In this document: positions 1 to 64,000 of the stretch, in pieces
Numbering within the stretch: the first letter of the stretch is position 1
Layout of the letters: each line of letters begins with the position of its first letter
Virus record (IMG/VR): IMGVR_UViG_3300009164_000047
Location: 33,705 to 97,704 of that record
From: a virus
Length of the DNA stretch: 64,000 bases
Strand: one strand, 5' to 3'
Made by a program: the position numbers and the translations under genes
Notes under the pieces: generated by a model
Databases searched by the model: none
Told to the model about the DNA's origin: nothing
The model's input: the letters and a program-made list of their open reading frames with translations, nothing else

Positions 1-1
1 T

Positions 2-3000
2 GAAGTATATGTGTACAACGGAAAGTCATGGGATAGGATTGGATTAGAACAGGGTACAATTCAAATCAAAGAATCATTGTGGAATTATTCTGGATACAAA
101 ATTGGTTTTGACAGTAATTTCTTTGATTTAGATGCATATGATTCATATCCTTCAATGGAAACTCGCTATATAATTCGTGCATTGAATGAACAAATTTACA
201 CAGAGACATTGCGAATTCACCGTAATAAGAGTTTGATATTGTTGTTTGAATATATTGTAAGCGAGAATACAACTTCACAAAACAACTTAACTTGGTTAAA
301 TAAAACATCATTGGTAGATGTACAGCATACATTACGTGAATTAGCACAAGATAAAAACTATAAGCGTGATAATCAAGTGTTCTTGGAAGGCTTCATTAAT
401 GAAGTTAAACCTTATCGTGTTGTCATTAAAGAATTCTTATTGAAGTACACTAAAGCAGAATCATTTACTGGACAGGTAACTGACTTTGATTTGCCGGGCA
501 GATATAGCGTTACTACAGATAGATTTATAACACCTAATTTAGTTTTTGATTCAGTAAGAGCTACCGGACAAGTTTTACCTACTGATGCTATCTGGACTGA
601 TAGTTTATATTCTGACTGGTATAGTAATTACGGTATATCATTGACCGGAAGTGCCAACAATCCAATCACATCTTTGGAAATATATTTAGATAAAATTAGC
701 GATGTTTTGTATGTAGATGATGCTTTTGGATTACCAGTAACTGGAAGAATTAAAATTGATAATGAGTACATTAACTATTCTCAAATTGACAGAGAAAAGG
801 GTAAATTATACAGTTTAACTCGCGGCGCAGGTGATAGTGATGTAGCTAACCATATCCCAGGAACAATTGTGTATATAGATTTACCGGGAGTAGTACTGTT
901 AGATTCAGGAAGAGACTATATTGACCCTCCACAGATTAGTGCAGTAATTGATTCAACAATTTATCCTGCACCAACTAGACCTGCTACTCTTATACCAGTT
1001 ATGTCAGGTGGAAAAGTAATTGACATTACTGTAACTGATCCGGGATTAGGATATACAACTAAACCGGATATTGTTATTCAAGCATCAATCACTATATTAT
1101 TTGATAGTGCAAATATTAACTACAATGATAATACTATAAACATTAATGCAGTTTCGTTATTAACCGGAGATGCAGTAAAATATATCAAATCATTAACAAG
1201 TCTTGGTATCTCTGGGTTACAAAACAAAAAATATTACTATGTGCGAGTGATTAGTACAGACAGTTTATTTTATAAAAAATCAGTTATAGCATTGTACACT
1301 ACCAAGAATAATGCAATGATAGATTCACGCAGAGTGAATTTAGCTGAAAGTATAAACAGCATTAATAACAAGTTGGAAGTTTCTGCAAGAGCAGTACCAA
1401 TAGTATCCAATACACCAACAAGAGAATTAACTTCTACACTAAAATTTGACAGAACAAGTTATAGAACTAAGGTCGAAGAATGGACATCCGGTGAATACTA
1501 CGGTAGTGTTGTTACTAATAATGGTGTAGAAAGTAGTTTAGACTTATCAGTGAACTATGCTATACCGTATCCGGGACTTACTGGAGTAGCAACTCACCCA
1601 GGATCAGCTACTGACGGAACTGGTGCAATATTTACAATATACAATATATTGTTTGGTCTATCTTACGATGCTGAAATTACTTTTGCAGGTGCATCATACG
1701 ATGTGGGTGATATTATAACCATATCAGGTGCCAATCTAAGTGGAATCTCATCTACAAATAATTGCGTCTTAACAGTTACTACAATTAGTAATGTAGGCGG
1801 AATAACTTCAGTGACTGTTGCAGGCACGCCATCAACCGTTACACGTGCAAGTATTCAACAAGCAGTATTACCAATCACTAACGTGAGTTCTATAAATGCA
1901 ACCATTGCATCTACTACTAACGGTATTATATACGGTAATCAATTTGCCGCTGCTGGAACTATTAATGGATTGTTTATTTCAGGAATGGTACTAAGCGGTG
2001 GAACTATTCCTGCAAACTCAGTTCACATTACTAAAGTTGTAACTGCTAAATTTACTGCTGAAATTTTTGGTACATCGTCAGTTAAAATATTGACAGGAAC
2101 TCTACCAAAAATAGGCATGCTGGTTACCGGATTTACAATACCAGCAAATACATTTGTTATTTCTGTGTCTAGTGAATACGTAGAGTTGTCTAACATTATC
2201 AGAATAACACCGGCAGTTCAGTTTATAGACTTTACTGGAGTGATTTACGATCTTAACACCACCGTTACTACTCAATTAAATGTTGCAATAACCGGCACAT
2301 CAGGTGATTCCGTAGCAACATTAAATTATTCAGTTACAAACTTACAACCAGGACAAATTAAAGGTCTACAGTTATATTTTTATAAAATTATTAATCCATA
2401 TACATATGTTGATTCAAGACCCGGCGGTGCAACTATCAAGGTGTTTAAGCCAAACTTCTCTGCTCAAAACATAACAAATAAGTACTTCATTCAAATTATT
2501 GATCCTGGTACTATTTACGCTAATGGTGATGTTATTGTAATTAACGGTAGCAATTTAGGTGGTGTGAATGGTATTAATGATGCTAAGATTACAGTAAAGC
2601 TAGCAGATTATATAACTAATGAAATAAGCGTATATGAATTAAACGGGGTAGCAGTTAACTCTTTTGAAAAATACTATGTCAAGCCTATTAGTCAGACACA
2701 AGTTGCGTTATTCTATGACACCTCACTAGTAAGACCTGTACCAAACCATGCATTTACATTCCTAAGTGGTGATTATGCATATATTCCAGAACCAATCTAC
2801 ATTACATCCGGACACACTCGCAGTCCATATAGTTTAGTAACATTCAATAATACATTATATCGTTGCATGGTAAGTAATAATGATATTGCATTTGATTTTA
2901 ACAAATGGGAAGAAGTACGTAGTGATGAATTTGATTTGAATGCATTAGATAGAATCATGGGATTCTACAATCCAACAGACAACATGCCAGGTAAAAATCT

Positions 3001-6000
3001 ACCAATGTTAGTATCTGGTATTGATTATCCAAATAATACTTACTTTGGTCAACCGTTTGATGACTTAGTTAATGAACTAGATACTGTATTGAAGGATCAA
3101 ATATTCTATCCAAGCAATATCAATTTACGTGGTATTATCGTAGCCGAACAAAACTTGTTGGTTGCAATTGGTGATACTGAATCATATTCTATTATATTGT
3201 TAAGTCACGATACTGGCGTAACTTGGACTATGAAACAAATCAGTAAAAATGTATTAAATGTACAAGACATTAGATATGATGAAGGTCATTATGTTATCGT
3301 TACAAGTAATATACATTCACCTGTCGTAACCAGCAACGACTTAGAAAATTGGGTATCAGTGGGAGAATTTACACCATACGATACTAATAAATTTGATGAT
3401 GTGGGATATGATAGTTCATCAATTTCTGCACCAAAAGATAAATTGTACAGTGTAATTTATAACAACAATTTCTATATTGCTGTGGGTGATGAATTACTAA
3501 TCAGCCCGGACAGCTATACTTGGAGTGTTCAATATAGCTTCAGAAGTTCATTACCTCAACAATTTAAACGTGTAGCTTATGTATCTTCTGCATTCTTTGA
3601 CGGTTATATTGCTACTGGTCTTGGTACAATTACTAATACTACTGTTAATGGATACACATCATTGGTATCAACTTCTAAAACTTTCAGAAGTTTGAACGGT
3701 CTTGATTGGGAAGAAATATTACCAAGAGTAGTATCAACTGGATTAAATGTAGTATTATCATCTGGAACAGCTATTGTTTTAGCTGGTGACAATTATCAAG
3801 TTTTCACATCAACTAACTCTCATGCATGGGATCCGGCATCAATTGACGGTACTGCAAAGACATCTAATCTGTTAAACGGTATATATGCTAACGGAATGTT
3901 TGTTATTGTGGGCGATGATGGTACCATTATAACTAGCCCGGATGGAATTATTTGGAGTGAAGTAGTATCTAATACTACCAAGACATTGACTGCAATAACA
4001 TATAGTGACGATAATTGGATTATTGTTGGATCCGATGCTACTATTCTACGTAGCACTGATGCTGTTATATGGCAAAATGTATCATTGATTAAGACAGAAG
4101 AAAACTTCTATCAAATCAAAGGTGATCCATTCATTTCTGGTTATGGACCAGAGGAATTAGTTCCCGGTGTATTAACAGATACGTTAACCATGACTGTTAC
4201 AACTCGCCCGGGAAGTACATGGCTAGTTGAAGATTATCCATTCAATGGATTTACAGTTAAAAAATTCATACATGCACTTACTGATTTACCAATAGACTTT
4301 TCTCTGATTACCGAGAATCCTGCACACGTTGCATTATACTTAATGGATTCTTCTACTAAGTTAGGTTTTAGAATTTATCAAGATATAACACCTACTACAT
4401 CTAATAGCTATTCATATTCAATCAATTGGATTACTCAATCAATCACGCTAAGTGCTTTGGATGGTGTTAGTTTGTATGATAACACAAAATATCTACAAAT
4501 TGAAGTATATGAATTTGGTAATGGCAATCAAGAAGTTAGAAGTAATTCGCAGAACTTGCCTTTACGTATTGATCCTGTTACAGGTTATAGTGAAATATGG
4601 TTAGGTTATGCATACGCACCGGAAATATATGCTACTCCTGTTGTTTACTTAAACGGTAACCCTTTAATATATGAGGATGATTACAAAATATCAACCACCG
4701 CATCTAAAGAAGCTAAATTATTGTTCACTACAACATACCATTCTGAAACTGATTATTTAAGTTTTGCAATTATGGGTCTAGAAATTAACTCTAAACAAAA
4801 TAGTTTCAGTATTCCACAAACACAAGTATTTGAAGTTGCACCATCTATAACTGAATTAGTTCTCACTAATTTTGTTGGATTGTCTTCAGATGGTTATACC
4901 AATGATGTAGATGCTATTGTAGAATATAATGGTGTAAGATTAATTCCAACTATCCAGTATACTATTGCAGTTGATCCTAATTCAGAAATTGGTACAGTGA
5001 CATTATTGTTTAATCCGGCATCTGGCGAAGATTTGATTAGTGTTACTACATTCCATGATACCCGTGACCAATACTTGTTAACAGAAAACATTAACACATT
5101 ACAAGTAACTCCACTATTAACTGTCAACACTGATAAAGGTGAGTTGACATTAATCGTTACTACGGTACCTGAATTTGTCACCGGTGACTTAATAACAATT
5201 GATGGTATTAACGGTACTACACAATTAAATGGTAATGAATATTATGTTAGATTAATGACTCCTGTAACAGAGGATGCAATAACATATCAACCAATTAAAC
5301 TATTCTATGATGTATTGTTGGCAAAACCAGTAACTGGTAAAATACTAACAAGTTATGTGTCTGGTGGATATATTTGGAAATCTGACACTACACATGAAAT
5401 AAATCAACCTGATTTAACGTTGACTAATATTAATAGATTGTTTGTGACTATTAACGGATACAAAGTTGACAACAGTAGACTTAAACTTAAGAGTGGAAAC
5501 AAGCTTAATATTTTAGAACCTATTACTACGGGTGATGTTGTTTTGATTACCAGTATGATTACAAACGCTACACCCAATCAACTAGTATATGTAAATCACA
5601 TTGATAAAAATGGTGAACAATCAATATACCGAGCAAATACAGGTGTCAGAACTTGGTTGACAAAAAACTTAGAAGTACTTGACAGTCAAATATATGTCGA
5701 AGATGTAGCTAAGTTGTTAGATTTAGTCAAAACAACCGTAGTTGCAGCTACAATAAATGAAAATGTTGCGTGCCTTGTAAATTACGCAGTCGAGACCATT
5801 AAGGAAATTTCTGTATATAATATTTCTACACTAACTCAAATAAGTACAGAAAATATTACATTGGCTATTAAGAATTCTAGACCAGTGATTTATATAGCTA
5901 AAGGTGCTTCTGAAGGTGATAACTTGGAGGTTTCACTACGACTAGGTAACACTATCAATATTGGTGGGGAAATTATTACTTTTAAGAAAGTTAATACTGA

Positions 6001-6220
6001 GACTAATACAATTTCAGGAATTACCCGAGGAGTAGATGGTTCTGGTGCTAGATTGATGCATTCGGAATATACTATGGTCTATGGTGTAAAATTGACAAAT
6101 ACATTGTTCAATTTCTACTATAACCGTACTTGGAACAGTGAGGACTATTCAGTTGAGGGTGATCCGTTGCAAGTCAGTGACAGCTTCCCGGCTAACTTCT
6201 TGCAGGTCGGTACAGAATAA
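2..6220 (+). CDS. Very large virion structural protein (baseplate wedge/tail-associated), 5'-truncated
   Basis: Frame is open from position 2 for more than 2070 aa. It has a wedge-like FINEVKPY segment, BNR/Asp-box-like propeller repeats (SxDGxxW) and beta-rich modules, and lies upstream of tail genes. Confidence 0.7.
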   Translation, partial: EVYVYNGKSWDRIGLEQGTIQIKESLWNYSGYKIGFDSNFFDLDAYDSYPSMETRYIIRALNEQIYTETLRIHRNKSLILLFEYIVSENTTSQNNLTWLNKTSLVDVQHTLRELAQDKNYKRDNQVFLEGFINEVKPYRVVIKEFLLKYTKAESFTGQVTDFDLPGRYSVTTDRFITPNLVFDSVRATGQVLPTDAIWTDSLYSDWYSNYGISLTGSANNPITSLEIYLDKISDVLYVDDAFGLPVTGRIKIDNEYINYSQIDREKGKLYSLTRGAGDSDVANHIPGTIVYIDLPGVVLLDSGRDYIDPPQISAVIDSTIYPAPTRPATLIPVMSGGKVIDITVTDPGLGYTTKPDIVIQASITILFDSANINYNDNTININAVSLLTGDAVKYIKSLTSLGISGLQNKKYYYVRVISTDSLFYKKSVIALYTTKNNAMIDSRRVNLAESINSINNKLEVSARAVPIVSNTPTRELTSTLKFDRTSYRTKVEEWTSGEYYGSVVTNNGVESSLDLSVNYAIPYPGLTGVATHPGSATDGTGAIFTIYNILFGLSYDAEITFAGASYDVGDIITISGANLSGISSTNNCVLTVTTISNVGGITSVTVAGTPSTVTRASIQQAVLPITNVSSINATIASTTNGIIYGNQFAAAGTINGLFISGMVLSGGTIPANSVHITKVVTAKFTAEIFGTSSVKILTGTLPKIGMLVTGFTIPANTFVISVSSEYVELSNIIRITPAVQFIDFTGVIYDLNTTVTTQLNVAITGTSGDSVATLNYSVTNLQPGQIKGLQLYFYKIINPYTYVDSRPGGATIKVFKPNFSAQNITNKYFIQIIDPGTIYANGDVIVINGSNLGGVNGINDAKITVKLADYITNEISVYELNGVAVNSFEKYYVKPISQTQVALFYDTSLVRPVPNHAFTFLSGDYAYIPEPIYITSGHTRSPYSLVTFNNTLYRCMVSNNDIAFDFNKWEEVRSDEFDLNALDRIMGFYNPTDNMPGKNLPMLVSGIDYPNNTYFGQPFDDLVNELDTVLKDQIFYPSNINLRGIIVAEQNLLVAIGDTESYSIILLSHDTGVTWTMKQISKNVLNVQDIRYDEGHYVIVTSNIHSPVVTSNDLENWVSVGEFTPYDTNKFDDVGYDSSSISAPKDKLYSVIYNNNFYIAVGDELLISPDSYTWSVQYSFRSSLPQQFKRVAYVSSAFFDGYIATGLGTITNTTVNGYTSLVSTSKTFRSLNGLDWEEILPRVVSTGLNVVLSSGTAIVLAGDNYQVFTSTNSHAWDPASIDGTAKTSNLLNGIYANGMFVIVGDDGTIITSPDGIIWSEVVSNTTKTLTAITYSDDNWIIVGSDATILRSTDAVIWQNVSLIKTEENFYQIKGDPFISGYGPEELVPGVLTDTLTMTVTTRPGSTWLVEDYPFNGFTVKKFIHALTDLPIDFSLITENPAHVALYLMDSSTKLGFRIYQDITPTTSNSYSYSINWITQSITLSALDGVSLYDNTKYLQIEVYEFGNGNQEVRSNSQNLPLRIDPVTGYSEIWLGYAYAPEIYATPVVYLNGNPLIYEDDYKISTTASKEAKLLFTTTYHSETDYLSFAIMGLEINSKQNSFSIPQTQVFEVAPSITELVLTNFVGLSSDGYTNDVDAIVEYNGVRLIPTIQYTIAVDPNSEIGTVTLLFNPASGEDLISVTTFHDTRDQYLLTENINTLQVTPLLTVNTDKGELTLIVTTVPEFVTGDLITIDGINGTTQLNGNEYYVRLMTPVTEDAITYQPIKLFYDVLLAKPVTGKILTSYVSGGYIWKSDTTHEINQPDLTLTNINRLFVTINGYKVDNSRLKLKSGNKLNILEPITTGDVVLITSMITNATPNQLVYVNHIDKNGEQSIYRANTGVRTWLTKNLEVLDSQIYVEDVAKLLDLVKTTVVAATINENVACLVNYAVETIKEISVYNISTLTQISTENITLAIKNSRPVIYIAKGASEGDNLEVSLRLGNTINIGGEIITFKKVNTETNTISGITRGVDGSGARLMHSEYTMVYGVKLTNTLFNFYYNRTWNSEDYSVEGDPLQVSDSFPANFLQVGTE

Positions 6221-6237
6221 ATGATAAATAAACTATT

Positions 6238-6378
6238 ATGAACGAAAAACCAGAAAATACGGCAGAAACTAAGGAAGTAAAACCCAATGAACAAAGCGGA
6301 TTTTACTTTAGTTCCTTCCTCAAGATTACTGATCCCAATACTAAGGAAATTCTAGTGCAAGTCAGGGGCGATAACTAA
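6238..6378 (+). CDS. 46-aa protein (MNEKPENT...FLKITDPNTKEILVQVRGDN), not in the ORF track
   Basis: ATG lies 7 nt after the GATAAATA late motif, the stop overlaps the next start (TAATG), and the C-terminus resembles the N-terminus of the next gene. Confidence 0.7.
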   Translation: MNEKPENTAETKEVKPNEQSGFYFSSFLKITDPNTKEILVQVRGDN

Positions 6379-6995
6379 TGTCAATACAAAATATGTTAAA
6401 AATTGAAGGATTTGTCAAATTGACCGACCCTAACACAGGTGAAGTCTTACTGGACAAAAAGAATGCAATCCACTATGAGAACATTTCCCAAGCTATTGCA
6501 GACGCACTTAGTAACCGAGGTTACGGCGGAATCTATAAGATGGCATTTGGCAACGGAGGAACTAGCGTAGATGATACAGGTATTATTACGTATTTGCCCC
6601 CAAATACAGTGGGTATTAATGCAAGTTTATACAATCAGACTTATACTAAGATTGTAGATGATACTAGTATTTTAAATACTGACCCCTCAAGAAATAAAAT
6701 GATTATCAGTCATGTTACTGGTAAAGTTTATACCGACATTATCGTGCAGTGTTTACTAGACTTTGGTGAACCCAATGGACAGACAGCGTTTGATAATGGT
6801 ACTCAAACAGAATCATCGTACACCTTTGACGAAATGGGTATTTTAGCTGGATATGGAATGGATACGTCTGGTAATGAACAGACAAGACTATTAACTCATG
6901 TGATTTTTCACCCCGTTCAAAAAAGTTTGAACAGACAAATACAATTGGACTACACAATCAGGATTCAAAGCTTGACAAACGTAGTTACAATTTAA
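6378..6995 (+). CDS. Virion structural protein (baseplate/tail)
   Basis: 205 aa, with FDEMG...LLTHVIFHPVQKSLNR...YTIRI resembling tail-fibre-attachment/baseplate domains; structural context. Confidence 0.6.
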   Translation: MSIQNMLKIEGFVKLTDPNTGEVLLDKKNAIHYENISQAIADALSNRGYGGIYKMAFGNGGTSVDDTGIITYLPPNTVGINASLYNQTYTKIVDDTSILNTDPSRNKMIISHVTGKVYTDIIVQCLLDFGEPNGQTAFDNGTQTESSYTFDEMGILAGYGMDTSGNEQTRLLTHVIFHPVQKSLNRQIQLDYTIRIQSLTNVVTI

Positions 6996-7029
6996 GATAA
7001 ATATTTAAAGACTCTGGAGCAACAAGCAA

Positions 7030-8241
7030 ATGGCATATACAATTATTAGAAGTAACGGTAGTACGTTAACTACTATTCAAGACGGTACAATCAATACTAC
7101 TAGTACCTCACTATCACTACCCGGTCGTAGCTGGTCAGGATATGGACAAGCATTTGATACAAACTTTGTTCGTATTACTGAAAGTTTTGCCGCAGGTAGT
7201 CCTCCTGCTAACCCACTGAAGGGTCAATTGTGGTACAATACATCGACTAATACATTGAACGTTTGTCCGGCAGACGGTACGCTAACTGCAAGTTCTTGGT
7301 TGACGTTAACATCAACTAGCACTTCAGGTACTGCTACTCTTGCTAACGTAACTGTTACTGGAAATTTATCTGCTAATAACATTAGCGTGGGTAATTTAAT
7401 CAGCGGCGATATTCTTAATGTTCGTTTAGCTAACGTATCCGGTACAATGACTGCTACTACAGGTAATATTACTACTGGTACTATTAGCACATTAACTACA
7501 CGCACAATAACAACAGGTAGCGCAACAACAACTGGTACATTGACAGGCGCGTGGTCTGTTTATGGTAATACTTCTGGTAATGCACTTTCTATTGTTAACG
7601 GTAATATTGCGTTCACTGCAAGCAGTGTTAATGGTATTCGTTGCGACAACTACATGTATGCAAACGGTGTACAATTTAATCCATCAGGTACATATACAAA
7701 CGCAAACGTTGCTGACTATTTGACTGGCGCGAATAGTATTGCACAATTTACAGGTAATATTGCTCCAAGACAAGTTACAACAACTCGTTTAGCAGGCGGC
7801 GGAACAGTTGCAGGTGTATGGACATTAGAAACTGGCGCAAGATTTCAAGCAACATTCGCTGACTTGGCAGAACGTTATTCGGCTGATGCAATCTATGATG
7901 TTGGTACAGTTGTTGAATTAGGCGGTGACAAAGAAGTTACTGCTGTTAAAGAAGATTTAAGTTCAGATGTCTTTGGAGTTGTATCAAATAGCTATGCTTA
8001 CTTATTGAATCAAGGTGCAGGCAATGATGAAACTCACCCTGCGGTTGCATTAGTTGGTCGTGTTCTAGTCAAAGTACAAGGACATGTTAAAAAGAATGAT
8101 CGCTTAGTAAGCGCAGGAAACGGTTATGCACGTGCAGCCAATCTTGAAGAAGTTACTGCATATAATACTATTGGACGAAGTTTATCTAATAAAGACACAG
8201 ATGGTCCAGGTACGGTAGAAGCAGTAGTAAGCATAAGATAA
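7030..8241 (+). CDS. Tail fibre/baseplate protein with C-terminal intramolecular-chaperone (peptidase G2-like) domain
   Basis: N-terminal YGQAFDTNF..FA..PP.NPLKGQLWY motif, Thr/Gly/Asn-rich shaft, and C-terminal ADLAERY...GTVVELGG...VALVGRV. GGAG RBS. Confidence 0.7.
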   Translation: MAYTIIRSNGSTLTTIQDGTINTTSTSLSLPGRSWSGYGQAFDTNFVRITESFAAGSPPANPLKGQLWYNTSTNTLNVCPADGTLTASSWLTLTSTSTSGTATLANVTVTGNLSANNISVGNLISGDILNVRLANVSGTMTATTGNITTGTISTLTTRTITTGSATTTGTLTGAWSVYGNTSGNALSIVNGNIAFTASSVNGIRCDNYMYANGVQFNPSGTYTNANVADYLTGANSIAQFTGNIAPRQVTTTRLAGGGTVAGVWTLETGARFQATFADLAERYSADAIYDVGTVVELGGDKEVTAVKEDLSSDVFGVVSNSYAYLLNQGAGNDETHPAVALVGRVLVKVQGHVKKNDRLVSAGNGYARAANLEEVTAYNTIGRSLSNKDTDGPGTVEAVVSIR

Positions 8242-8253
8242 GGGATACAGGAA

Positions 8254-9249
8254 ATGGCATATCAATCAACTGGATTAATTCAATCTTCAGATTACAATAC
8301 CTATCTAGGTAGTGTAACCGGAGTTACTCCAAACACAATTAATGGATTCTTTGCGACGGGGACCAGTAGATATGGATATGGACAAACTGCACTACCGCAA
8401 GTAGGCCCTACAGACAAAATTACTTCTGCACGTTGGGTCAATTTAATTAATAACATTGTTGCCGCATCTAGTCATCAAGGAACTTCAGTAACTACAATTC
8501 CATTAACTGACTATGAAATTGGTGACACTATTATAACTAGTTTACAAGGTGGAACATCAAATAGTATTTTTGCAGTTGACATTGCAACATTGTTTAATAA
8601 CATAAATAATGCGGCTGCTCAAGGAAGTACCACTACCTATAGTTCAACTAGTACTTCTACGTGGTCAACACAAATGACTGCATTGTTCACTATTACATTT
8701 GCATCAGCCGATGCTACACGTTATTTCTTTAATGCAGGTGGACAAATCGCAATTAACTTATCACATCCTGCAGGATCAGGCATTAATTCATTGTGGAATA
8801 CTTTGGGTACTCAGTCAGGTACGTTAGTATTAAGTGCACCTGATTCAGGTACTGTTCGTATTGCCGGTACAAACTACAATGGATTTCAGAAAGTCGGGGG
8901 TTCAGGTAGCCCATTAATTAATGCAACTAGTACAGGATACTATGCACTTAGTAGTACATGGCAAACAATGTATAAACAGGCTGCAAGTTCTGGGATTTCA
9001 AACTATCTACAAAGCTATTTGAGTGTTAGTATGAAAACAAACGGAACTCGCGGCTCATACGGTGATAAAGGTAACATTATTTATGTTGCTGTTAAATGGG
9101 ATCAAGTCCCTGATGGTGGCTCTACTCTATTAAGTGCAGTAGGAACCACAGCAAGTCTTACAATTAGACCGCCCGCAAGTACATATATTACCAATACATG
9201 GGGAACTCCTGCAGTTACTTATGTGATGGGTACTAATATTGGCTATTAA
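8254..9249 (+). CDS. Virion structural protein
   Basis: 331 aa, Ser/Thr/Gly-rich, with GYGQ and RYFFNAGGQI motifs; AGGA RBS. Confidence 0.55.
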   Translation: MAYQSTGLIQSSDYNTYLGSVTGVTPNTINGFFATGTSRYGYGQTALPQVGPTDKITSARWVNLINNIVAASSHQGTSVTTIPLTDYEIGDTIITSLQGGTSNSIFAVDIATLFNNINNAAAQGSTTTYSSTSTSTWSTQMTALFTITFASADATRYFFNAGGQIAINLSHPAGSGINSLWNTLGTQSGTLVLSAPDSGTVRIAGTNYNGFQKVGGSGSPLINATSTGYYALSSTWQTMYKQAASSGISNYLQSYLSVSMKTNGTRGSYGDKGNIIYVAVKWDQVPDGGSTLLSAVGTTASLTIRPPASTYITNTWGTPAVTYVMGTNIGY

Positions 9250-9298
9250 AATAAAACCATAAACAAATAATCCTATAAATACTCGGAGGAGTATTACT

Positions 9299-9604
9299 AT
9301 GGATATTGGAAATTTAATTGTAACAGCTAAAAACAGATTTAATCATAATTCTGCTAAAAAATACCTAAAAGAAAAATACGACAATAAATTGATTGTTGCA
9401 GAACAGGGTGGGTTATGGAAAATCACACCTAAATTAATTGCTATTCTTGCAATATATCCATCTAAGACATTGATACTAATGGATATGTACGATAATCCTA
9501 TAACAGTAAACAAAAATGCTTTTCTAAGCAAAGTAAGTTCAGTATACGACACTGTAATGTCTGAATACCAAGCTGAATGGGAAGAACTAAAGAATAAAAG
9601 ATGA
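9299..9604 (+). CDS. Hypothetical protein
   Basis: 101 aa, GGAGGAG RBS, TATAAATA upstream. Confidence 0.6.
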   Translation: MDIGNLIVTAKNRFNHNSAKKYLKEKYDNKLIVAEQGGLWKITPKLIAILAIYPSKTLILMDMYDNPITVNKNAFLSKVSSVYDTVMSEYQAEWEELKNKR

Positions 9605-10407
9605 GTAGGGGTGCGTTACTTTTTGCCTTCAATACTGACACAGTAGATTATTTTAGTATGGCTGTGTACACGGCTAAACGCATCAATCATTTTTTAAACT
9701 TACCAGTAACCGTAATCACTGATAATATTGATAACGGACTCAATAATGATTATCAATTTGATAATATAATATACACTACTAGCGACCATACAAATTTTAA
9801 AGACAATAAAGTTTGGTTGAACAAGGGTAGATATCAAGCATTTGAAGATAGTCCTTACGATGAAACATTATTACTAGACACTGACTATATTGTCAATTCT
9901 GATAGATTGCTATCATTGTTTTCCTACTATGATGATTTTTGCTGCCACAACTCAACCAATTATATAATGAACTCAAATGAAACACAAGAGACTATTGGTA
10001 AGCATGGCTTTAATTCATTGTGGGCAACAGTCATGTTATTCAAAAAGTCTGAAAGAGTTCATCAAATCTTCGAATGTATGAAAATGATACAAGATAATTA
10101 TGACCACTATGTAAAACTATATGGTATGTATAAAACAATGTATCGTAATGATTATTCATTGGGTATAGCACAGCATATTGTTAATGGACATGTTGATGTT
10201 GTATCTGATTATATACCATGGGACCTACAGCATGTTGGTAAAAACATATTAGTTAAGAAGAACACCGATGCATTATTCAACACTTCATACAATATATCAT
10301 ATAAACTAGATGAGCCTGACAATCAAAAGAATGAATACATCATAGTTAAAGATTTTGATTTTCATATGCTTGACAAGGATAATTTCATGGAGATTATTAA
10401 TGAATAA
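9601..10407 (+). CDS. GT-A fold glycosyltransferase-like protein
   Basis: SPYDETLLLDTDY (DxD motif) and YRNDYSL. Confidence 0.7.
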   Translation: MSRGALLFAFNTDTVDYFSMAVYTAKRINHFLNLPVTVITDNIDNGLNNDYQFDNIIYTTSDHTNFKDNKVWLNKGRYQAFEDSPYDETLLLDTDYIVNSDRLLSLFSYYDDFCCHNSTNYIMNSNETQETIGKHGFNSLWATVMLFKKSERVHQIFECMKMIQDNYDHYVKLYGMYKTMYRNDYSLGIAQHIVNGHVDVVSDYIPWDLQHVGKNILVKKNTDALFNTSYNISYKLDEPDNQKNEYIIVKDFDFHMLDKDNFMEIINE

Positions 10408-11167
10408 GAAGGGCTTTGTGATTATGGCACAAAATACAAAGTCAGTAAACTATGTAAAATGTGCAAACGTACTATCTGATAGTATTTTAAGAGTTATGCC
10501 AGATGCTAATGTAACCATTATAACTGATAAGATGTTGCCTTACGGAGACCTAGCACCCAAGAGTACTTGGAAGTTAATCAATGATTGGCAAGTATATGAA
10601 GCTAGTCCATATGAACATACTATTAAATTAGAAGCAGACATGATTATCCCATCTAATATAGACTATTGGTGGGGAATCTTGGCACTGAAAGATGTTGTGG
10701 TGTGCAATACTATTCGTAACTTCAAGGGTAACATATCTGATATTAAGTTCTATCGTAAATTCATATATGATAATGAATTACCTGATGTTTATAATGCTAT
10801 TACTTATTTTAAAAAGAGTGAATTTGCAAAAGATTTCTTTGATACTGTTAGAACTATCTTTGAAAATTGGGAAGAATGCAAGAAAATATTAAAATGTAAT
10901 ATAGACGAACCTGCAACAACAGATTGGGTATATGCGTTAGCCTGTCACATACATGGAGTAGAGAACACTACTATTCCTGCATTTACTGACATGAGTATGG
11001 TACACATGAAACAGCACATTAATGATTTGTCAACAGAAGATTGGACAAATGAACTAGTATGTGAAATATTACCACATTGTTTGCGTGTTAATACATTTGT
11101 ACAAAGTTATCCATTTCACTATCATGTAAAAAAGTTTTCAAGTATAATAGAGAAGTCTTATGGTTGA
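10400..11167 (+). CDS. GT-A fold glycosyltransferase-like protein (paralogue of the preceding gene)
   Basis: SPYEHTIKLEADM (ExD) and PFHYH. Start taken as the ATG at 10400 after GGAG. Confidence 0.65.
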   Translation: MNKKGFVIMAQNTKSVNYVKCANVLSDSILRVMPDANVTIITDKMLPYGDLAPKSTWKLINDWQVYEASPYEHTIKLEADMIIPSNIDYWWGILALKDVVVCNTIRNFKGNISDIKFYRKFIYDNELPDVYNAITYFKKSEFAKDFFDTVRTIFENWEECKKILKCNIDEPATTDWVYALACHIHGVENTTIPAFTDMSMVHMKQHINDLSTEDWTNELVCEILPHCLRVNTFVQSYPFHYHVKKFSSIIEKSYG

Positions 11168-11447
11168 GTTTAGACTATATCACGACAATGGAAAGTTTAT
11201 ACGTTATTCGTGTGAAGAATTAGACGGAGAATATATTGTTGTAAATGCAGAGACTTATGCCTTAGGTGATCCGCATGTACAAGTAATAGAAGGTAAGATT
11301 GAACCGCTATCTTTTGGTATGGAGTTATATAAATTAACTAAAAATAAAAAAGGTACAATATGCCCAGTAGAAGATATAGCAATTGTAGTAGATAAATCCT
11401 ACAAAGGTAAGACAAACAAATATTCATATGAACAAATTAAAAATTGA
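11160..11447 (+). CDS. Hypothetical protein
   Basis: 95 aa, overlaps both neighbouring genes. Confidence 0.55.
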   Translation: MVEFRLYHDNGKFIRYSCEELDGEYIVVNAETYALGDPHVQVIEGKIEPLSFGMELYKLTKNKKGTICPVEDIAIVVDKSYKGKTNKYSYEQIKN

Positions 11448-12375
11448 TATAGCAGATTTAGATTGTATCTACCTTAGTTACGATGAACCACAGAAAGAAG
11501 AATTCTGGGTTAAGATAAAGAACATGATACCCTGGGCACGTAGAGTAGACGGTGTCAAGGGTAGCGATGCCGCACACAAGGCAGCTGCCGAAGCAAGCGA
11601 TACTGAACGTTTCATATTGATTGACGGTGACAACATGCCTAACATGGAGTTCTTTAATCTTACATTAGACTTTACTGATAAAGACGAAGACTTCCAACAT
11701 GCACAATATCGTTGGAGAGCTATCAATGCTATTAACGGATTGCGCTATGGTAACGGCGGCATGAGTAGTTGGACTAAAGAATATGTAATGAACATGCGTA
11801 CACATGAAGCAAGTGATGGCAACGACACACATACGATTGACTTTTGTTTAGACTATAATAACAGTTTGTATTGGAGTATGTATGATTGCTACTCAACTAC
11901 ATGTCCTAACTATACACCATTTCAAGCATGGCGTGCTGGATTTCGAGAAGGCGTTAAGATGTGTTTAGTTAATGGTAAAAAACCAGACATAGAAGATTTC
12001 AAACGCAGTGTCCCCGGACGTAACTTTAACAATTTAACTATCTGGCATAACGTCGGACTAGATGCAGAGAATGGTGATTGGGCTATATATGGTGCAAGAT
12101 ATGGTACTTACATGACAATGTTAGAACACTGGAATGCAAAAGATGTTCAATGGTTTGATAATCTAACTAGAATATGGGGACATATAAACGATGTAAACCC
12201 TATAAAGAATGCAGAAAGCATTGGTGAACAACTAAGAGATAAACTAGGACTACCTATATGCACAATGAGTGCTGAACAAAGCAAGTTCTTTAAACGACAT
12301 TATAACAGTGACAAACACAATCTAGGTCCTCTAGTGCGTGAGATAGATATAATCAGAAAAATAGAAGGCTGGTAA
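11428..12375 (+). CDS. Glycosyltransferase-like protein
   Basis: DCIYLSYDEP...RVDGVKG..AAH...FILIDGDN (DxD)...AWRAGFREGVK. Confidence 0.65.
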   Translation: MNKLKIDIADLDCIYLSYDEPQKEEFWVKIKNMIPWARRVDGVKGSDAAHKAAAEASDTERFILIDGDNMPNMEFFNLTLDFTDKDEDFQHAQYRWRAINAINGLRYGNGGMSSWTKEYVMNMRTHEASDGNDTHTIDFCLDYNNSLYWSMYDCYSTTCPNYTPFQAWRAGFREGVKMCLVNGKKPDIEDFKRSVPGRNFNNLTIWHNVGLDAENGDWAIYGARYGTYMTMLEHWNAKDVQWFDNLTRIWGHINDVNPIKNAESIGEQLRDKLGLPICTMSAEQSKFFKRHYNSDKHNLGPLVREIDIIRKIEGW

Positions 12376-12376
12376 T

Positions 12377-13792
12377 ATGACAGACGAAGAAAAATATGCA
12401 AAGCATATTACAAAAACACGTGACGAGTTGAATGAAGTTAGTCCTAGCTATTGTGTAGCTAAGTGGAAACAAGTCACCATGCATTTGCAGAATGGACATA
12501 CACATAGCTGTCATCACCCACGCACACACTTAGTTCCTGTAGAAGAATTAAAACAGAATTACAAAGCACTTCACAATACTTCATACAAGAAACAACAACG
12601 TAAATTGATGTTAGAAGGTGTGCGTCCAAGTGAATGTGATTATTGCTGGCGTGCAGAAGATGCAGGTAATATTAGTGACAGAACATACAAAAGTGCTGAC
12701 CACTCTTGGGCATATGGTCACTTAAAAGAACTACCTAAATTAGAATGGGACGCTGATATAGACCCTAGTTACGTTGAGATTAGTTTTAGTAGCGTATGTA
12801 ATTTTAAATGTAGCTATTGCAGTCCAAACATCAGTAGTCAATGGATGGAAGAAATTGAAAGATATGGTGCTTATCCAACAAGCAATAAGTTCAACAATCT
12901 ACAATGGTTTCAACAGAATGACCAGATACCTATACCTAACAACCAAGACAATCCATATGTAGATGCGTTCTGGAAATGGTGGCCTACTATGTATACAGAA
13001 CTAAAGCAATTTAGAATTACTGGTGGTGAGCCTTTACTAAGTAAAAACACATTTAGGGTACTTGATTATATCATTGAGAACCCTGCAAATATACATTTAA
13101 CATTTAGCGTAAACACGAACATGAATGTACCTGATGAATTATACAATAAGTTTATTGAAAAGTTAAAAATAATTCAGGAGCAGGGTAAGATTGGGAGTTT
13201 ACAAATCTTTACAAGTGCAGAAGCACATGGAGCACAAGCAGAATATATACGTAACGGTATGAATTACGAACAATGGTTAAAGAATTTGCATCGTATGATT
13301 AATGAAGTACCTAGAGTAGCAATTACAATTATGAGTACTTACAATATTCTAAGCATTCCTAGCTACCGGCAGTTCTTGCAGGATATGCTTGACATTAGAT
13401 TACAGTATAGAGACATTGCATACAAAAATAACAGAAATCCTGTGACAATAGATATGCCTTATCTACGTCACCCATCTCATCAAGCAAGTTTCATTATACC
13501 AGAATATTTGTTACATTATGTAGAAGAACAAATTAAATTTATGGAAGCACATCCCGAGCCTAGCACGCCTGGACAAGAATATACAGGCTTTTATGAAAAT
13601 GAAATATATAAGTTGCGTAGAATTTACAATATTATCAAAGCAGAGATTGATTCCGGTAATGATAACACCACTAATCGTAAAGATTTTGTATCGTTTGTAG
13701 ATGAACACGACCGTAGACGCGGTACTAATTTCTTAGAAACATATCCCCAACTAACACAGATGTACACCGAATGGAAAAATTTATTGACATAA
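12377..13792 (+). CDS. Radical SAM protein with N-terminal Cys-rich (twitch-like) region
   Basis: CNFKCSYC (CxxxCxxC), ITGGEP, and additional Cys in C..KW, SCHH and CDYCW. Confidence 0.85.
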   Translation: MTDEEKYAKHITKTRDELNEVSPSYCVAKWKQVTMHLQNGHTHSCHHPRTHLVPVEELKQNYKALHNTSYKKQQRKLMLEGVRPSECDYCWRAEDAGNISDRTYKSADHSWAYGHLKELPKLEWDADIDPSYVEISFSSVCNFKCSYCSPNISSQWMEEIERYGAYPTSNKFNNLQWFQQNDQIPIPNNQDNPYVDAFWKWWPTMYTELKQFRITGGEPLLSKNTFRVLDYIIENPANIHLTFSVNTNMNVPDELYNKFIEKLKIIQEQGKIGSLQIFTSAEAHGAQAEYIRNGMNYEQWLKNLHRMINEVPRVAITIMSTYNILSIPSYRQFLQDMLDIRLQYRDIAYKNNRNPVTIDMPYLRHPSHQASFIIPEYLLHYVEEQIKFMEAHPEPSTPGQEYTGFYENEIYKLRRIYNIIKAEIDSGNDNTTNRKDFVSFVDEHDRRRGTNFLETYPQLTQMYTEWKNLLT

Positions 13793-16110
13793 AGCGCCGC
13801 AAAGAATTGTTTGACCAGGGGTACTGGGAAGTACCTGATGGATTGAATACTGCTATGTTTGATTTTAAATGGCGTCCTGATCCTATGGATAGACCTTATA
13901 TACATCAATTTGGCACACAATGGCAAAAGACGGGAGGTCCACGTTTTGTAATACCGGAGAATGAAGGTATAAAGTATCAAGACTGTCAAATAGCAATAAA
14001 AAATTCTGACCATAACAATCGTTGCTGGAGACCAATATTAGCTAACTGTACAATTGACTTTAGCTGGCACCCAGATGATACTGAGCCGCCATACATATAT
14101 GTCTTTTATAATCAATGGCATGATTCACCTACGTATCAATATCGTGTGCCGGGTGCTACTGATAAAAAATATATTACAAATCTTAGAGCGTATCTACTAC
14201 CGGAGAAAGAATACTGGGAAGTGCCGGATGACATTGATGAAAGTAAGTTTGATTTTAGTTGGAGACCAAACCCAGAAGAACCTCCCATGATTCATCAGTT
14301 TGGCACACAGTGGCAAAAGACGGGCGGTCCTAGATATATGATTGAAGGTGCAACAGAAACAAAATATGTTGACACACTAAAAGCAATTAAATTACCACAG
14401 ATGCGTAATTGGCGAATACTAGAAGAAATAGAAACAGATAAGTTTGACTTTAGTTGGCATCCAGACAATACAGAGCCACCTATGATGTATGAGTTTGGTA
14501 CACAGTGGCAAATAGCTGGTGGACCTATCTATGTAACAAAAGGTAGCACCCAAACGAAATATTGCGGTGATCAAATTGCTATTCGCATATCAATAGAAGA
14601 TAGATGCTATAGACCATTAGTATCTAATTTACAGTTTGATTATAGCTGGCATCCCGATCCTAATGAGCCTCCATACATATATGTATTCGGTAATCAATGG
14701 TATGATGCAGAAGTAATGCCCACACTATTATATCGTGTAAAAGATGCAACAGAAAAGAAATACGTAACAAATGTCAAAGCTAAGTTAACTGAAAAGATGG
14801 ATAACTGGGTTACTCCCGATGATGTAGATTTCACTGTATTTGATTATAGCTGGTGCCCACATCCCGGTGAGCCACCACTAATACATCAGTTTGGTACACA
14901 ATGGCAACGCAGTGGCGGACCTGCATACATAGCAAAAGATGCTAATGGTATAAAGTATGAAGATGTAATCAAATCAATTAAGAAACCTAATATACGCAAT
15001 TGGCGAATCATTGAACCTATCGACAAAGATACATTTGACTTTAGTTGGCATCCTGATGCTACAGAAGAAAACTACAATCATGTATTTGGAACTAAGTTTC
15101 ATACACCTGAGATATTACCCGCATTAATGTATCGTGGACATGATGATGCTAGAAACAATAAGTATAGCAATGACCTACAAGCAGATTTGCAGATAGAAAA
15201 GGTTATCTATGAGGACAGTATCTTTGATGCATGTAAGGATCACAAGTTCTCTACTGCATACGCACATTTTATTAAGAGTACAAATAGTAACTACCTACAT
15301 GAGTTGATTAAGGCTGATAATGTAAGTGTACATTTGTTTCCTAGTGAAGCAATTGTCCCAAAAGATGCAGTACAATACATGTACGACAAATTATCAGATT
15401 ATGATTATGTAGTTGAACATAACTTTGACGAAACAATAAAACCATTAGATGTTATATTCTTTAGCAACGGAGAAGCATGTGCGGAAGAAAACTATGAGCA
15501 TTTGTTATCACTTGGTATATTGAATAGAATCATACGTATTGACGGTGTTAAAGGTCGTGTAGCAAGTCAACATGCGGCTGCCAATGCCAGTAATACACCT
15601 TGGTATTTTTTAGTCAATGCTAAACTAAAAGTCAGAGAAAACTTTGACTTTAATTGGCAACCTAACATACACAAATCACGCAGACATTATATCTTTACTG
15701 CTACTAATCCAATAAACAAATTAGAGTATGGACATCAAGCTATTGTTGCAAACAATAAGAAACTTACACTGAATACAGTTGTTCGTGGATTAGACTACAC
15801 TATGGATAGCAAGACAGAAGTATTGTCGGTTAATTCTGGTGTTAGTACATTCAATTCTAGTCCATGGGATACATGGCGCACCGCATTCAGAGAAGTTATT
15901 AAATTGAAACACTATACTGATGTTGATTCAAAACGTAGACTAGATGCTTGGTTGACTATTAAAAATGGGTTGTTTGGTGATTACAGTATTAAGGGTGCAA
16001 CTGATGCTGTTAAATATTATGAGGAAGTTGATGGTGCTATGGATAAACTTATGTTATCCTACGATTGGGAATGGTTAGAACAGAGATATTACAAATGTTT
16101 AAAAAATTAG
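13771..16110 (+). CDS. Repeat protein with C-terminal glycosyltransferase-like domain
   Basis: Seven ~65-aa repeats, FD[FY]SWxPxxxEPPxxxxFGxQW. The C-terminal domain resembles 11428-12375 (RIDGVKG..SQH; TWRTAFREVIK). Confidence 0.7.
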   Translation: MEKFIDIKRRKELFDQGYWEVPDGLNTAMFDFKWRPDPMDRPYIHQFGTQWQKTGGPRFVIPENEGIKYQDCQIAIKNSDHNNRCWRPILANCTIDFSWHPDDTEPPYIYVFYNQWHDSPTYQYRVPGATDKKYITNLRAYLLPEKEYWEVPDDIDESKFDFSWRPNPEEPPMIHQFGTQWQKTGGPRYMIEGATETKYVDTLKAIKLPQMRNWRILEEIETDKFDFSWHPDNTEPPMMYEFGTQWQIAGGPIYVTKGSTQTKYCGDQIAIRISIEDRCYRPLVSNLQFDYSWHPDPNEPPYIYVFGNQWYDAEVMPTLLYRVKDATEKKYVTNVKAKLTEKMDNWVTPDDVDFTVFDYSWCPHPGEPPLIHQFGTQWQRSGGPAYIAKDANGIKYEDVIKSIKKPNIRNWRIIEPIDKDTFDFSWHPDATEENYNHVFGTKFHTPEILPALMYRGHDDARNNKYSNDLQADLQIEKVIYEDSIFDACKDHKFSTAYAHFIKSTNSNYLHELIKADNVSVHLFPSEAIVPKDAVQYMYDKLSDYDYVVEHNFDETIKPLDVIFFSNGEACAEENYEHLLSLGILNRIIRIDGVKGRVASQHAAANASNTPWYFLVNAKLKVRENFDFNWQPNIHKSRRHYIFTATNPINKLEYGHQAIVANNKKLTLNTVVRGLDYTMDSKTEVLSVNSGVSTFNSSPWDTWRTAFREVIKLKHYTDVDSKRRLDAWLTIKNGLFGDYSIKGATDAVKYYEEVDGAMDKLMLSYDWEWLEQRYYKCLKN

Positions 16111-16649
16111 ATTTTACATTGGATATTGATTTTGATAGAATAAAAAATGACCAAATGATGGAATCATATGGTGATACATTTTTTAGTTATCCATTAAAAG
16201 ATGTAGAATACTTCAATGATATATTGTCACGCAGTATCAAATTAAATCTACAACCATACGCCATAAACTATACTGAAATATCAAAAGAAGGCGCAGGCCC
16301 ACATTCTGATGGTCCCATCGTTGCACTTAATTATTACCTTAAAACAAATGGTGAAGCTACACTGTTCTGGGAACCAAAAGTATCTAACATAAAAGTATTA
16401 CCTCCTATTCAGGGTCTAGATGGCGGTCCTATTAATTACAATACGTCTGTAGTTGGGTTTGAATCTAGTGAATTAAAATTGAGCAATTATTTTGTAGCCA
16501 AACCAAATGATGCGTATTTAATTGATGCATCATTTATACATTCAATTATAAAAAGAGACCATACTATTGTTCGCAGATTTATTAGATTTTTTTGGGAAAA
16601 TGCTACATTCGATGAAGTATTAAATAGCATTGAAATACTACCAAAATAG
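16095..16649 (+). CDS. Putative 2OG-Fe(II) oxygenase-fold protein
   Basis: PHSD (HxD), distal IHSI and R. Start probably MFKK at 16095. Confidence 0.55.
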   Translation: MFKKLDFTLDIDFDRIKNDQMMESYGDTFFSYPLKDVEYFNDILSRSIKLNLQPYAINYTEISKEGAGPHSDGPIVALNYYLKTNGEATLFWEPKVSNIKVLPPIQGLDGGPINYNTSVVGFESSELKLSNYFVAKPNDAYLIDASFIHSIIKRDHTIVRRFIRFFWENATFDEVLNSIEILPK

Positions 16650-16678
16650 TTGACCATAACTAAATACTATGATACAAT
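16650..16678 (+). promoter_or_regulatory. Sigma70-type promoter
   Basis: TTGACC-N17-TACAAT, with TAAATA inside the spacer. Confidence 0.6.
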
Positions 16679-16688
16679 AGGAACTGTT

Positions 16689-16838
16689 ATGGAACTAATA
16701 CGATACAGAGATGCGGGTATGAATACATATACTTGGTTTTATGTAAATGAAAAGAAACATTGTATTAGTCCTTTTTTTGATAGTGAGCAAGAAGCCAAAG
16801 ACTGGTTTGAAAAAGTCTTTGACGAAATACAAGAGTAA
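16689..16838 (+). CDS. Small hypothetical protein (MELIRYRD..., 49 aa)
   Basis: ATG just downstream of the promoter and AGGAA. Confidence 0.6.
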   Translation: MELIRYRDAGMNTYTWFYVNEKKHCISPFFDSEQEAKDWFEKVFDEIQE

Positions 16839-16844
16839 GGTTTT

Positions 16845-16946
16845 ATGTTTGAAAATTGGCATTGGGTTTATATGTGGGGCATTTTAGTTGTAGCCAACTA
16901 TATGTTCTGGATAGTAAAAAGTCTTTTTGACAACGTGAAAGAGTAA
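16845..16946 (+). CDS. 33-aa membrane peptide (MFENWHWVYMWGILVVANYMFWIVKSLFDNVKE)
   Basis: TAAGG RBS and one hydrophobic helix; not in the ORF track. Confidence 0.55.
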   Translation: MFENWHWVYMWGILVVANYMFWIVKSLFDNVKE

Positions 16947-17355
16947 GTTATTGCTGTATGAAGCAAAGAGAAAAGTGTTCTGGACGGGGGTGCGAATCCC
17001 CCCAGGTCCACCATAAGGAAGTTTGTGAAAAGTAAAAGTAAGTTCAGTCGTTTTAATCTTAAAGGCAACATTATGTGGTGCCTAAATTTGCGTAACGGAT
17101 GGGTAAGAATTTACAACACTATAATTCGTTGGAATACCGATTGGACAACTAATTATAGATACTTTTCAATAGAACAAATAAAAGTTTCTTTATGATGGGC
17201 CTGCATAGTTTCGACAGGGCAAGTAGTAACAGAGTGGACAGCACGGTAGGCGATGACCGTTAATCAAGCAAAAAAAGTAAACGCAAACGACTCACAGTTC
17301 GCATTAGCAGCCTAAACACTGCTTAGGGTAAGACATACCTCGTAACAGAAAATCA
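16947..17355 (+). ncRNA. ssrA: Circularly permuted two-piece tmRNA: acceptor piece ~16947-17013, coding piece 17197-~17355
   Basis: The T-arm GGGGG-TGCGAAT-CCCCC plus CAGGTCC-ACCA (ends 17013) precedes GGGCCTG (17197). These form a 7-bp acceptor stem with G3.U70. Also TTTCGAC, helix pairings CAGGGCA/TGTTCTG and ACAGCA/TGCTGT, and the tag frame ANDSQFALAA* at 17283-17315. Confidence 0.95.
17025..17195 (+). CDS. 56-aa ORF within the tmRNA intervening segment (MKSKSKFSRFNLKGNIMWCLNLRNGWVRIYNTIIRWNTDWTTNYRYFSIEQIKVSL)
   Basis: GTG start after TAAGGAAG; the uninterrupted frame fills 171 of the 183 nt between CCA and G+1. Confidence 0.6.
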   Translation: MKSKSKFSRFNLKGNIMWCLNLRNGWVRIYNTIIRWNTDWTTNYRYFSIEQIKVSL

Positions 17356-17383
17356 GAAAAGGCTCTTAGGAGCCTTTTTCTTT
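17356..17383 (+). terminator. Rho-independent terminator after tmRNA
   Basis: AAAAGGCTC-TTAG-GAGCCTTTTTCTTT. Confidence 0.85.
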
Positions 17384-17426
17384 GGCATAATTTTTCTAAT
17401 AAATACTATATTAAATAGGATAAATT

Positions 17427-20400
17427 ATGTCTTTTACGTTGTCTGATGGTGGAGTTCAAATATCTAATATTTCAATTTTAGGGCCTACCCCCGGAGCCCC
17501 CGGTATAACCGCAGCAACCCAAATTGGAATAGGGCAGGTACAAATAGATTATACTGCACCAATTTATAAAGGTGCATCGATCATTACACGATATTTTGTA
17601 GTTTCCTCACCTGGTAATATTACTGCTAGTATAACTACATTTACTTCCGGTAGTATTGTTCTTTCTGGTTTGACAGATAGACAAATTTATGTCTTTGTTG
17701 TTTATGCGGAAAATTCATATGGGTTTGGTGCAACTGCAATTAGTTCTCCGGTACAGATATATCCTGCAAAACCAGATGAACCTATAATAGTATCAGTATC
17801 TCAGCAAGGGTGGGGAGCTAATATTTCTTATACTGCCCCCTTACTGACAGGCCTTTCTCAGATACAATCATATACCGGTATCTCTACTCCGGGTAGTATT
17901 ACTAAAACTGTAAATCAATCGGGTTCAGGATATTTAGTAATAGGTGATAATACAACTAAGTTAACATTAGGTACACCTTATACTTTTACAGCACATGCTA
18001 CTAATTCTTATGGTGATAGTATAGAAAGTATTGCTAGCAATAGTTTAACTTTAACAAGGCCCACTGTTGACGGACCTACGTTAGTACCATCTACTTATCA
18101 AACTGATTTAAATGTGTATTTAACTGTCATCCCCCCAACACGTACTGCGGTTCAAGCACCGGTTACTACTTATTCCGTAACATTTAATGGCGGTACTACA
18201 ACAGGTTCATCTTCTAGTACACGCACGGTTAGTTCAAGTATATTAGCTTGCAGAACTGCCGCTCCAACAGTTGAATCTGCAGGACCATATACATTAACGG
18301 TTGGAGGGATAGCAGCAATACCAGTTTCAACTACTTATCCTAACTCTTACGTTTATCCCTATAGTCCTTTTATGGGGGCTATAGCTAGTAATTTTAACGG
18401 AAGTAATTATTTAATAGGACCAACTAAACGTAGATTAATTAACACTGGGCCATTCAGTATTGAATGTTGGATAAAACCCGCAAATCCAGTTTCCGGTACC
18501 GACCAATGTATAGTTCAAAACTTTGATTGGAATGGTGGAAATAATTCTGGATTTATATTGTGGTTAACTGGTTCTGGAAAAATAAGATTAGAAGCAACTG
18601 ATGGAGTATTTAGCCTTACAATTCCTACACAGCCTACAGTAATCGAAAGTAATTATGCACTACCGGCGAATACATTATACGCATTACGTTTTACTAATAC
18701 TGCTACTAATGGTTCTCAGATGATAACCGGACCATTAACTCAAGCAATACTTACTGTTGGACCATTTACTATTGAAGCTTGGATAAAACCTAATCAGCCA
18801 TCAGTAGCGGTAAACATGTTAGTTGTTGAAAACGCACGATGGTCTGCTGGTAATGCCGGAGGATTCAGAGTATATGTAACGACTGCTAATACCATAAGGT
18901 TAGATGCTGTTAATGGAACATGGAATTCTTTTCCAACGGTTTTAACTAGTACTACATCAATACCAAATGGAGATTATACTCATGTAGCAATAACTAGGGA
19001 CAACAACAATGATATAAGGATTTTTCTTAATGGGGTAGTAGATGTCTCTACTGTTAATAATTCAAGTAATTTTAGTAACATAGCGTATAGCTCTGGTACC
19101 GGTGGTTTAGGTACATTAAGAATAGGTGCAAGTCAATCTGATTCTACTTACCCCAATCCATTCCAAGGGTTTATATCTAATTTAAGAATAGTTCCGGGGG
19201 TTGCAGTATATACTGTATCTTTTACCGTTCCTAATTTTTTGCTAAGTGCTACACAAAGTTCAAGTACAAATATAGCGGCTATTGGCCCTGTTATACCATC
19301 AGATGGTTATAGTGTACTTTTTAATCCAAATATAAATGCAAAACAATACTTAACAGTACCCTATAATTCTATTTTTGATATCCCGACAGACACTCAATGG
19401 ACTATTGAATGCTGGGTATTAACAAGTAGTACAAATGCTTTTATTATAGCCAATAGAAATTGGAATTATGGTAGTGGTGGTCCTACATGGGGATTTAGCC
19501 TTCAAGGTGGAGTCACACCACAATGGGACATAGCTGGATCAGGATCTGCAAGTTTTGTCTTGGCTACATCTACTTTAAGTGGTACACTGGGTCGATGGAA
19601 TCATTATGCATTTACCCGTGATTCTAACAATGATTGTAGAATTTTTGTTAATGGACAGGTGGGTGTTACCCGTAATGATAATAGAGCAATGACTAACGCT
19701 GCCGGACCTGTATTTATCGGTGTTGCTAGTAATCTCAGTAACTCCTCATATTCTTCTGGACATATATCAAATTTAAGAATTGTTAAGAATCAAGCATTAT
19801 ATACTACCAATTTTACACCAAGCACAAGTCCATTAACTAGAACAAGTCAAGGTGCTATAGCATCTAATGTAATTTTAGTAATATGCCAGGGTAATACTTT
19901 ATCTGATAATGGAACAGGTAATAGTGGCTCTACGTTTACCCTATCTGCTTTTGGAAATATTAATTATGTAAATACACCTATAATTACAAAACATTACAGT
20001 CCTTTTGGTACTCAAGCAGTACTTCTTGCAGGACAATCTAGTTCAGCTACCACCGACAATTCCGGTCTTTCACCACTTAGTGGCGGTGCTGGAGGGGTTG
20101 TTTTATTTCAAAATAAATGGTATCATATTGCAGTATCACGTGATATATATAATGTTGTTCGTATTTTTGTTGATGGGGTTGCAGATACTAATACAGTAAC
20201 TTATCCAGCAAGTTTAAGTTTACGTGCTACGCAATCCGTCGGTAATCCAGGACCAACATTCAGAATAGGAGCACGTGTTAAAGATTCTAGTGTATCTAAT
20301 AATTATACTGGTTTACTATCTGATTTACGTATCATTCAAGGTTACTATCGTTCAATTAATTTTTCATTACCAACAGAACTATCAAATGCTAGTGAAACCT

Positions 20401-21194
20401 TGAGTAATATATATCCAATATTGTCTTTACCAAACAATACTTATACCTTTACTGGTGTTTCAAATAATATATATGGTGACGGGCCTGCAGGTACTGCATC
20501 ATCTCCGTTTATTGTTAATAACAGTCAAATAGCATGGGTTAATACAAGTACAGTAAATGCAATCAGCACAACATGGACAGTACCTGCAGGTGTTTATTCT
20601 ATTAGTGCAGTTGTAATAGGAGGGGGCGGAGGAGGAGGATATAAATCGGGCGGAGGCGCCGGTGGTGGTGGAGGAGGAGGATTGACTTATGCTAATAACA
20701 TCACTGTTAATCCAGGGGAAGTTTTAACAATACGTGTTGCATTTGCAGGTGCATTCGCTACTGCATCGCTATCTCCTGGATATGGTGGAAGCTCATCAAT
20801 TACCAGAGCCTCTGCAACTGTTTTAATTACTGCTAGTTCAGGGTATGCAGGCTCTCAAAATGCTAGTACCGCTGGTGCTCAGGGCGTTGGAGGGAACGGA
20901 ACAATAGTAAACGGTTCTGGATTAAATGTTGAAGGTGAAACTGTAACCGGGTATAGTGGTAAAGCAGGTAACGGAGGAAGCGGCACTACAAATGGTCAAG
21001 GTGGTAGTGCGGCTACGTATACAGCACAACCGACTACTACTCTTGTAGGTATAAGTGAACTAGGTAGTGCAGTATCCGGAGTAAACGGTGTAGGTGGTAG
21101 TAGCGGTTCTAATGGTGGTCCGGGTGTCGTGCGAATTGTATGGCCAGGAGAATTTAGAAAATATCCAGATACAAACGTTAGTACAAATCTTTAA
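17427..21194 (+). CDS. Fibre/adhesin protein: FN3 domains, three LamG/ConA-like lectin modules, Gly-rich C-terminus
   Basis: FN3 motifs (PGAP..YTAP...YTFT...N.YG), LamG motifs ([FW][ST]IE.W...H.A..RD...IF.[ND]G...GxISNLRI) and TWTVPAGVYSISAVVIGGGGGG. Late motif upstream. Confidence 0.8.
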   Translation: MSFTLSDGGVQISNISILGPTPGAPGITAATQIGIGQVQIDYTAPIYKGASIITRYFVVSSPGNITASITTFTSGSIVLSGLTDRQIYVFVVYAENSYGFGATAISSPVQIYPAKPDEPIIVSVSQQGWGANISYTAPLLTGLSQIQSYTGISTPGSITKTVNQSGSGYLVIGDNTTKLTLGTPYTFTAHATNSYGDSIESIASNSLTLTRPTVDGPTLVPSTYQTDLNVYLTVIPPTRTAVQAPVTTYSVTFNGGTTTGSSSSTRTVSSSILACRTAAPTVESAGPYTLTVGGIAAIPVSTTYPNSYVYPYSPFMGAIASNFNGSNYLIGPTKRRLINTGPFSIECWIKPANPVSGTDQCIVQNFDWNGGNNSGFILWLTGSGKIRLEATDGVFSLTIPTQPTVIESNYALPANTLYALRFTNTATNGSQMITGPLTQAILTVGPFTIEAWIKPNQPSVAVNMLVVENARWSAGNAGGFRVYVTTANTIRLDAVNGTWNSFPTVLTSTTSIPNGDYTHVAITRDNNNDIRIFLNGVVDVSTVNNSSNFSNIAYSSGTGGLGTLRIGASQSDSTYPNPFQGFISNLRIVPGVAVYTVSFTVPNFLLSATQSSSTNIAAIGPVIPSDGYSVLFNPNINAKQYLTVPYNSIFDIPTDTQWTIECWVLTSSTNAFIIANRNWNYGSGGPTWGFSLQGGVTPQWDIAGSGSASFVLATSTLSGTLGRWNHYAFTRDSNNDCRIFVNGQVGVTRNDNRAMTNAAGPVFIGVASNLSNSSYSSGHISNLRIVKNQALYTTNFTPSTSPLTRTSQGAIASNVILVICQGNTLSDNGTGNSGSTFTLSAFGNINYVNTPIITKHYSPFGTQAVLLAGQSSSATTDNSGLSPLSGGAGGVVLFQNKWYHIAVSRDIYNVVRIFVDGVADTNTVTYPASLSLRATQSVGNPGPTFRIGARVKDSSVSNNYTGLLSDLRIIQGYYRSINFSLPTELSNASETLSNIYPILSLPNNTYTFTGVSNNIYGDGPAGTASSPFIVNNSQIAWVNTSTVNAISTTWTVPAGVYSISAVVIGGGGGGGYKSGGGAGGGGGGGLTYANNITVNPGEVLTIRVAFAGAFATASLSPGYGGSSSITRASATVLITASSGYAGSQNASTAGAQGVGGNGTIVNGSGLNVEGETVTGYSGKAGNGGSGTTNGQGGSAATYTAQPTTTLVGISELGSAVSGVNGVGGSSGSNGGPGVVRIVWPGEFRKYPDTNVSTNL

Positions 21195-21304
21195 GTGTTT
21201 ACACTGGGTAAAAACAATGATTTTCTCTATGTTATTTTTGATTTTTCCGTGTATAATAACGATATATACTATGACAGTATGTCAAACTTAACCAGGAGAA
21301 AACT

Positions 21305-21376
21305 ATGTGGACAAAACCAACAGCATCTGATATGCGTTTCGGATTTGAAATCACGATGTATATTGCTAACCGCTAA
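21305..21376 (+). CDS. pqqA: Pyrroloquinoline quinone precursor peptide PqqA ([23 protein letters not shown])
   Basis: 23 aa with the PqqA signature W-x-x-P...R-x-G-F-E-x-x-x-Y, where E and Y are the PQQ-forming residues. AGGAG RBS and own terminator. Confidence 0.93.
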
Positions 21377-21391
21377 TATATATTGAAATCA

Positions 21392-21418
21392 AAAAAAGGG
21401 CACTAGTTGCCCTTTTTT
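21392..21418. terminator. Terminator after pqqA (bidirectional form)
   Basis: AAAAAAGGGCA-CTAGT-TGCCCTTTTTT. Confidence 0.85.
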
Positions 21419-21454
21419 CTTTACTGCTTCTGAATAATCATATATACTATTAAC

Positions 21455-21742
21455 ATGAGTACTGAACAAGACAAATTCAACCATTCTAAGCGTTTACTCA
21501 AGGATGAGAACGCCATTAAAAAGCAAACTAGGATTGCTAAATCAGCAGGCATAAAAGTTGACGAACCACATAAGTTTGCCAAACATCATGCATTAGACTG
21601 TGGTAATCCAGAATGTTTTTTATGCGGTAATCCTAGAAAAACACATAAAGATAAGCTAACTCAACAAGAGAAACGTTTATTTCAAGATGTAGAACAAGAG
21701 CGTGATAAACGCAGTAATGGTCTACCAAAAAGTGAAGAATGA
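21455..21742 (+). CDS. Basic hypothetical protein with a His/Cys cluster
   Basis: HHALDCGNPECFLCGNPRK, a possible Zn site. Confidence 0.65.
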   Translation: MSTEQDKFNHSKRLLKDENAIKKQTRIAKSAGIKVDEPHKFAKHHALDCGNPECFLCGNPRKTHKDKLTQQEKRLFQDVEQERDKRSNGLPKSEE

Positions 21743-21808
21743 GACAGTAATATTTCTGTCACATTTTTACTAATAAATACATAATCATTTAAACACTAAG
21801 GAGATAAA

Positions 21809-22372
21809 ATGAGATTTACAAAATTAGCAGTAACATTCGCATCACTATTGATTGCAGGTTCAGTATTTGCTGGAGGCTATGCATCATTGGAATATTATGA
21901 TGAAAGCAATCGTCTAACCGGTGCAGACAACATTAAAGAAGCATTGGTCATCGGTAACAAAGTTGGTGACACAGACTATAGTCTTAAAATGGAAAACAGC
22001 CAAACAGAATTTGGCAGTGGTTCTATTACACAAGGTCTTGAAGTTCGTGTAAAACAATCTTTTGGTGACAAGGGTGGTATCCGTCCTTACTTGGGTGTTC
22101 GCCTGGGTGAAAAAGTATCTAGTTCAACTAACTTTAGTCACTATGCTTTTGATGCAGGAGTCAAGATTCCTCTAGGCGCAGGTTTTACCGGTGATGTTGG
22201 TGCTCGTTATCGTGATGCATTTGATACATCAAACAGTTACACCACACAACGTGCTCACCTTGCAATTGGTTATGAATTAACTAAACAAGACGCAATTGCA
22301 GTTCGCTGGAGCCGTAGCTGGGGTGATGAAGAAAAAGACGCAGTACGTTTACAGTACACACGTAGTTTCTAA
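21809..22372 (+). CDS. Outer-membrane beta-barrel (porin-like) protein
   Basis: Signal peptide ending VFA, alternating amphipathic strands, C-terminal BAM-type signal LQYTRSF. AAGGAG RBS. Confidence 0.8.
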   Translation: MRFTKLAVTFASLLIAGSVFAGGYASLEYYDESNRLTGADNIKEALVIGNKVGDTDYSLKMENSQTEFGSGSITQGLEVRVKQSFGDKGGIRPYLGVRLGEKVSSSTNFSHYAFDAGVKIPLGAGFTGDVGARYRDAFDTSNSYTTQRAHLAIGYELTKQDAIAVRWSRSWGDEEKDAVRLQYTRSF

Positions 22373-22431
22373 TCAGTATTTAAAAAATCGACCGCAACGA
22401 TTGAGCGGAGCTGAAACCCGTAATCAGCACT

Positions 22432-22453
22432 AGGACCCGAAAGGGTCTTTTTT
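22432..22453 (+). terminator. Rho-independent terminator
   Basis: AGGACCC-GAAA-GGGTCTTTTTT. Confidence 0.85.
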
Positions 22454-22454
22454 A

Positions 22455-22483
22455 TTGACAAAAATACCTTGATATGTTATAAT
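22455..22483 (+). promoter_or_regulatory. Sigma70 promoter
   Basis: TTGACA-N17-TATAAT with extended TG. Confidence 0.85.
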
Positions 22484-22489
22484 CTTGCT

Positions 22490-22744
22490 ATGAAGATAGA
22501 AAAAGCAACTGATTGGCAAGATGTGCATACTAAACTGCGTAGTCAAATGCTTAGTATTGGATACAATCCTGATTTGCAACGTATGCTTAACAACATTACT
22601 AATATGGTAAGTGAGTTAAGTAACCTAGAAGTAGATGCTAGACGTACACGCATAGAACATTATGCAAAGGAAAAGGTCAATGAAGTTAATAAAGCCATTG
22701 ACCATTTAGAAAAGTTATTGTTGATAGCACAGTTAATGCGTTAA
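22490..22744 (+). CDS. Helical hypothetical protein (MKIEKATDW...)
   Basis: ATG 7 nt after the -10 box (leaderless); coiled-coil-like. Confidence 0.65.
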   Translation: MKIEKATDWQDVHTKLRSQMLSIGYNPDLQRMLNNITNMVSELSNLEVDARRTRIEHYAKEKVNEVNKAIDHLEKLLLIAQLMR

Positions 22745-24099
22745 TGTTTCTTTACATCAACTAATAAATCAAAACCAACTTGTTGTATTTCCATGTCAAA
22801 GTTATGTTCTTTGGCAATATGTTCAAATACTTTCTTACTGAACCCAGTACGGTGTATCATAAAGTCAACCCGATTCTTATGTACACTATGACGATGACCG
22901 TAGATAATATCAATAGGACTAATTGGTCCACCAGCACTTTCATATACAACGTCAAGTAAATCACCTGATGCAATCTTTTCACCTATAACTTGTAGGTTAG
23001 GTGTCAATATTCTAACATATCCATCGGGCTTGCACACACGCAATAACTCACTGATAACACTAGGTACTTTAAAGTAATCAATATGTTCAATCATATGTGA
23101 AGTGTAAGCACAATCTACATAGTTATTTGGTATATGACTTATATCAGTTACATCAGCTAGTATATCTGGATTAAACTTATTATCAATATCCAATGATATC
23201 TCACGCATATCTTCAAATACTTCAGTATACAATAAATCTTTAATTGCTATACCGCCAAACCCAACGTTCAATACAGTCTTATCAGTTGTTGGTTGTAATG
23301 TTTCAGGTCTATCATATCTATCCCACCATTCACGCCAATTCATTTGGTCATCTTCTTCTGTATCATATTGCATATGTAATGCAAGACTTGGAATAGGAAC
23401 AAATAAATAATAGCCGCGCTTTCTAAACAATTGGTTGATAGTATTATCTTCCATTTTACTAGTAACCTCATGTTTGCCCATTGCTTCAAACACATCCCAA
23501 TTGTCTTTGATAACTTGATGATGTACCATAAAACAACTAGCAGTCATGGGCAATGTACGCCAATGACGTCCTTGTCTACGAATGATATGACTTTGTACTG
23601 CTGTGTTTTCTGGTATATACTTATATGGATCGTCATATGGATAGATACTAGTAAAGTTACCCAATGCACCGCTGGTAAACATCATTGTTTGAATCATATC
23701 ATAAATTGCAGTGGTGTCGTATAAATAATCATCTTGTGCAAAGTACACAATCTCTTTTCCATAATCACGACCGTGTTCATAGCAACGTAGTATGCTTGGC
23801 ATGATACCATACGTATCAAGTGCAATGAATTGTGTTTTAAATGTAGCGATATTGAGATTGTTTTTAATCTCATTCACAATTGACGCATCACTATGGTCAT
23901 CAAATACAACTAATTCAAATGTGCTATCTAAGTATAATTCCTTAGCATAGTTCATTGTCTCTACTAAACTACGTGTGCAACGTCTTGTTATCTCACCTTT
24001 GGGTGCTTTAACAAAACGTTCATTCTGATTCATTCCTAGATAGTGCTGGCTATCACCTTTGCTATGTGTTTGTAATACTACTAATACATTTATTCCCAT
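22741..24099 (-). CDS. GT2-like glycosyltransferase fused to a class I SAM methyltransferase
   Basis: VVFDDHS and YFAQDDY (GT-A); VLNVGFG, SHMIEH and LRVCKPDG (methyltransferase). Confidence 0.8.
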   Translation of the reverse strand: MGINVLVVLQTHSKGDSQHYLGMNQNERFVKAPKGEITRRCTRSLVETMNYAKELYLDSTFELVVFDDHSDASIVNEIKNNLNIATFKTQFIALDTYGIMPSILRCYEHGRDYGKEIVYFAQDDYLYDTTAIYDMIQTMMFTSGALGNFTSIYPYDDPYKYIPENTAVQSHIIRRQGRHWRTLPMTASCFMVHHQVIKDNWDVFEAMGKHEVTSKMEDNTINQLFRKRGYYLFVPIPSLALHMQYDTEEDDQMNWREWWDRYDRPETLQPTTDKTVLNVGFGGIAIKDLLYTEVFEDMREISLDIDNKFNPDILADVTDISHIPNNYVDCAYTSHMIEHIDYFKVPSVISELLRVCKPDGYVRILTPNLQVIGEKIASGDLLDVVYESAGGPISPIDIIYGHRHSVHKNRVDFMIHRTGFSKKVFEHIAKEHNFDMEIQQVGFDLLVDVKKH

Positions 24100-25269
24100 T
24101 TAAATAAACCAAGTTATAATACTGTATCGTGTGCCTTTAGTTACAGGCATTATTTCATGTGGGTACATAAAGTTACTAGGGAACATTAATACGCTACCCT
24201 TTTTAAGAAAAACTTTCTTTTCTCTATCCCAAAAAGCAAACTCACCGCCTTCATAGTCATCATTTATTGCAAATGAACAACTAACTGCTCTCGGTTGTTT
24301 TAAGAAACTATCAGTATGCTGGATGTAAAATTGTCCTTCATTATATCTTAACAGTTCATAGCCACTATCTTGATCTATTCTAGCTTCTGGAAAAACTTCA
24401 TTATACTTTTGAATTGCAGTAGCGGCAGCTTTAAATAATTCTTCATCTAATGCTTTTCTTATTTCAGGATTTTGCTGAATAACAGCTTGGAAACTTAATC
24501 CAATGGTATCAGTATTCCGTATCTTTGTATCAAGAACTCCTGCACCTATAATAGTTGGTTGCCAGTCATTGCTATTTACATACTCACTTAAAATCCTATC
24601 ACAAAGGTCATCGGAAACAATATTTTCAAATACTTGTATATAATCTTCAATATTCTTTTTGTATTCTACTTTGGGTAACATGACTTCTTTTGTAGCTTCT
24701 GTTCGTTTTTCCATTACTAATTTTTTTGTTTCTTTATCTTTGTTATCAAAGAATGCATAATTTCTATCACCCCTACTACGTACATAATGCAAAAATACTT
24801 GAACATATTCTTGCCCTTGAAATTGTTCACGCCAGTGTTCGGCTTCACAACCCAAATACATCATAGCATCTCCGGATTTTAAATTTAATGATACCTCTTC
24901 ACCGTTTGGTTTTTTAATATAGATGGGCCATTCTGCGTCACCAGCTAAGTGTAGTGTTAAACTAATTTCACACGCATCCCTATCTTTGTGAATTTTTAAA
25001 TCACTGCCTTCTTTATATACTCTTGCATAGGTGTATGTTGGTAACACTGGCTCACCCAAAAAATTATTAATCTGGGGTGTTCTTTCACATAACAATTCTA
25101 AAAAGTCTATATAATTGTAAACTGCATGAGAATTTTCAACTTGAGTGTCACCGGGTAAATTTTCTTCAATACAATAATTTATGAATTTGTTATATAAATG
25201 ATTTGCATGATCCTGTGATATAAAATTAGGGATGTATAGATAGTTATTGTCTATTAATTTCTGATTCAT
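24100..25269 (-). CDS. Tandem two-domain 2OG-Fe(II) oxygenase (prolyl-hydroxylase-like)
   Basis: Domain 1 HKDR...HWR; domain 2 HTD...YEGGEF...FPSNFMYPH..PVTKGTRYS. Confidence 0.85.
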   Translation of the reverse strand: MNQKLIDNNYLYIPNFISQDHANHLYNKFINYCIEENLPGDTQVENSHAVYNYIDFLELLCERTPQINNFLGEPVLPTYTYARVYKEGSDLKIHKDRDACEISLTLHLAGDAEWPIYIKKPNGEEVSLNLKSGDAMMYLGCEAEHWREQFQGQEYVQVFLHYVRSRGDRNYAFFDNKDKETKKLVMEKRTEATKEVMLPKVEYKKNIEDYIQVFENIVSDDLCDRILSEYVNSNDWQPTIIGAGVLDTKIRNTDTIGLSFQAVIQQNPEIRKALDEELFKAAATAIQKYNEVFPEARIDQDSGYELLRYNEGQFYIQHTDSFLKQPRAVSCSFAINDDYEGGEFAFWDREKKVFLKKGSVLMFPSNFMYPHEIMPVTKGTRYSIITWFI

Positions 25270-25270
25270 A

Positions 25271-25618
25271 TTATTCTAATAAATTATTGTCTGAGGTTCT
25301 GTCAACTATTAATTGTTTTTTCAATTCGTTCATATCGTTTGTTGCGGCAGCAAGCAATACTCTATGACTAGCTTCATTAGCTTTAACCATTTCATTTCTA
25401 AAGCTTTCGACTGCGGCGCCAGTTGAACGTTGTTGACCTGAATTTTCAATTAATAGCATTGGGATTAATGCAACTGTGCAGTTCCATTCATCTACACGTT
25501 TGCCTGTGTTCATGTCGTAGCCTTCTACTTTAACGAACCAGGCACAGTCTAATCCAATACATTCTTTTTTGAAGATTGGGCAAAGATTTTTTCTTTTTAA
25601 TTCCATAGTATGTCTCAC
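25271..25618 (-). CDS. Cys-rich hypothetical protein, fibre-associated
   Basis: CP...C....CAWF...C followed by a coiled coil (AAVESFRNEMV). Confidence 0.6.
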   Translation of the reverse strand: MRHTMELKRKNLCPIFKKECIGLDCAWFVKVEGYDMNTGKRVDEWNCTVALIPMLLIENSGQQRSTGAAVESFRNEMVKANEASHRVLLAAATNDMNELKKQLIVDRTSDNNLLE

Positions 25619-25704
25619 TTATGTTAGTGATATATTTACTGTGTAAAAAGAAACCCAAATAATTTTATGTATCGACTATGTTAGTATTTGGATATTCCCT
25701 ATGT

Positions 25705-28700
25705 TCATAATCCAAATCGTTTTTTAAACCTATTAAAGTTTGTAGTAACTTCTTCTGCCGATAAAGCACGATTGTATACCGCAACTTGATTAATTCTTGC
25801 ACTAGCATACTCATTAGCAATGGCATCACCGCCAACATAGAATGGCATAGCAGTAGTCCTAAAAGTTGGTTGATCGGCATCACGTACTCCTACCTGTATG
25901 CCATTTACATACAGTTTCATATTAGCTGTTCCACTTTGTGACCCATCATAGACCGCTGTGATATTTTGCCATGTGTTGAGAGTGAACATATAGTATATTT
26001 CAGCGGGAGACATCTCAAATTTCTGTGTGGTTAATTTGTAAAACGTAGATCCTACAGCTCTATAACCCATTAAAAGACTAGAATCAGAGTTTGTAACAGG
26101 ATAAACCCATATACTCCAGGTAAATGCTGTGGATGCTGATTGTATCGGAGTTTGATAGGCAGGTGTCCCGCTAAAAATAACTCTTTTCGCCTCGCTACTT
26201 ACAAAACTAAAATAACTACTATCAGTTGCCGAAGTAAATGCAGGACCAGTATAAAGTTGACTAGAACCAATATGTAGTAAACCATCAGTTCCGTTACCAC
26301 TCAAATCTTTCCAAGTTTGTCCTGTTCCTGAATAACTTGAAGATTTTCCTGCATCCAAATAAAGTTGTAACCCGGAAGAGATGGGTGTTGATGTACTGGT
26401 ATCTCCAATAGAAACAGCGTTAATACCAGAGCTACTAGTACTAGTAATTACCGGGGTACTGGTATAACTGGTTTCACGAATCTCTAACATAAAAAATTCA
26501 GTTCCCTCTGTTGTTAGATCCGCAATAGCAGTTCGAGTAATAACAGCTTGGTTATTCTGTACTGTGACTGTACCCTGAAGCAGACCGTCTGTGAAATCAT
26601 CAGCGGAAACAGCGTAACCGGGGTACGCATAAGTGGTCCAATATAATGTTGTACCGTTGGCAACGTTGGTGGTGGTCAGAGTAAATGTTGCCGTATAATT
26701 ACCTTCGGATATATACCAGTTAAGTGACAAATTATCGGTTACTCCAATGAATGATACATATGCTGGTGTAGGTGTTGTACTTGTATCATTAATAGTAACA
26801 GTATTACTTGTAGCAACCACATCTCCGATAACACTGACTGTTCTAATACTAACTGTAAATGTTTCTGCACCCTCGGTAGTTAAATCAGCAGTGGGTGTTA
26901 CTGAGAAAGAGCCAGTATTAGATGTAATTGTAAATGACCCATTAATGGTAGAAAAGTCACCTGAGTTAGTAGCAATAGTCCAATATAATGTTGTGCTATT
27001 AGCTACATTGGTAGTAGTAACATTAAATGTACCAGCACTACCTTCATTGATTGATGTGGGTATTACTCCAAATGCATATGTGGGGCTAGTACTAGTATCA
27101 TTGATAGTAACATTATTACTTGTAGCAACCACATTAACAAACTGACTGTCGGTACTAATTTTAACAATGAATGTTTCATTTCCTTCTGTAGTGATATCTG
27201 CTGTTGGTGTTACTGAAAAAGAACCAGTATTAGATGTAATAGTAAATGACCCGTTAATGGTAGAAAAGTCACCTGAGTTAGTATATACAAACCAATATAG
27301 TATAGTGCTATTAGCTACATTGGTAGTAGTAACATTAAATGTACCGGAGCTACCTTCATTGATTGATGCGGGTATTACTCCAAATGCGTATGTGGGCGGG
27401 GGAGTAATGCTAGTATCATTGATAGTAACAGTATTACTTGTAGCAACCACATCTCCGGTAACACTGACTTTTCTAATACTAACAGTAAATGTTTCGTTTC
27501 CTTCCGTAGTTAAATCAGCAGTGGGTGTTACTGAGAAAGAGCCAGTATTAGATGTAATTGTAAATGACCCATTAATAGTAGAAAAATCACCTGAGTTAGT
27601 AGCTATAGTCCAAAATAGAATGGTTGCGTTAGCTACGTTAGTAGTTGTAACATTAAATGTACCGGCGCTACCTTCATTGATTGATGTGGGTATTACTCCA
27701 AATGCATATGTGGGGTCAGTACTAGTATCATTGATAGTAACAGTATTACTTGTAGCAACCACATCTCCGGTAACACTGACTTTTCTAATACTAACTGTAA
27801 ATGTTTCATTTCCTTCTGTAGTGATATCAGCAGTGGGTGTTACTGTAAAAGAACCAGTATTAGATGTAATTATAAATGAACCTTTAAAATCTCCAAAGTC
27901 ACCTGAGTTAGTAGCTATAGTCCAATATAATGTTGTGCCATTAACAACATTGGTTGTTATGACATTAAATGTACCAGCACTACCTTCATTGATTGATGTG
28001 GGTATTACTCCAAATGCATATGTGGGGTCAGTACTTGTATCGTTAATTGTTACTGGTAAACTAGTAGCAACTACATTAATAAACTGATTGTCGGTACTAA
28101 TTTTAACAATAAATGTTTCGCTTCCTTCTGTAGTAGCATCCAATGTCGGTGTTACTGAGAACGAGCCAGTATTAGATGTAATTGTAAATGACCCGTTAAT
28201 GGTAGAAAAGTCACCTGTGTTAGTATCTACAAACCAATATAGAATGGTTGCGTTAGCTACGTCAGTAGTAGTAACATTAAATGTACCGGCGCTACCTTCA
28301 TTGATTGATGTGGGTATTACTCCAAATGCATATGTAGGCGGGCTAGTACTTGTATCATTGATAGTAACAGTATTACTTGTAGCAACTACATCTCCGATAA
28401 CACTGCCTATCCTGATTTTAACAGTAAATGCCTCCGCACCCTCGGTAGTTAAATCAGCAGTGGGTGTTACTGAAAAAGAACCAGTATTATTTGTAATGAT
28501 AACTGAACCATTAATAGTAGAAAAGTCACCTGCGTTAGTAGCTAGAGTCCAATATAGTGTGGTGCCGTTGATAATATTAGTTGTAGTAACATTAAATGTA
28601 CCAGCACTACCTTCATTTATTGATGCGGGTATTACTCCAAATGCATATGTGGGGTATGTTGGATCTATTAATGTAATTGTTGGAGTTTGAGCAAATACAG

Positions 28701-31700
28701 TAGTAGTGATGTCACTATTTTTTCTTAGTTGTATTGTAAATGTTTCATTACGTTCAGGTAATTCACTCGCAAGAATGGTAATATTAAATATTCCGGAACC
28801 CGATGATTCGTTCCCAGTTGAGTTTAAGAATGAGCCTGAAGATACTGAAAAGTCATTAGTTGAAGTTGTTAAATGATTTATAGTCCAATATAAAGTTGAT
28901 CCAATAGGAACATTGGTCGTCCTAACTGTATAACTATAAGAAATTCCCTCAGTTACTGATGTTACTGGACTATCAAATGTATAAGTTGGGGTTAATGAAG
29001 TATCGGTAATCAATATAACATCACTTATTGCTACTAAAGGTCCTATTGTAATCAAATCTACATATCTTCTTACTACTATTCTAAAAGACTCAAGACCTTC
29101 TGTCAATCTATCTAACCAGGGGGTAAGTGAAAACGAACCGGTAGAAAGTGCAAAGGTTCCTGAATGGTTGAACATATTTTCTATTATTATTGGAGGTGTT
29201 GAAGTTGAATATACTCTAGGATATGATCCGGTATAAGTTAGTGTTAAATTAAAAGTAGAATTATCAACCATAGACATGTTAGTACATATTAATAATACTG
29301 TATTTGTAATATTTGTTAATTGTACGGGTGTTGATGATATTGTAAAATTAGAAGTGTATAATGCTGTACCTTTAATTATACGTAGATTGCTTATATTTCC
29401 ATTAAAGTATCCATTAGCACCAAACCCAATTCTTGATCTAGTATAAGTGAAGTTGTTAGTAACTGATGCGCTACCCTGGCTTAATCCATCTACGAACATA
29501 TATAATGTCCCGTTTGATCTAGTAACAGCTACATGATACCATCTGTCACGTGCTAGTGCAGTAGTCCCGGTTAGTTTATTAACATTTTTCGTACCAAATA
29601 TTAATCTGTTGCTACTGTTAATATAAAACCCGTAACCTGGCCCTTCTAGCTCACCTGTGCCGGGTGCTGGTACTCTAGTGTCGTATATTGCTTGACTTAC
29701 ATTTATAGTTGTCAAATAAATCCAACATTCTATGGTAAAATCTGAGGTTTCCATAGCAAGTACACTGTTACTATCCATTACTAGAGAACTTGACCCGTTA
29801 AAATTTACAGAAGATGTTAGTGAATTACTTACAAAATCTAAGATAGTAGCAGAACCGTCATTAATCTCCCAATAATAAGACGTAGGATTAACTGAAGTAG
29901 TTTGAAAATTAACAGTTGTAGTAACACCCTCAGACATTACTCTTGGTAATAACGGGAAAGTATATTCTGGGTTCTTTGAAGTATCAACTAACACTATAGG
30001 TGAAACTGACGCTACAATAGTACCAGGTGCAATTGCTGTTCTAAGATTTAATATAAATGATTTATCGCCACCTGTAACTCCCCCTCCTACTGTTGTAATT
30101 GAAAAAGTGCCTACCCCTGCAGTAAGTGTGATTGTTCCCGAAACCGCACCACTAAAATTACCGGCAGCGGTCGTATCATTTACAATATCCCAGTATAATG
30201 TAGTAATTGTAGTATTAATTGCATTTACAGTGTATGTTGTAGTAGTATCCTCATTTATATAAGTACTTGGATTTATAAAATAATATGATTCTGTATTATC
30301 TATTATTGATATAATATTACTAGTAGCAACCACATCTCCGGTAACACTGACTTTTCTAATACTAACAGTAAATGTTTCAGTTGATTCTGTAATCATATCT
30401 ACTGCCGCAGTAGTTATAGTAAATGTTTGTAAATATTGTTGTTTTAAGCTAGTGTTATCAATGATAGTAGTACCATTCAATGTAATTGACCCTGATATTA
30501 CACTTCCGGTAAAATCTGCGGCTGTCGTGGGTGTAGTGTCTATTGTCCAATACAATGTCCCACTATTGACATTACTTATAAATTGTAATGTAACTGATTG
30601 GCCTTCTAATATTGATATTGGTGGGGTAATAAAATTATATGTTGAACCTGCAAATATATCAATAATGCTAGCAGTAACTGCTGGGGTAATGCCTGTAATT
30701 GTTAGATTTTTTGTTCCAGAAAAATCATAAACATCAAGACTAAATGTCTTTGTCCCTACAGTACTTGAATTTGCTATAGGTGTAATACTGAAACTACTTG
30801 TATTATTGTCTATTGTTGTATATCCAGTAACTGAATTAAAATCTGCATTAACTGTAGGAGATATTGGAGTTACTTTCCAAAGTAATTGTGAACCATTAAT
30901 TAAATTAGTTGTGGTTATATTATATGTTATTGTTTGCCCTTCACTTAATGAAGTAATTGGTGTAACAAAAGTAATAGTACTTGGATTAATAGTTACAGAT
31001 GAGCTAGTTTGTAATGTTTGATTTGTGCTATTTTTTACTGCAACGGTAAATGTTTTTGATGTGCCGGTATATACAGATTTTGGAGTGATATAAAACGTAC
31101 CGGTGTTATTGTATATATTAACAGTGCCACTAATACTTACAAAATCAGTTGATATTGTGGGTGAAATTAAATCTATAGACCAGTTTAATCTAGTACCGTT
31201 TGGTACGTCGGTTGTAGTGATTGTAAAAGTACCAGCAGTGTTCACATTAATTGTTGCTGGTGGTGTGATGAACGTAACTGTTGGTGGAATGTCACCCACT
31301 ATTATGGTTACACTAGTAGCTAATAGTAATCCTGACCTAGTACTTAATGAAACTGTAAAATTCTCGTTTGGGTTGGATTCTACTAATAAATCTATTATTG
31401 GTGTAATAGTAAATGTACCTGTGTTACTTGTAACGACTACTGAACCAGTTGCAGAAGAAAAATCGGCATTACTAGATGTTACATTATTGACTGCATAAGT
31501 CAATAATTCTCCATCTCTTAATCTTGTCGTAGAAAATGAAAAAGACCCAACAACCCCTTCATTTACCGAACCACTCGTCAAGTAAATCGAACCAGGTCTG
31601 GAAGTAAAGGTAGCAGTAGGATTGGTTGCTTCAGTTATAGTTATTGGTTGACTAGCCGCCATTATTGTGCCATTAACCGAATCACTTCTTAATTGAACGA

Positions 31701-32721
31701 TAAACGCACCGCCATTATCCCAAACACCGTTATCTGTTACCACAATTGTTTGTCCAAATGTTGCACCAGTTGTAACAAAAGATCCTGACATTGCAATAGA
31801 ACTTAGTGCACCGGTTAGTCCTGAATTTACTATAGTCCAATATAATGTAGACGAAGTAGGCACACTGACTGTAGGAGTATTCCAAGTAATTGAAACAGAA
31901 CCACCTTTAGCAACGGTAGTAGCAGATTGTGATGCCCATGTTGCCCCGTAGGCACCATTTTTAATTGCAAGTATTAAATCAACGTACTTTACCCCTAAGT
32001 TAAATGTTTTTGGTCCTGTACTAGTAAATGGTGCCGAAACACCGGTAGTGTGAAAGTGTTCGCTAGTTGATGCTACTGGTCTAACTTGACCGTTACCCAT
32101 ACCAGCACCGGTATTTTGAGCAGTAAACTGTTGCCCAACCGTTCTGTTATAATAATATGTGTACTGGGGGATTGTAGAGGATTCTGTAGATCCTGTTATA
32201 ATATCCCATTGAGCCTGTGTAGTGCTTCCAAAAGCGGCAATTGTATATTCATTACCTATAATTAAACTACCCACATTTACTACTGAGTTTGGTGCAGCCT
32301 CTGACCAAGAATTTTGGTCATAACTGGGCGCACTCTCGGCAGATGCAAATCCATAATATGTAGGGCGTCTAGGGGTTGTGGGTCCTGGGGCAGGATAAGG
32401 CCACGTATAACCTGTTTCAACAGTTCCAAAGTCTTGTTTAGCTCTAAGAGATACAGTTCCGGAATGTGTATGTGTAGGAAGGTCTATAGTAGCCGGTGAA
32501 GTAGGGTTTGAAAACGGAGAACTCGAAGCTGTTACAGTCATTGCAGTTCCGGGATGAACACTAGTAAAGTTAGTTGTTCCGCCAGTGGTACCACCTAGAA
32601 TACCTATACCTGTAATTACTATTGCGTGGTCACTGACGGTTGTAGTATCTCTTGTCCATCCGCTAGGAGCCGCCCCCATATTAAAAAACTTTTTTGTACC
32701 ATTACCAAACGCTGCTGCCAT
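25705..32721 (-). CDS. Giant fibre/adhesin: collar-like N-terminus, tandem Ig/Calx-beta-like repeats, two LamG modules
   Basis: APSGW...HTH...HFH N-terminus, repeated INEG...LYW...DF...TEG.ETF units, and C-terminal GLQLYLDAG...W.DLSG LamG. Confidence 0.8.
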   Translation of the reverse strand: MAAAFGNGTKKFFNMGAAPSGWTRDTTTVSDHAIVITGIGILGGTTGGTTNFTSVHPGTAMTVTASSSPFSNPTSPATIDLPTHTHSGTVSLRAKQDFGTVETGYTWPYPAPGPTTPRRPTYYGFASAESAPSYDQNSWSEAAPNSVVNVGSLIIGNEYTIAAFGSTTQAQWDIITGSTESSTIPQYTYYYNRTVGQQFTAQNTGAGMGNGQVRPVASTSEHFHTTGVSAPFTSTGPKTFNLGVKYVDLILAIKNGAYGATWASQSATTVAKGGSVSITWNTPTVSVPTSSTLYWTIVNSGLTGALSSIAMSGSFVTTGATFGQTIVVTDNGVWDNGGAFIVQLRSDSVNGTIMAASQPITITEATNPTATFTSRPGSIYLTSGSVNEGVVGSFSFSTTRLRDGELLTYAVNNVTSSNADFSSATGSVVVTSNTGTFTITPIIDLLVESNPNENFTVSLSTRSGLLLATSVTIIVGDIPPTVTFITPPATINVNTAGTFTITTTDVPNGTRLNWSIDLISPTISTDFVSISGTVNIYNNTGTFYITPKSVYTGTSKTFTVAVKNSTNQTLQTSSSVTINPSTITFVTPITSLSEGQTITYNITTTNLINGSQLLWKVTPISPTVNADFNSVTGYTTIDNNTSSFSITPIANSSTVGTKTFSLDVYDFSGTKNLTITGITPAVTASIIDIFAGSTYNFITPPISILEGQSVTLQFISNVNSGTLYWTIDTTPTTAADFTGSVISGSITLNGTTIIDNTSLKQQYLQTFTITTAAVDMITESTETFTVSIRKVSVTGDVVATSNIISIIDNTESYYFINPSTYINEDTTTTYTVNAINTTITTLYWDIVNDTTAAGNFSGAVSGTITLTAGVGTFSITTVGGGVTGGDKSFILNLRTAIAPGTIVASVSPIVLVDTSKNPEYTFPLLPRVMSEGVTTTVNFQTTSVNPTSYYWEINDGSATILDFVSNSLTSSVNFNGSSSLVMDSNSVLAMETSDFTIECWIYLTTINVSQAIYDTRVPAPGTGELEGPGYGFYINSSNRLIFGTKNVNKLTGTTALARDRWYHVAVTRSNGTLYMFVDGLSQGSASVTNNFTYTRSRIGFGANGYFNGNISNLRIIKGTALYTSNFTISSTPVQLTNITNTVLLICTNMSMVDNSTFNLTLTYTGSYPRVYSTSTPPIIIENMFNHSGTFALSTGSFSLTPWLDRLTEGLESFRIVVRRYVDLITIGPLVAISDVILITDTSLTPTYTFDSPVTSVTEGISYSYTVRTTNVPIGSTLYWTINHLTTSTNDFSVSSGSFLNSTGNESSGSGIFNITILASELPERNETFTIQLRKNSDITTTVFAQTPTITLIDPTYPTYAFGVIPASINEGSAGTFNVTTTNIINGTTLYWTLATNAGDFSTINGSVIITNNTGSFSVTPTADLTTEGAEAFTVKIRIGSVIGDVVATSNTVTINDTSTSPPTYAFGVIPTSINEGSAGTFNVTTTDVANATILYWFVDTNTGDFSTINGSFTITSNTGSFSVTPTLDATTEGSETFIVKISTDNQFINVVATSLPVTINDTSTDPTYAFGVIPTSINEGSAGTFNVITTNVVNGTTLYWTIATNSGDFGDFKGSFIITSNTGSFTVTPTADITTEGNETFTVSIRKVSVTGDVVATSNTVTINDTSTDPTYAFGVIPTSINEGSAGTFNVTTTNVANATILFWTIATNSGDFSTINGSFTITSNTGSFSVTPTADLTTEGNETFTVSIRKVSVTGDVVATSNTVTINDTSITPPPTYAFGVIPASINEGSSGTFNVTTTNVANSTILYWFVYTNSGDFSTINGSFTITSNTGSFSVTPTADITTEGNETFIVKISTDSQFVNVVATSNNVTINDTSTSPTYAFGVIPTSINEGSAGTFNVTTTNVANSTTLYWTIATNSGDFSTINGSFTITSNTGSFSVTPTADLTTEGAETFTVSIRTVSVIGDVVATSNTVTINDTSTTPTPAYVSFIGVTDNLSLNWYISEGNYTATFTLTTTNVANGTTLYWTTYAYPGYAVSADDFTDGLLQGTVTVQNNQAVITRTAIADLTTEGTEFFMLEIRETSYTSTPVITSTSSSGINAVSIGDTSTSTPISSGLQLYLDAGKSSSYSGTGQTWKDLSGNGTDGLLHIGSSQLYTGPAFTSATDSSYFSFVSSEAKRVIFSGTPAYQTPIQSASTAFTWSIWVYPVTNSDSSLLMGYRAVGSTFYKLTTQKFEMSPAEIYYMFTLNTWQNITAVYDGSQSGTANMKLYVNGIQVGVRDADQPTFRTTAMPFYVGGDAIANEYASARINQVAVYNRALSAEEVTTNFNRFKKRFGL
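26775..28655. repeat. Six near-identical in-frame tandem repeats of 312-318 bp
   Basis: GGTATTACTCCAAATGC recurs at 27059, 27371, 27689, 28001, 28313 and 28628. Confidence 0.95.
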
Positions 32722-32725
32722 TAAA

Positions 32726-33298
32726 TTATCCTGTTCTTGTGCATAAAATTACATCCAAGTATTTTACACTAAATGAAAAATTACTTGTTAGATCAAATGG
32801 TCCGAACGGAAAAGTACTATAAGGAGATGTTGCAGTATGCGGATGTGCCGCACCACCTCCAGTAGCACTTGTTGCTACTCCGCTGTAACCTTGGTAATAA
32901 CTATAACCTGTCCTACCACCAGGCTGCGCTGGATTACCTACGCCAGCTAAGTCACCATCAGAATTGACATATGTGGTAGATGGAGCAGGGGACGGATAAG
33001 CAGGACCGAGTGGTGAAGCAGGTCCCATTTTGTGAGTATGCGGCTGGATACCACTACCACCTGGCGCCGCCGTCACGCTTGCACTAGTGATACGGTATGA
33101 ACCCCCGACAGCTACTGTGGTTGTGTTTAGTGTTGAAAATGGAACAGTATTTGTAGGACCTGATGCACCTACCGCCCCTGAAGTTACTCTTAGTGCGTAA
33201 TCATTATATGTTGTGTTTTTTGTCCACTTCACTGGTGCGGTTATTTGTCTAAATAACGTGACGCTTCCTGTTGGTATTGATGTAATGATAGTTGCCAT
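32726..33298 (-). CDS. Tail-collar/short fibre-like protein
   Basis: LFRQITAPVKW...ALRV, HTH and HPH motifs, VKYLDVILC. Confidence 0.65.
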   Translation of the reverse strand: MATIITSIPTGSVTLFRQITAPVKWTKNTTYNDYALRVTSGAVGASGPTNTVPFSTLNTTTVAVGGSYRITSASVTAAPGGSGIQPHTHKMGPASPLGPAYPSPAPSTTYVNSDGDLAGVGNPAQPGGRTGYSYYQGYSGVATSATGGGAAHPHTATSPYSTFPFGPFDLTSNFSFSVKYLDVILCTRTG

Positions 33299-33317
33299 AT
33301 ATTAAATGAGTAGTCTT

Positions 33318-33941
33318 TTACTTTTTAGTTGCCACTATTGAATATATATATTTAATTCTTAAATCAATAGTGGCTGAAGATGTTAGTTTTAAACCACCTG
33401 AAAATTGACCGTGACTATGACCTTCACCTGGGGCATTTAAGTTGGTTGGACTATATAGCGGGCTTTCATATGCTAAAACAGTTCTTGAATATGGTCCCGG
33501 GGCATTTGCTGGGTGACCGGTGTAAGCCCCACCAGGTACGTGAACTGGGTTCAACTTGCTCCCGAGTGTTGGTCCCGATGTGTGTGTTGTCGCTGTATTT
33601 AGAAAAGCAGAATTTTTACCATAGTGTAAATGAGATGGCATTTGTGCAACAGTAGTATAGTTTATTCCGGTTTCAAAAAGCCATTCACCTGTTTCTTCAG
33701 GAAATGCAAATACGGTTGAAGGATACGTTGATGAAAAAGGATTTGATCCTCCATCACTCAACGTTGCACCTGTAGTAACTCTAAGTGTCATGTTGCTTGT
33801 ATCTATTTGTGTCCATCCAAGTGGTGCAAATGCTTGAGCAAAAAACATAGTAGTGCCTTTGTATTCTGGTTCAGGATCCGGAATATAAATTCCTATCGCT
33901 GCATAACCTTTTGATCCTGTAATTCCGCTTAATAATGGCAT
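33318..33941 (-). CDS. Tail-collar/short fibre-like protein
   Basis: FFAQAFAPLGW...LRV, QMPSHLH and HSH motifs, IKY. Confidence 0.65.
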   Translation of the reverse strand: MPLLSGITGSKGYAAIGIYIPDPEPEYKGTTMFFAQAFAPLGWTQIDTSNMTLRVTTGATLSDGGSNPFSSTYPSTVFAFPEETGEWLFETGINYTTVAQMPSHLHYGKNSAFLNTATTHTSGPTLGSKLNPVHVPGGAYTGHPANAPGPYSRTVLAYESPLYSPTNLNAPGEGHSHGQFSGGLKLTSSATIDLRIKYIYSIVATKK

Positions 33942-33957
33942 TTAAAACTCACTGGTA

Positions 33958-36900
33958 TTAACTATTGTATGATGCATATGTTCCTGTAACCTGTGTAACT
34001 GCCCCGGATACCACGAATATACTGAAAGAAAAATAATCTACAGCACTAGTAGTACCTGTTGGCACTACACCACCGAACCATTTTACTGTAACAGCGGAGC
34101 CGCCGTTAATTGTAACTGAAGTAGGTGTATATGCTGTAGTACTACCCTGTGCAATTACAATTGTTGCAGTTACTACTCTACTTAGCCCGATACCAACACC
34201 CGGAACATTTGCAAATGCCGCTTGGAAGTTACTACCTACTGATGCATGGTAGAATATAGTACCTGTATTCAAATTGTATGTACCTACTGTAGGGGTAGTA
34301 AGTACCTCTGCAATACCTTGTAAAGTAGTTATACCGTTTACAGTTAAAGTGGTACCTATATTTGCTAGACCTGTTGTAGTTATGTTACCTGAAGTTATGT
34401 TTCCTGTTGTAGACAACGGAACTGTAATATCTTGACTACCATTAAAAGACACACCATTAATGAGTCTTGCTGTAGTTAATGTAGCCGCAGAACCATCTAT
34501 ACTAGTTATACCTGTAAGTGCTTGTGTAGCTGATGTTCTGTTAGTTGTTAAAGCAGTAGTACCTACATAGAATGTTGAAGAAGAAGTAGCCCAACTTAGT
34601 CCACCAGATCCATCAGTTTTTAAAAATTGTCCGTCTGTGCCGCCGGTTATTTTTAGATTTGCCACTGCACCCAGTGATACATTTGCAGTTGTAGTAAAGT
34701 TAACGATACCTGTTGCATTGCTTACAGTTAATCCAGTTAGAGATCCTATACTAGTGATACTTGGTTGTATACCGGTTGCAATTATACCTGTGATATTGTT
34801 GCCGGCAATATTACCTAGTGGATCACGAACCACAATAGTATTCGCAAGACTTGTCACTGAGGTACTATACCCATCTACTAAATCAGCATTTAAGTTGGCA
34901 ACCTTTGTAGTTGTAAGAACAGTAAATGGCGTAGTACCTTGACTTGCTGTGAAATTTATAGAAGAAGGAAAAACTACACCAGAATATACGTTACCGGATG
35001 TATCAATTCTAAATTTACTTAAACCACCTACTCGTAAGTCCATTAATAGACTACTTGAACTACTTGCGGTGTTAATAATATTTGTATATATACCGGTAAA
35101 AATTACTGAACTATTGTTCCATGTTTGTGATACTTGAATAGCAGGATTGCTTGCCGTTGATAATGTACCGGTAGAAATATTAGCAACGTTTGCAAATAAA
35201 TTACCGTTAACCGTTGCTCCAGTTGAACCTACACTAAGAATAACTACATCGTTAACTACAGAATACACATTACTATTATTAAGTATAGCAAGATAACTAG
35301 TGCCATTAGAAAACTGTCCATTAAATGAAGTAGCAGTAATATTACCACCTTTATCAACACTAAATTTACTTGATGTTGTTCCACCGCTAGTTACTTGTAA
35401 ATCAATTAATTTACTAGTTGCACTACTTGTTAAATCTATGATATTTGAATATATACCAGTAAATGCTATAGATGTATTATTCCAAGTTTGTGATACTTGA
35501 ATAGCAGGATTGCTTGCCGTTGATAATGTACCGGTAGAAATAATTGCGTTATTGGCATTTACGTTACCTATAATTGTAATCCCGGAACTACCAACAGTTG
35601 AAATTAATGTACCACCAACTACTGTATTAACATTACCTGCATCCGCAATAATGTTTATGTTAGATGTACCGTTTGATATTTTATCTAAGTTAGTCCATTG
35701 AATTGCAACACCGGTTGACTGAAGTATTTGACCATTTGTACCCGCAGCCGATGTTGTACTGACGTTTGGTCCTGATTGATAGACAACCCCACCTGTAACA
35801 CCACCTGCAATATTAGCAGTAAACGCAGTACCGTTGATGCTAACACCAGTAAGTGTCTGATTAGCACTTGTTCTGTTTAATGCGATACTAGTAGTACCGA
35901 TATAATGAACATCAGTTGGTTTAGAAATATTTGTTAATGCTGCCCCGTTGCCGATATAGTTGTTAGCACGTATGTTGCCATACGATGTTATAGTCACTAC
36001 TTCATTAGTTGTAGTTACAATATTTGCAAATACAAATTCATTGGTGTATGTTTTATACCCAATAAATGCATCTGCTATAAGAAAAGAACCTGAACTTAGC
36101 ACAGGCCCAGTTTGGTCAACAGTCGGGTTATTAAATAATGTAAATGCTACTGGTGTGGTACTATTATCTACTATACTCGCACTTTGGAATGTTAATAATG
36201 CTACAGTTCCTGTAATACTTGTTACAACTGATCCAGTAGAACCTACAGTAGTGTTATTTAAAACAGTAAGTCCTGGATTAAATGCCCCAATAAATATGCC
36301 TTGATTTTTAATTAAACGGAAGTTGCTAATTGAACCATTGTAATATAATGTATTGACGAGAGCAGATTGGTAGCTTGCCCCAAATGTATTCCAAGTAATT
36401 GCACTTGACCCTACAGCAGATGAATATGTAGTAGAGCCGGCAGCCACTCCGTTAATATAAATTGTAACTGTAGAACCTATTCTTGATACTGCTATATGTG
36501 ACCATTCACCGGCAACAATAGCAATTGATGAAAATAAACCAAAGCTGAGAACCGCACTGTAATATTTTGTGCCGGTAGCATAGTCTCCAAATATAGCATT
36601 ATATCCGCTGTTTGCCGCAATAATTGTTGCAGTACTTTTACCTACAAAAGTTTCTTCAGTTTTACTAACTGAAAAAGGTGAAATAGTAGCACCTGCAACA
36701 AAGTTAGGCATAGTTCCTGAACCTGAAGTTCCGTATGATGCAAGTAATACTGATGTTAACACTGTTCCACTAGGAGCAGTTATTGTAGTGTTTGTTCCTT
36801 CTGGTACGTTAAGAGTAGTGTTTACTATACCAAAACTAACAAACGGTTTACCATTTGTGTGTATGCCAATACTAAATGCACTAGCACCTGCACCCTGACT

Positions 36901-39297
36901 AAAAAGAACACCTGCTGCCACAAAACTCGTTGGATTTACATATGCTTCAATAGTAAAATCACCCGTCAAAGCAAAATTAGCATTGGCTGGTGTAGTTATG
37001 CGTTGCGTTGACCCGTTAAATCCAACTCTCCAACTAATCTCTCTTCCTGTTGGAGTGGTATAATGTAATAGTAACCCTCTATCTTTTCCGTCGTTAACAA
37101 TAAGAGATGCTCCACTAGCCCCGCCGCCCATTTCAAAGATTGGGTCAACTAATCTTGTAGTTGTTGTATTGATAGTAGTAGTTGTACCGCTAACAGTTAA
37201 ATTACCGGACAATGTTAAGTCAGTGGCATTTAGTTTTGATGCATTTAATTGTCCAGTAGCTGAATCAAATGATATATTGGTGTTTGCCTGTAATGCATAA
37301 TTGCCGGCTGCACCACCATTAACAAATACTGGATAGAATGTACCTGTTGCCGGCGAAACAGTAACTGCCCCGTAGTCACTTACGTTAGCATATGCTACGT
37401 TTAAATTATTAACACGTGTAGTGCTTGTAACACTTATTGGGACAGTACCGATAGCTACGCTAGATATTAATGAACCACTAGTAGTTAGATTACCAGAACC
37501 GGCATCAACTGTTAGTTTGCTAGTTGTGTATTCTTTTTGACCACCGGTCTCACTGCTAACTAGTGTTGGATAATATGATCCTGAAGTAGCAGAAGAAATA
37601 GTAACGTAATCAGATAGATTGGCATGCAAGTTAGCTACTACTGCTTTACTAGTAACAACTAATGGAGGAGTACCGGGAGCAACTCCTTCAGCTATAGTTG
37701 AAGTTAATTGACCGGTTACAGTTACATTACTTGCAGATAATGTACCATTTAATGCATTAAATGACAAATTAGAGTTAGACAACAATCCGTAACTACTAGC
37801 AGCACTACCTTTTACAAATGTCAAATAGTTTGTATCAGTAGATGATGTTGAGACAGTGCTATAGTCAGATAAATTAGCATGTAAGTTAGTTACTACTGTT
37901 TTACTTGTAACATCAAATGGAGCTGTTCCATCAATAGCAGTAGATACAAATTTATTTGGTGTTATAATATCGCCATTAAAATAACTATTACCGTTTTCTA
38001 CACGCAATGCATATGCATTTCCTATTGTAATAACGTTGGTCCCTCTAATAGGTGGACCTTTGATTAAGAAAGTAGAAGCATTTGTGAAAGTTACACCTGT
38101 ATTACTTGTCGCTAGAGTTGGTTGACCAATTGCATGAACTGCGGCATTAACTATGGTAGAAGTTTCTGGTGCTACATTATCTGTATATATACTTGAAATT
38201 ACTCTTAACCCTAAGTTACCAGTGACTGTACTTATGTTAGCATTACCTGATATCTCACCGGAAACAGTTATGTGGTTAGCCCTTAATCCAAATAATCCTA
38301 TTATTGAACCATTAGTCCCCGTACCTACAATAAGGTTACCACCTTTATCAATACTAAACTTACTTGATGTTGTCCCACCACTAGTTACTTGTAAATCAAT
38401 TAATTTACTAGTTGAAGAACTTCCGGTGTCAATTATATTTTCTAGTATACCTGTAAAGGTAGAACTTACGTTATTCCAAGTTTGAGTTAATGAAACAGGT
38501 GCATTTGTAGTAATTATCCCGCTATTGATATTTGCATAACCTGCAATATTTACACCAGTGCTATTGAATGTAGCAACTGATGGTGTACCTGCAACTCCCA
38601 CTGTAACCGGACCGTTTACAGAAGATATTGCAACATTACTTGTACCATTAAGAATTCGTGTAGCATCTAATGGTGCCCATTCTAACAAACCGCCACTATA
38701 GCTATACACAGTTGCAGGCGTGCCGTGACCGGCAGCAATTGAGTTTAATTGACCTCTAAGGCAACCAGTAAATGTTGTTGCAGTGACTCCGGTATACTCA
38801 ATGACTTCATTATCAATAATAATGTAACCTAAAGTAGGGAATCCAGCTGTGCTTACTACTGTTATTGTTGTGTCAGTTGTTTGTACTTGTGCAGTGATAG
38901 CAGTAGATGCTGCCGCCGTTGCTAGTTTTAAAAATTGTCCACTAGTACCGCCATATACTTTAATGTTACTGACATTACCCAAGAATACATTAGAACCAGG
39001 CAACCCAACCAGTAGACTACCAGAACTAATTAAATTACCGGAAACATTTTGTGAACCTTTAACTACCGTCCCGGCTGCTGTGACAGTTAATACATCATCT
39101 ACACCACCTGCGCTAGTAGTCACTGGACCATTGAGGGTATTAATAGCAACATTACTGGTTCCGCTAGATATTTTAGTCGGATCAACCTGTTTTGAGTCAA
39201 CATAGGCTTTGCTTGCCGCATCTTGTGCGTCAGTTGGATCTGCTAAGTTTTTAAGTTGCAGTGGAGTGGGTAATGTTACTGTTCCGTATGTTGCCAT
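33958..39297 (-). CDS. Long tail fibre/adhesin with inserted LamG and SUEL-like lectin domains
   Basis: ADPTDAQDAASKAYVD fibre motif, APF.VTS.T.V.NL repeats, LamG motifs, and ASYG...FGD lectin motif. Confidence 0.8.
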   Translation of the reverse strand: MATYGTVTLPTPLQLKNLADPTDAQDAASKAYVDSKQVDPTKISSGTSNVAINTLNGPVTTSAGGVDDVLTVTAAGTVVKGSQNVSGNLISSGSLLVGLPGSNVFLGNVSNIKVYGGTSGQFLKLATAAASTAITAQVQTTDTTITVVSTAGFPTLGYIIIDNEVIEYTGVTATTFTGCLRGQLNSIAAGHGTPATVYSYSGGLLEWAPLDATRILNGTSNVAISSVNGPVTVGVAGTPSVATFNSTGVNIAGYANINSGIITTNAPVSLTQTWNNVSSTFTGILENIIDTGSSSTSKLIDLQVTSGGTTSSKFSIDKGGNLIVGTGTNGSIIGLFGLRANHITVSGEISGNANISTVTGNLGLRVISSIYTDNVAPETSTIVNAAVHAIGQPTLATSNTGVTFTNASTFLIKGPPIRGTNVITIGNAYALRVENGNSYFNGDIITPNKFVSTAIDGTAPFDVTSKTVVTNLHANLSDYSTVSTSSTDTNYLTFVKGSAASSYGLLSNSNLSFNALNGTLSASNVTVTGQLTSTIAEGVAPGTPPLVVTSKAVVANLHANLSDYVTISSATSGSYYPTLVSSETGGQKEYTTSKLTVDAGSGNLTTSGSLISSVAIGTVPISVTSTTRVNNLNVAYANVSDYGAVTVSPATGTFYPVFVNGGAAGNYALQANTNISFDSATGQLNASKLNATDLTLSGNLTVSGTTTTINTTTTRLVDPIFEMGGGASGASLIVNDGKDRGLLLHYTTPTGREISWRVGFNGSTQRITTPANANFALTGDFTIEAYVNPTSFVAAGVLFSQGAGASAFSIGIHTNGKPFVSFGIVNTTLNVPEGTNTTITAPSGTVLTSVLLASYGTSGSGTMPNFVAGATISPFSVSKTEETFVGKSTATIIAANSGYNAIFGDYATGTKYYSAVLSFGLFSSIAIVAGEWSHIAVSRIGSTVTIYINGVAAGSTTYSSAVGSSAITWNTFGASYQSALVNTLYYNGSISNFRLIKNQGIFIGAFNPGLTVLNNTTVGSTGSVVTSITGTVALLTFQSASIVDNSTTPVAFTLFNNPTVDQTGPVLSSGSFLIADAFIGYKTYTNEFVFANIVTTTNEVVTITSYGNIRANNYIGNGAALTNISKPTDVHYIGTTSIALNRTSANQTLTGVSINGTAFTANIAGGVTGGVVYQSGPNVSTTSAAGTNGQILQSTGVAIQWTNLDKISNGTSNINIIADAGNVNTVVGGTLISTVGSSGITIIGNVNANNAIISTGTLSTASNPAIQVSQTWNNTSIAFTGIYSNIIDLTSSATSKLIDLQVTSGGTTSSKFSVDKGGNITATSFNGQFSNGTSYLAILNNSNVYSVVNDVVILSVGSTGATVNGNLFANVANISTGTLSTASNPAIQVSQTWNNSSVIFTGIYTNIINTASSSSSLLMDLRVGGLSKFRIDTSGNVYSGVVFPSSINFTASQGTTPFTVLTTTKVANLNADLVDGYSTSVTSLANTIVVRDPLGNIAGNNITGIIATGIQPSITSIGSLTGLTVSNATGIVNFTTTANVSLGAVANLKITGGTDGQFLKTDGSGGLSWATSSSTFYVGTTALTTNRTSATQALTGITSIDGSAATLTTARLINGVSFNGSQDITVPLSTTGNITSGNITTTGLANIGTTLTVNGITTLQGIAEVLTTPTVGTYNLNTGTIFYHASVGSNFQAAFANVPGVGIGLSRVVTATIVIAQGSTTAYTPTSVTINGGSAVTVKWFGGVVPTGTTSAVDYFSFSIFVVSGAVTQVTGTYASYNS

Positions 39298-39298
39298 G

Positions 39299-42200
39299 TT
39301 ATGTTACCGTATATAATAATGTTGGTTGATTAAAATTCGTAAACCCATACAAATTGTATGATTGTCCTGAAATTGTAATGACTGTGGGTCCTACTGCCGG
39401 TGGTATTTGTCCTTGACCCAAACTAGTAGTAATAGCCCATGTATGTGCAGTAGTTCCCGGAGTCGCCATCCATAAGTAGCTTGCTGTTGCACTTGGTGTA
39501 TTAGTGCCGTCACCTAAGGCATATGCTTTGGCTAAATATGAATCACTAATTGTAAGCGTAGGGGGTGTACTTGTTGTAGTTGTTTTATAGAATAACGGAG
39601 TATAACTTGTAGCTGCCGTAACTGTTGCAGTTTTAGAAAGAGTTATTGTAGCCCCACCGTTTGTTCCTGTGCCACTATAATCAGTAGTTGTTATTGTATA
39701 GCTTACTGTACTGTTTATTGACCCACTAGATCCACTTGTATTACCTATAGTCGTTAAATCAACAACTGGTGTACCAGCCACAGTAGGCACATATCTAACA
39801 TTACCTGATACAACTGTACCAGTAACCGGAGTCATATTCCAATTGAATACCTGTGTAGTAGCCCAATAAGGAATTGAAGAACTTGGAAATCCTCCTGATA
39901 AACTAACATTAAATGGTATTGCTGATATGTTTGTCAATGCTGTTCCTGTTGCCGTATATGAACCTCTGGTTGTAGTTAAGTTAATAGAAACTGTATTAGA
40001 AGCGTTAGTTTGTACTGCACCACCACCGCTAATGCTATTTAGTAGTGTACTGGTAATGGTAATAGTTCCTCCTGTACCACTGATGCCTAAACCAGTGATG
40101 TTTGTTCCGGTAATTGCAATGCCACCGATAACAATAGTATCTGACACAGTAACTGCAAAAGTAGCATTTACTAATGTAATTACTAAAGAAATATTTTGAG
40201 TATTGATTACGTTAGACGGGTCACTCACAGCAACAAATGATGTATATGCATTCTTACTAGTACCACCACTAGCCCAACTACTAGAAACTCCTAGTGTCAC
40301 CGGTCCTAATTGATTAATTGTAAACTTACCTGATGGATATGTTGCATTTGTAAAGTCAGTAACAATTTCAAGACCAGAACCAACTGTGAAATTGTTTATT
40401 GTTGTTGTTATATTTGCTTTTGGTTTAGCAAATGTTAGAACGCCTGCACCATCAGTTTGTACGAAGTCTCCTGATGTACCACCAGAGATATGTAAATTAG
40501 CAACTCCACCTAAGTGTACGTTAGCTGTTTTGATGAAGTTAACATTACCTGATCCAGCGGCAAACCCGCTATTTTCAACTTTCAAATCAATTGATGTAAC
40601 TATACCATTTGCATTAACACCTGAACTGTCAATGAATGTGTTTGCTGAGGCGCCACCGACAGTTAGTGTAGTTAATCTACCTGTACTTGTGATGTTTGGT
40701 TGTGCGGCTGTTGTTAATGTACCGGCAATTTTAGATGCACTTAATGTACCGGTACCAACATTAAAAGATAATGTAGAGTTTCCGGATAATTGATAATTAC
40801 CATCAGATGCACTACTACTTAATACTGGATAGAATGTTCCAGTTGTTATGTCCTTTACAAATGAATAATCACTTACATTTGAATAATCAACATTTAGATT
40901 AGCAACACGTGTTGTGCTTAAGACTGTAAACGGTGCTGTACCATCTGATACGTTAGCAAACATTGTCGGGGCTCTAACAGTGCCGGTAACAAACGCATTA
41001 CCTGCACTAAGATTAGCAGTAATGTTGGCATTTGCAGTAAAGATGCCTGTACTTGTTATTACTACAGAATTGGTTGTACCGTTTATACTTACTGCAACGT
41101 TATCATTTTCGTAGATAGAAATGTTGCTAGTACCATTTTTAAGACTAGATGTATCAATGCCAGTTAGTTTACTACCGTCGCCTATAAAATAGTATCCGGT
41201 AGTAATAGATATATTTCCACTTGTTGTTATAGTACCATTGCCGTGTGTAGCAAAATTTGTAGTATTACCAACTACAAGATTAGCTAACTTACCAATAGAA
41301 GTAATGTTAGGTTGACTTGTTGTTGTTAGTGTGCCAGTAATATAATTTGCAGTTACTAAATTACCTAAATTAGCATTACCTGCTTTAATGTTACCTAAGT
41401 TAACAATTGTTGCGATATTAGTTGCAATAGTTGCTTTGCTTGCAAATACAAATTCTTTTGCTGAATTCTTCCAGCCCATAAATGCATTAGTTTGGCTTGC
41501 AGTACTTGTATCATAATAATGCATGATAGTACCGCGGTCATACCCATCATTAGTAGTTAATGTTCCATTTAAGTTTCCACCCATTTCAATTAATGGGTCT
41601 TGCACTACTAATCCAGTAACATTAGCAGTTATAGTGTCACCGGATACTGTTAAGTTACCGGTGATTGTTATATCTTGTGTAGTGGTTAGTCCTGCAACAT
41701 CTAAACTTGTTAGTGTTCCCAAACTAGTAATAGTAGGTTGAGACGCATTAGTAACTGTGTCAGCAGTTGTAGCAGTAGTTGCACTTGCAACAGTACCAGT
41801 AACATTGCTACCCACAATATCTGATAGATAATAACCGTTACCTTTAAAGTAGTTACTAGTTACACTATTGCCTAAGCTTGACTCAACCGTTGCTCCGGTT
41901 GTTAATGATGTAAGAGTACCTACATTAGAAATATTGGGTTGATTACTTGCACTAACAGTAAATCTACCAAGGAAGTAGTTTGAGGTTACACTATTACCTA
42001 AAGTAGCATTAACTGTTCCTATAGTTGCCAATGATACTAATGTTCCGAAACTTGTTATATTTGGTTGACTGCTTGCTATAACATTGCCAGCAAGATTTGC
42101 AGTACCTGCTAAAGGAACATATCCGGTAACATTAGCACCGGTTAGATTTGCTAATGAATTACCATTACCAATGAAATAGTTTGCTCTTACTCTATCGCCC

Positions 42201-45200
42201 AAGTTTGCATTAGCAGATATAATTGTATCTTTGATTGTAAGATTTGAACCACCAAACAATGCAACATTAGCTGTACCAGAAATAGATACTGTGATGTTTC
42301 CATCAGCTTCAACTTTTACATTGCTAGTATTGTTGTCGTCTTTAATTTCTGTTGGTCTAGGTAATCCAGTAAGATAAACACCGTTACCGCTAAAATAATT
42401 AGCAGTTACTAAGTTACCTAAATTAGCATTACCTGAATTAATATTAGCAGATACATTTAATGAACTAAGTGTACCAAGACTTGTAATATATGGCTGGTAA
42501 GCATATGTTATTGTACCTGCAACATTACTGGCAGTAATATCTTTAGCCCAAACATTACCCTTCTTGTCAACCTTAAATACGTTTAAACCATTAACATTAA
42601 ACTCTGCTAGTAGTGATGTTGGATCACTAGCAGTATCAATAATTTCTTGTTGGAAAGAAGTAAAACTAACTAAGCTATTATTCCATTCTTCATTTATTGA
42701 AAGTGGTTGATCTGTTGTTGTTACGCCTTTGTCTAGATTAAATGTAGTAGTGGTTAGTCCACCTTGAGAAATTGTAGTACCACCAACAGTTAAATCACCG
42801 TCAATAAGAGCATCTCCTCCTACATGTAATGTTGTAAGTGTTCCTGTGCTTGTGATGTTTGGTTGTGCGGCTGTTGTTACAGTACCTGCTTTAGTTGCAA
42901 GCGCAACGGTTCCATCTACATTACTACCTTGTATGTTTGCAAGATAATATGCATTGCCTAGATAGTAATTAGATTCTACTGAGTTACCTAGATTAGCGTC
43001 CTGCGAAAAGAATTTGCCAATCGTAGTTAATGATTTGGTTAATGAGTTATATTGGAAATCACTATCAGAACCAATCACACCTTGTTTATTGAATAAAATT
43101 TCTGAATTTGATCCGGGTGAAACAAATGTACCAGAAATAGTACCATTAATAGTAGTTGCAGACAAACCACCTTGAGAAATTGTAGTACCGCCCACATATA
43201 AATTGCCATCTACATTTGCATCGCCTGAAACATGTAAATTAGTTAAGACACCTAGACTAGTAATTTCGGGTTGTGCATGAGTGTAGACTGTACCTGCAAC
43301 CAATGCATTGGACACTTGACCAACTACATTACTACCCGATACATTATTGGCTGAGGCAGCATTAGCTACTTGACCAACAATCTTAGAACCAAGATACCCA
43401 TCAGAATCACGTATGTTTGCTCTTACCCATCCGGCATCTACATAATTATCAATGTCAATATTAGCGGCTACGATAAGCCCGGCAACATTTAATGAAACCA
43501 ATGTACCTGTGCTTGTAATGTTTGGTTGTGCGCTGTTAATGACTGTGTTTGCTCTGTCAGCAACACCAAAGATATTATTTGCAGTAATGATGTTAGCTAA
43601 GAAATTGCTATTAGCATCACGTTGTACAATGGTGTTGGCTATATCTAATGTTGTAGGTGCATAACCCTGTAACAATTCAACGTTCAGATTTGCAACCATC
43701 AACGTACTTGTTACAGTGAACGGTGGATTGCCACCGGACCTAATAGTACCTGCTATAGACTGTGAACCTATAACTGTTTTTAAATATGAAACGCTATTTA
43801 CTGTTCCTACAGTAACTGTGTATGTACCGTTGTATTGTGTTGGTGTCACGCCCGTAACTGTAATTAATCCACCAGCATTAAACGGTGGAACTGTTTGGTC
43901 AGCAAAAGTTAAAGTAGATACCCCGCCGGTACTAGTTGCAGTTAAAGTTACAAATGTGGTATTCGTTGCAGTAGTGTCACTTGATACACCACCTGATGCA
44001 ACAACTGCACCACTAACAATGATACCGTTTGAACTAGTAGCAGTAATGATTGTGTTACCAAGACGAATAGTATTACCTGCAAGATATAAATCTCGCCAGT
44101 GATTATCAGTAGTACCAATGTCTTCCTCCATGTTTCCGGTAGGAATTAATGGTCCTCTGATTCTTACATTTGTTGTAGTGTCAATGATTGTATTTCTAAA
44201 TATTGCATCACCGCCATCTAATGTCAATGAATTTAATGTACCGACACTGATAATATTGGGTTGATAACCCGATCCAGCAGTTAACGTTCCTGCTATGTTA
44301 GGTGCTGATATAGTTGCAACAACACTCAAATTATTGGATCTAATATTACCAAGAACAGTTAAGTTAGCCGGTCTACCTGTGCTGCCTTCAGTAAATGTGA
44401 TGTTAGCACTTGCACCTACATTACCTGTTTTATTAAAAAGAACTTGTTTATCTGAACCAGGCGCAGTCAATGTACCTGAAATATTACCGTTGACATTACC
44501 GGTGAATGACGGTGCAGTAATCCCACCTGCACCAATAGTTGTTCCACCTATATATAGATTACCGGCAATATTTGAATCACCTAAAACACGTAAACTAGTT
44601 AGATTTCCTACTGATGTAATGTTTGGTTGTGCGTTTGTTGTTAGTGTTCCCGTAATATAATTGGCAGTAGCTAAGTTACCTAAATTAGCATTGCCACTTG
44701 CAATATTTCCTGTAACTGTTAGACTGTCTAATGTACCAACACTTGTAATACCTGTTTGTGGACCTGATGTTAAATTACCAGTAAAGTAATTAGCAACAAC
44801 TGCATTGCCTAAGTTAGCATTTCTTGATTGTACGTTCCCGGTAACTGTTAATAAATTGCCATCAAAGAATAGATTACTAAAACTACCAATGTTACCGGCT
44901 TTGTTTACTAATATCTGTGTGTTGGCAGTTGAGTTTGGTGCATTGTAAATGTTTGCGTTTGCAAACGCAACTTTGATATTACCGGCAACTATGTTACCTG
45001 TAACACTTAAACTAGTTAGTGTACCAACTGAAGTGATATTGGGTTGTGCGGCTGTTGTTAAATTACCTGTTAAACTGGTTGCACTTATTGTACTAGTAGC
45101 AGTAATGTTACCTATAACTGCAAGTGTATTACTGTTTGTAAATGTTAGATTGGCGTCACCGTCAATATTGCCGGCTTTGTTTAGCAATATTTGATTATTT

Positions 45201-45772
45201 GCACCCGGTGCCGCATATGCACTTGCACTAACTCTACCATCGGAAATAACAGTACCGCCGATATGTAGATTACCTTGAAGGTCTGTGTTTCCGTATACAG
45301 TCAAGTTTCCGGTAACTTCTAAGTTACTTAGTGCACCAACTGTAGTGATATTTGGTTGATTATTTGCATTTGCATTCAATACTAGATTAGCATAATCAAC
45401 CGAAAGTGTGTTAGAAGCTTTGTCAAAGGCAAAATTAGCTACACCACCTAAGGTAGTACCTTCATCATTGAATTGAACAAATGTGTTGGATCCACCGGGG
45501 TTCAGTACTGCCTCTGTCTGCCAACTTAAATTTCCATAACCATCAGTTTGTATTACTTGTCCAGGAACTCCGCCTGAAATTTGTATATTTGCAATATCTC
45601 CTAGAGTTGCACGTTCCAATACTGTTAGTTTGGTTATAACGGTTTCATCAGTGGTGACGGCTGATGAAACATATCCAATACGGTCCCACGTTTGGTTAGT
45701 TGCATTATACGAATATAAAAGACCGTTTACGGTTACTTGTTGTCCGTTTAGTGGATTGGCTGGCCAACTCAT
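39299..45772 (-). CDS. Long tail fibre-like protein
   Basis: 2157 aa with many QPNITS[VT]GTL..L.V and GNANLGN repeats. AAGGA RBS and late motif upstream. Confidence 0.8.
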   Translation of the reverse strand: MSWPANPLNGQQVTVNGLLYSYNATNQTWDRIGYVSSAVTTDETVITKLTVLERATLGDIANIQISGGVPGQVIQTDGYGNLSWQTEAVLNPGGSNTFVQFNDEGTTLGGVANFAFDKASNTLSVDYANLVLNANANNQPNITTVGALSNLEVTGNLTVYGNTDLQGNLHIGGTVISDGRVSASAYAAPGANNQILLNKAGNIDGDANLTFTNSNTLAVIGNITATSTISATSLTGNLTTAAQPNITSVGTLTSLSVTGNIVAGNIKVAFANANIYNAPNSTANTQILVNKAGNIGSFSNLFFDGNLLTVTGNVQSRNANLGNAVVANYFTGNLTSGPQTGITSVGTLDSLTVTGNIASGNANLGNLATANYITGTLTTNAQPNITSVGNLTSLRVLGDSNIAGNLYIGGTTIGAGGITAPSFTGNVNGNISGTLTAPGSDKQVLFNKTGNVGASANITFTEGSTGRPANLTVLGNIRSNNLSVVATISAPNIAGTLTAGSGYQPNIISVGTLNSLTLDGGDAIFRNTIIDTTTNVRIRGPLIPTGNMEEDIGTTDNHWRDLYLAGNTIRLGNTIITATSSNGIIVSGAVVASGGVSSDTTATNTTFVTLTATSTGGVSTLTFADQTVPPFNAGGLITVTGVTPTQYNGTYTVTVGTVNSVSYLKTVIGSQSIAGTIRSGGNPPFTVTSTLMVANLNVELLQGYAPTTLDIANTIVQRDANSNFLANIITANNIFGVADRANTVINSAQPNITSTGTLVSLNVAGLIVAANIDIDNYVDAGWVRANIRDSDGYLGSKIVGQVANAASANNVSGSNVVGQVSNALVAGTVYTHAQPEITSLGVLTNLHVSGDANVDGNLYVGGTTISQGGLSATTINGTISGTFVSPGSNSEILFNKQGVIGSDSDFQYNSLTKSLTTIGKFFSQDANLGNSVESNYYLGNAYYLANIQGSNVDGTVALATKAGTVTTAAQPNITSTGTLTTLHVGGDALIDGDLTVGGTTISQGGLTTTTFNLDKGVTTTDQPLSINEEWNNSLVSFTSFQQEIIDTASDPTSLLAEFNVNGLNVFKVDKKGNVWAKDITASNVAGTITYAYQPYITSLGTLSSLNVSANINSGNANLGNLVTANYFSGNGVYLTGLPRPTEIKDDNNTSNVKVEADGNITVSISGTANVALFGGSNLTIKDTIISANANLGDRVRANYFIGNGNSLANLTGANVTGYVPLAGTANLAGNVIASSQPNITSFGTLVSLATIGTVNATLGNSVTSNYFLGRFTVSASNQPNISNVGTLTSLTTGATVESSLGNSVTSNYFKGNGYYLSDIVGSNVTGTVASATTATTADTVTNASQPTITSLGTLTSLDVAGLTTTQDITITGNLTVSGDTITANVTGLVVQDPLIEMGGNLNGTLTTNDGYDRGTIMHYYDTSTASQTNAFMGWKNSAKEFVFASKATIATNIATIVNLGNIKAGNANLGNLVTANYITGTLTTTSQPNITSIGKLANLVVGNTTNFATHGNGTITTSGNISITTGYYFIGDGSKLTGIDTSSLKNGTSNISIYENDNVAVSINGTTNSVVITSTGIFTANANITANLSAGNAFVTGTVRAPTMFANVSDGTAPFTVLSTTRVANLNVDYSNVSDYSFVKDITTGTFYPVLSSSASDGNYQLSGNSTLSFNVGTGTLSASKIAGTLTTAAQPNITSTGRLTTLTVGGASANTFIDSSGVNANGIVTSIDLKVENSGFAAGSGNVNFIKTANVHLGGVANLHISGGTSGDFVQTDGAGVLTFAKPKANITTTINNFTVGSGLEIVTDFTNATYPSGKFTINQLGPVTLGVSSSWASGGTSKNAYTSFVAVSDPSNVINTQNISLVITLVNATFAVTVSDTIVIGGIAITGTNITGLGISGTGGTITITSTLLNSISGGGAVQTNASNTVSINLTTTRGSYTATGTALTNISAIPFNVSLSGGFPSSSIPYWATTQVFNWNMTPVTGTVVSGNVRYVPTVAGTPVVDLTTIGNTSGSSGSINSTVSYTITTTDYSGTGTNGGATITLSKTATVTAATSYTPLFYKTTTTSTPPTLTISDSYLAKAYALGDGTNTPSATASYLWMATPGTTAHTWAITTSLGQGQIPPAVGPTVITISGQSYNLYGFTNFNQPTLLYTVT

Positions 45773-45828
45773 TCAGAATTCCTTTTTATACTGTATTTAT
45801 TCATTTTAAAAGTATCTGTTCCGTCAGG

Positions 45829-45857
45829 TTGACAGTAAATGGACTATCTGCTATACT
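45829..45857 (+). promoter_or_regulatory. Sigma70 (early) promoter
   Basis: TTGACA-N17-TATACT with extended TG. Confidence 0.85.
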
Positions 45858-45863
45858 TACAGC

Positions 45864-46325
45864 ATGGAAATCAAAATCTTAGCACACGGAAACACTAGTC
45901 CTGAGAAGGTCCAAATGTTTCAAAAGACTGCCAAATTTTATGCAAAATACTTAAATATTTTAGATTTTAAGTATAAAGTATACATTTGTATAGCCCCTAA
46001 ACTGCGTCAAAGAGACGGTAACAACGGGGTCTGCGCTAAGACCGGCGACAAAGAAATCAGTATAGCAGTGGATAGTGCTTTAGCATTACCGCAAATGCTG
46101 ATGACACTTGCCCACGAAATGGTTCACGCCAAGCAGTATGTTCGTGGTCAGTATCGTGGTGAAATATCACGCAACGGTAAGGCAAAACGGATTTGGTTAG
46201 GGAAACAATATACCGTAACATATCTCAAGCGCCCTTGGGAACGTGAAGCCTTTCGCCGTGAAGGTGAATTGGCATGTGCATTGCTAGATAATGTTATCCA
46301 AAAAGCAAAAAGACGTAAAAAATGA
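45864..46325 (+). CDS. Zn metallopeptidase-like protein (HExxH)
   Basis: TLAHEMVHAKQ...PWEREA. Confidence 0.8.
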   Translation: MEIKILAHGNTSPEKVQMFQKTAKFYAKYLNILDFKYKVYICIAPKLRQRDGNNGVCAKTGDKEISIAVDSALALPQMLMTLAHEMVHAKQYVRGQYRGEISRNGKAKRIWLGKQYTVTYLKRPWEREAFRREGELACALLDNVIQKAKRRKK

Positions 46326-46354
46326 TTGACAGTAAATACGTTTACTGTTATACT
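46326..46354 (+). promoter_or_regulatory. Sigma70 promoter with internal palindrome
   Basis: TTGACA-N17-TATACT; ACAGTAAA-tacg-TTTACTGT. Confidence 0.85.
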
Positions 46355-46394
46355 ATGTTTTCTGTATCAATAAGCCATCAACAAGGAGTCAACA

Positions 46395-47495
46395 ATGGCA
46401 TCACAAGTATCTGACAATCACACTATCACTAGTGTTCAAACCCGAAAAGCAATTCTATCTGCTTTCAAAACTAAACGACCTGTTTTTCTCTGGGGACCTC
46501 CCGGCATTGGTAAGTCTGAGGTCGTGCAAGAAATTGCCGATGAATTGAAAGGTCATGTTATTGACTTGCGTATGGCTCAAATGGAACCCACTGACATTCG
46601 TGGTATCCCGTTTTTTAACAAAGATATTAGCAAGATGGACTGGGCTCCCCCAGTAGACTTGCCCGATGAGGAACTTGCAAGCAAGTATCCTATTGTTGTA
46701 TTGTTCTTAGATGAAATGAACAGTGCCTCCCCAGCAGTACAAGCCGCAGGCTATCAGTTGATTCTGAATCGCCGTGTTGGTAAATACTTCTTGCCCGACA
46801 ATGTTGTTATCGTAGCGGCAGGTAATCGTGATAGTGACAAAGGTGTTACATATCGCATGCCAATGCCCCTTGCTAATCGTTTTATTCACTTAGAAATGCG
46901 CCCTGACTTTACGTCATGGCAACAATGGGCCGCAAACAAAGGCATTCACAAAGACGTTGTGGGTTACTTGTCGTTTGCTAAACAAGATTTGTATGATTTT
47001 GATAGCAAATCCTCAAGTCGTGCATTTGCAACACCCCGTAGCTGGTGTTTTGTTAGCGATTTGATTAGCGATACAGAAATGGATGAGGATACTCAATTCA
47101 ATTTGGTAGCAGGTGCTGTTGGTGAAGGTCTTGCAGTTAAGTTTAAAGCACACCGCAAGGTAGCAGGTAAGATGCCCGACCCTAGCGACATTCTTGCAGG
47201 TAAAGTGAAAGACCTTGCAGTTAAAGAAATTTCTGCAATGTATTCACTTGCAATTGGTATGTGCTATGAATTGCGTGATGCACACCAAAACAAAAAAGTT
47301 GATAGCAAGAAGTTCCACGAAATGGCTCAAAACTTCTTTGACTTCACAATGTCAAACTTTGAGACTGAGTTGGTCGTGGTTGCGGCAAAGATTGCACTTA
47401 AAACATATTTGCTTCCAATCGAACCTAGTCAGTTGAAAAACTTTGATGAGTTTCACAAGAAATACGGTAAATATATCGTTGATGCAGGTAATTGA
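46395..47495 (+). CDS. MoxR-like AAA+ ATPase
   Basis: Walker A GPPGIGKS, Walker B LFLDE, AAGN, LANRF, TPRSW. Confidence 0.9.
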   Translation: MASQVSDNHTITSVQTRKAILSAFKTKRPVFLWGPPGIGKSEVVQEIADELKGHVIDLRMAQMEPTDIRGIPFFNKDISKMDWAPPVDLPDEELASKYPIVVLFLDEMNSASPAVQAAGYQLILNRRVGKYFLPDNVVIVAAGNRDSDKGVTYRMPMPLANRFIHLEMRPDFTSWQQWAANKGIHKDVVGYLSFAKQDLYDFDSKSSSRAFATPRSWCFVSDLISDTEMDEDTQFNLVAGAVGEGLAVKFKAHRKVAGKMPDPSDILAGKVKDLAVKEISAMYSLAIGMCYELRDAHQNKKVDSKKFHEMAQNFFDFTMSNFETELVVVAAKIALKTYLLPIEPSQLKNFDEFHKKYGKYIVDAGN

Positions 47496-47540
47496 TTTGG
47501 GCAACGAAAGTTGACTCCCTCGGTGTCGAAAGACACCTTT

Positions 47541-47575
47541 GAGCGGGGGTGGTGTGAATGCCCCCGCTCTTTTTT
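47541..47575 (+). terminator. Rho-independent terminator
   Basis: GAGCGGGGG...CCCCCGCTC-TTTTTT. Confidence 0.8.
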
Positions 47576-47576
47576 A

Positions 47577-47605
47577 TTGACAATAAATCAAACATCTGCT
47601 ATACT
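47577..47605 (+). promoter_or_regulatory. Sigma70 promoter
   Basis: TTGACA-N17-TATACT with extended TG. Confidence 0.85.
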
Positions 47606-47633
47606 ATCAGTATTAAATTATTAAGGAAACAAC

Positions 47634-48923
47634 ATGAGTGACGTAATTGCCCCTACAAAAAAGAAAAGACGCAATAAGAAATTTGACAATCTTATTGGTC
47701 CATATGATGCTAAGGTAGATAATCTAGCACGTGAACGATTAGTGTCCGCACGTATTGGTTTGTTGTTACGTCATAGTTTCTTTGGTAATCTTGCTACTCG
47801 CATGAAATTAGTTAACGCTGATGAATGGTGTGCAACAGCGGCAACAGATGGATCAAAATTTTATTACAATAGCCGCTTTATTATGTTGTTGAAGCCTAAA
47901 GAAGTTGAATTCTTAGTAGGTCATGAAGTGTTACATGTTGTATATGACCACATGGGTCGTAGAGGTACACGTGATCCTCAGTTGTGGAATATTGCTGATG
48001 ACTATTGTGTGAATGCTGACTTGAAAAAGCACAATGTAGGCCAATTCATTACATCGGTGCCTTGCTTGTATGAAAGAAAATATGAAGGCTGGACTGCTGA
48101 GGCAGTATATGATGACTTATACGACAAAGCAGACAAAATTAATTTGGATAAACTAATTGACCAAATGCTTGATGAGCATATGGATGGTGATAGCGATGGT
48201 GATAGCGAAGGTGAGGGTGATGGAGACGGTGATAGCGACAAAAAAAGCAAACGCCCACGCATGAGTTCCGAAGAACGTGAACAAGCACGTCAGGAAATGA
48301 AACAAGCTATTCTGCAAGCCGCACAAAGTGCTGAGGCAGGTTCTATCCCTGCAGGTGTTGAACGATTGATTAAACAAGTTACTGACCCAGTTATGCCCTG
48401 GCGTGAACTGATTCAAACTAACTTGACTAGTTGCATTCGCACTGACTTTAGCTGGATGCGAGCCAATCGTAAAGGCTGGCACATGGATGCTATCATGCCC
48501 GGCATGACACCGGGTGAAGAGATTGACGTTGTTGTGTCACTTGATATGTCAGGTAGTATTAGCAATGCACAAGCACAAGCATTCTTGGGTGAGATTGCTG
48601 GTATGATGGATAGCTTTGATGGTTATAAGGTACATGTATTCTGTTTTGATACTAACACATATAACCCACAAGACTTCTCAAGTGAGAACATGGATCGTAT
48701 TGATGAATACGAACCTCAAGGCGGTGGTGGTACTGACTTTGATTGTATCTTTGATTACTTGAAAGAAAATGCAATTGAACCTAATCGTTTGATTGTGTTT
48801 ACTGATGGATATCCTTTCGGTAGCTGGGGTGACCCTGATTATTGTGATACTACTTGGATCATTCACGGTGACAAAAACCCGAATCCCCCGTTCGGTACTT
48901 ACGCAATTTATGATGAAAAATAA
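47634..48923 (+). CDS. Metallopeptidase-VWA protein (DUF2201-like)
   Basis: TAATDG, HEVLH, WNIA.D, acidic linker, MIDAS DMSGS, GGGTDF, FTDG. Confidence 0.85.
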   Translation: MSDVIAPTKKKRRNKKFDNLIGPYDAKVDNLARERLVSARIGLLLRHSFFGNLATRMKLVNADEWCATAATDGSKFYYNSRFIMLLKPKEVEFLVGHEVLHVVYDHMGRRGTRDPQLWNIADDYCVNADLKKHNVGQFITSVPCLYERKYEGWTAEAVYDDLYDKADKINLDKLIDQMLDEHMDGDSDGDSEGEGDGDGDSDKKSKRPRMSSEEREQARQEMKQAILQAAQSAEAGSIPAGVERLIKQVTDPVMPWRELIQTNLTSCIRTDFSWMRANRKGWHMDAIMPGMTPGEEIDVVVSLDMSGSISNAQAQAFLGEIAGMMDSFDGYKVHVFCFDTNTYNPQDFSSENMDRIDEYEPQGGGGTDFDCIFDYLKENAIEPNRLIVFTDGYPFGSWGDPDYCDTTWIIHGDKNPNPPFGTYAIYDEK

Positions 48924-48932
48924 GGAAACATA

Positions 48933-49064
48933 ATGGAAACTATAACTACTCTTGCTAATATTTTTGGTACACTATTCCTACTAGGAAGTGTTGCTGGTAT
49001 ATTCTATGTTTTTTATAGATTATTAAAACATACCTTAACTACTGTTAAAAACAACGATGATTGA
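48933..49064 (+). CDS. 43-aa membrane protein
   Basis: AAGGA RBS and one TM segment (IFGTLFLLGSVAGIFYVFY). Confidence 0.6.
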   Translation: METITTLANIFGTLFLLGSVAGIFYVFYRLLKHTLTTVKNNDD

Positions 49065-49072
49065 GATTTAAT

Positions 49073-49483
49073 ATGATGTACATTGGTACTAGTTTTGGTG
49101 GATGCTTGCTTAGCCTCATGAATGGTGAAGTGTCCGAGGATGAGGTTATGGTCATCATAACTCGTACCGATGCACCTGACTATGATAGATATATTGGTGT
49201 AGTGAAAGCATATCACGCACAAGGTAATCCTTTTGCTCGTAATCCTGAACGTTATGATTTGGATGATTACGAACTAGAGGATTTGGTTGCCCTTGCACAT
49301 AGATTATGGTATGCTGGTAAGATTCACCAACCAAGAAGATTTGTAGGTGACAATGATTACTTACATCCATTTAAAAATGGTCACAAACTTTGGTTTCAAG
49401 TTGTCCCCACTATTGATAATGATACACCTGCAGTTGTAGATGCCTACGAAAAATACAAAATGCTGGACCTATTGACAAGATAA
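49073..49483 (+). CDS. Hypothetical protein
   Basis: IGTS...C...GKIHQPR; start taken at the first ATG. Confidence 0.6.
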   Translation: MMYIGTSFGGCLLSLMNGEVSEDEVMVIITRTDAPDYDRYIGVVKAYHAQGNPFARNPERYDLDDYELEDLVALAHRLWYAGKIHQPRRFVGDNDYLHPFKNGHKLWFQVVPTIDNDTPAVVDAYEKYKMLDLLTR

Positions 49484-49544
49484 ATTTTACCACTAATCAA
49501 ACTCATATTAAATATCTTAAGCATAAAAGCTTTAGGAGAATATT

Positions 49545-50231
49545 ATGAGTTTTTTAAGACATGTTGGTAAAATGGGTGATAGAAAAGTGGCAATCGTATT
49601 TCGGGAAATCCCCGGCGAGCCGCATATGGGTTTAGTTGTTAATACAGAAACACTTCATGCCCAATTACATGATGCATTGATAAGAAGCATTGAAAGCGAT
49701 ATCGGTCAAGCCAGCGAACACCTAGCTGATGCATTAAACCGTAGTTACACACAAGATGGTAAAATCATTCTTCAAGTGTTGCACAGAGAAGGTATGTTGA
49801 AAAAAGTACAAACTGCTCAAGTGTTAGTAACACCAAATCCTACTACTACAATTAGACTTGATGAATTAAACAAGATACTAAATGATATGAAACAGGGTGA
49901 GGATGCAGTTAGAAAAATGGCTGACATGGATCAAAGTGCAGGAATGAGAACTCCTGCAGAAGTAGCACGTAAAATGCGTGATCCAATCGTATCTAACGCT
50001 GTACTTGATGACATGGTTCTTGCTAAACAACGTATTGAACAAGCTGAAAAAATGGAACGTGAAGCAAATGGTTTACTTGCAGAATCTAAACGTTTGCGTG
50101 ATGAAGCTGTTCAAATGGCTCCTTCATTGCAACCAGCACCCGCAAAAACAACTAAAGCAAAAAAAGCTAAAGTTGTTGAAGCAGTTGTTGCACCAGCTAA
50201 AGCACCTAGAAAAACTAAGACCACTGCCTAA
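49545..50231 (+). CDS. Hypothetical protein with coiled coil and Lys/Ala/Pro-rich tail
   Basis: 228 aa, AGGAG RBS. Confidence 0.65.
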   Translation: MSFLRHVGKMGDRKVAIVFREIPGEPHMGLVVNTETLHAQLHDALIRSIESDIGQASEHLADALNRSYTQDGKIILQVLHREGMLKKVQTAQVLVTPNPTTTIRLDELNKILNDMKQGEDAVRKMADMDQSAGMRTPAEVARKMRDPIVSNAVLDDMVLAKQRIEQAEKMEREANGLLAESKRLRDEAVQMAPSLQPAPAKTTKAKKAKVVEAVVAPAKAPRKTKTTA

Positions 50232-50256
50232 TTCCGATTAACAAAGGAACCGGGTA

Positions 50257-50553
50257 ATGTCAAATGAATTATATAACAAATGGCAAAATATCCTTGAGGA
50301 TGTTGAAAAGAGTAAAATACCTATTCAATTCATCAAAAAGATTATTCTTAAATTTCAAGGAAAACGTCAACAAACTATTAATATTCAAACATTACTAAAA
50401 CAAGGCTTAGAGCCTGAAGAGGTGGAAGAAATAGTTAATCGCAAATTGATTGAACTTGACCATCAAATTGTTAATCTTGAATTTATATTGAATGTTGAAA
50501 ACATTGCTGATACAGTACAGCCTGAGACAGATAAGTTATTAGGTAAACTATAA
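50257..50553 (+). CDS. Hypothetical protein
   Basis: 98 aa, AAGGA RBS. Confidence 0.6.
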   Translation: MSNELYNKWQNILEDVEKSKIPIQFIKKIILKFQGKRQQTINIQTLLKQGLEPEEVEEIVNRKLIELDHQIVNLEFILNVENIADTVQPETDKLLGKL

Positions 50554-50556
50554 AAC

Positions 50557-50583
50557 AAATTGCCCTAAAGTTTAGGGCAATTT
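50557..50583. terminator. Perfect 13-bp inverted repeat (terminator or operator)
   Basis: AAATTGCCCTAAA-G-TTTAGGGCAATTT. Confidence 0.6.
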
Positions 50584-50629
50584 GCCAAATGATGTTGTAT
50601 TAAGTTTAATGATTTGATATAATCGCAAC

Positions 50630-51472
50630 ATGAAAACATATTTACAACTTTTACAAGATATATTAGATAACGGAGAAACAAAAGATGATAGAACTGGTGT
50701 TGGCACTATTAGTGTGTTTGGACGTAATCTTCGCTTTGATTTGCGTAGGGGCTTTCCAGCCGTCACAACTAAAAAGTTGGCTTGGAAAGCGTGTGTAGGT
50801 GAATTACTTTGGTTCATTGAAGGCTCGCAAGATGAAAGACGTTTAGCAGAGATTACTCATGGTAGCAGAGAAGGCACCGTAACAATTTGGACACCAAACG
50901 CACTAGCACCTTACTGGAAAGATAAAGCAAAATTTGAAGGTGACTTGGGAAGAGTATATGGAGTACAATGGCGGCACTGGAGAAATGATGAAAAAGAAAT
51001 TGACCAACTAAAGAACTTACTTGAGGGTTTAGTTAAAGACCCTAATGGTCGTAGACATATTCTTAGTGCTTGGAATGTAGGTGAAATGGATCAAATGGCT
51101 TTGCCACCGTGTCATGTAATGAGTCAATTTTATGTCAACAAAAACAAAGAACTCTCTTGTCATATGTACCAGCGCAGTGTGGATGTGTTTCTTGGCTTAC
51201 CTTTTAACATTGCTAGCTATGCGTTGCTTACACATTTAATCGCACATCATTGTAATTTAAAAGTAGGTGAGTTGATTATAAGTACTGGCGATACGCATAT
51301 CTATACCGATCATGTTGACCAAGTTAAAGAACAATTAAATCGTGAGCCACACCCATTACCAATATTGATGTTGAATTCACAAAAGAACAATATCTTTGAA
51401 ATGACAATGCAGGACATTCATTTAGAGAACTATCAAAGCCACGATGCGATTAGGGCAAAGATGGCAGTATGA
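50630..51472 (+). CDS. thyA: Thymidylate synthase
   Basis: DRTGVGT, ELLWF, YGVQWR, ALPPCH, YQRSVDVFLGLPFNIASY. Confidence 0.97.
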   Translation: MKTYLQLLQDILDNGETKDDRTGVGTISVFGRNLRFDLRRGFPAVTTKKLAWKACVGELLWFIEGSQDERRLAEITHGSREGTVTIWTPNALAPYWKDKAKFEGDLGRVYGVQWRHWRNDEKEIDQLKNLLEGLVKDPNGRRHILSAWNVGEMDQMALPPCHVMSQFYVNKNKELSCHMYQRSVDVFLGLPFNIASYALLTHLIAHHCNLKVGELIISTGDTHIYTDHVDQVKEQLNREPHPLPILMLNSQKNNIFEMTMQDIHLENYQSHDAIRAKMAV

Positions 51473-51732
51473 TAATGTATGAAGATTCTGATACTAAGGT
51501 ATTCACTTATCTGGTGCATGAGTTTATGATGGGTGATGTTGAGGATCCTGATTTATTTGCATCACAACATCTTTGGGAGTGGGAGAAAACAGATTCAGGT
51601 AATTGGGTAATGAATAATAGTGAACCCACCGCAAGCTGGCATAGAATTCCTGATGGATATGGTTGGAGATATGAAATTCGTGCTTATCTTACATCAGAAC
51701 AATTAATGTATTATAGGTTACGTTTTGAATAA
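51469..51732 (+). CDS. Hypothetical protein
   Basis: 87 aa, MGDVEDPD...WE.T..G.W. Confidence 0.6.
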   Translation: MIMYEDSDTKVFTYLVHEFMMGDVEDPDLFASQHLWEWEKTDSGNWVMNNSEPTASWHRIPDGYGWRYEIRAYLTSEQLMYYRLRFE

Positions 51733-51943
51733 ATTAGAATTTATTGTTAAGTGGTCGGCTACTGTTTTTGCACTTGCAACAGTGTATCTTACTAGCCATG
51801 ATATTATACCATTGAACAAATATATAGGTATCATAACTGCATTCTTGTGGATGTGGTTAGGCTTTATGTGGAAACAACCAAGCATGTGGGTATTGAATAT
51901 TATTATGATTGCGTTATATGTTAAAGGATTATTTACGTTATGA
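51725..51943 (+). CDS. Small multi-pass membrane protein
   Basis: About three hydrophobic helices; TTG start overlaps the upstream stop. Confidence 0.55.
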   Translation: MNKLEFIVKWSATVFALATVYLTSHDIIPLNKYIGIITAFLWMWLGFMWKQPSMWVLNIIMIALYVKGLFTL

Positions 51944-52902
51944 ATATTTTAGTGACAGGTGGATTAGGATTGATTGGTCACAATGTAGTTAAGAGACTAC
52001 AGGATCAAGGACATATTGTATCAATCATAGATACAAAAACAAATTACGGACTTATTCCGCAAGAAGAAATTGACTATCTAATGTATAATCGTTTGAAAAA
52101 GATAGATGAATATAAAGGTGCTATCTATACATACGATATTTCAAACAATGATATTGATGGTGTATTTCAAATTGAAGAACCTGAAATTGTAATTCATTTA
52201 GCAAGTTTCCCTAGACAAAAAGTTGTGAATGAAAACCCAATTTTAGGTAGTCGTACTATGAGTGAAGGACTAATAAATTTATTAGAAGCTAGCAATAAAT
52301 ATGAAGTAAGGAAGTTTATCTATATCAGCAGTTCAATGGTATATGGTGATTTTACTGATGATGTTACAGAAGATGCCATCTGTAATCCCCAAGGACAATA
52401 TGGCATTATGAAATTAGCAGGAGAATGGCTTGTTAGAGATTATACTCGTAGAACTAATATTGTGCATACTATCATTCGCCCTAGTGCTGTTTATGGACCT
52501 CTGGATGTAGAAGATAGAGTAATAAGTAAATTTTTACTTGCCGCAATGCGCGGAGAAACTATCCAAGTTAACGGTGAAACAGAAACACTAGACTTCACAT
52601 ATGTGGATGACGCCGCAGATGGTATTGTTGCTGCCGCACTATCTGATAATACGGAAAACAAGACATACAATATCACAAAAAGTCACAGCGTGACACTATT
52701 AGAAGCCGCACGTATGGCACTAGAACTTGCTGGTGGCGGCATGTTGACCATAAGAGATAGAGATTTAGACTTTCCAAGCAGGGGTGCATTGAATATTGAT
52801 GCAGCCAGACGTGACTTTGGCTTTGACCCCAAAGTTGATGTAGCAGAGGGCTTCAAAATATACTATGATTGGTTAAAGTCAGACTCATATTTTAATAAAT
52901 AA
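51940..52902 (+). CDS. NAD-dependent nucleotide-sugar epimerase/dehydratase
   Basis: TGGLGLIG, ISSSMVYG, YGIMK (YxxxK), DFTYVDD. Confidence 0.9.
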   Translation: MNILVTGGLGLIGHNVVKRLQDQGHIVSIIDTKTNYGLIPQEEIDYLMYNRLKKIDEYKGAIYTYDISNNDIDGVFQIEEPEIVIHLASFPRQKVVNENPILGSRTMSEGLINLLEASNKYEVRKFIYISSSMVYGDFTDDVTEDAICNPQGQYGIMKLAGEWLVRDYTRRTNIVHTIIRPSAVYGPLDVEDRVISKFLLAAMRGETIQVNGETETLDFTYVDDAADGIVAAALSDNTENKTYNITKSHSVTLLEAARMALELAGGGMLTIRDRDLDFPSRGALNIDAARRDFGFDPKVDVAEGFKIYYDWLKSDSYFNK

Positions 52903-52906
52903 CTAT

Positions 52907-53353
52907 ATGTGGATAATATCATTTTTGCCCGATTGGGTCTTTCATGCAATGTTAATCGGTGGTATACTGGGAACAGTAGCCGGATTTGTATTAGGAATGG
53001 TTCCTGGAATCAAAATGTATGTTCTTCCAATACGTGTCATTAGTTTGATTGTTCTTGCTTTTGCCTTATATTTAGAAGGTGGATTAGCAGATTATGCAGC
53101 CTGGCAGCTTAAAGTCAAAGAAGTTGAAGCTAAATTAGCTGAGGCTGAACTTAAAAGTGCCAAAGAGAATACAAAGATAGTTACTAAAGTAATTACAAAA
53201 ACTCAGATTGTACGGACACGTGGAGAAAATATTGTAAAATATATTGACCGTGAAATAGTCAAGTATGACACTAAATTTGCCCCCGGTGGACAATGTGAGA
53301 TCCCTAAAGATTTTATTAAAGCATTGAATGATGCGGCGGAGGCACCAAAATGA
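52907..53353 (+). CDS. Putative inner-membrane spanin (Rz-like)
   Basis: N-terminal TM helices, coiled coil, and C-terminal C.IP..F...LN; overlaps a lipoprotein gene. Confidence 0.7.
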   Translation: MWIISFLPDWVFHAMLIGGILGTVAGFVLGMVPGIKMYVLPIRVISLIVLAFALYLEGGLADYAAWQLKVKEVEAKLAEAELKSAKENTKIVTKVITKTQIVRTRGENIVKYIDREIVKYDTKFAPGGQCEIPKDFIKALNDAAEAPK

Positions 53354-53637
53354 ATTTACTTAAATTATTTGTACTAGCAATTTTTATCATACTTGCATTC
53401 TTAGCAACAGGATGTAGTACTATTGTACCAGTAACTGTTAAGTTTCCAGAAGCACCGGAACAACTTTTAGTAAAATGTCCTCAATTAGACAAATTAGAAG
53501 AAGAACCAAAGTTAAGCGACATAACCAAGACAATCATAAAAAATTATACCACTTACTATGAATGCGCTGTTAAAAACGATTCATGGATAGAGTGGTATAA
53601 AATTCAAAAAGATATTTTTGATAAAGCTGGCAAATAA
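53350..53637 (+). CDS. Putative outer-membrane spanin lipoprotein (Rz1-like)
   Basis: Lipobox LATGC, Pro-rich FPEAP..L...CP, NY..YYEC. Confidence 0.75.
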   Translation: MNLLKLFVLAIFIILAFLATGCSTIVPVTVKFPEAPEQLLVKCPQLDKLEEEPKLSDITKTIIKNYTTYYECAVKNDSWIEWYKIQKDIFDKAGK

Positions 53638-54453
53638 TTACTCAGCATTCTTTCCGCATTTAGCACGTTTAGCGTTAGTTAATGCGCCATAGTCAACTGG
53701 CCATTCTTTTCCCGGCTGCAATTCTGTAGCGTTTTTAGGGAAAGCATAAGTTACTCCCGCTTGTTTCTGTATATCAGCAACCGATACACGGAACTTAGTC
53801 AAATCATTACCTAAGTTAACATATGGTTTAGTATGAGGGAATACCCATCCAGCAACTTGTCCTGTAGTTTGATTAATTACAATCTTGTAGTAAGCATGCG
53901 GAACGATAATTCCCCTACCAATAGTCAAATCACCTGCACCATACAATGCACCTACATAAACAGTTAGGGGTTGTTTTAATTGGACTGCCCAACCTCTAAC
54001 ACTTGTCTCTAATAGTTTCCATATACCACGATTCAATGAACCATGTTGTGGATACATGTTAGTCATTAAGAAACTCTCATACTCTACTTGTTGAGTCCAA
54101 CTCAAGTCACCATCAGGAACAGCATGTCCTTTATCGTATCCTGTACCAGCATAGTCATCCGGTGTTGCACCGCCAGCTATACTCTTGTCAGCAACAAACG
54201 CATTAGTACGTGGGAAACACCCTATTGCATTTTGTGGTAGTAATGTATATGCTACATATACTGGAATCTTAACAGGAGCATCATATGCTACAAGATATGC
54301 TTCGCGGCAGATTGGTTGTGCAGTACGTGCAGTTTGTGCAAATCCATAAGGGCTATGAACTTGACATGCTTGTACGGGTAGGGGAGGGCGTTGATCCCAA
54401 GAAAAAGTGGTTGTAGATGCTAGAGCCAGCATCAGTGCTAAAAATATACGCAT
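53638..54453 (-). CDS. DNA/RNA non-specific endonuclease (NucA/EndoG family) with signal peptide
   Basis: GYDKGH, ESFLMTNMYPQ...LNRGIW..LE, VPHAYYK; hydrophobic N-terminus. Confidence 0.9.
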   Translation of the reverse strand: MRIFLALMLALASTTTFSWDQRPPLPVQACQVHSPYGFAQTARTAQPICREAYLVAYDAPVKIPVYVAYTLLPQNAIGCFPRTNAFVADKSIAGGATPDDYAGTGYDKGHAVPDGDLSWTQQVEYESFLMTNMYPQHGSLNRGIWKLLETSVRGWAVQLKQPLTVYVGALYGAGDLTIGRGIIVPHAYYKIVINQTTGQVAGWVFPHTKPYVNLGNDLTKFRVSVADIQKQAGVTYAFPKNATELQPGKEWPVDYGALTNAKRAKCGKNAE

Positions 54454-54478
54454 ATTTGTCTCCTAAATATACGTATAT

Positions 54479-55018
54479 TTATCTTCTATGATTCATTATC
54501 CTACGCATGGCATCTAGTTCTTCTTCCATTGTTTGTGGTTGGTCGGGTTCACCTTGTGTATACTGCATACTTGTCTGTACAGGAGCATTCTCATCTCCTT
54601 GTTGATTTACTGTTGCTTTAGCAACCCCCATATCGTATGACATGTTTGCAGATGTTTGTTTTCCTGCAGGGTCTTGATACTGAGTTGCATCTAAACTGCC
54701 ATCGTTGTATCTTTGTTTTTGTCCACCGGAAGCAATTCCCTTACCCTGTGCGCTACCTGTATATGTTTTCTTTGAATAACCATTTAAACTTGGGGTAGTG
54801 TGTGAAATGGGTGTACCTTGAACACTGGTTACATCGGATCCCATACCACTTGTTGTAGTCTGTTTTCCGGTACTAGTATCAATAGTAGTTCTTTGTCCTG
54901 CAGGACCTTCTTTACCATTGGCATAAAAATCAGCCGTATTTGCAAAGCGACTTACGCCCTCTTCTTCTGTTAATCTATTCAGCATAGAAACGTATGCTTT
55001 TACGTATTTCGAGTCCAT
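54479..55018 (-). CDS. Hypothetical hydrophilic protein (MDSKYVKAY...)
   Basis: Start at 55018 after AAGGAA; late motif upstream. Confidence 0.6.
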   Translation of the reverse strand: MDSKYVKAYVSMLNRLTEEEGVSRFANTADFYANGKEGPAGQRTTIDTSTGKQTTTSGMGSDVTSVQGTPISHTTPSLNGYSKKTYTGSAQGKGIASGGQKQRYNDGSLDATQYQDPAGKQTSANMSYDMGVAKATVNQQGDENAPVQTSMQYTQGEPDQPQTMEEELDAMRRIMNHRR

Positions 55019-55040
55019 TTGTGTTCCTTGGAAGTATGTA

Positions 55041-55057
55041 GTATTTATGATAAATAC
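55041..55057. promoter_or_regulatory. Back-to-back late-promoter motifs
   Basis: GTATTTAT-G-ATAAATAC palindrome between divergent genes. Confidence 0.65.
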
Positions 55058-55077
55058 AGTATTACGGAACATATCAC

Positions 55078-55839
55078 ATGGCATACGCAAACATTATTAT
55101 AGGTGAGTTACCCAACGACGGAACGGGTGATCCGTTACGAGTTGCATTTGGCAAAATAAACAATAATTTTGCTAATTTACAGACATTGGTTGACCCTGAA
55201 GGTCCTATCGGAGCTTTTCAGTTCAAAACAATTTCAGAAATTGACGGGGCAACTTCTAACAGTTACTCAGGTACTAGTGCCTTAACATTCGACGGTAGTA
55301 ATGTCACAATAGGTACTAATATAATACCATCAATTACCACTGTTAATATTGGTAGTTCATCAAATACAATTCAAAATATATATGTAGGGAATAGTATTAA
55401 AGTCAATGGTGTAACATTAACCGGTGGTACAGATACTATTACCTCTTCTGCCACATTACGTGCAGTTAACCTTACTGCTACTAGTACAATAAGACTTGGT
55501 ACTACTGTTTTAGTTGATAGCAGTGCATTCTTGGCAACCACTAGTAATAATGATATTGACCAAACACTATATGAAATCCCAATGTCTCAGGTAAGAACAG
55601 TAAGATTTGAAATTACATCAATTGAATCTAGTACACAAAACAGTCAATTTGCAGTAGTAGAAGCTACTAAACAAAACAATAATGCAGATGTAAAATATGT
55701 GATATCCGGTACTATATTTGTTGGTTCAGTACTAACACACTATAGTGTAACAACTGCGTTTGGACAACTAAAATTCAATGTTTCACCCTTTGCAAATAGC
55801 ACTATAACTCATAACGTAGTTGCTAAGATAAATACTTGA
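55078..55839 (+). CDS. Baseplate/tail protein with T4 gp9/gp10-like N-terminus
   Basis: NDGTGDPLRVAFGKINNNF. Confidence 0.7.
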   Translation: MAYANIIIGELPNDGTGDPLRVAFGKINNNFANLQTLVDPEGPIGAFQFKTISEIDGATSNSYSGTSALTFDGSNVTIGTNIIPSITTVNIGSSSNTIQNIYVGNSIKVNGVTLTGGTDTITSSATLRAVNLTATSTIRLGTTVLVDSSAFLATTSNNDIDQTLYEIPMSQVRTVRFEITSIESSTQNSQFAVVEATKQNNNADVKYVISGTIFVGSVLTHYSVTTAFGQLKFNVSPFANSTITHNVVAKINT

Positions 55840-55840
55840 T

Positions 55841-56212
55841 ATGAGAGCGAATGAATTCATGGCTGAATCAAGCCAAAAGAAAGTTTCTAAGAGACAATCA
55901 CAGTCTACTAGGGGATTGAATACATACGGTGATAGTGAACATGTTAGTAGTGATTATACTGCATATCGTTTGGGTATGGCAGTAGCAGGCGCAAATGGAA
56001 AAGATCCACTTCACATGCCAGCAAAAAGTTGGGTAGGTAAGCAAAAAACCACACACCCATATACGCAACAAGAACAGGATATGCTAAAACAAGCATATAA
56101 AGCTGTTGGTGCAGAGTATAAAGACTTAAATCACGGTGACATGAAAAGTAAAGAACTAGACGATACTCAAAAATCAAGCCCAATCAGCGGCTTCAAAGGT
56201 TTCGGAAAATAA
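55841..56212 (+). CDS. Hypothetical (possible internal head) protein
   Basis: MRANEFMAES start; late motif 6 nt upstream. Confidence 0.6.
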   Translation: MRANEFMAESSQKKVSKRQSQSTRGLNTYGDSEHVSSDYTAYRLGMAVAGANGKDPLHMPAKSWVGKQKTTHPYTQQEQDMLKQAYKAVGAEYKDLNHGDMKSKELDDTQKSSPISGFKGFGK

Positions 56213-56262
56213 TTCAATCACTTTATTTTTGAATAAGTAATTTTATCTTATTCAGGAAAACT

Positions 56263-56955
56263 ATGATTGATATCAACAACACACTAGACTTAATTAAACT
56301 AAAATTCTATAATGAGTGGTTATACACTGCCCATATCTACGATGAGGGCGAAAGCGGTTTTCATTTACAACTAACTAAACAAGTAGTTGAATCTTACATT
56401 GACCCATTAAATTTAAAGAAAGATGCACATATCTTAGATTTAGGCTGCGGTCCTGGTTACTTCTTAGATGCAATGAAAGAACGCGGGTACACTAATCTTG
56501 TTGGTGTAACATTAAGTCCGGGCGATATTAAACTTTGTGAAAGCAAAGGTCATGTTGTTAAACCATATGATTTAACCTTCTTACCACAAAAAGACGGTTA
56601 CTATGATGAAAGTGTAGACTTTATCTTCTTGCGCCATGCACTGGAACATAGTCCATACCCAATCTTTTCATTAATGGAATACAATCGTATTCTAAAGCAA
56701 GGTGGAAAGATTTATATTGAAGTTCCTGCTCCAGATTGTGACCGTAAGCATGAAACTAACTTGAATCACTATAGCATTTTAGGTTCTACTCAGTTAGCCG
56801 CATTGATTGACCGTACTGGATTTACTATTAATGCGTTCAATACACTAGAATTTGATTTAGCAGTAGGGCAAGATGAAGAAGGCAATAAAATCGAAGCCAG
56901 AGAAAAATACTACTGCATAGTAGCAACTAAAACTCGCCCTTTAGATATCAAATAA
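56263..56955 (+). CDS. Class I SAM-dependent methyltransferase
   Basis: ILDLGCGPG, HALEH, RILKQGG.IYIEVP. Confidence 0.9.
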   Translation: MIDINNTLDLIKLKFYNEWLYTAHIYDEGESGFHLQLTKQVVESYIDPLNLKKDAHILDLGCGPGYFLDAMKERGYTNLVGVTLSPGDIKLCESKGHVVKPYDLTFLPQKDGYYDESVDFIFLRHALEHSPYPIFSLMEYNRILKQGGKIYIEVPAPDCDRKHETNLNHYSILGSTQLAALIDRTGFTINAFNTLEFDLAVGQDEEGNKIEAREKYYCIVATKTRPLDIK

Positions 56956-56970
56956 TCCGATAAATACATC

Positions 56971-57252
56971 ATGTCCTTTGATGTATGGAAACAAGCTAAA
57001 ATAATGAACGGATTTGACAAACTCAAATCTGTCCCTTCACGTCAAGAAAACCTCGATACTACATTAGAAGATTTAAAGAAACTTAGTGGAATTACTCCGC
57101 AAATTATCGGTGAAGAAAGCAATATAAGTATTACTGGAAACGAAAAAGGTCGACTAATGCGTGAACATAACATCAAACCAGGTACTCCCGAGTGGTTTCA
57201 ACTATGGTTCAGTAAACCATATTTGACTGGCGAAAAGCCTATAGGAAAATAA
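56971..57252 (+). CDS. Hypothetical protein
   Basis: 93 aa, IKPGTPEWFQLWF. Confidence 0.6.
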   Translation: MSFDVWKQAKIMNGFDKLKSVPSRQENLDTTLEDLKKLSGITPQIIGEESNISITGNEKGRLMREHNIKPGTPEWFQLWFSKPYLTGEKPIGK

Positions 57253-57253
57253 C

Positions 57254-58408
57254 ATGTCACTAAACGGAATATCAACATTATCAACTAAAGAATTAAGACA
57301 AAAAGCTAAACTAGATTTAGCGTCATCCGATAGATTAGCAGTATCTAATCCTAGAGTCTATTATGATATTACGCAATTACCAACACAGTATTCTGACAAT
57401 GATATAGTAGATAATACTAATACTGATGGATTGGTTGCGGGACGTCCTTGGATAACCTCCCAGGTATATACAGGCTTGACTTTTACATATGGTCAAGCTA
57501 CAATCAGCTTTACACTAACCAACGGAGTTTTTAGTAATATTACCTGCCCATATGGTGCCGGTGGCTATTCAGCCAGCAGTGGTCAATTAACTATGCCTGG
57601 TAATCAACTCATTGGGGGAACTAGTCCTGCCAATGATATAGTATGGAACTATGTGTGTGCAGCCAACAATGGCGTTATAACAGGATTTACATATAGTTCA
57701 GGTAATCCTTGGACAGGATCATACTCTATAGTAACATCAGGTCAACTATTATACATTGATGCCGGCGACACTAGTAGTTATTCTGGCTCGGGGACAACTT
57801 GGACGGACCTTAGCACATATCAAAACGATGCCACTTTGACCAACAGTCCATCTTTTACCAGTGCCGGTACAGCAAGTTATTTTAGTTTTAATGGTACTAA
57901 CCAGTATGCTCCGGTGACCACATCTAAAATGAATGTCACTTACACAGGTAAGACTACAATGTTTGCAATTAGAACTGTCAATGCCAACACCGGTAATGCT
58001 ACTTATCGTAACTTGTTTGGTGGCAACGGTAATAATCGTAATTTCAATACCTACATGTATCATGTGTCCGGAAGCACTTGGACAATGCATTTCAGCACCG
58101 GTCCTAGTAGCCCGTGGGCCAGCACAGCATCCGCATCTTTCACTGTGACAGATAACCAGTGGATAGTCGTAGCCGCAACACAAACCACTAGTGGAGTAGT
58201 GACTTATTATATTAACGGACAACAGATAGGCACACCAGATACTGGCGTAACATTTTATCAATTTATAAACAGTGGAATAGAAGCAGTAGCGAGGTCAGAT
58301 AACTATTGGCGCGGTGATATTGGCTCAGTTGCTATCTACGGACAAGCATTAAACGCAATTCAAATTCAACAAAACTTCAACGCATTACGCGGTAGATACG
58401 GATTATAA
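57254..58408 (+). CDS. Virion protein with C-terminal LamG/ConA-like domain
   Basis: LLYIDAG..SSYSGSGTTWTDLS...QNFNALRGRYGL. Confidence 0.75.
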   Translation: MSLNGISTLSTKELRQKAKLDLASSDRLAVSNPRVYYDITQLPTQYSDNDIVDNTNTDGLVAGRPWITSQVYTGLTFTYGQATISFTLTNGVFSNITCPYGAGGYSASSGQLTMPGNQLIGGTSPANDIVWNYVCAANNGVITGFTYSSGNPWTGSYSIVTSGQLLYIDAGDTSSYSGSGTTWTDLSTYQNDATLTNSPSFTSAGTASYFSFNGTNQYAPVTTSKMNVTYTGKTTMFAIRTVNANTGNATYRNLFGGNGNNRNFNTYMYHVSGSTWTMHFSTGPSSPWASTASASFTVTDNQWIVVAATQTTSGVVTYYINGQQIGTPDTGVTFYQFINSGIEAVARSDNYWRGDIGSVAIYGQALNAIQIQQNFNALRGRYGL

Positions 58409-58440
58409 ACATAGTCCCTTGTGTTTACTAAATAGTAATT

Positions 58441-59991
58441 ATGAGCGGTACACCTTCACTAGTTAAAACACCTTATGTAAAAACTACATTCAACTCGGAT
58501 AAAGAATTAGATGACTTTATCAAATGTAGTGATCCAAACACAGGTTATCTATACTTTATGGATAACTTCTTTTACATACAACACCCAACACGCGGTAGCA
58601 TGTTGTATCATCCATGGGACTTCCAAGAAAAACTAATACATACTTACCATAACTATCGTTTCAGCATTAGTTTAATGGCTCGACAAACGGGTAAGTCAAC
58701 TAGTGCGGCAGGATATCTACTTTGGTATGCTATGTTTGTACCAGACAGTACAATTCTTATTGCGGCGCATAAATATGCAGGGGCTCAGGAGATTATGCAA
58801 CGTATTCGTTATGCATACGAGAACTGCCCTAATCATATTAAAGCTGGTGTCACTACATACAACAAAGGCTCATTAGACTTTGACAATGGTAGTCGTATTA
58901 TAAGTGCTACAACAACAGAAAATACAGGTCGTGGTCTATCTATTTCATTATTATATCTTGATGAGTTTGCATTCGTAAGACCTACTATTGCAAAAGAGTT
59001 TTGGACATCTATCACACCTACATTATCAACTGGTGGTAAAGCTATTATCACTTCAACTCCAAACAGTGACGAAGACCAATTCGCTATGATTTGGAAGGGT
59101 GCTAACAAAACAGAAGATGAATATGGTAATCAAACTGAACTAGGTATTAATGGCTTCCGTGCATATAAAGCAACATGGCATGCACACCCTGATCGTGATG
59201 AAGTTTGGGCAAAAGAGATACAAGCACAGTTGGGTGAAGATAGATTCCGTCGTGAAATGAATTGTGAATTCATTATCGCTGATGAAACACTTATTAATGC
59301 AAGTACATTAATTGATTTAGAAGGTATTGAACCTTCATACAGACAAGGACAAATTCGTTGGTACGAGAAACCAGTCAAAGGTCATACTTACATTGTAGGT
59401 CTTGATCCAAGTCTTGGTACAGGTGGTGACCCATCTGCTATTCAAATTTTTGATGCAACCACTACTACACAGATAGGTGAATGGAAACATAATAAAACAG
59501 CTATCCCGGATCAAATCAAATTAATAACACAGATTACAAAGTACATACTTGATTGTACCGGCGAACCAAACAATATCTATTACAGTTTAGAAAATAACTC
59601 AATTGGTGAAGCCGCACTTGTTTCATTGAATGAATACGGAGAACACAATATTTCTGGTACAATGATTACCGAATCCGGAGTAAAGAAACGTAAAGGTTTC
59701 AATACTACACACAAAAGCAAACTTGCAGCCTGTGCTAAATTCAAGCATTTGGTTGAAAGCAAAAAAATGAAGATTAACAGCAAAGCGTTAGTCAGTGAAC
59801 TAAAGACGTTTGTAGCATTGGGCGGCAGCTATTCTGCTAAAGTTGGGGAAACTGACGATTTGGTCATGTCTACTTTATTAGTTGTGCGTATGATGCAACA
59901 GTTAAGCAGTTTCTTATTAGATGTAGAGAATCAAATCAAGGATTTTGACGAATTTCTACCACCTTTACCGTTCTTTGCGGTCTTGGGTTAA
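58441..59991 (+). CDS. terL: Terminase large subunit (T4 gp17-like)
   Basis: ARQTGKS, LYLDEFAF, ITSTPN, VGLDP, DDLVM. Confidence 0.95.
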   Translation: MSGTPSLVKTPYVKTTFNSDKELDDFIKCSDPNTGYLYFMDNFFYIQHPTRGSMLYHPWDFQEKLIHTYHNYRFSISLMARQTGKSTSAAGYLLWYAMFVPDSTILIAAHKYAGAQEIMQRIRYAYENCPNHIKAGVTTYNKGSLDFDNGSRIISATTTENTGRGLSISLLYLDEFAFVRPTIAKEFWTSITPTLSTGGKAIITSTPNSDEDQFAMIWKGANKTEDEYGNQTELGINGFRAYKATWHAHPDRDEVWAKEIQAQLGEDRFRREMNCEFIIADETLINASTLIDLEGIEPSYRQGQIRWYEKPVKGHTYIVGLDPSLGTGGDPSAIQIFDATTTTQIGEWKHNKTAIPDQIKLITQITKYILDCTGEPNNIYYSLENNSIGEAALVSLNEYGEHNISGTMITESGVKKRKGFNTTHKSKLAACAKFKHLVESKKMKINSKALVSELKTFVALGGSYSAKVGETDDLVMSTLLVVRMMQQLSSFLLDVENQIKDFDEFLPPLPFFAVLG

Positions 59992-60011
59992 TATTTGATA
60001 AATAGATTATC

Positions 60012-61832
60012 ATGCCCGTAAAACAAGAATCATTAAATAACCAATTAGAGGACGAGTTAAACAAATACAGTCCAGTACCCATGACCTCAGGGGGTAAGGA
60101 AGTTGATGTTGCTGATGAAGCAGACGTTTTCCGATTCGATTTCATTAAAGACGGTGTAAATTACGGTCCAGTTCATGTTTCTATTGATGGAACAAGTAAG
60201 ATGATTATCTACTATAGTAAAGATGTTCAAGACAGCCCTAGAGGTCGTTCTATTGAAGGATCAGGGGAAGAGTCATTTGACGACCTATGCAAAAGATTAT
60301 ATCGTTGGGCTGTAGGTCATCAACTAAGACCCCAAAAAGTCTATAGTTCTAAATTAGGAAGAGATATGGCTAAAAGAGAGCATACTAAAAGAATGGATGA
60401 GGGATATTACTCAACAGGTAAAAAATCTAGTTATAGTGACAATATTGCAGAAACTAAAATTATTATTCAACATTCCCGTGCATTAGAAGAAGGTGAACAA
60501 CGTTTTCGTAATATCGCACGTATCTTTGTTGAAAACGCTGCCGGTGAAAAGTTCTTATTAGATACAAAGATGCCCGGTCTCGCACGTGTACATGCACGTA
60601 ACATTGCTGAAGGACACACTCCATATGATGAGCGTGGTAAACACATCAGCAGTATGATTAAAGAATACAATACAATGGCAGGCTTTTGCCGTGCTACCAA
60701 AAACAATACAAATGAAAGTATCAGTCATTTAGTTGAAAGTGGTTTTCAACATTATGGACAAGTACGTGAAACATTACGTAAGTTATCAAGCAAGCGTGGC
60801 TACAAAGAATACTTTGAAAGCTGGACACCTACATTGAATGAAGAAGTAGTTGACTCGACTACTGATTTAGCTGAGATGTTTTTGAATAGCAGTCTTGACC
60901 CAAGAATTGAAAATGCATTACCGTTTCTATCTAAGTTTGCACAACCTGTCATGGAAATGAATGAAGTTGTTGAATTAGAAGAATGGACAAATACTATTGT
61001 TGATGAAGCACTTAGACCAAACTCAAAAGCACAGATAGAAAATCTGGCTACATTATTGAGTGCTGGTAATCAAATACCTTTTGGACCTAACGCACTTACT
61101 ATTAAAAGTGAATTAGCTGGATTGTTAGACAATGACCAATTGCACAGTAAACTAGAACTGTTGTCACAAGATGATCCTGATGCTGATGCTAAAGATTCAG
61201 TGTTAGCTTGGATGGAACTATCACGTGATCCAGCAATGCAAGAAGTAGTTGATATGGTTAAAGCAGGAAGTCAGCCGGCTCCTGCTCCAGCAGAACCCCC
61301 ACCGCAACCTGCACCAACAGAACCTCAGCAACCACTACAAGAATTTGCAATGGATGACGGTGACGATGGTAACGAACCAGATGAAGAAGCAATTCTACGT
61401 CAGTTGGCATCACATTGGTGGTCAGGTACTGAACAACAAATGGCTAAGGCGCAAAAGACATTAGCGGCAATGGGCTGGGAAATTGGTCCAGATGAAAGTG
61501 GTGATGACGATGCAGGTGTGTATGTGTACCGTATAGGGGACGAAGATGGTCGTGATACTATAGCGTTTGCTCACAGTGAATTAGAATTAAATGAAGGTGA
61601 ACTAGGTGATATGCGTGACTTCTTTAAGACACAACCTGGTATAGCACCTACACCACAAGTAGCGGCTAGATATCGTGCAAGTGAAGAAGATATGGCAGAA
61701 AGTTTAGACACTGACCAAAAGCGTGTTGGTCAATTAGGTCCTAAAGCTAAGTATGCTAAGAAAGGTGACTTGGTGGGTGCAATGGAAAGCATTGATCCAT
61801 TATCAGAACTCAAACGATTATTGGGTAAATAA
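60012..61832 (+). CDS. Large acidic hypothetical protein (possible head-associated polyprotein)
   Basis: 606 aa with a Pro-rich linker and many [LM]xE junctions; late motif upstream. Confidence 0.6.
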   Translation: MPVKQESLNNQLEDELNKYSPVPMTSGGKEVDVADEADVFRFDFIKDGVNYGPVHVSIDGTSKMIIYYSKDVQDSPRGRSIEGSGEESFDDLCKRLYRWAVGHQLRPQKVYSSKLGRDMAKREHTKRMDEGYYSTGKKSSYSDNIAETKIIIQHSRALEEGEQRFRNIARIFVENAAGEKFLLDTKMPGLARVHARNIAEGHTPYDERGKHISSMIKEYNTMAGFCRATKNNTNESISHLVESGFQHYGQVRETLRKLSSKRGYKEYFESWTPTLNEEVVDSTTDLAEMFLNSSLDPRIENALPFLSKFAQPVMEMNEVVELEEWTNTIVDEALRPNSKAQIENLATLLSAGNQIPFGPNALTIKSELAGLLDNDQLHSKLELLSQDDPDADAKDSVLAWMELSRDPAMQEVVDMVKAGSQPAPAPAEPPPQPAPTEPQQPLQEFAMDDGDDGNEPDEEAILRQLASHWWSGTEQQMAKAQKTLAAMGWEIGPDESGDDDAGVYVYRIGDEDGRDTIAFAHSELELNEGELGDMRDFFKTQPGIAPTPQVAARYRASEEDMAESLDTDQKRVGQLGPKAKYAKKGDLVGAMESIDPLSELKRLLGK

Positions 61833-61876
61833 GTCAACAAAAACCTCACTAAAAATGTGAGGTTAACCATATCTGG

Positions 61877-61916
61877 CATAAATACTATTGACAGGTCGCA
61901 GTAAGTAGTTTATACT
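61877..61916 (+). promoter_or_regulatory. Tandem late motif and sigma70 promoter for ssb
   Basis: CATAAATA (61877), then TTGACA-N17-TATACT (61888-61916). Confidence 0.75.
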
Positions 61917-61991
61917 TACGACTTGTTAGTCACATAATTATGTGTGACGAATTTAAAACAAAGACCATCTTAATGAAATAAGGAGAATATT

Positions 61992-62984
61992 ATGGCCTCA
62001 TTAGCAGAAATTCGTGCCCGTATCGCGGCACAAGAAAACAAGTCAGGTAGCAACAACGGTTCTACAAAACAATCTGACAACTCAATCTACCCCCACTGGA
62101 ATATGGACGAAGGCACAACAGCCGCATTACGTTTCCTACCAGACGCAGACAGTAAAAATACTTTCTTTTGGGTAGAACGTCAAATCATCAAACTACCATT
62201 CAATGGCGTTAAGGGTGATCCAAACGTAAAACAAATTCAAGTACAAGTACCTTGCGTTGAAATGTATGGACCTGAAAACTCTTGCCCAATCTTAGCAGAA
62301 GTTCGTCCATGGTACAAAGACGAAAGTTTGAAAGAAATGGCAAACAAGTATTGGAAGAAACGTAGTTATATCTTCCAAGGTTTTGTTCGTCAAAATCCTC
62401 TTGGCGATGACGTAACACCTGCGAACCCAATTCGTAAGTTTATCATCAGCCCACAAATCTTTACTATCATCAAATCAAGTTTGATGGATCCTGAGATGGA
62501 AGAATTGCCAACTGACTATTTACGTGGTCTTGACTTCAACGTTAAGAAATCAAGCAAAGGTGGTTATGCTGATTACTCTACATCAACTTGGTCACGTAAA
62601 GAAAGTGCATTGACTGAGGCAGAACAAGCCGCAATACAAGCACATGGTTTATACACATTGCTAGACTTCTTACCCAAGAAGCCAGGTGAGGCAGAACTAC
62701 GCATTATGAAAGAAATGTTTGAAGCAAGCGTAGATGGTAAACCATATGACAATGAACGCTGGGGTAACTATTTTAGACCTTATGGTTTGGAAGCACCAGC
62801 AGGTGGCAAGCCAGCAGATGATGCTGAACAATCAGTTCCAGTTTCAACTCCTACTCCTAAAGTTAGCATCCCTGATGACGAACCAGCAATGGCTGAATCA
62901 GTTTCGATTCCAACTGCGGCATCAAGTGATAAAGCACAAGACATTCTCGCAATGATCCGTGCTAGACAAGCAAAGACTGCTTAA
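61992..62984 (+). CDS. ssb: Single-stranded DNA-binding protein (T4 gp32-like)
   Basis: LRFLP, C...CP, GLDFNVKK..KGGYADY.TS.W; located upstream of uvsX. Confidence 0.85.
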   Translation: MASLAEIRARIAAQENKSGSNNGSTKQSDNSIYPHWNMDEGTTAALRFLPDADSKNTFFWVERQIIKLPFNGVKGDPNVKQIQVQVPCVEMYGPENSCPILAEVRPWYKDESLKEMANKYWKKRSYIFQGFVRQNPLGDDVTPANPIRKFIISPQIFTIIKSSLMDPEMEELPTDYLRGLDFNVKKSSKGGYADYSTSTWSRKESALTEAEQAAIQAHGLYTLLDFLPKKPGEAELRIMKEMFEASVDGKPYDNERWGNYFRPYGLEAPAGGKPADDAEQSVPVSTPTPKVSIPDDEPAMAESVSIPTAASSDKAQDILAMIRARQAKTA

Positions 62985-62989
62985 TAGTA

Positions 62990-63011
62990 AGGGGGAAGTA
63001 ACCTTCCCCCT
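62990..63011 (+). terminator. Stem-loop after ssb (weak U-tract)
   Basis: AGGGGGAAG-TAAC-CTTCCCCCT. Confidence 0.55.
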
Positions 63012-63025
63012 ATTAGGAGAACACT

Positions 63026-63271
63026 ATGACACTACCAGACGAAAGATATCGGGCTATTAAGCAAAGCAAGAGATTGCTAGAAGAACTATGTGATCCTGGT
63101 AAAACACCAAGAGTACCTAGTTTAGTTAGAGATCGGGCAAGAACATTACTGCGTCATTTCCCAAGTGAATATGAATTGGATAACATCGCAGAAAAATGTC
63201 CCGACTTACTTGATAAACAACCGTTTAATATGTATACTAACGGTAAACACATTGGAGATAAAATTGGGTAA
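63026..63271 (+). CDS. Small conserved protein (BPSL0761-like)
   Basis: MTLPDERYRA...PRVP..VR.RA..LLRHFP. Confidence 0.6.
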   Translation: MTLPDERYRAIKQSKRLLEELCDPGKTPRVPSLVRDRARTLLRHFPSEYELDNIAEKCPDLLDKQPFNMYTNGKHIGDKIG

Positions 63272-64000
63272 GCCATTTGACGTAAGTAAATTTAGAAAAG
63301 AAATCACTAAGTCCATTGAAGGACTTAGTATAGGGTTTAACGATCCGACCGATTGGATCAATACAGGAAATTATGCACTTAACTATCTTATTAGTGGTGA
63401 TTTTAACAAAGGGGTTCCTCTTGGCAAGGTCACTGTATTTGCTGGCGAATCTGGTTCCGGAAAGAGTTTCATCTGCTCTGGCAACTTGGTTCGTCACGCA
63501 CAGCAACAAGGTATCTTTGTGGTTCTCATCGATTCGGAAAATGCTTTAGATGAGAAGTGGTTGCACGCCTTAGGTGTTGAAACTACAGAAGATAAATTGT
63601 TAAAACTAAACATGGCTATGATTGATGATGTAGCCAAGACAATCAGTAAATTTGTTATTGATTATAAAGCACTTCCAGCAGAAGACAGACCTAAAGTATT
63701 GTTTGTTATTGATAGCTTGGGAATGTTACTAACGCCAACTGATGTAAATCAGTTTGAAGCAGGTGATATGAAGGGCGACATGGGTCGTAAGCCTAAAGCA
63801 TTGGCTGCACTTGTTCGTAACTCTGTCAACATGTTTGGTAGTTTGAACATTGGTATGGTCGCAACTAATCATACATATGCAAGTCAGGATATGTTTGATC
63901 CAGATGACAAGGTATCAGGTGGTCAAGGCTTTGTATATGCAAGTAGTATTCTTGTTGCTATGAAGAAACTCAAACTCAAAGAAGATGAGGATGGTAACAA
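63264..64000 (+). CDS. uvsX: RecA/UvsX recombinase, 3'-truncated, not in the ORF track
   Basis: TTG start after GGAG. MGKPFDVSKFRK...TGNYALNYLISG...AGESGSGKS...IDSENALD...IDSLGML...SGGQG. Confidence 0.93.
   Translation, partial: MGKPFDVSKFRKEITKSIEGLSIGFNDPTDWINTGNYALNYLISGDFNKGVPLGKVTVFAGESGSGKSFICSGNLVRHAQQQGIFVVLIDSENALDEKWLHALGVETTEDKLLKLNMAMIDDVAKTISKFVIDYKALPAEDRPKVLFVIDSLGMLLTPTDVNQFEAGDMKGDMGRKPKALAALVRNSVNMFGSLNIGMVATNHTYASQDMFDPDDKVSGGQGFVYASSILVAMKKLKLKEDEDGN

Follow-up and report, generated by a model that had tools for sequence, protein, structure and literature searches.

The spacer of a two-piece tmRNA gene as a probable expression slot for small accessory genes in freshwater jumbo phages

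Why should the intervening segment of a two-piece tmRNA gene be filled almost from end to end by a protein gene? Two-piece tmRNA genes have been found in Alphaproteobacteria, some Betaproteobacteria, Cyanobacteria and aquatic phages (RF04321; PMC11915505; PMC9004378; PMC3968760). One survey counts 53 among 18,146 phage genomes (PMC9004378), and the 2025 tmRNA database lists 97,179 sequences, 79 of them from phages (PMC11915505). The known permuted genes consist of an acceptor piece with the CCA, an intervening sequence and a coding piece starting from G+1, and the phage locus described here is built in the same order. Their consensus intervening sequence has about 25 positions and is discarded, whereas the present one, called the spacer below, is 183 nt long and carries a protein gene under selection. 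Protein genes in tmRNA spacers are not described in the literature covered by full-text search, nor in PMC11915505, where the unusual spacer contents are a tRNA-Ala gene and a repetitive element, and nuclease genes are confined to the group I introns that occur in tmRNA genes. The reading preferred here, with a probability of about 0.8, is that a freshwater jumbo phage has turned the spacer of its two-piece tmRNA into a slot for expressing small accessory genes.

The window, that is, the whole 64,000-nt stretch of DNA that was analysed, comes from an IMG/VR record of 97.7 kb. CheckV gives this record a completeness of 28%, so that the phage genome should be roughly 350 kb long; contigs of related phages reach 340-380 kb, and the source is a large uncultured freshwater jumbo phage. 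A blastn search with the locus against 50,697 phage records found no cultured relative, the sole match being one of 71 nt in the T-arm, to Xanthomonas phage BUDD. Two Bacteroidota MAGs (Crocinitomicaceae and Haliscomenobacter) include contigs with the same acceptor piece as the window, and one of these MAGs has a standard tmRNA of its own; these bins are a weak hint of a Bacteroidota host, and the phage contigs may equally well have been mis-binned. Relatives were collected by two exact-pattern scans of IMG/VR, covering both T-arm variants of the window tmRNA, and from ORF-based loci, which gave at least 223 related phage loci; their spacers are 9-491 nt long, and at least 171 of them are distinct. 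The closing stem was compared in 165 spacers of at least 40 nt and ORF occupancy was counted in 109 spacers of at least 80 nt, in both cases among the matches listed. These sequences are phylogenetically related, and the P values for the contrasts in stem strength and ORF occupancy are thereby inflated.

The permuted tmRNA gene and the 56-codon gene in its spacer

A circularly permuted tmRNA gene lies at 16947-17383 on the plus strand. It matches Rfam RF04321 with 131.3 bits against a cut-off of 47, the alignment running over 16952-17315 and model positions 1-213; the same match is obtained in a search of the whole record, and the Rfam scan of the whole window found no RNA gene besides the tmRNA. 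ARAGORN agrees on this gene and reads the tag as ANDSQFALAA. The features of the region are the following.

16650-16678, plus strand: weak candidate for a sigma-70-like promoter, TTGACC-17 nt-TACAAT, with TG before the -10 element (10/12 matches)
16845-16946, plus strand: gene for a 33-aa membrane-type peptide (MFENWHW...), just upstream of the tmRNA and found in the spacer of five relatives
16947-17013, plus strand: acceptor piece, comprising the 5′ strands of helices completed by the coding piece, the T-arm, the acceptor 3′ strand, A17010 and CCA (Rfam alignment)
17003-17009, plus strand: 3′ strand of the acceptor stem, CAGGTCC, followed by the discriminator A17010 and the encoded CCA at 17011-17013
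17012-17024, plus strand: 5′ arm of the closing stem, holding the ribosome-binding site TAAGGAAG (hand reading, covariation and fold)
17014-17196, plus strand: intervening segment (spacer) of 183 nt, here a gene cassette (sequence and Rfam)
17025-17195, plus strand: gene for 56 aa, with GTG start and TGA stop at 17193-17195 (ORF, selection, homologues and structure prediction)
17182-17194, plus strand: 3′ arm of the closing stem, with the codons for the C-terminal (K)VSL followed by the TG of the stop codon (hand reading)
17197-17356, 3′ end approximate, plus strand: coding piece with G+1, GGGCCTG with G3.U70, the D-loop equivalent and the tag frame at 17283-17315 (Rfam, ARAGORN)
17357-17383, plus strand: hairpin resembling an intrinsic terminator, AAAAGGCTC TTAG GAGCCTTTT, then a T-run (hand reading; the hairpin scan lists it on the minus strand)

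The permuted order is plain, as the CCA at 17011-17013 stands upstream of both G+1 at 17197 and the tag frame at 17283-17315. Read by hand, the 7-bp acceptor stem pairs GGGCCUG with CAGGUCC and includes the alanine identity pair G3.U70. The tRNA-like domain, G3.U70, the CCA and the tag frame are all intact, and the tag ends in ALAA followed by a stop; the acceptor piece is conserved across related loci from GTTATTGCTG on. The locus is, to judge from its sequence, a functional-looking two-piece tmRNA gene. It shares with known permuted tmRNAs the tRNA-like domain, G3.U70, the ...ALAA tag and a spacer hairpin that continues the acceptor stem. SmpB (PF01668) has no match in the 97.7-kb record, which holds about 28% of the genome, and presumably the copy of the host is used. 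The promoter candidate at 16650 could drive a small operon ending in the tmRNA; promoter-like sites in the region are no more frequent than in shuffled sequence.

The initial annotation had described the 183-nt spacer as almost wholly occupied by a 56-codon ORF with a Shine-Dalgarno sequence, and its coordinates prove right to the base, with the ribosome-binding site TAAGGAAG at 17014-17021 ahead of the ORF. The product is basic and rich in Trp and is predicted to be a small beta protein. When the spacer interior is shuffled, about 0.6% of trials leave the ORF open. The same ORF was found, by protein searches and scans for related loci, in two database proteins and about twenty loci, and it lies between the CCA and G+1 of a tmRNA wherever the contig spans the flanks; both database entries, P0001 and P0002, extend wrongly into the tmRNA. 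Nine distinct DNA versions are available. Their divergent pairs have pN/pS of 0.07-0.25, the variable columns number 10, 4 and 15 at the three codon positions, and the summed pN/pS is 0.21 in frame vs 0.60 and 2.29 in the shifted frames. Indels also stay in frame, namely a 6-nt insertion (L125) and a 12-nt deletion (L140).

A profile of this family, run against 1.84 billion representative proteins, found 22 clusters at E<=0.001, four of them at <=1e-10. About 19 of the 22 are small proteins of 42-83 aa with the common motif RYxLKG..WCLN..NGW.R...IRWNT.W; the matches to P0009, P0017 and P0023, which are long TPR or low-complexity repeat proteins, were judged spurious. W18, G25, W26 and W36 are invariant in 30 family sequences. 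Homologues on viral contigs (L268-L279, 45-61% identical) are ordinary small genes in gene arrays and have no tmRNA flanks, which indicates that the window gene is a member of a normal phage protein family captured in the spacer. Homologues and purifying selection, which the initial annotation proposed to look for by tBLASTn and dN/dS, are thus both found, and on these comparisons the 56-codon ORF qualifies as a genuine gene under purifying selection.

No match to a known family or fold points to a function of the protein. AlphaFold with 30 sequences gives a model of four beta strands with a mean pLDDT of 83.5, and this model was used in place of a poor one made with 11 close sequences (pLDDT 63.7). 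Pfam and PHROGs have no meaningful match to the protein and show no nuclease domain in it, and the ESM Atlas returns unnamed clusters only, with scores of 0.91-0.92. The profile search of PDB sequences gave one chance match (E = 0.044), Foldseek against the PDB nothing at E<=0.001, and VIA-align wide a best Z of 4.4, which is within noise.

These results bear on the alternative that a chance ORF lies in a structured non-coding spacer or that the tmRNA gene was broken by an insertion and is decaying. Long ORFs are fairly frequent in AT-rich sequence, trivial ORFs occur in some short spacers, and a long ORF on the minus strand is seen in 11 of the 109 spacers listed. Frame-specific purifying selection, in-frame indels and free-standing homologues all speak against a chance ORF, and the intact tRNA-like domain, G3.U70, CCA and tag frame against decay.

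The closing stem of the spacer

The ends of the spacer are held together by base-pairing. According to the hand reading, CATAAGGAAGTTT (17012-17024) pairs with AAGTTTCTTTATG (17182-17194) over 13 bp, three of which are G.U. The pair A17010-U17196 and one C.A mismatch join this stem to the 7-bp acceptor stem, so that a near-continuous helix of about 22 bp is formed, which is present in both the MFE and the centroid fold of the precursor. Opposite the CCA tail stands the stop codon TGA (17193-17195), whose first two bases, T and G, are paired with A76 and C75; the third base, A, faces C74 and forms the C.A mismatch. The claim that a 13-bp stem extends the acceptor helix and covers the Shine-Dalgarno sequence and part of the stop codon is therefore borne out by the pairing and both folds, with the refinement that the last two bases of the CCA themselves belong to the closing stem of the window.

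Among the 165 spacers listed, positions 2-10 are paired with their mirror positions in 90-100% of cases, by 3-6 pair types per position; from position 12 on, the paired share is about 50%. The stem has a mean of 7.5 bp in this register, and moving the register by 1-3 bases leaves 1.7 bp at most. The G.U share per stem column reaches 0.39. This abundance of G.U pairs points to a structure of the plus-strand RNA; the arms as a DNA-level inverted repeat or MITE were ruled out, since G.U pairs are A.C mismatches on the other strand. On this covariation, the spacers are closed at the RNA level by a stem of 11-13 bp, which prolongs the acceptor helix.

The stem is common to coding and non-coding spacers alike, and the consensus spacer of Rfam RF04321 is likewise self-complementary. 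It is, on this comparative evidence, a general feature of this kind of precursor that the coding cassettes have put to use. The two classes differ in strength: coding stems have a median of -8.4 kcal/mol vs -11.6 kcal/mol for non-coding ones, and 2.3 vs 1.1 G.U pairs per stem, in sequences that are related. Unlike in the permuted tmRNAs known so far, the ribosome-binding site and the stop codon are here built into the stem arms.

Such a stem invites the idea of a switch gated by processing. The folded stem would silence the message, and cleavage by RNase III, E or P would free the arm and turn translation on; in a variant, nascent transcripts alone would be translated and processing would turn translation off. 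In either variant the protein output would be tied quantitatively to tmRNA biogenesis. The position of the ribosome-binding site inside the stem fits this idea, as does the systematic weakening of coding stems by G.U pairs, which looks as if it were tuned. However, a purine-rich motif in one arm may be enough to weaken a stem, and the presence of the same stem in non-coding spacers argues that the stem did not evolve as a switch.

Gene cassettes in the spacers of related phages

The initial annotation had further asked whether the spacers of related permuted ssrA genes vary in length, carry ORFs and keep a compensatory stem. They do all three, with lengths of 9-491 nt and ORFs in many of them, and two types can be told apart. 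Non-coding spacers are hairpins, mostly of 50-120 nt, with a GC content of about 0.39 and no ribosome-binding motif. Coding spacers are AT-rich (GC about 0.31), begin with TAAGGA, TAAAGG, AAAGGA or similar, and make up 65 of the 171 distinct spacers (about 38%) among the matches listed. Their layout is as follows: the ribosome-binding site is in the 5′ arm, the start codon comes right after the stem, and the ORF fills the remainder. Most often the start codon stands at spacer base 12, at the stem edge, as in 31 of the 65 coding spacers listed; further spacers, with a start near base 24, carry ORFs of up to 151 residues. Some short spacers have trivial ORFs only.

Ribosome-binding motif and ORF go together. 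Among the 109 spacers listed, 63 with the motif have an ORF over at least 75% of the spacer and five do not, vs eight and 33 of those without the motif, an odds ratio of about 52. An ORF of this extent is found on the plus strand in 71 and on the minus strand in 11 of these 109 related sequences of at least 80 nt. The stop codon is a TGA opposite the CCA tail in 35 of the 65 coding-spacer ORFs listed, while 13 of the 65 lack a stop ahead of G+1 and extend into the tRNA-like domain by 12-39 nt. The end ...(K)VSL is shared by 13 ORFs, unrelated proteins included, because the 3′ arm encodes the last residues.

The contents of the slot are diverse. The 65 coding spacers listed encode peptides of 23-123 residues, which form at least 35 unrelated clusters. 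Three kinds of product score above the curated Pfam cut-offs: a thioredoxin with WCGPC in the spacer of L193 (75.4 bits), a GNAT acetyltransferase in that of L080, and CxxCxxCC proteins in those of L006 and L017. Many of the remaining ORFs encode single-helix membrane peptides. Eight other cassette families have pN/pS of 0.07-0.8, mostly below 0.4. No nuclease or recombinase is present among the spacer ORFs examined.

The cassettes also move between phages. Among the matches listed, there are seven sets in which identical tmRNA backbones of 172 nt are combined with different spacers, for example of 57, 67 and 132 nt, so that coding-length (132 nt) and short non-coding (57 and 67 nt) spacers are found in one and the same backbone. 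Conversely, the 56-aa gene also occurs in tmRNAs with the acceptor stem GGGGGTG/CACCTCC, a different T-arm and a different tag. A tandem pair of cassettes shares one spacer in L124, with the junction ...AAGTTTCTTTA|ATAAGGAAGTTTTATG.... In the window itself, the 33-aa gene just upstream of the tmRNA is found as a cassette inside the tmRNA spacer of five related phages with 87-90% aa identity, and the DNA homology extends exactly from the ribosome-binding arm to the 3′ arm. By these comparisons, cassettes are exchanged between phages at the stem arms and the conserved tmRNA flanks. The suggestion that the spacer is a swappable gene slot is thus strongly supported at the sequence level, by at least 35 unrelated ORF groups, varied cassettes per backbone and one cassette in several backbones, and it is the part of the earlier interpretation that the data support best.

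RNA libraries add to this picture. Four lake metatranscriptome runs were available as assembled contigs, from which ends, strand and level cannot be read and to which DNA may have contributed. In these runs the summed word depth is in the hundreds for the acceptor piece and in the thousands for the coding piece. Some contigs bridge the acceptor piece, the spacer and the coding piece, and contigs of this kind cannot show RNA ends; one bridging contig has a 58-nt non-coding spacer. Another contig has the first 17 and last 16 bases of the window spacer around another interior, at a depth of 94-203 in each of the four runs. These RNA libraries do contain molecules that include such spacers. The interior of the spacer of the window itself has no cover in the four contig sets, which reflects the strains present. 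Beyond about 17360 no contig aligns, perhaps owing to divergence of the related phages; this is not evidence of termination.

With the relatives in hand, the alternative of a chance ORF or a decaying tmRNA gene becomes very improbable and can be regarded as largely refuted. Sister cassettes encode Pfam domains, identical backbones are found with coding-length and with short non-coding spacers, and both tmRNA pieces reach high word depths in the RNA libraries.

Another alternative is that the ORFs are selfish hitch-hikers, that is, neutral or parasitic insertions kept by the conserved tmRNA flanks and a tolerant spacer and of no benefit to the phage. Rapid turnover and unrelated contents would agree with this, and there is a precedent in the apparently untranslated, decaying ORF of the Coxiella 23S rRNA intervening sequence (PMC4990558). 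The spacer ORFs, however, are under purifying selection, have good ribosome-binding sites, include working-looking enzymes such as the thioredoxin with WCGPC, and offer no self-moving nuclease or recombinase among those examined. This reading is improbable.

Translation and processing on one precursor

If the spacer serves as an expression slot, as preferred here, its gene would be transcribed together with the tmRNA, the promoter-like site at 16650 being a possible start, and translated from the nascent or unprocessed precursor. Ribosomes would load before the 3′ arm is made or while the helix breathes. The stem would mainly clamp both halves of the tRNA-like domain together across the long insert, and throttling of initiation, once the 3′ arm exists, would be a side effect of its folding. 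RNase P at G+1, an endonuclease (RNase E, or RNase III acting on the helix of about 22 bp) and 3′ trimming to the CCA would then separate the pieces of the tmRNA, which would end the life of the spacer message. The enzymes and their order are taken from tmRNA maturation in E. coli, in which RNase III or E opens the processing of the 3′ end (PMC3968760); about 22 bp of helix suffice for RNase III.

Under this scheme, cassettes with no stop before G+1 could be completed only on the uncut precursor, and they are the best hint that translation and processing compete. The coupling of spacer-gene translation to RNA processing, as imagined in the initial annotation, is plausible in this sense. Whether it amounts to a switch gated by processing is more doubtful. 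The start codon stands exactly at the stem edge in 31 of the 65 coding spacers listed, 13 of the 65 ORFs would become stop-less messages after RNase P cleavage, and the length of the helix would suit RNase III, which, or else RNase E, starts 3′ maturation of E. coli tmRNA (PMC3968760). Nevertheless, a stem of about -8 kcal/mol across a long loop may do little but dampen initiation, and a true switch, although possible, is not what the data favour. In a bolder version, each cassette is translated only until transcription reaches its 3′ arm, or for as long as the precursor is uncut; cleavage at G+1 would make stop-less messages of the cassettes without a stop, about 20%, which would then be tagged and destroyed by their own parent tmRNA. 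This is rather unlikely; if true, the phage would have a built-in pulse of early accessory proteins that limits itself and takes its timing from the maturation of the tmRNA.

Among known systems, the intervening sequences of 23S rRNA in Coxiella and Leptospira, which have an ORF (S23p) and are excised by RNase III without religation (PMC4990558), are the closest analogue. In both cases an ORF sits in a stem-closed, horizontally acquired segment of a stable-RNA precursor, and the mature rRNA is left in two pieces, like a two-piece tmRNA. The S23p element, however, resides in rRNA helix 45 and has one conserved ORF family, whereas the tmRNA slot has dozens; and the Coxiella ORF is apparently untranslated and decaying (PMC4990558), whereas the tmRNA-spacer ORFs have strong ribosome-binding sites and are under purifying selection. 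Excision by RNase III is known for the rRNA element, whereas the helix of about 22 bp is here known from sequence and predicted fold. An intervening sequence of the S23p type was considered for the window and rejected, as the host gene is a tmRNA and the 56-aa ORF has no meaningful Pfam match.

Phage RNA genes are known to shelter ORFs in other ways. Protein genes are interspersed in the tRNA gene cluster of phage T4, and homing-endonuclease genes reside in group I introns of tRNA or tmRNA genes. As there, one primary transcript of the present locus would give both a stable RNA and a message. Unlike there, the ORF lies between two halves of one RNA, no religation follows, and the cargo is not a nuclease. 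A group I intron with a homing endonuclease was likewise rejected for the window, in which no intron or ribozyme was matched by Rfam and the insert lies between the CCA and G+1 and not in the T-loop.

As to the mode of action, two cases of long-range control offer a likeness. In hok mRNA, fold-back inhibition between the 5′ and 3′ ends masks the ribosome-binding site over a long range, and the maturation gene of MS2 is translated only on nascent chains. In the tmRNA spacer the ribosome-binding site also pairs with a distant downstream segment, and translation would be expected before this partner is made or after it is removed. The likeness is limited to this possible mode of action, with no homology, toxin or antisense RNA here; and the partner strand, unlike in hok and MS2, serves both as the end of the coding sequence and as the leader of the tRNA-like domain.

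The spacer of permuted tmRNA has been treated as throw-away RNA, and in these phages it would be a widely used and rapidly exchanged expression site, in which the RNA-processing stem itself supplies the ribosome-binding site and the stop codon. After the rRNA intervening sequences, it would be the second clear case in which the precursor of a stable RNA harbours a message, and the first found for tmRNA. Gene callers and tmRNA annotators would systematically miss or mis-start such genes. The locus may also provide a compact natural system for the competition of translation and tRNA-type processing on one transcript. For freshwater jumbo phages, it would represent an accessory-gene hotspot, whose products include a thioredoxin, an acetyltransferase and many membrane peptides.

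Leader mini-ORF and common N-terminus of some spacer genes

Four spacers (L016, L062, L080 and L120) carry a leader mini-ORF of five codons (TTG ATA AAT ACT AGA TGA) within their first 27 nt, with which the main start codon overlaps as ATGA. The downstream ORFs, one of which encodes a GNAT protein, are otherwise unrelated; their products begin with MRI(N/K)E(I/L) or MQINEI, as does that of a fifth spacer ORF (L055). The overlap together with the common N-terminus suggests that translation is coupled and that these spacers have a recombination point in common.

Spacer frames entering the tmRNA and genes upstream of it

A database protein homologous to the 56-aa spacer ORF (P0002) derives from another tmRNA and has no stop codon of its own; its frame continues across G+1 and through the entire tRNA-like 5′ portion, to finish in the reading frame of the tag that this tmRNA encodes (...ANDELYAMAA), and gene callers give it as a 98-aa protein. 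A different arrangement is found at L124:3001-3330, where a single tmRNA spacer holds two cassettes in tandem. The first of these has lost its terminal TGA and stops at a TAA overlapping the start region of the second.

Two small reading frames upstream of the window tmRNA are of note:

16845-16946, + strand: 33-aa peptide gene (MFENWHW...), directly upstream of the tmRNA
16650-16838: 62-aa ORF as listed, with a TTG start

In five related phages (L004, L033, L040, L050 and L084), the MFENWHW... gene is itself the spacer cargo. These copies lack a stop ahead of G+1, and the frame enters the tmRNA for 39 nt; the window copy is closed by its own TAA, four codons further on. As for the 62-aa ORF, its listed TTG coincides with the -35 hexamer of a candidate promoter-like site, and translation probably begins instead at an ATG, at 16689 (MELIRYRDAG...).

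Non-coding spacers and Bacteroidota contigs

Among the matches listed, non-coding hairpins make up about 60% of the spacers; their GC is higher and their closing stems are stronger, and examples measure 115 nt (L008, L046 and L049) and 66 nt (L018 and L038). Some non-coding spacers are conserved from contig to contig, and they may be simple filler or functional small RNAs. The same phage-type permuted tmRNA also occurs on contigs binned into Crocinitomicaceae (L141) and Haliscomenobacter (L142) MAGs, both Bacteroidota; one of the two spacers contains an ORF for a 23-aa membrane peptide, and the Haliscomenobacter MAG has its own standard tmRNA as well. This binning hints weakly at a Bacteroidota host, or else at a mis-binned phage contig.

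Representation in lake RNA libraries

In four lake metatranscriptome contig sets, which are assembled contigs and may include DNA, the summed word depth of the tmRNA coding piece (17197-17359) reaches thousands. It is about 10 times that of the acceptor piece, contig depth not being a measure of expression level. Phage tmRNAs of this permuted type appear to be plentiful in the RNA of lake plankton.

Follow-up and report, generated by a model that had tools for sequence, protein, structure and literature searches.

A stand-alone pqqA gene in a T4-related jumbo phage, with a probable role in supplying the PQQ precursor peptide

A short open reading frame in the window, as the whole 64-kb stretch of phage DNA analysed here is called, is, judged by family models, base composition and gene context, a true pqqA that stands alone within an authentic phage genome. 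As a functional copy it would probably feed the PqqBCDE enzymes of a Comamonadaceae-type host with their consumable peptide, keeping or raising the supply of PQQ. PqqA is a ribosomal peptide whose Glu15 and Tyr19 become PQQ, one peptide being spent for each PQQ made; PqqD presents it to the radical SAM enzyme PqqE, which joins the Glu to the Tyr, and later steps of the pathway excise and oxidise the cross-linked Glu-Tyr pair. The features on which the argument draws are collected in Table 1.

Table 1. Features of the window and, in the last three lines, of GenBank phage records carrying pqqA (positions in the window unless a record is named).
Feature	Position	Strand	Basis or remark
Radical SAM protein, N-terminal twitch-domain family	12377-13792	+	NF033640, 343 bits against a cut-off of 170; conserved in G001-G003; not PqqE-like
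Permuted (two-piece) tmRNA, tag ANDSQFALAA	16921-17406	+	ARAGORN; Rfam tmRNA_permuted, 131 bits at 16952-17315
Upstream box AATGATTTTC-TCT-ATGTTA	21216..21234	+	last six bases form a weak -35-like hexamer, 17 nt ahead of the -10
Putative -10 hexamer TATAAT	21252-21257	+	sequence; aligned relatives
TATATAC box	21263-21269	+	sequence
Predicted mini-mRNA, about 155 nt	21262-21420		folding
Hairpin ATATACT-atgac-AGTATGT, 7 bp including one G-U	21264..21282	+	folding and relatives; at the predicted transcript 5' end
Shine-Dalgarno AGGAG	21294-21298	+	sequence; 6 nt ahead of the ATG
pqqA, 23 codons and TAA, ATG start	21305-21376	+	ORF translation and family models
Pairing of the last six pqqA codons and stop with the AT-rich stretch just 3' (GAUGUAUAUUGCU...AAUAUAUAUUG)	21354-21385	+	fold of the mini-mRNA
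Intrinsic terminator AAAAAAGGGCA-CUAGU-UGCCCUUUUUU	21392..21418	+	folding
Three more small units 3' of pqqA	21420-22744	+	each with promoter-like and terminator-like signals
95-aa phrog_4499 gene	21455-21742		downstream of pqqA
187-aa gene, hydrophobic signal-like N-terminus	21809-22372	+	weak outer-membrane beta-barrel match (Pfam E 0.004, below cut-off)
Terminator	22432-22449		directly ahead of the next feature
Perfect promoter TTGACA-17-TG-TATAAT ahead of a small ORF	22455-22483	+	
389-aa two-domain protein	24100-25269	-	N-half, 'ferrochelatase' PHROGs (phrog_3531, 3e-71-level); C-half, 2OG-Fe(II) oxygenase (PF13640)
pqqA in Melnitz-1 (L004, MZ577095.1)	2961-3066		unannotated or opposite-strand 'hypothetical protein' type; Melnitz1EXVC043M_151
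pqqA in L006 (MW202481.1)	2067-2195		unannotated or opposite-strand 'hypothetical protein' type; UOF77531.1
pqqA in Venkman (L005)	3001-3069		gap between gp27 and gp26; no gp28 listed

The gene, its phage and its probable host

In a profile search the peptide matches both PqqA models over their full length at about twice their own cut-offs, Pfam PF08042 at 40.2 bits (cut-off 21.1, E 3e-10, model positions 1-19 of 19) and the NCBIfam equivalog TIGR02107 at 40.4 bits (cut-off 20, positions 1-21 of 21), which confirms the 23-aa PqqA proposed in an earlier note written from the letters alone, for which a search with such models had been named as one check. The ORF is 72 nt long and its product, at 23 aa, falls within the size of the family (about 20-30 aa, with a W-x-x-P leader); Trp2 and Pro5 form that N-terminal motif, for which binding by PqqD is predicted, and the core FGFEITMY holds E15 and Y19, the E-x-x-x-Y residues of the cross-link. 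The gene does not stand at the head of a pqqABCDE operon, as neither the record nor its relatives hold pqqB-E. Such a position is typical of the family and not defining, because orphan pqqA copies exist in bacteria as well (PMC4109929; several Methyloversatilis loci).

The window makes up the final 64 kb of an IMG/VR virus record of 97,704 bp. CheckV puts that record at 28% completeness, so that the full genome would measure about 350 kb. Among its genes are those for a large terminase, a gp32-like single-stranded DNA-binding protein, a RecA/UvsX-like protein, thymidylate synthase, a non-specific endonuclease and giant LamG/fn3 virion proteins, and the terminase is 49-52% identical to those of the jumbo myoviruses Phosso, PA5oct and Atu_ph07; by gene content and estimated size the phage is a T4-related jumbo myovirus of about 350 kb. 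Three IMG/VR relatives were used for comparison: G001 (356 kb, 96% complete), whose terminase is 56% identical and which shares 36 of 84 ORFs, and G002 (166 kb) and G003 (148 kb), both colinear with this phage over the tail/fibre module at 30-73% amino acid identity. Megablast of the 4 kb around pqqA against GenBank phages gave no match. The gene upstream of pqqA codes for 1255 aa, with LamG and fn3 domains and matches to virion-protein PHROGs, and the one downstream is the 95-aa phrog_4499 gene; G003 has a homologue of the latter (57% identity) behind its own pqqA, in the same order. Phage genes therefore flank pqqA on both sides, as a phage-borne auxiliary metabolic gene requires.

Several neighbouring features merit description. 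The three further small units beyond pqqA are the 95-aa gene, the 187-aa gene and a small ORF behind the perfect promoter that follows directly on a terminator. Lying between the late fibre gene and a convergent operon, the stretch resembles a moron-type region. The window also encodes, on the minus strand, a 389-aa protein whose 'ferrochelatase' PHROG label may be wrong, because its N-terminal half also weakly resembles a 2OG-oxygenase. The permuted tmRNA falls under a single Rfam model, so that the tmRNA_permuted score does not separate an alpha-type from a beta-type host.

No match to pqqB, C, D or E was obtained anywhere in the 97.7-kb record, which covers about 28% of this phage's genome; the 96%-complete G001, G002 and G003 likewise lack pqqB-E, giving only generic radical-SAM matches of 22 bits against a PqqE cut-off of 381 and, in G001, a single weak tblastn match among the pqqB-E queries (E 5.7e-4, 22% identity). 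A short-ORF screen of phages, one of the checks that the earlier note had suggested, found pqqA in G001-G003 and in at least 189 other viral contigs (two pattern scans of IMG/VR combined; GC 0.30-0.47, 1.55 Mb in total). Each of these contigs holds one intact pqqA and no match to pqqB-E, whereas a control tblastn of 120 bacterial pqqA loci found pqqB in 93, pqqC in 82, pqqD in 79 and pqqE in 70. The absence of pqqBCDE that had been read from the window thus extends to the record, to G001 and to the other viral contigs. PQQ-dependent dehydrogenases, alcohol dehydrogenases included, were likewise absent from this record and from G001-G003. An initial IMG/VR pattern, W-x-K-P...G-x-E-[IV]-T-x-Y, had matched two contigs only (L002 and L003), in neither of which did a search for FGFE[IV]TMY find a PqqA ORF. 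CAKLQF020000010.1 (L010, 'Acinetobacter phage MD-2021a', 144 kb) was rejected as a phage case and used as a control, as it carries ppk, a 5'-nucleotidase and a full pqqABCDE and looks like bacterial chromosome sequence filed as phage.

The phage copy shows the marks of amelioration and of selection. It differs from a viral relative (L161) by 12 synonymous codon changes and 1 non-synonymous change, and from the Rhodoferax copy L099 by the same numbers, a pattern from which purifying selection on the phage PqqA is judged to be strong. Local GC at pqqA is 0.37 against 0.36 for the phage and a median of 0.63 for bacterial pqqA loci, and GC3 is 0.36 against 0.50-0.68 in the closest bacterial copies; on these values the gene is ameliorated to the base composition of the phage. 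Among the matches listed for a leader-only IMG/VR pattern, which specifies nothing past Phe14 and leaves the E-x3-Y core free, E15-x3-Y19 and the stop after residue 23 are kept in all 119 viral copies. Homology to a host gene (91% identity to a Rhodoferax PqqA) is accordingly found together with retention by selection in phages (the 12:1 codon ratio, and presence in at least 189 viral contigs).

The peptide also offers a lead to the host. Its exact 12-residue C-terminus occurs in at least 120 bacterial contigs, nearly all titled Betaproteobacteria, the exceptions being a few MAGs with unspecific titles and four that say Bifidobacterium and are probably mislabelled; the Burkholderiales-like look that had been ascribed to the ITMYIANR ending is borne out by these titles. 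The closest full peptide is that of the Rhodoferax MAG L099, identical over the last 20 residues, and near variants come from Rhodoferax, Polaromonas, Albidiferax, Acidovorax and Limnohabitans. In a sample of the family of the closest hosts, 66 of 301 genomes have pqqA, the best match being Rhodoferax G006 at 91%, and the model of PQQ-dependent alcohol dehydrogenases, TIGR03075, matches at E 1e-10 or better in four of the five genomes with the closest PqqA, three of them above the cut-off. From this 23-aa peptide and the record titles of the bacterial contigs with matching peptides, the host is probably a freshwater Comamonadaceae-type betaproteobacterium rather than a Methylophilaceae methylotroph.

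Expression signals around pqqA

The earlier note had read a TATAAT and a TATATA box ahead of pqqA, and both are present. TATAAT by itself shows no enrichment over chance in 36% GC DNA, and it is missing from the consensus promoter scan because its -35 is weak; an extended -10 was considered and rejected, the preceding bases being GTG and not TGn. What speaks for the hexamer is the alignment of upstream regions, in which the -10 position of relatives reads TACTAT, TACAAT or TACACT (G001, G003 and contig L230), 17-18 nt after a -35-like ATGTnn. A box of the form (A)ATCATGATTTTC-N2-3-(T)ATGT stands ahead of pqqA in this phage, G001, G003, L230 and L239, followed 17-18 nt on by a -10-like hexamer, and the alignment backs TATAAT as the putative promoter -10. 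The claim for the two boxes thus holds as to their presence and as to the aligned position of TATAAT, and falls short for TATAAT as a signal on its own. Measured against the consensus this is a weak promoter, and transcription may instead reach pqqA by read-through from the late structural gene ahead of it.

A related box, AAATCATGAG-N7-TCCATGATTTC-N2-GATGY, precedes pqqA in the closest Comamonadaceae genomes, where the leader hairpins differ. A regular expression for the box, written post hoc after the sequences had been seen, has matches in 15 of the 184 viral upstream regions (0.3 expected from shuffles) and in 4 of the 119 bacterial ones (0.0 expected). The word ATGATTTTC was rejected as a general promoter motif of this phage since it occurs in a single exact copy in the 64 kb. 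In three Polaromonas and Rhodoferax loci (L014, L046 and L066), with peptides of the WTAP/WTTP type, a sigma-54-like GGCAT-N6-TTGCAT about 90-100 nt upstream of pqqA replaces the ATCATGA/CCATGATTTC box of the closest hosts, and pqqA promoters therefore differ among neighbouring Comamonadaceae lineages.

The predicted transcript would begin with a hairpin whose counterpart, ACATACT-loop-AGTATGT, is found at the equivalent place in G001, G002 (L133/L176) and L230, with a variant in G003; the pattern occurs in none of 119 bacterial pqqA upstream regions and has no second copy within the window. The mini-mRNA folds at -36.2 kcal/mol (z -3.4), the 5' hairpin forming in both the minimum free energy and the centroid folds and the Shine-Dalgarno sequence lying open in the centroid fold. 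The AGGAG ribosome-binding site named in the earlier note is in place, and a Shine-Dalgarno-like motif stands at the equivalent distance in all 121 viral pqqA ORFs examined. The gene's own terminator, likewise claimed before, was upheld by folding: it has an 11-bp stem and six terminal U, with -13.4 kcal/mol and z -3.4, and of 200 shuffles a single one reached an equally good fold; the consensus terminator scan does not list it. A hairpin followed by a T-run within about 80 nt accompanies 60 of 121 viral pqqA genes. The end of pqqA also pairs, in the folded mini-mRNA, with the AT-rich stretch just 3' of it; this pairing may provide a further 3' stabiliser or may have come about by chance in sequence so rich in A and T.

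From these signals we infer that the phage retains a host-type pqqA promoter element and has the gene packed as a stable, strongly translated small transcript. It is conceivable, at rather long odds, that the arrangement goes further and forms a portable cassette, in which the host pqqA promoter box (AATCATGATTTTC-N3-ATGT in the phage against TCCATGATTTC-N2-GATG in the host) is combined with a phage-specific 5' hairpin, so that output would be wired to the factor controlling the host's pqqA and the whole could move between unrelated phages as a unit; movement of this kind is suggested because pqqA sits at a different genomic position in G001. Were it true, a surplus of PQQ might possibly also mask PqqU-type phage receptors.

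Possible roles of the phage peptide

The explanation that we consider probable is the supply of substrate. In this model pqqA would be transcribed as the mini-mRNA of about 155 nt from a promoter retaining the host-type pqqA box; the transcript would open with the 5' hairpin, carry the strong ribosome-binding site and stop at the intrinsic terminator. The peptide would be passed to the host's PqqD, PqqE, PqqB and PqqC, and the supply of PQQ to periplasmic quinoprotein dehydrogenases, and hence respiratory energy, would be kept or raised during phage production. We infer translation during infection, acceptance of the peptide by the host enzymes, PqqA as the limit on PQQ in infected cells, and a benefit to the phage. 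That phages carry the consumable always and the enzymes never fits such a role. Methylophilaceae hold 3-12 copies of pqqA beside a single pqqBCDEFG cluster (PMC4109929), and extra dosage of PqqA is therefore something that cells themselves select. The matches to PQQ-dependent dehydrogenases in the candidate hosts count on the same side, and an auxiliary gene supplying substrate to the host pathway, as the earlier note had proposed, would be the reading best supported by these matches, by the core kept in 119 of 119 copies, by selection and by the Methylophilaceae copies; it may act during host shut-off, as that note presumed. Catalysis does not use up PQQ, which is bound tightly as a cofactor, and the benefit of new PQQ within one infection cycle is therefore not self-evident. 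In addition, neither this phage nor G001-G003 appears to bring a new apo-dehydrogenase that would have to be filled, which also counts against substrate supply.

A different use of the same product, to which we give a low probability, is the masking of a receptor. Extra PqqA could lead to secreted PQQ that closes a PqqU-type TonB-dependent importer on the infected cell and its neighbours and so blocks adsorption by other phages. The requirements for pathway and peptide are those of substrate supply, and the selection and the 119 of 119 conserved cores fit equally; there is also a precedent, as a coliphage that depends on the PqqU transporter is blocked by PQQ, which closes that transporter (PMC12124388). 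However, there is no sign that this phage or the competitor phages of its hosts use a PqqU-like receptor, PQQ producers secrete PQQ already, and the window lacks pointers such as a TonB-like exclusion protein.

PqqD binds the W-x-x-P leader part of PqqA, and this part is conserved in the phage peptide, as it would be if the over-expressed peptide were a decoy or inhibitor that occupies the host's PqqD and PqqE and so stops PQQ synthesis or saves SAM. A decoy has no need of reactive residues, yet none of the 119 listed viral copies departs from E15, Y19, the spacing between them or the exact length, and functional host peptides have the identical core; selection, phage-like GC, core retention and the gene order of G003 together argue against an unreactive decoy. 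Moreover, bacteria with 3-12 copies of pqqA are not inhibited by them (PMC4109929). We regard inhibition as very improbable, and beyond the conserved leader nothing was seen in favour of the decoy or the antioxidant device that the earlier note had offered as alternatives.

The twitch-domain radical SAM protein encoded in the window and conserved in G001-G003 could in principle turn PqqA into a product other than PQQ, the more so as peptide maturases are known among twitch/SPASM enzymes. However, its gene lies 7.5 kb from pqqA and does not adjoin it, its similarity to PqqE is confined to the radical SAM core, and no PqqD-like recognition element was found; Pfam assigns no family to the genes around it. 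The 2.7-6 kb examined around pqqA in seven GenBank phages of 35-44 kb hold no radical SAM gene, and a dedicated phage enzyme is in our view hardly credible. Chimeras can occur among metagenomic contigs and the gene is very small, but a chimeric assembly with host DNA, which the earlier note had raised as an objection and which was not borne out, or a recent unselected host capture is a negligible prospect, for GC and GC3 match the phage and not any bacterial pqqA locus, phage genes lie on both flanks, pqqA and in part its gene order recur in G001-G003, synonymous sites are heavily diverged with the protein kept, and selection, composition, the 119 of 119 cores and the G003 order together rule it out.

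Known counterparts and what the phage gene adds

Viral PqqA has been described before. Coutinho et al. 2020 (Microbiome 8:163) reported it in T4-like Methylophilaceae phages of Lake Baikal, population VP_266, and proposed a PQQ-boosting role (PMC7678222), and pqqA, pqqD and pqqE appear among the viral genes of a 2026 virome survey (PMC13188868). Like VP_266, the present phage is a large T4-related freshwater phage with an orphan pqqA that is read as a PQQ-boosting auxiliary gene. However, VP_266 was assigned to Methylophilaceae and has a methanol dehydrogenase (PMC7678222), whereas this phage and G001-G003 are without a PQQ-dependent dehydrogenase; the core of the present PqqA is of a non-Methylophilaceae Burkholderiales type, and the clade is one of jumbo phages of about 350 kb.

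In GenBank, pqqA is carried alone by ten records from cultured Methylophilales phages, among them Venkman, Melnitz with three variants, MEP301, MEP401, MEP402 and P19250A, and by one from an uncultured Caudoviricetes phage. As in the present phage, the gene of the Methylophilales phages is an orphan of 23-24 aa with a Shine-Dalgarno sequence and no pqqB-E, its product 65-73% identical to the peptide described here, and in Venkman and P19250A a terminator-like hairpin with a T-run follows it. By contrast, their core reads ...TEMRFGFEVTMYVMNK (in Melnitz ...MYIMTR), their hosts are obligate methylotrophs, and, except for Melnitz (142 kb, Kyanoviridae), they are phages of 35-44 kb unrelated to this one. 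In all seven GenBank phage records inspected pqqA is unannotated or lies under a wrong-strand hypothetical CDS, in agreement with the expectation of the earlier note that standard gene callers would miss it.

Among bacterial genes the phage copy is closest to those of Rhodoferax, Albidiferax, Polaromonas and Limnohabitans, sharing the C-terminal 20 residues with L099, 91% identity with G006 and a related upstream box. It departs from the closest hosts in starting MWTKP in place of MKWEKP or MKWQTP, in its different leader hairpin, in having no pqqB after it and in its lower GC3 (0.36 against 0.50-0.68). As an orphan it resembles the extra 'orphan' pqqA copies of Methylophilaceae, which stand without pqqB-G (PMC4109929).

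With viral PqqA in print since 2020 (PMC7678222), the novelty of the finding is lower than the earlier note implied, and what it adds is incremental. Added here are the presence of pqqA with partial synteny in what is, by its sequence relationships, a jumbo-phage clade of about 350 kb; the contrast in pqqB-E, found in none of at least 189 viral contigs and, gene by gene, in 70-93 of 120 bacterial loci; the conservation of E-x3-Y as gauged by a core-free pattern; and a promoter box apparently common to host and phage. At 72 nt, pqqA is among the smallest auxiliary metabolic genes known; most gene callers set their length cut-off higher, and counts made from viromes therefore miss it. The pairing of phages that carry the substrate gene only with bacterial loci that carry the enzymes points indirectly to the supply of PqqA, and not the level of the enzymes, as what limits PQQ synthesis in vivo. 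The pattern known from small phages of obligate methylotrophs is extended to a jumbo clade of about 350 kb and to Comamonadaceae-type hosts, which suggests that phages may value PQQ-dependent periplasmic oxidation generally, and not methanol oxidation alone.
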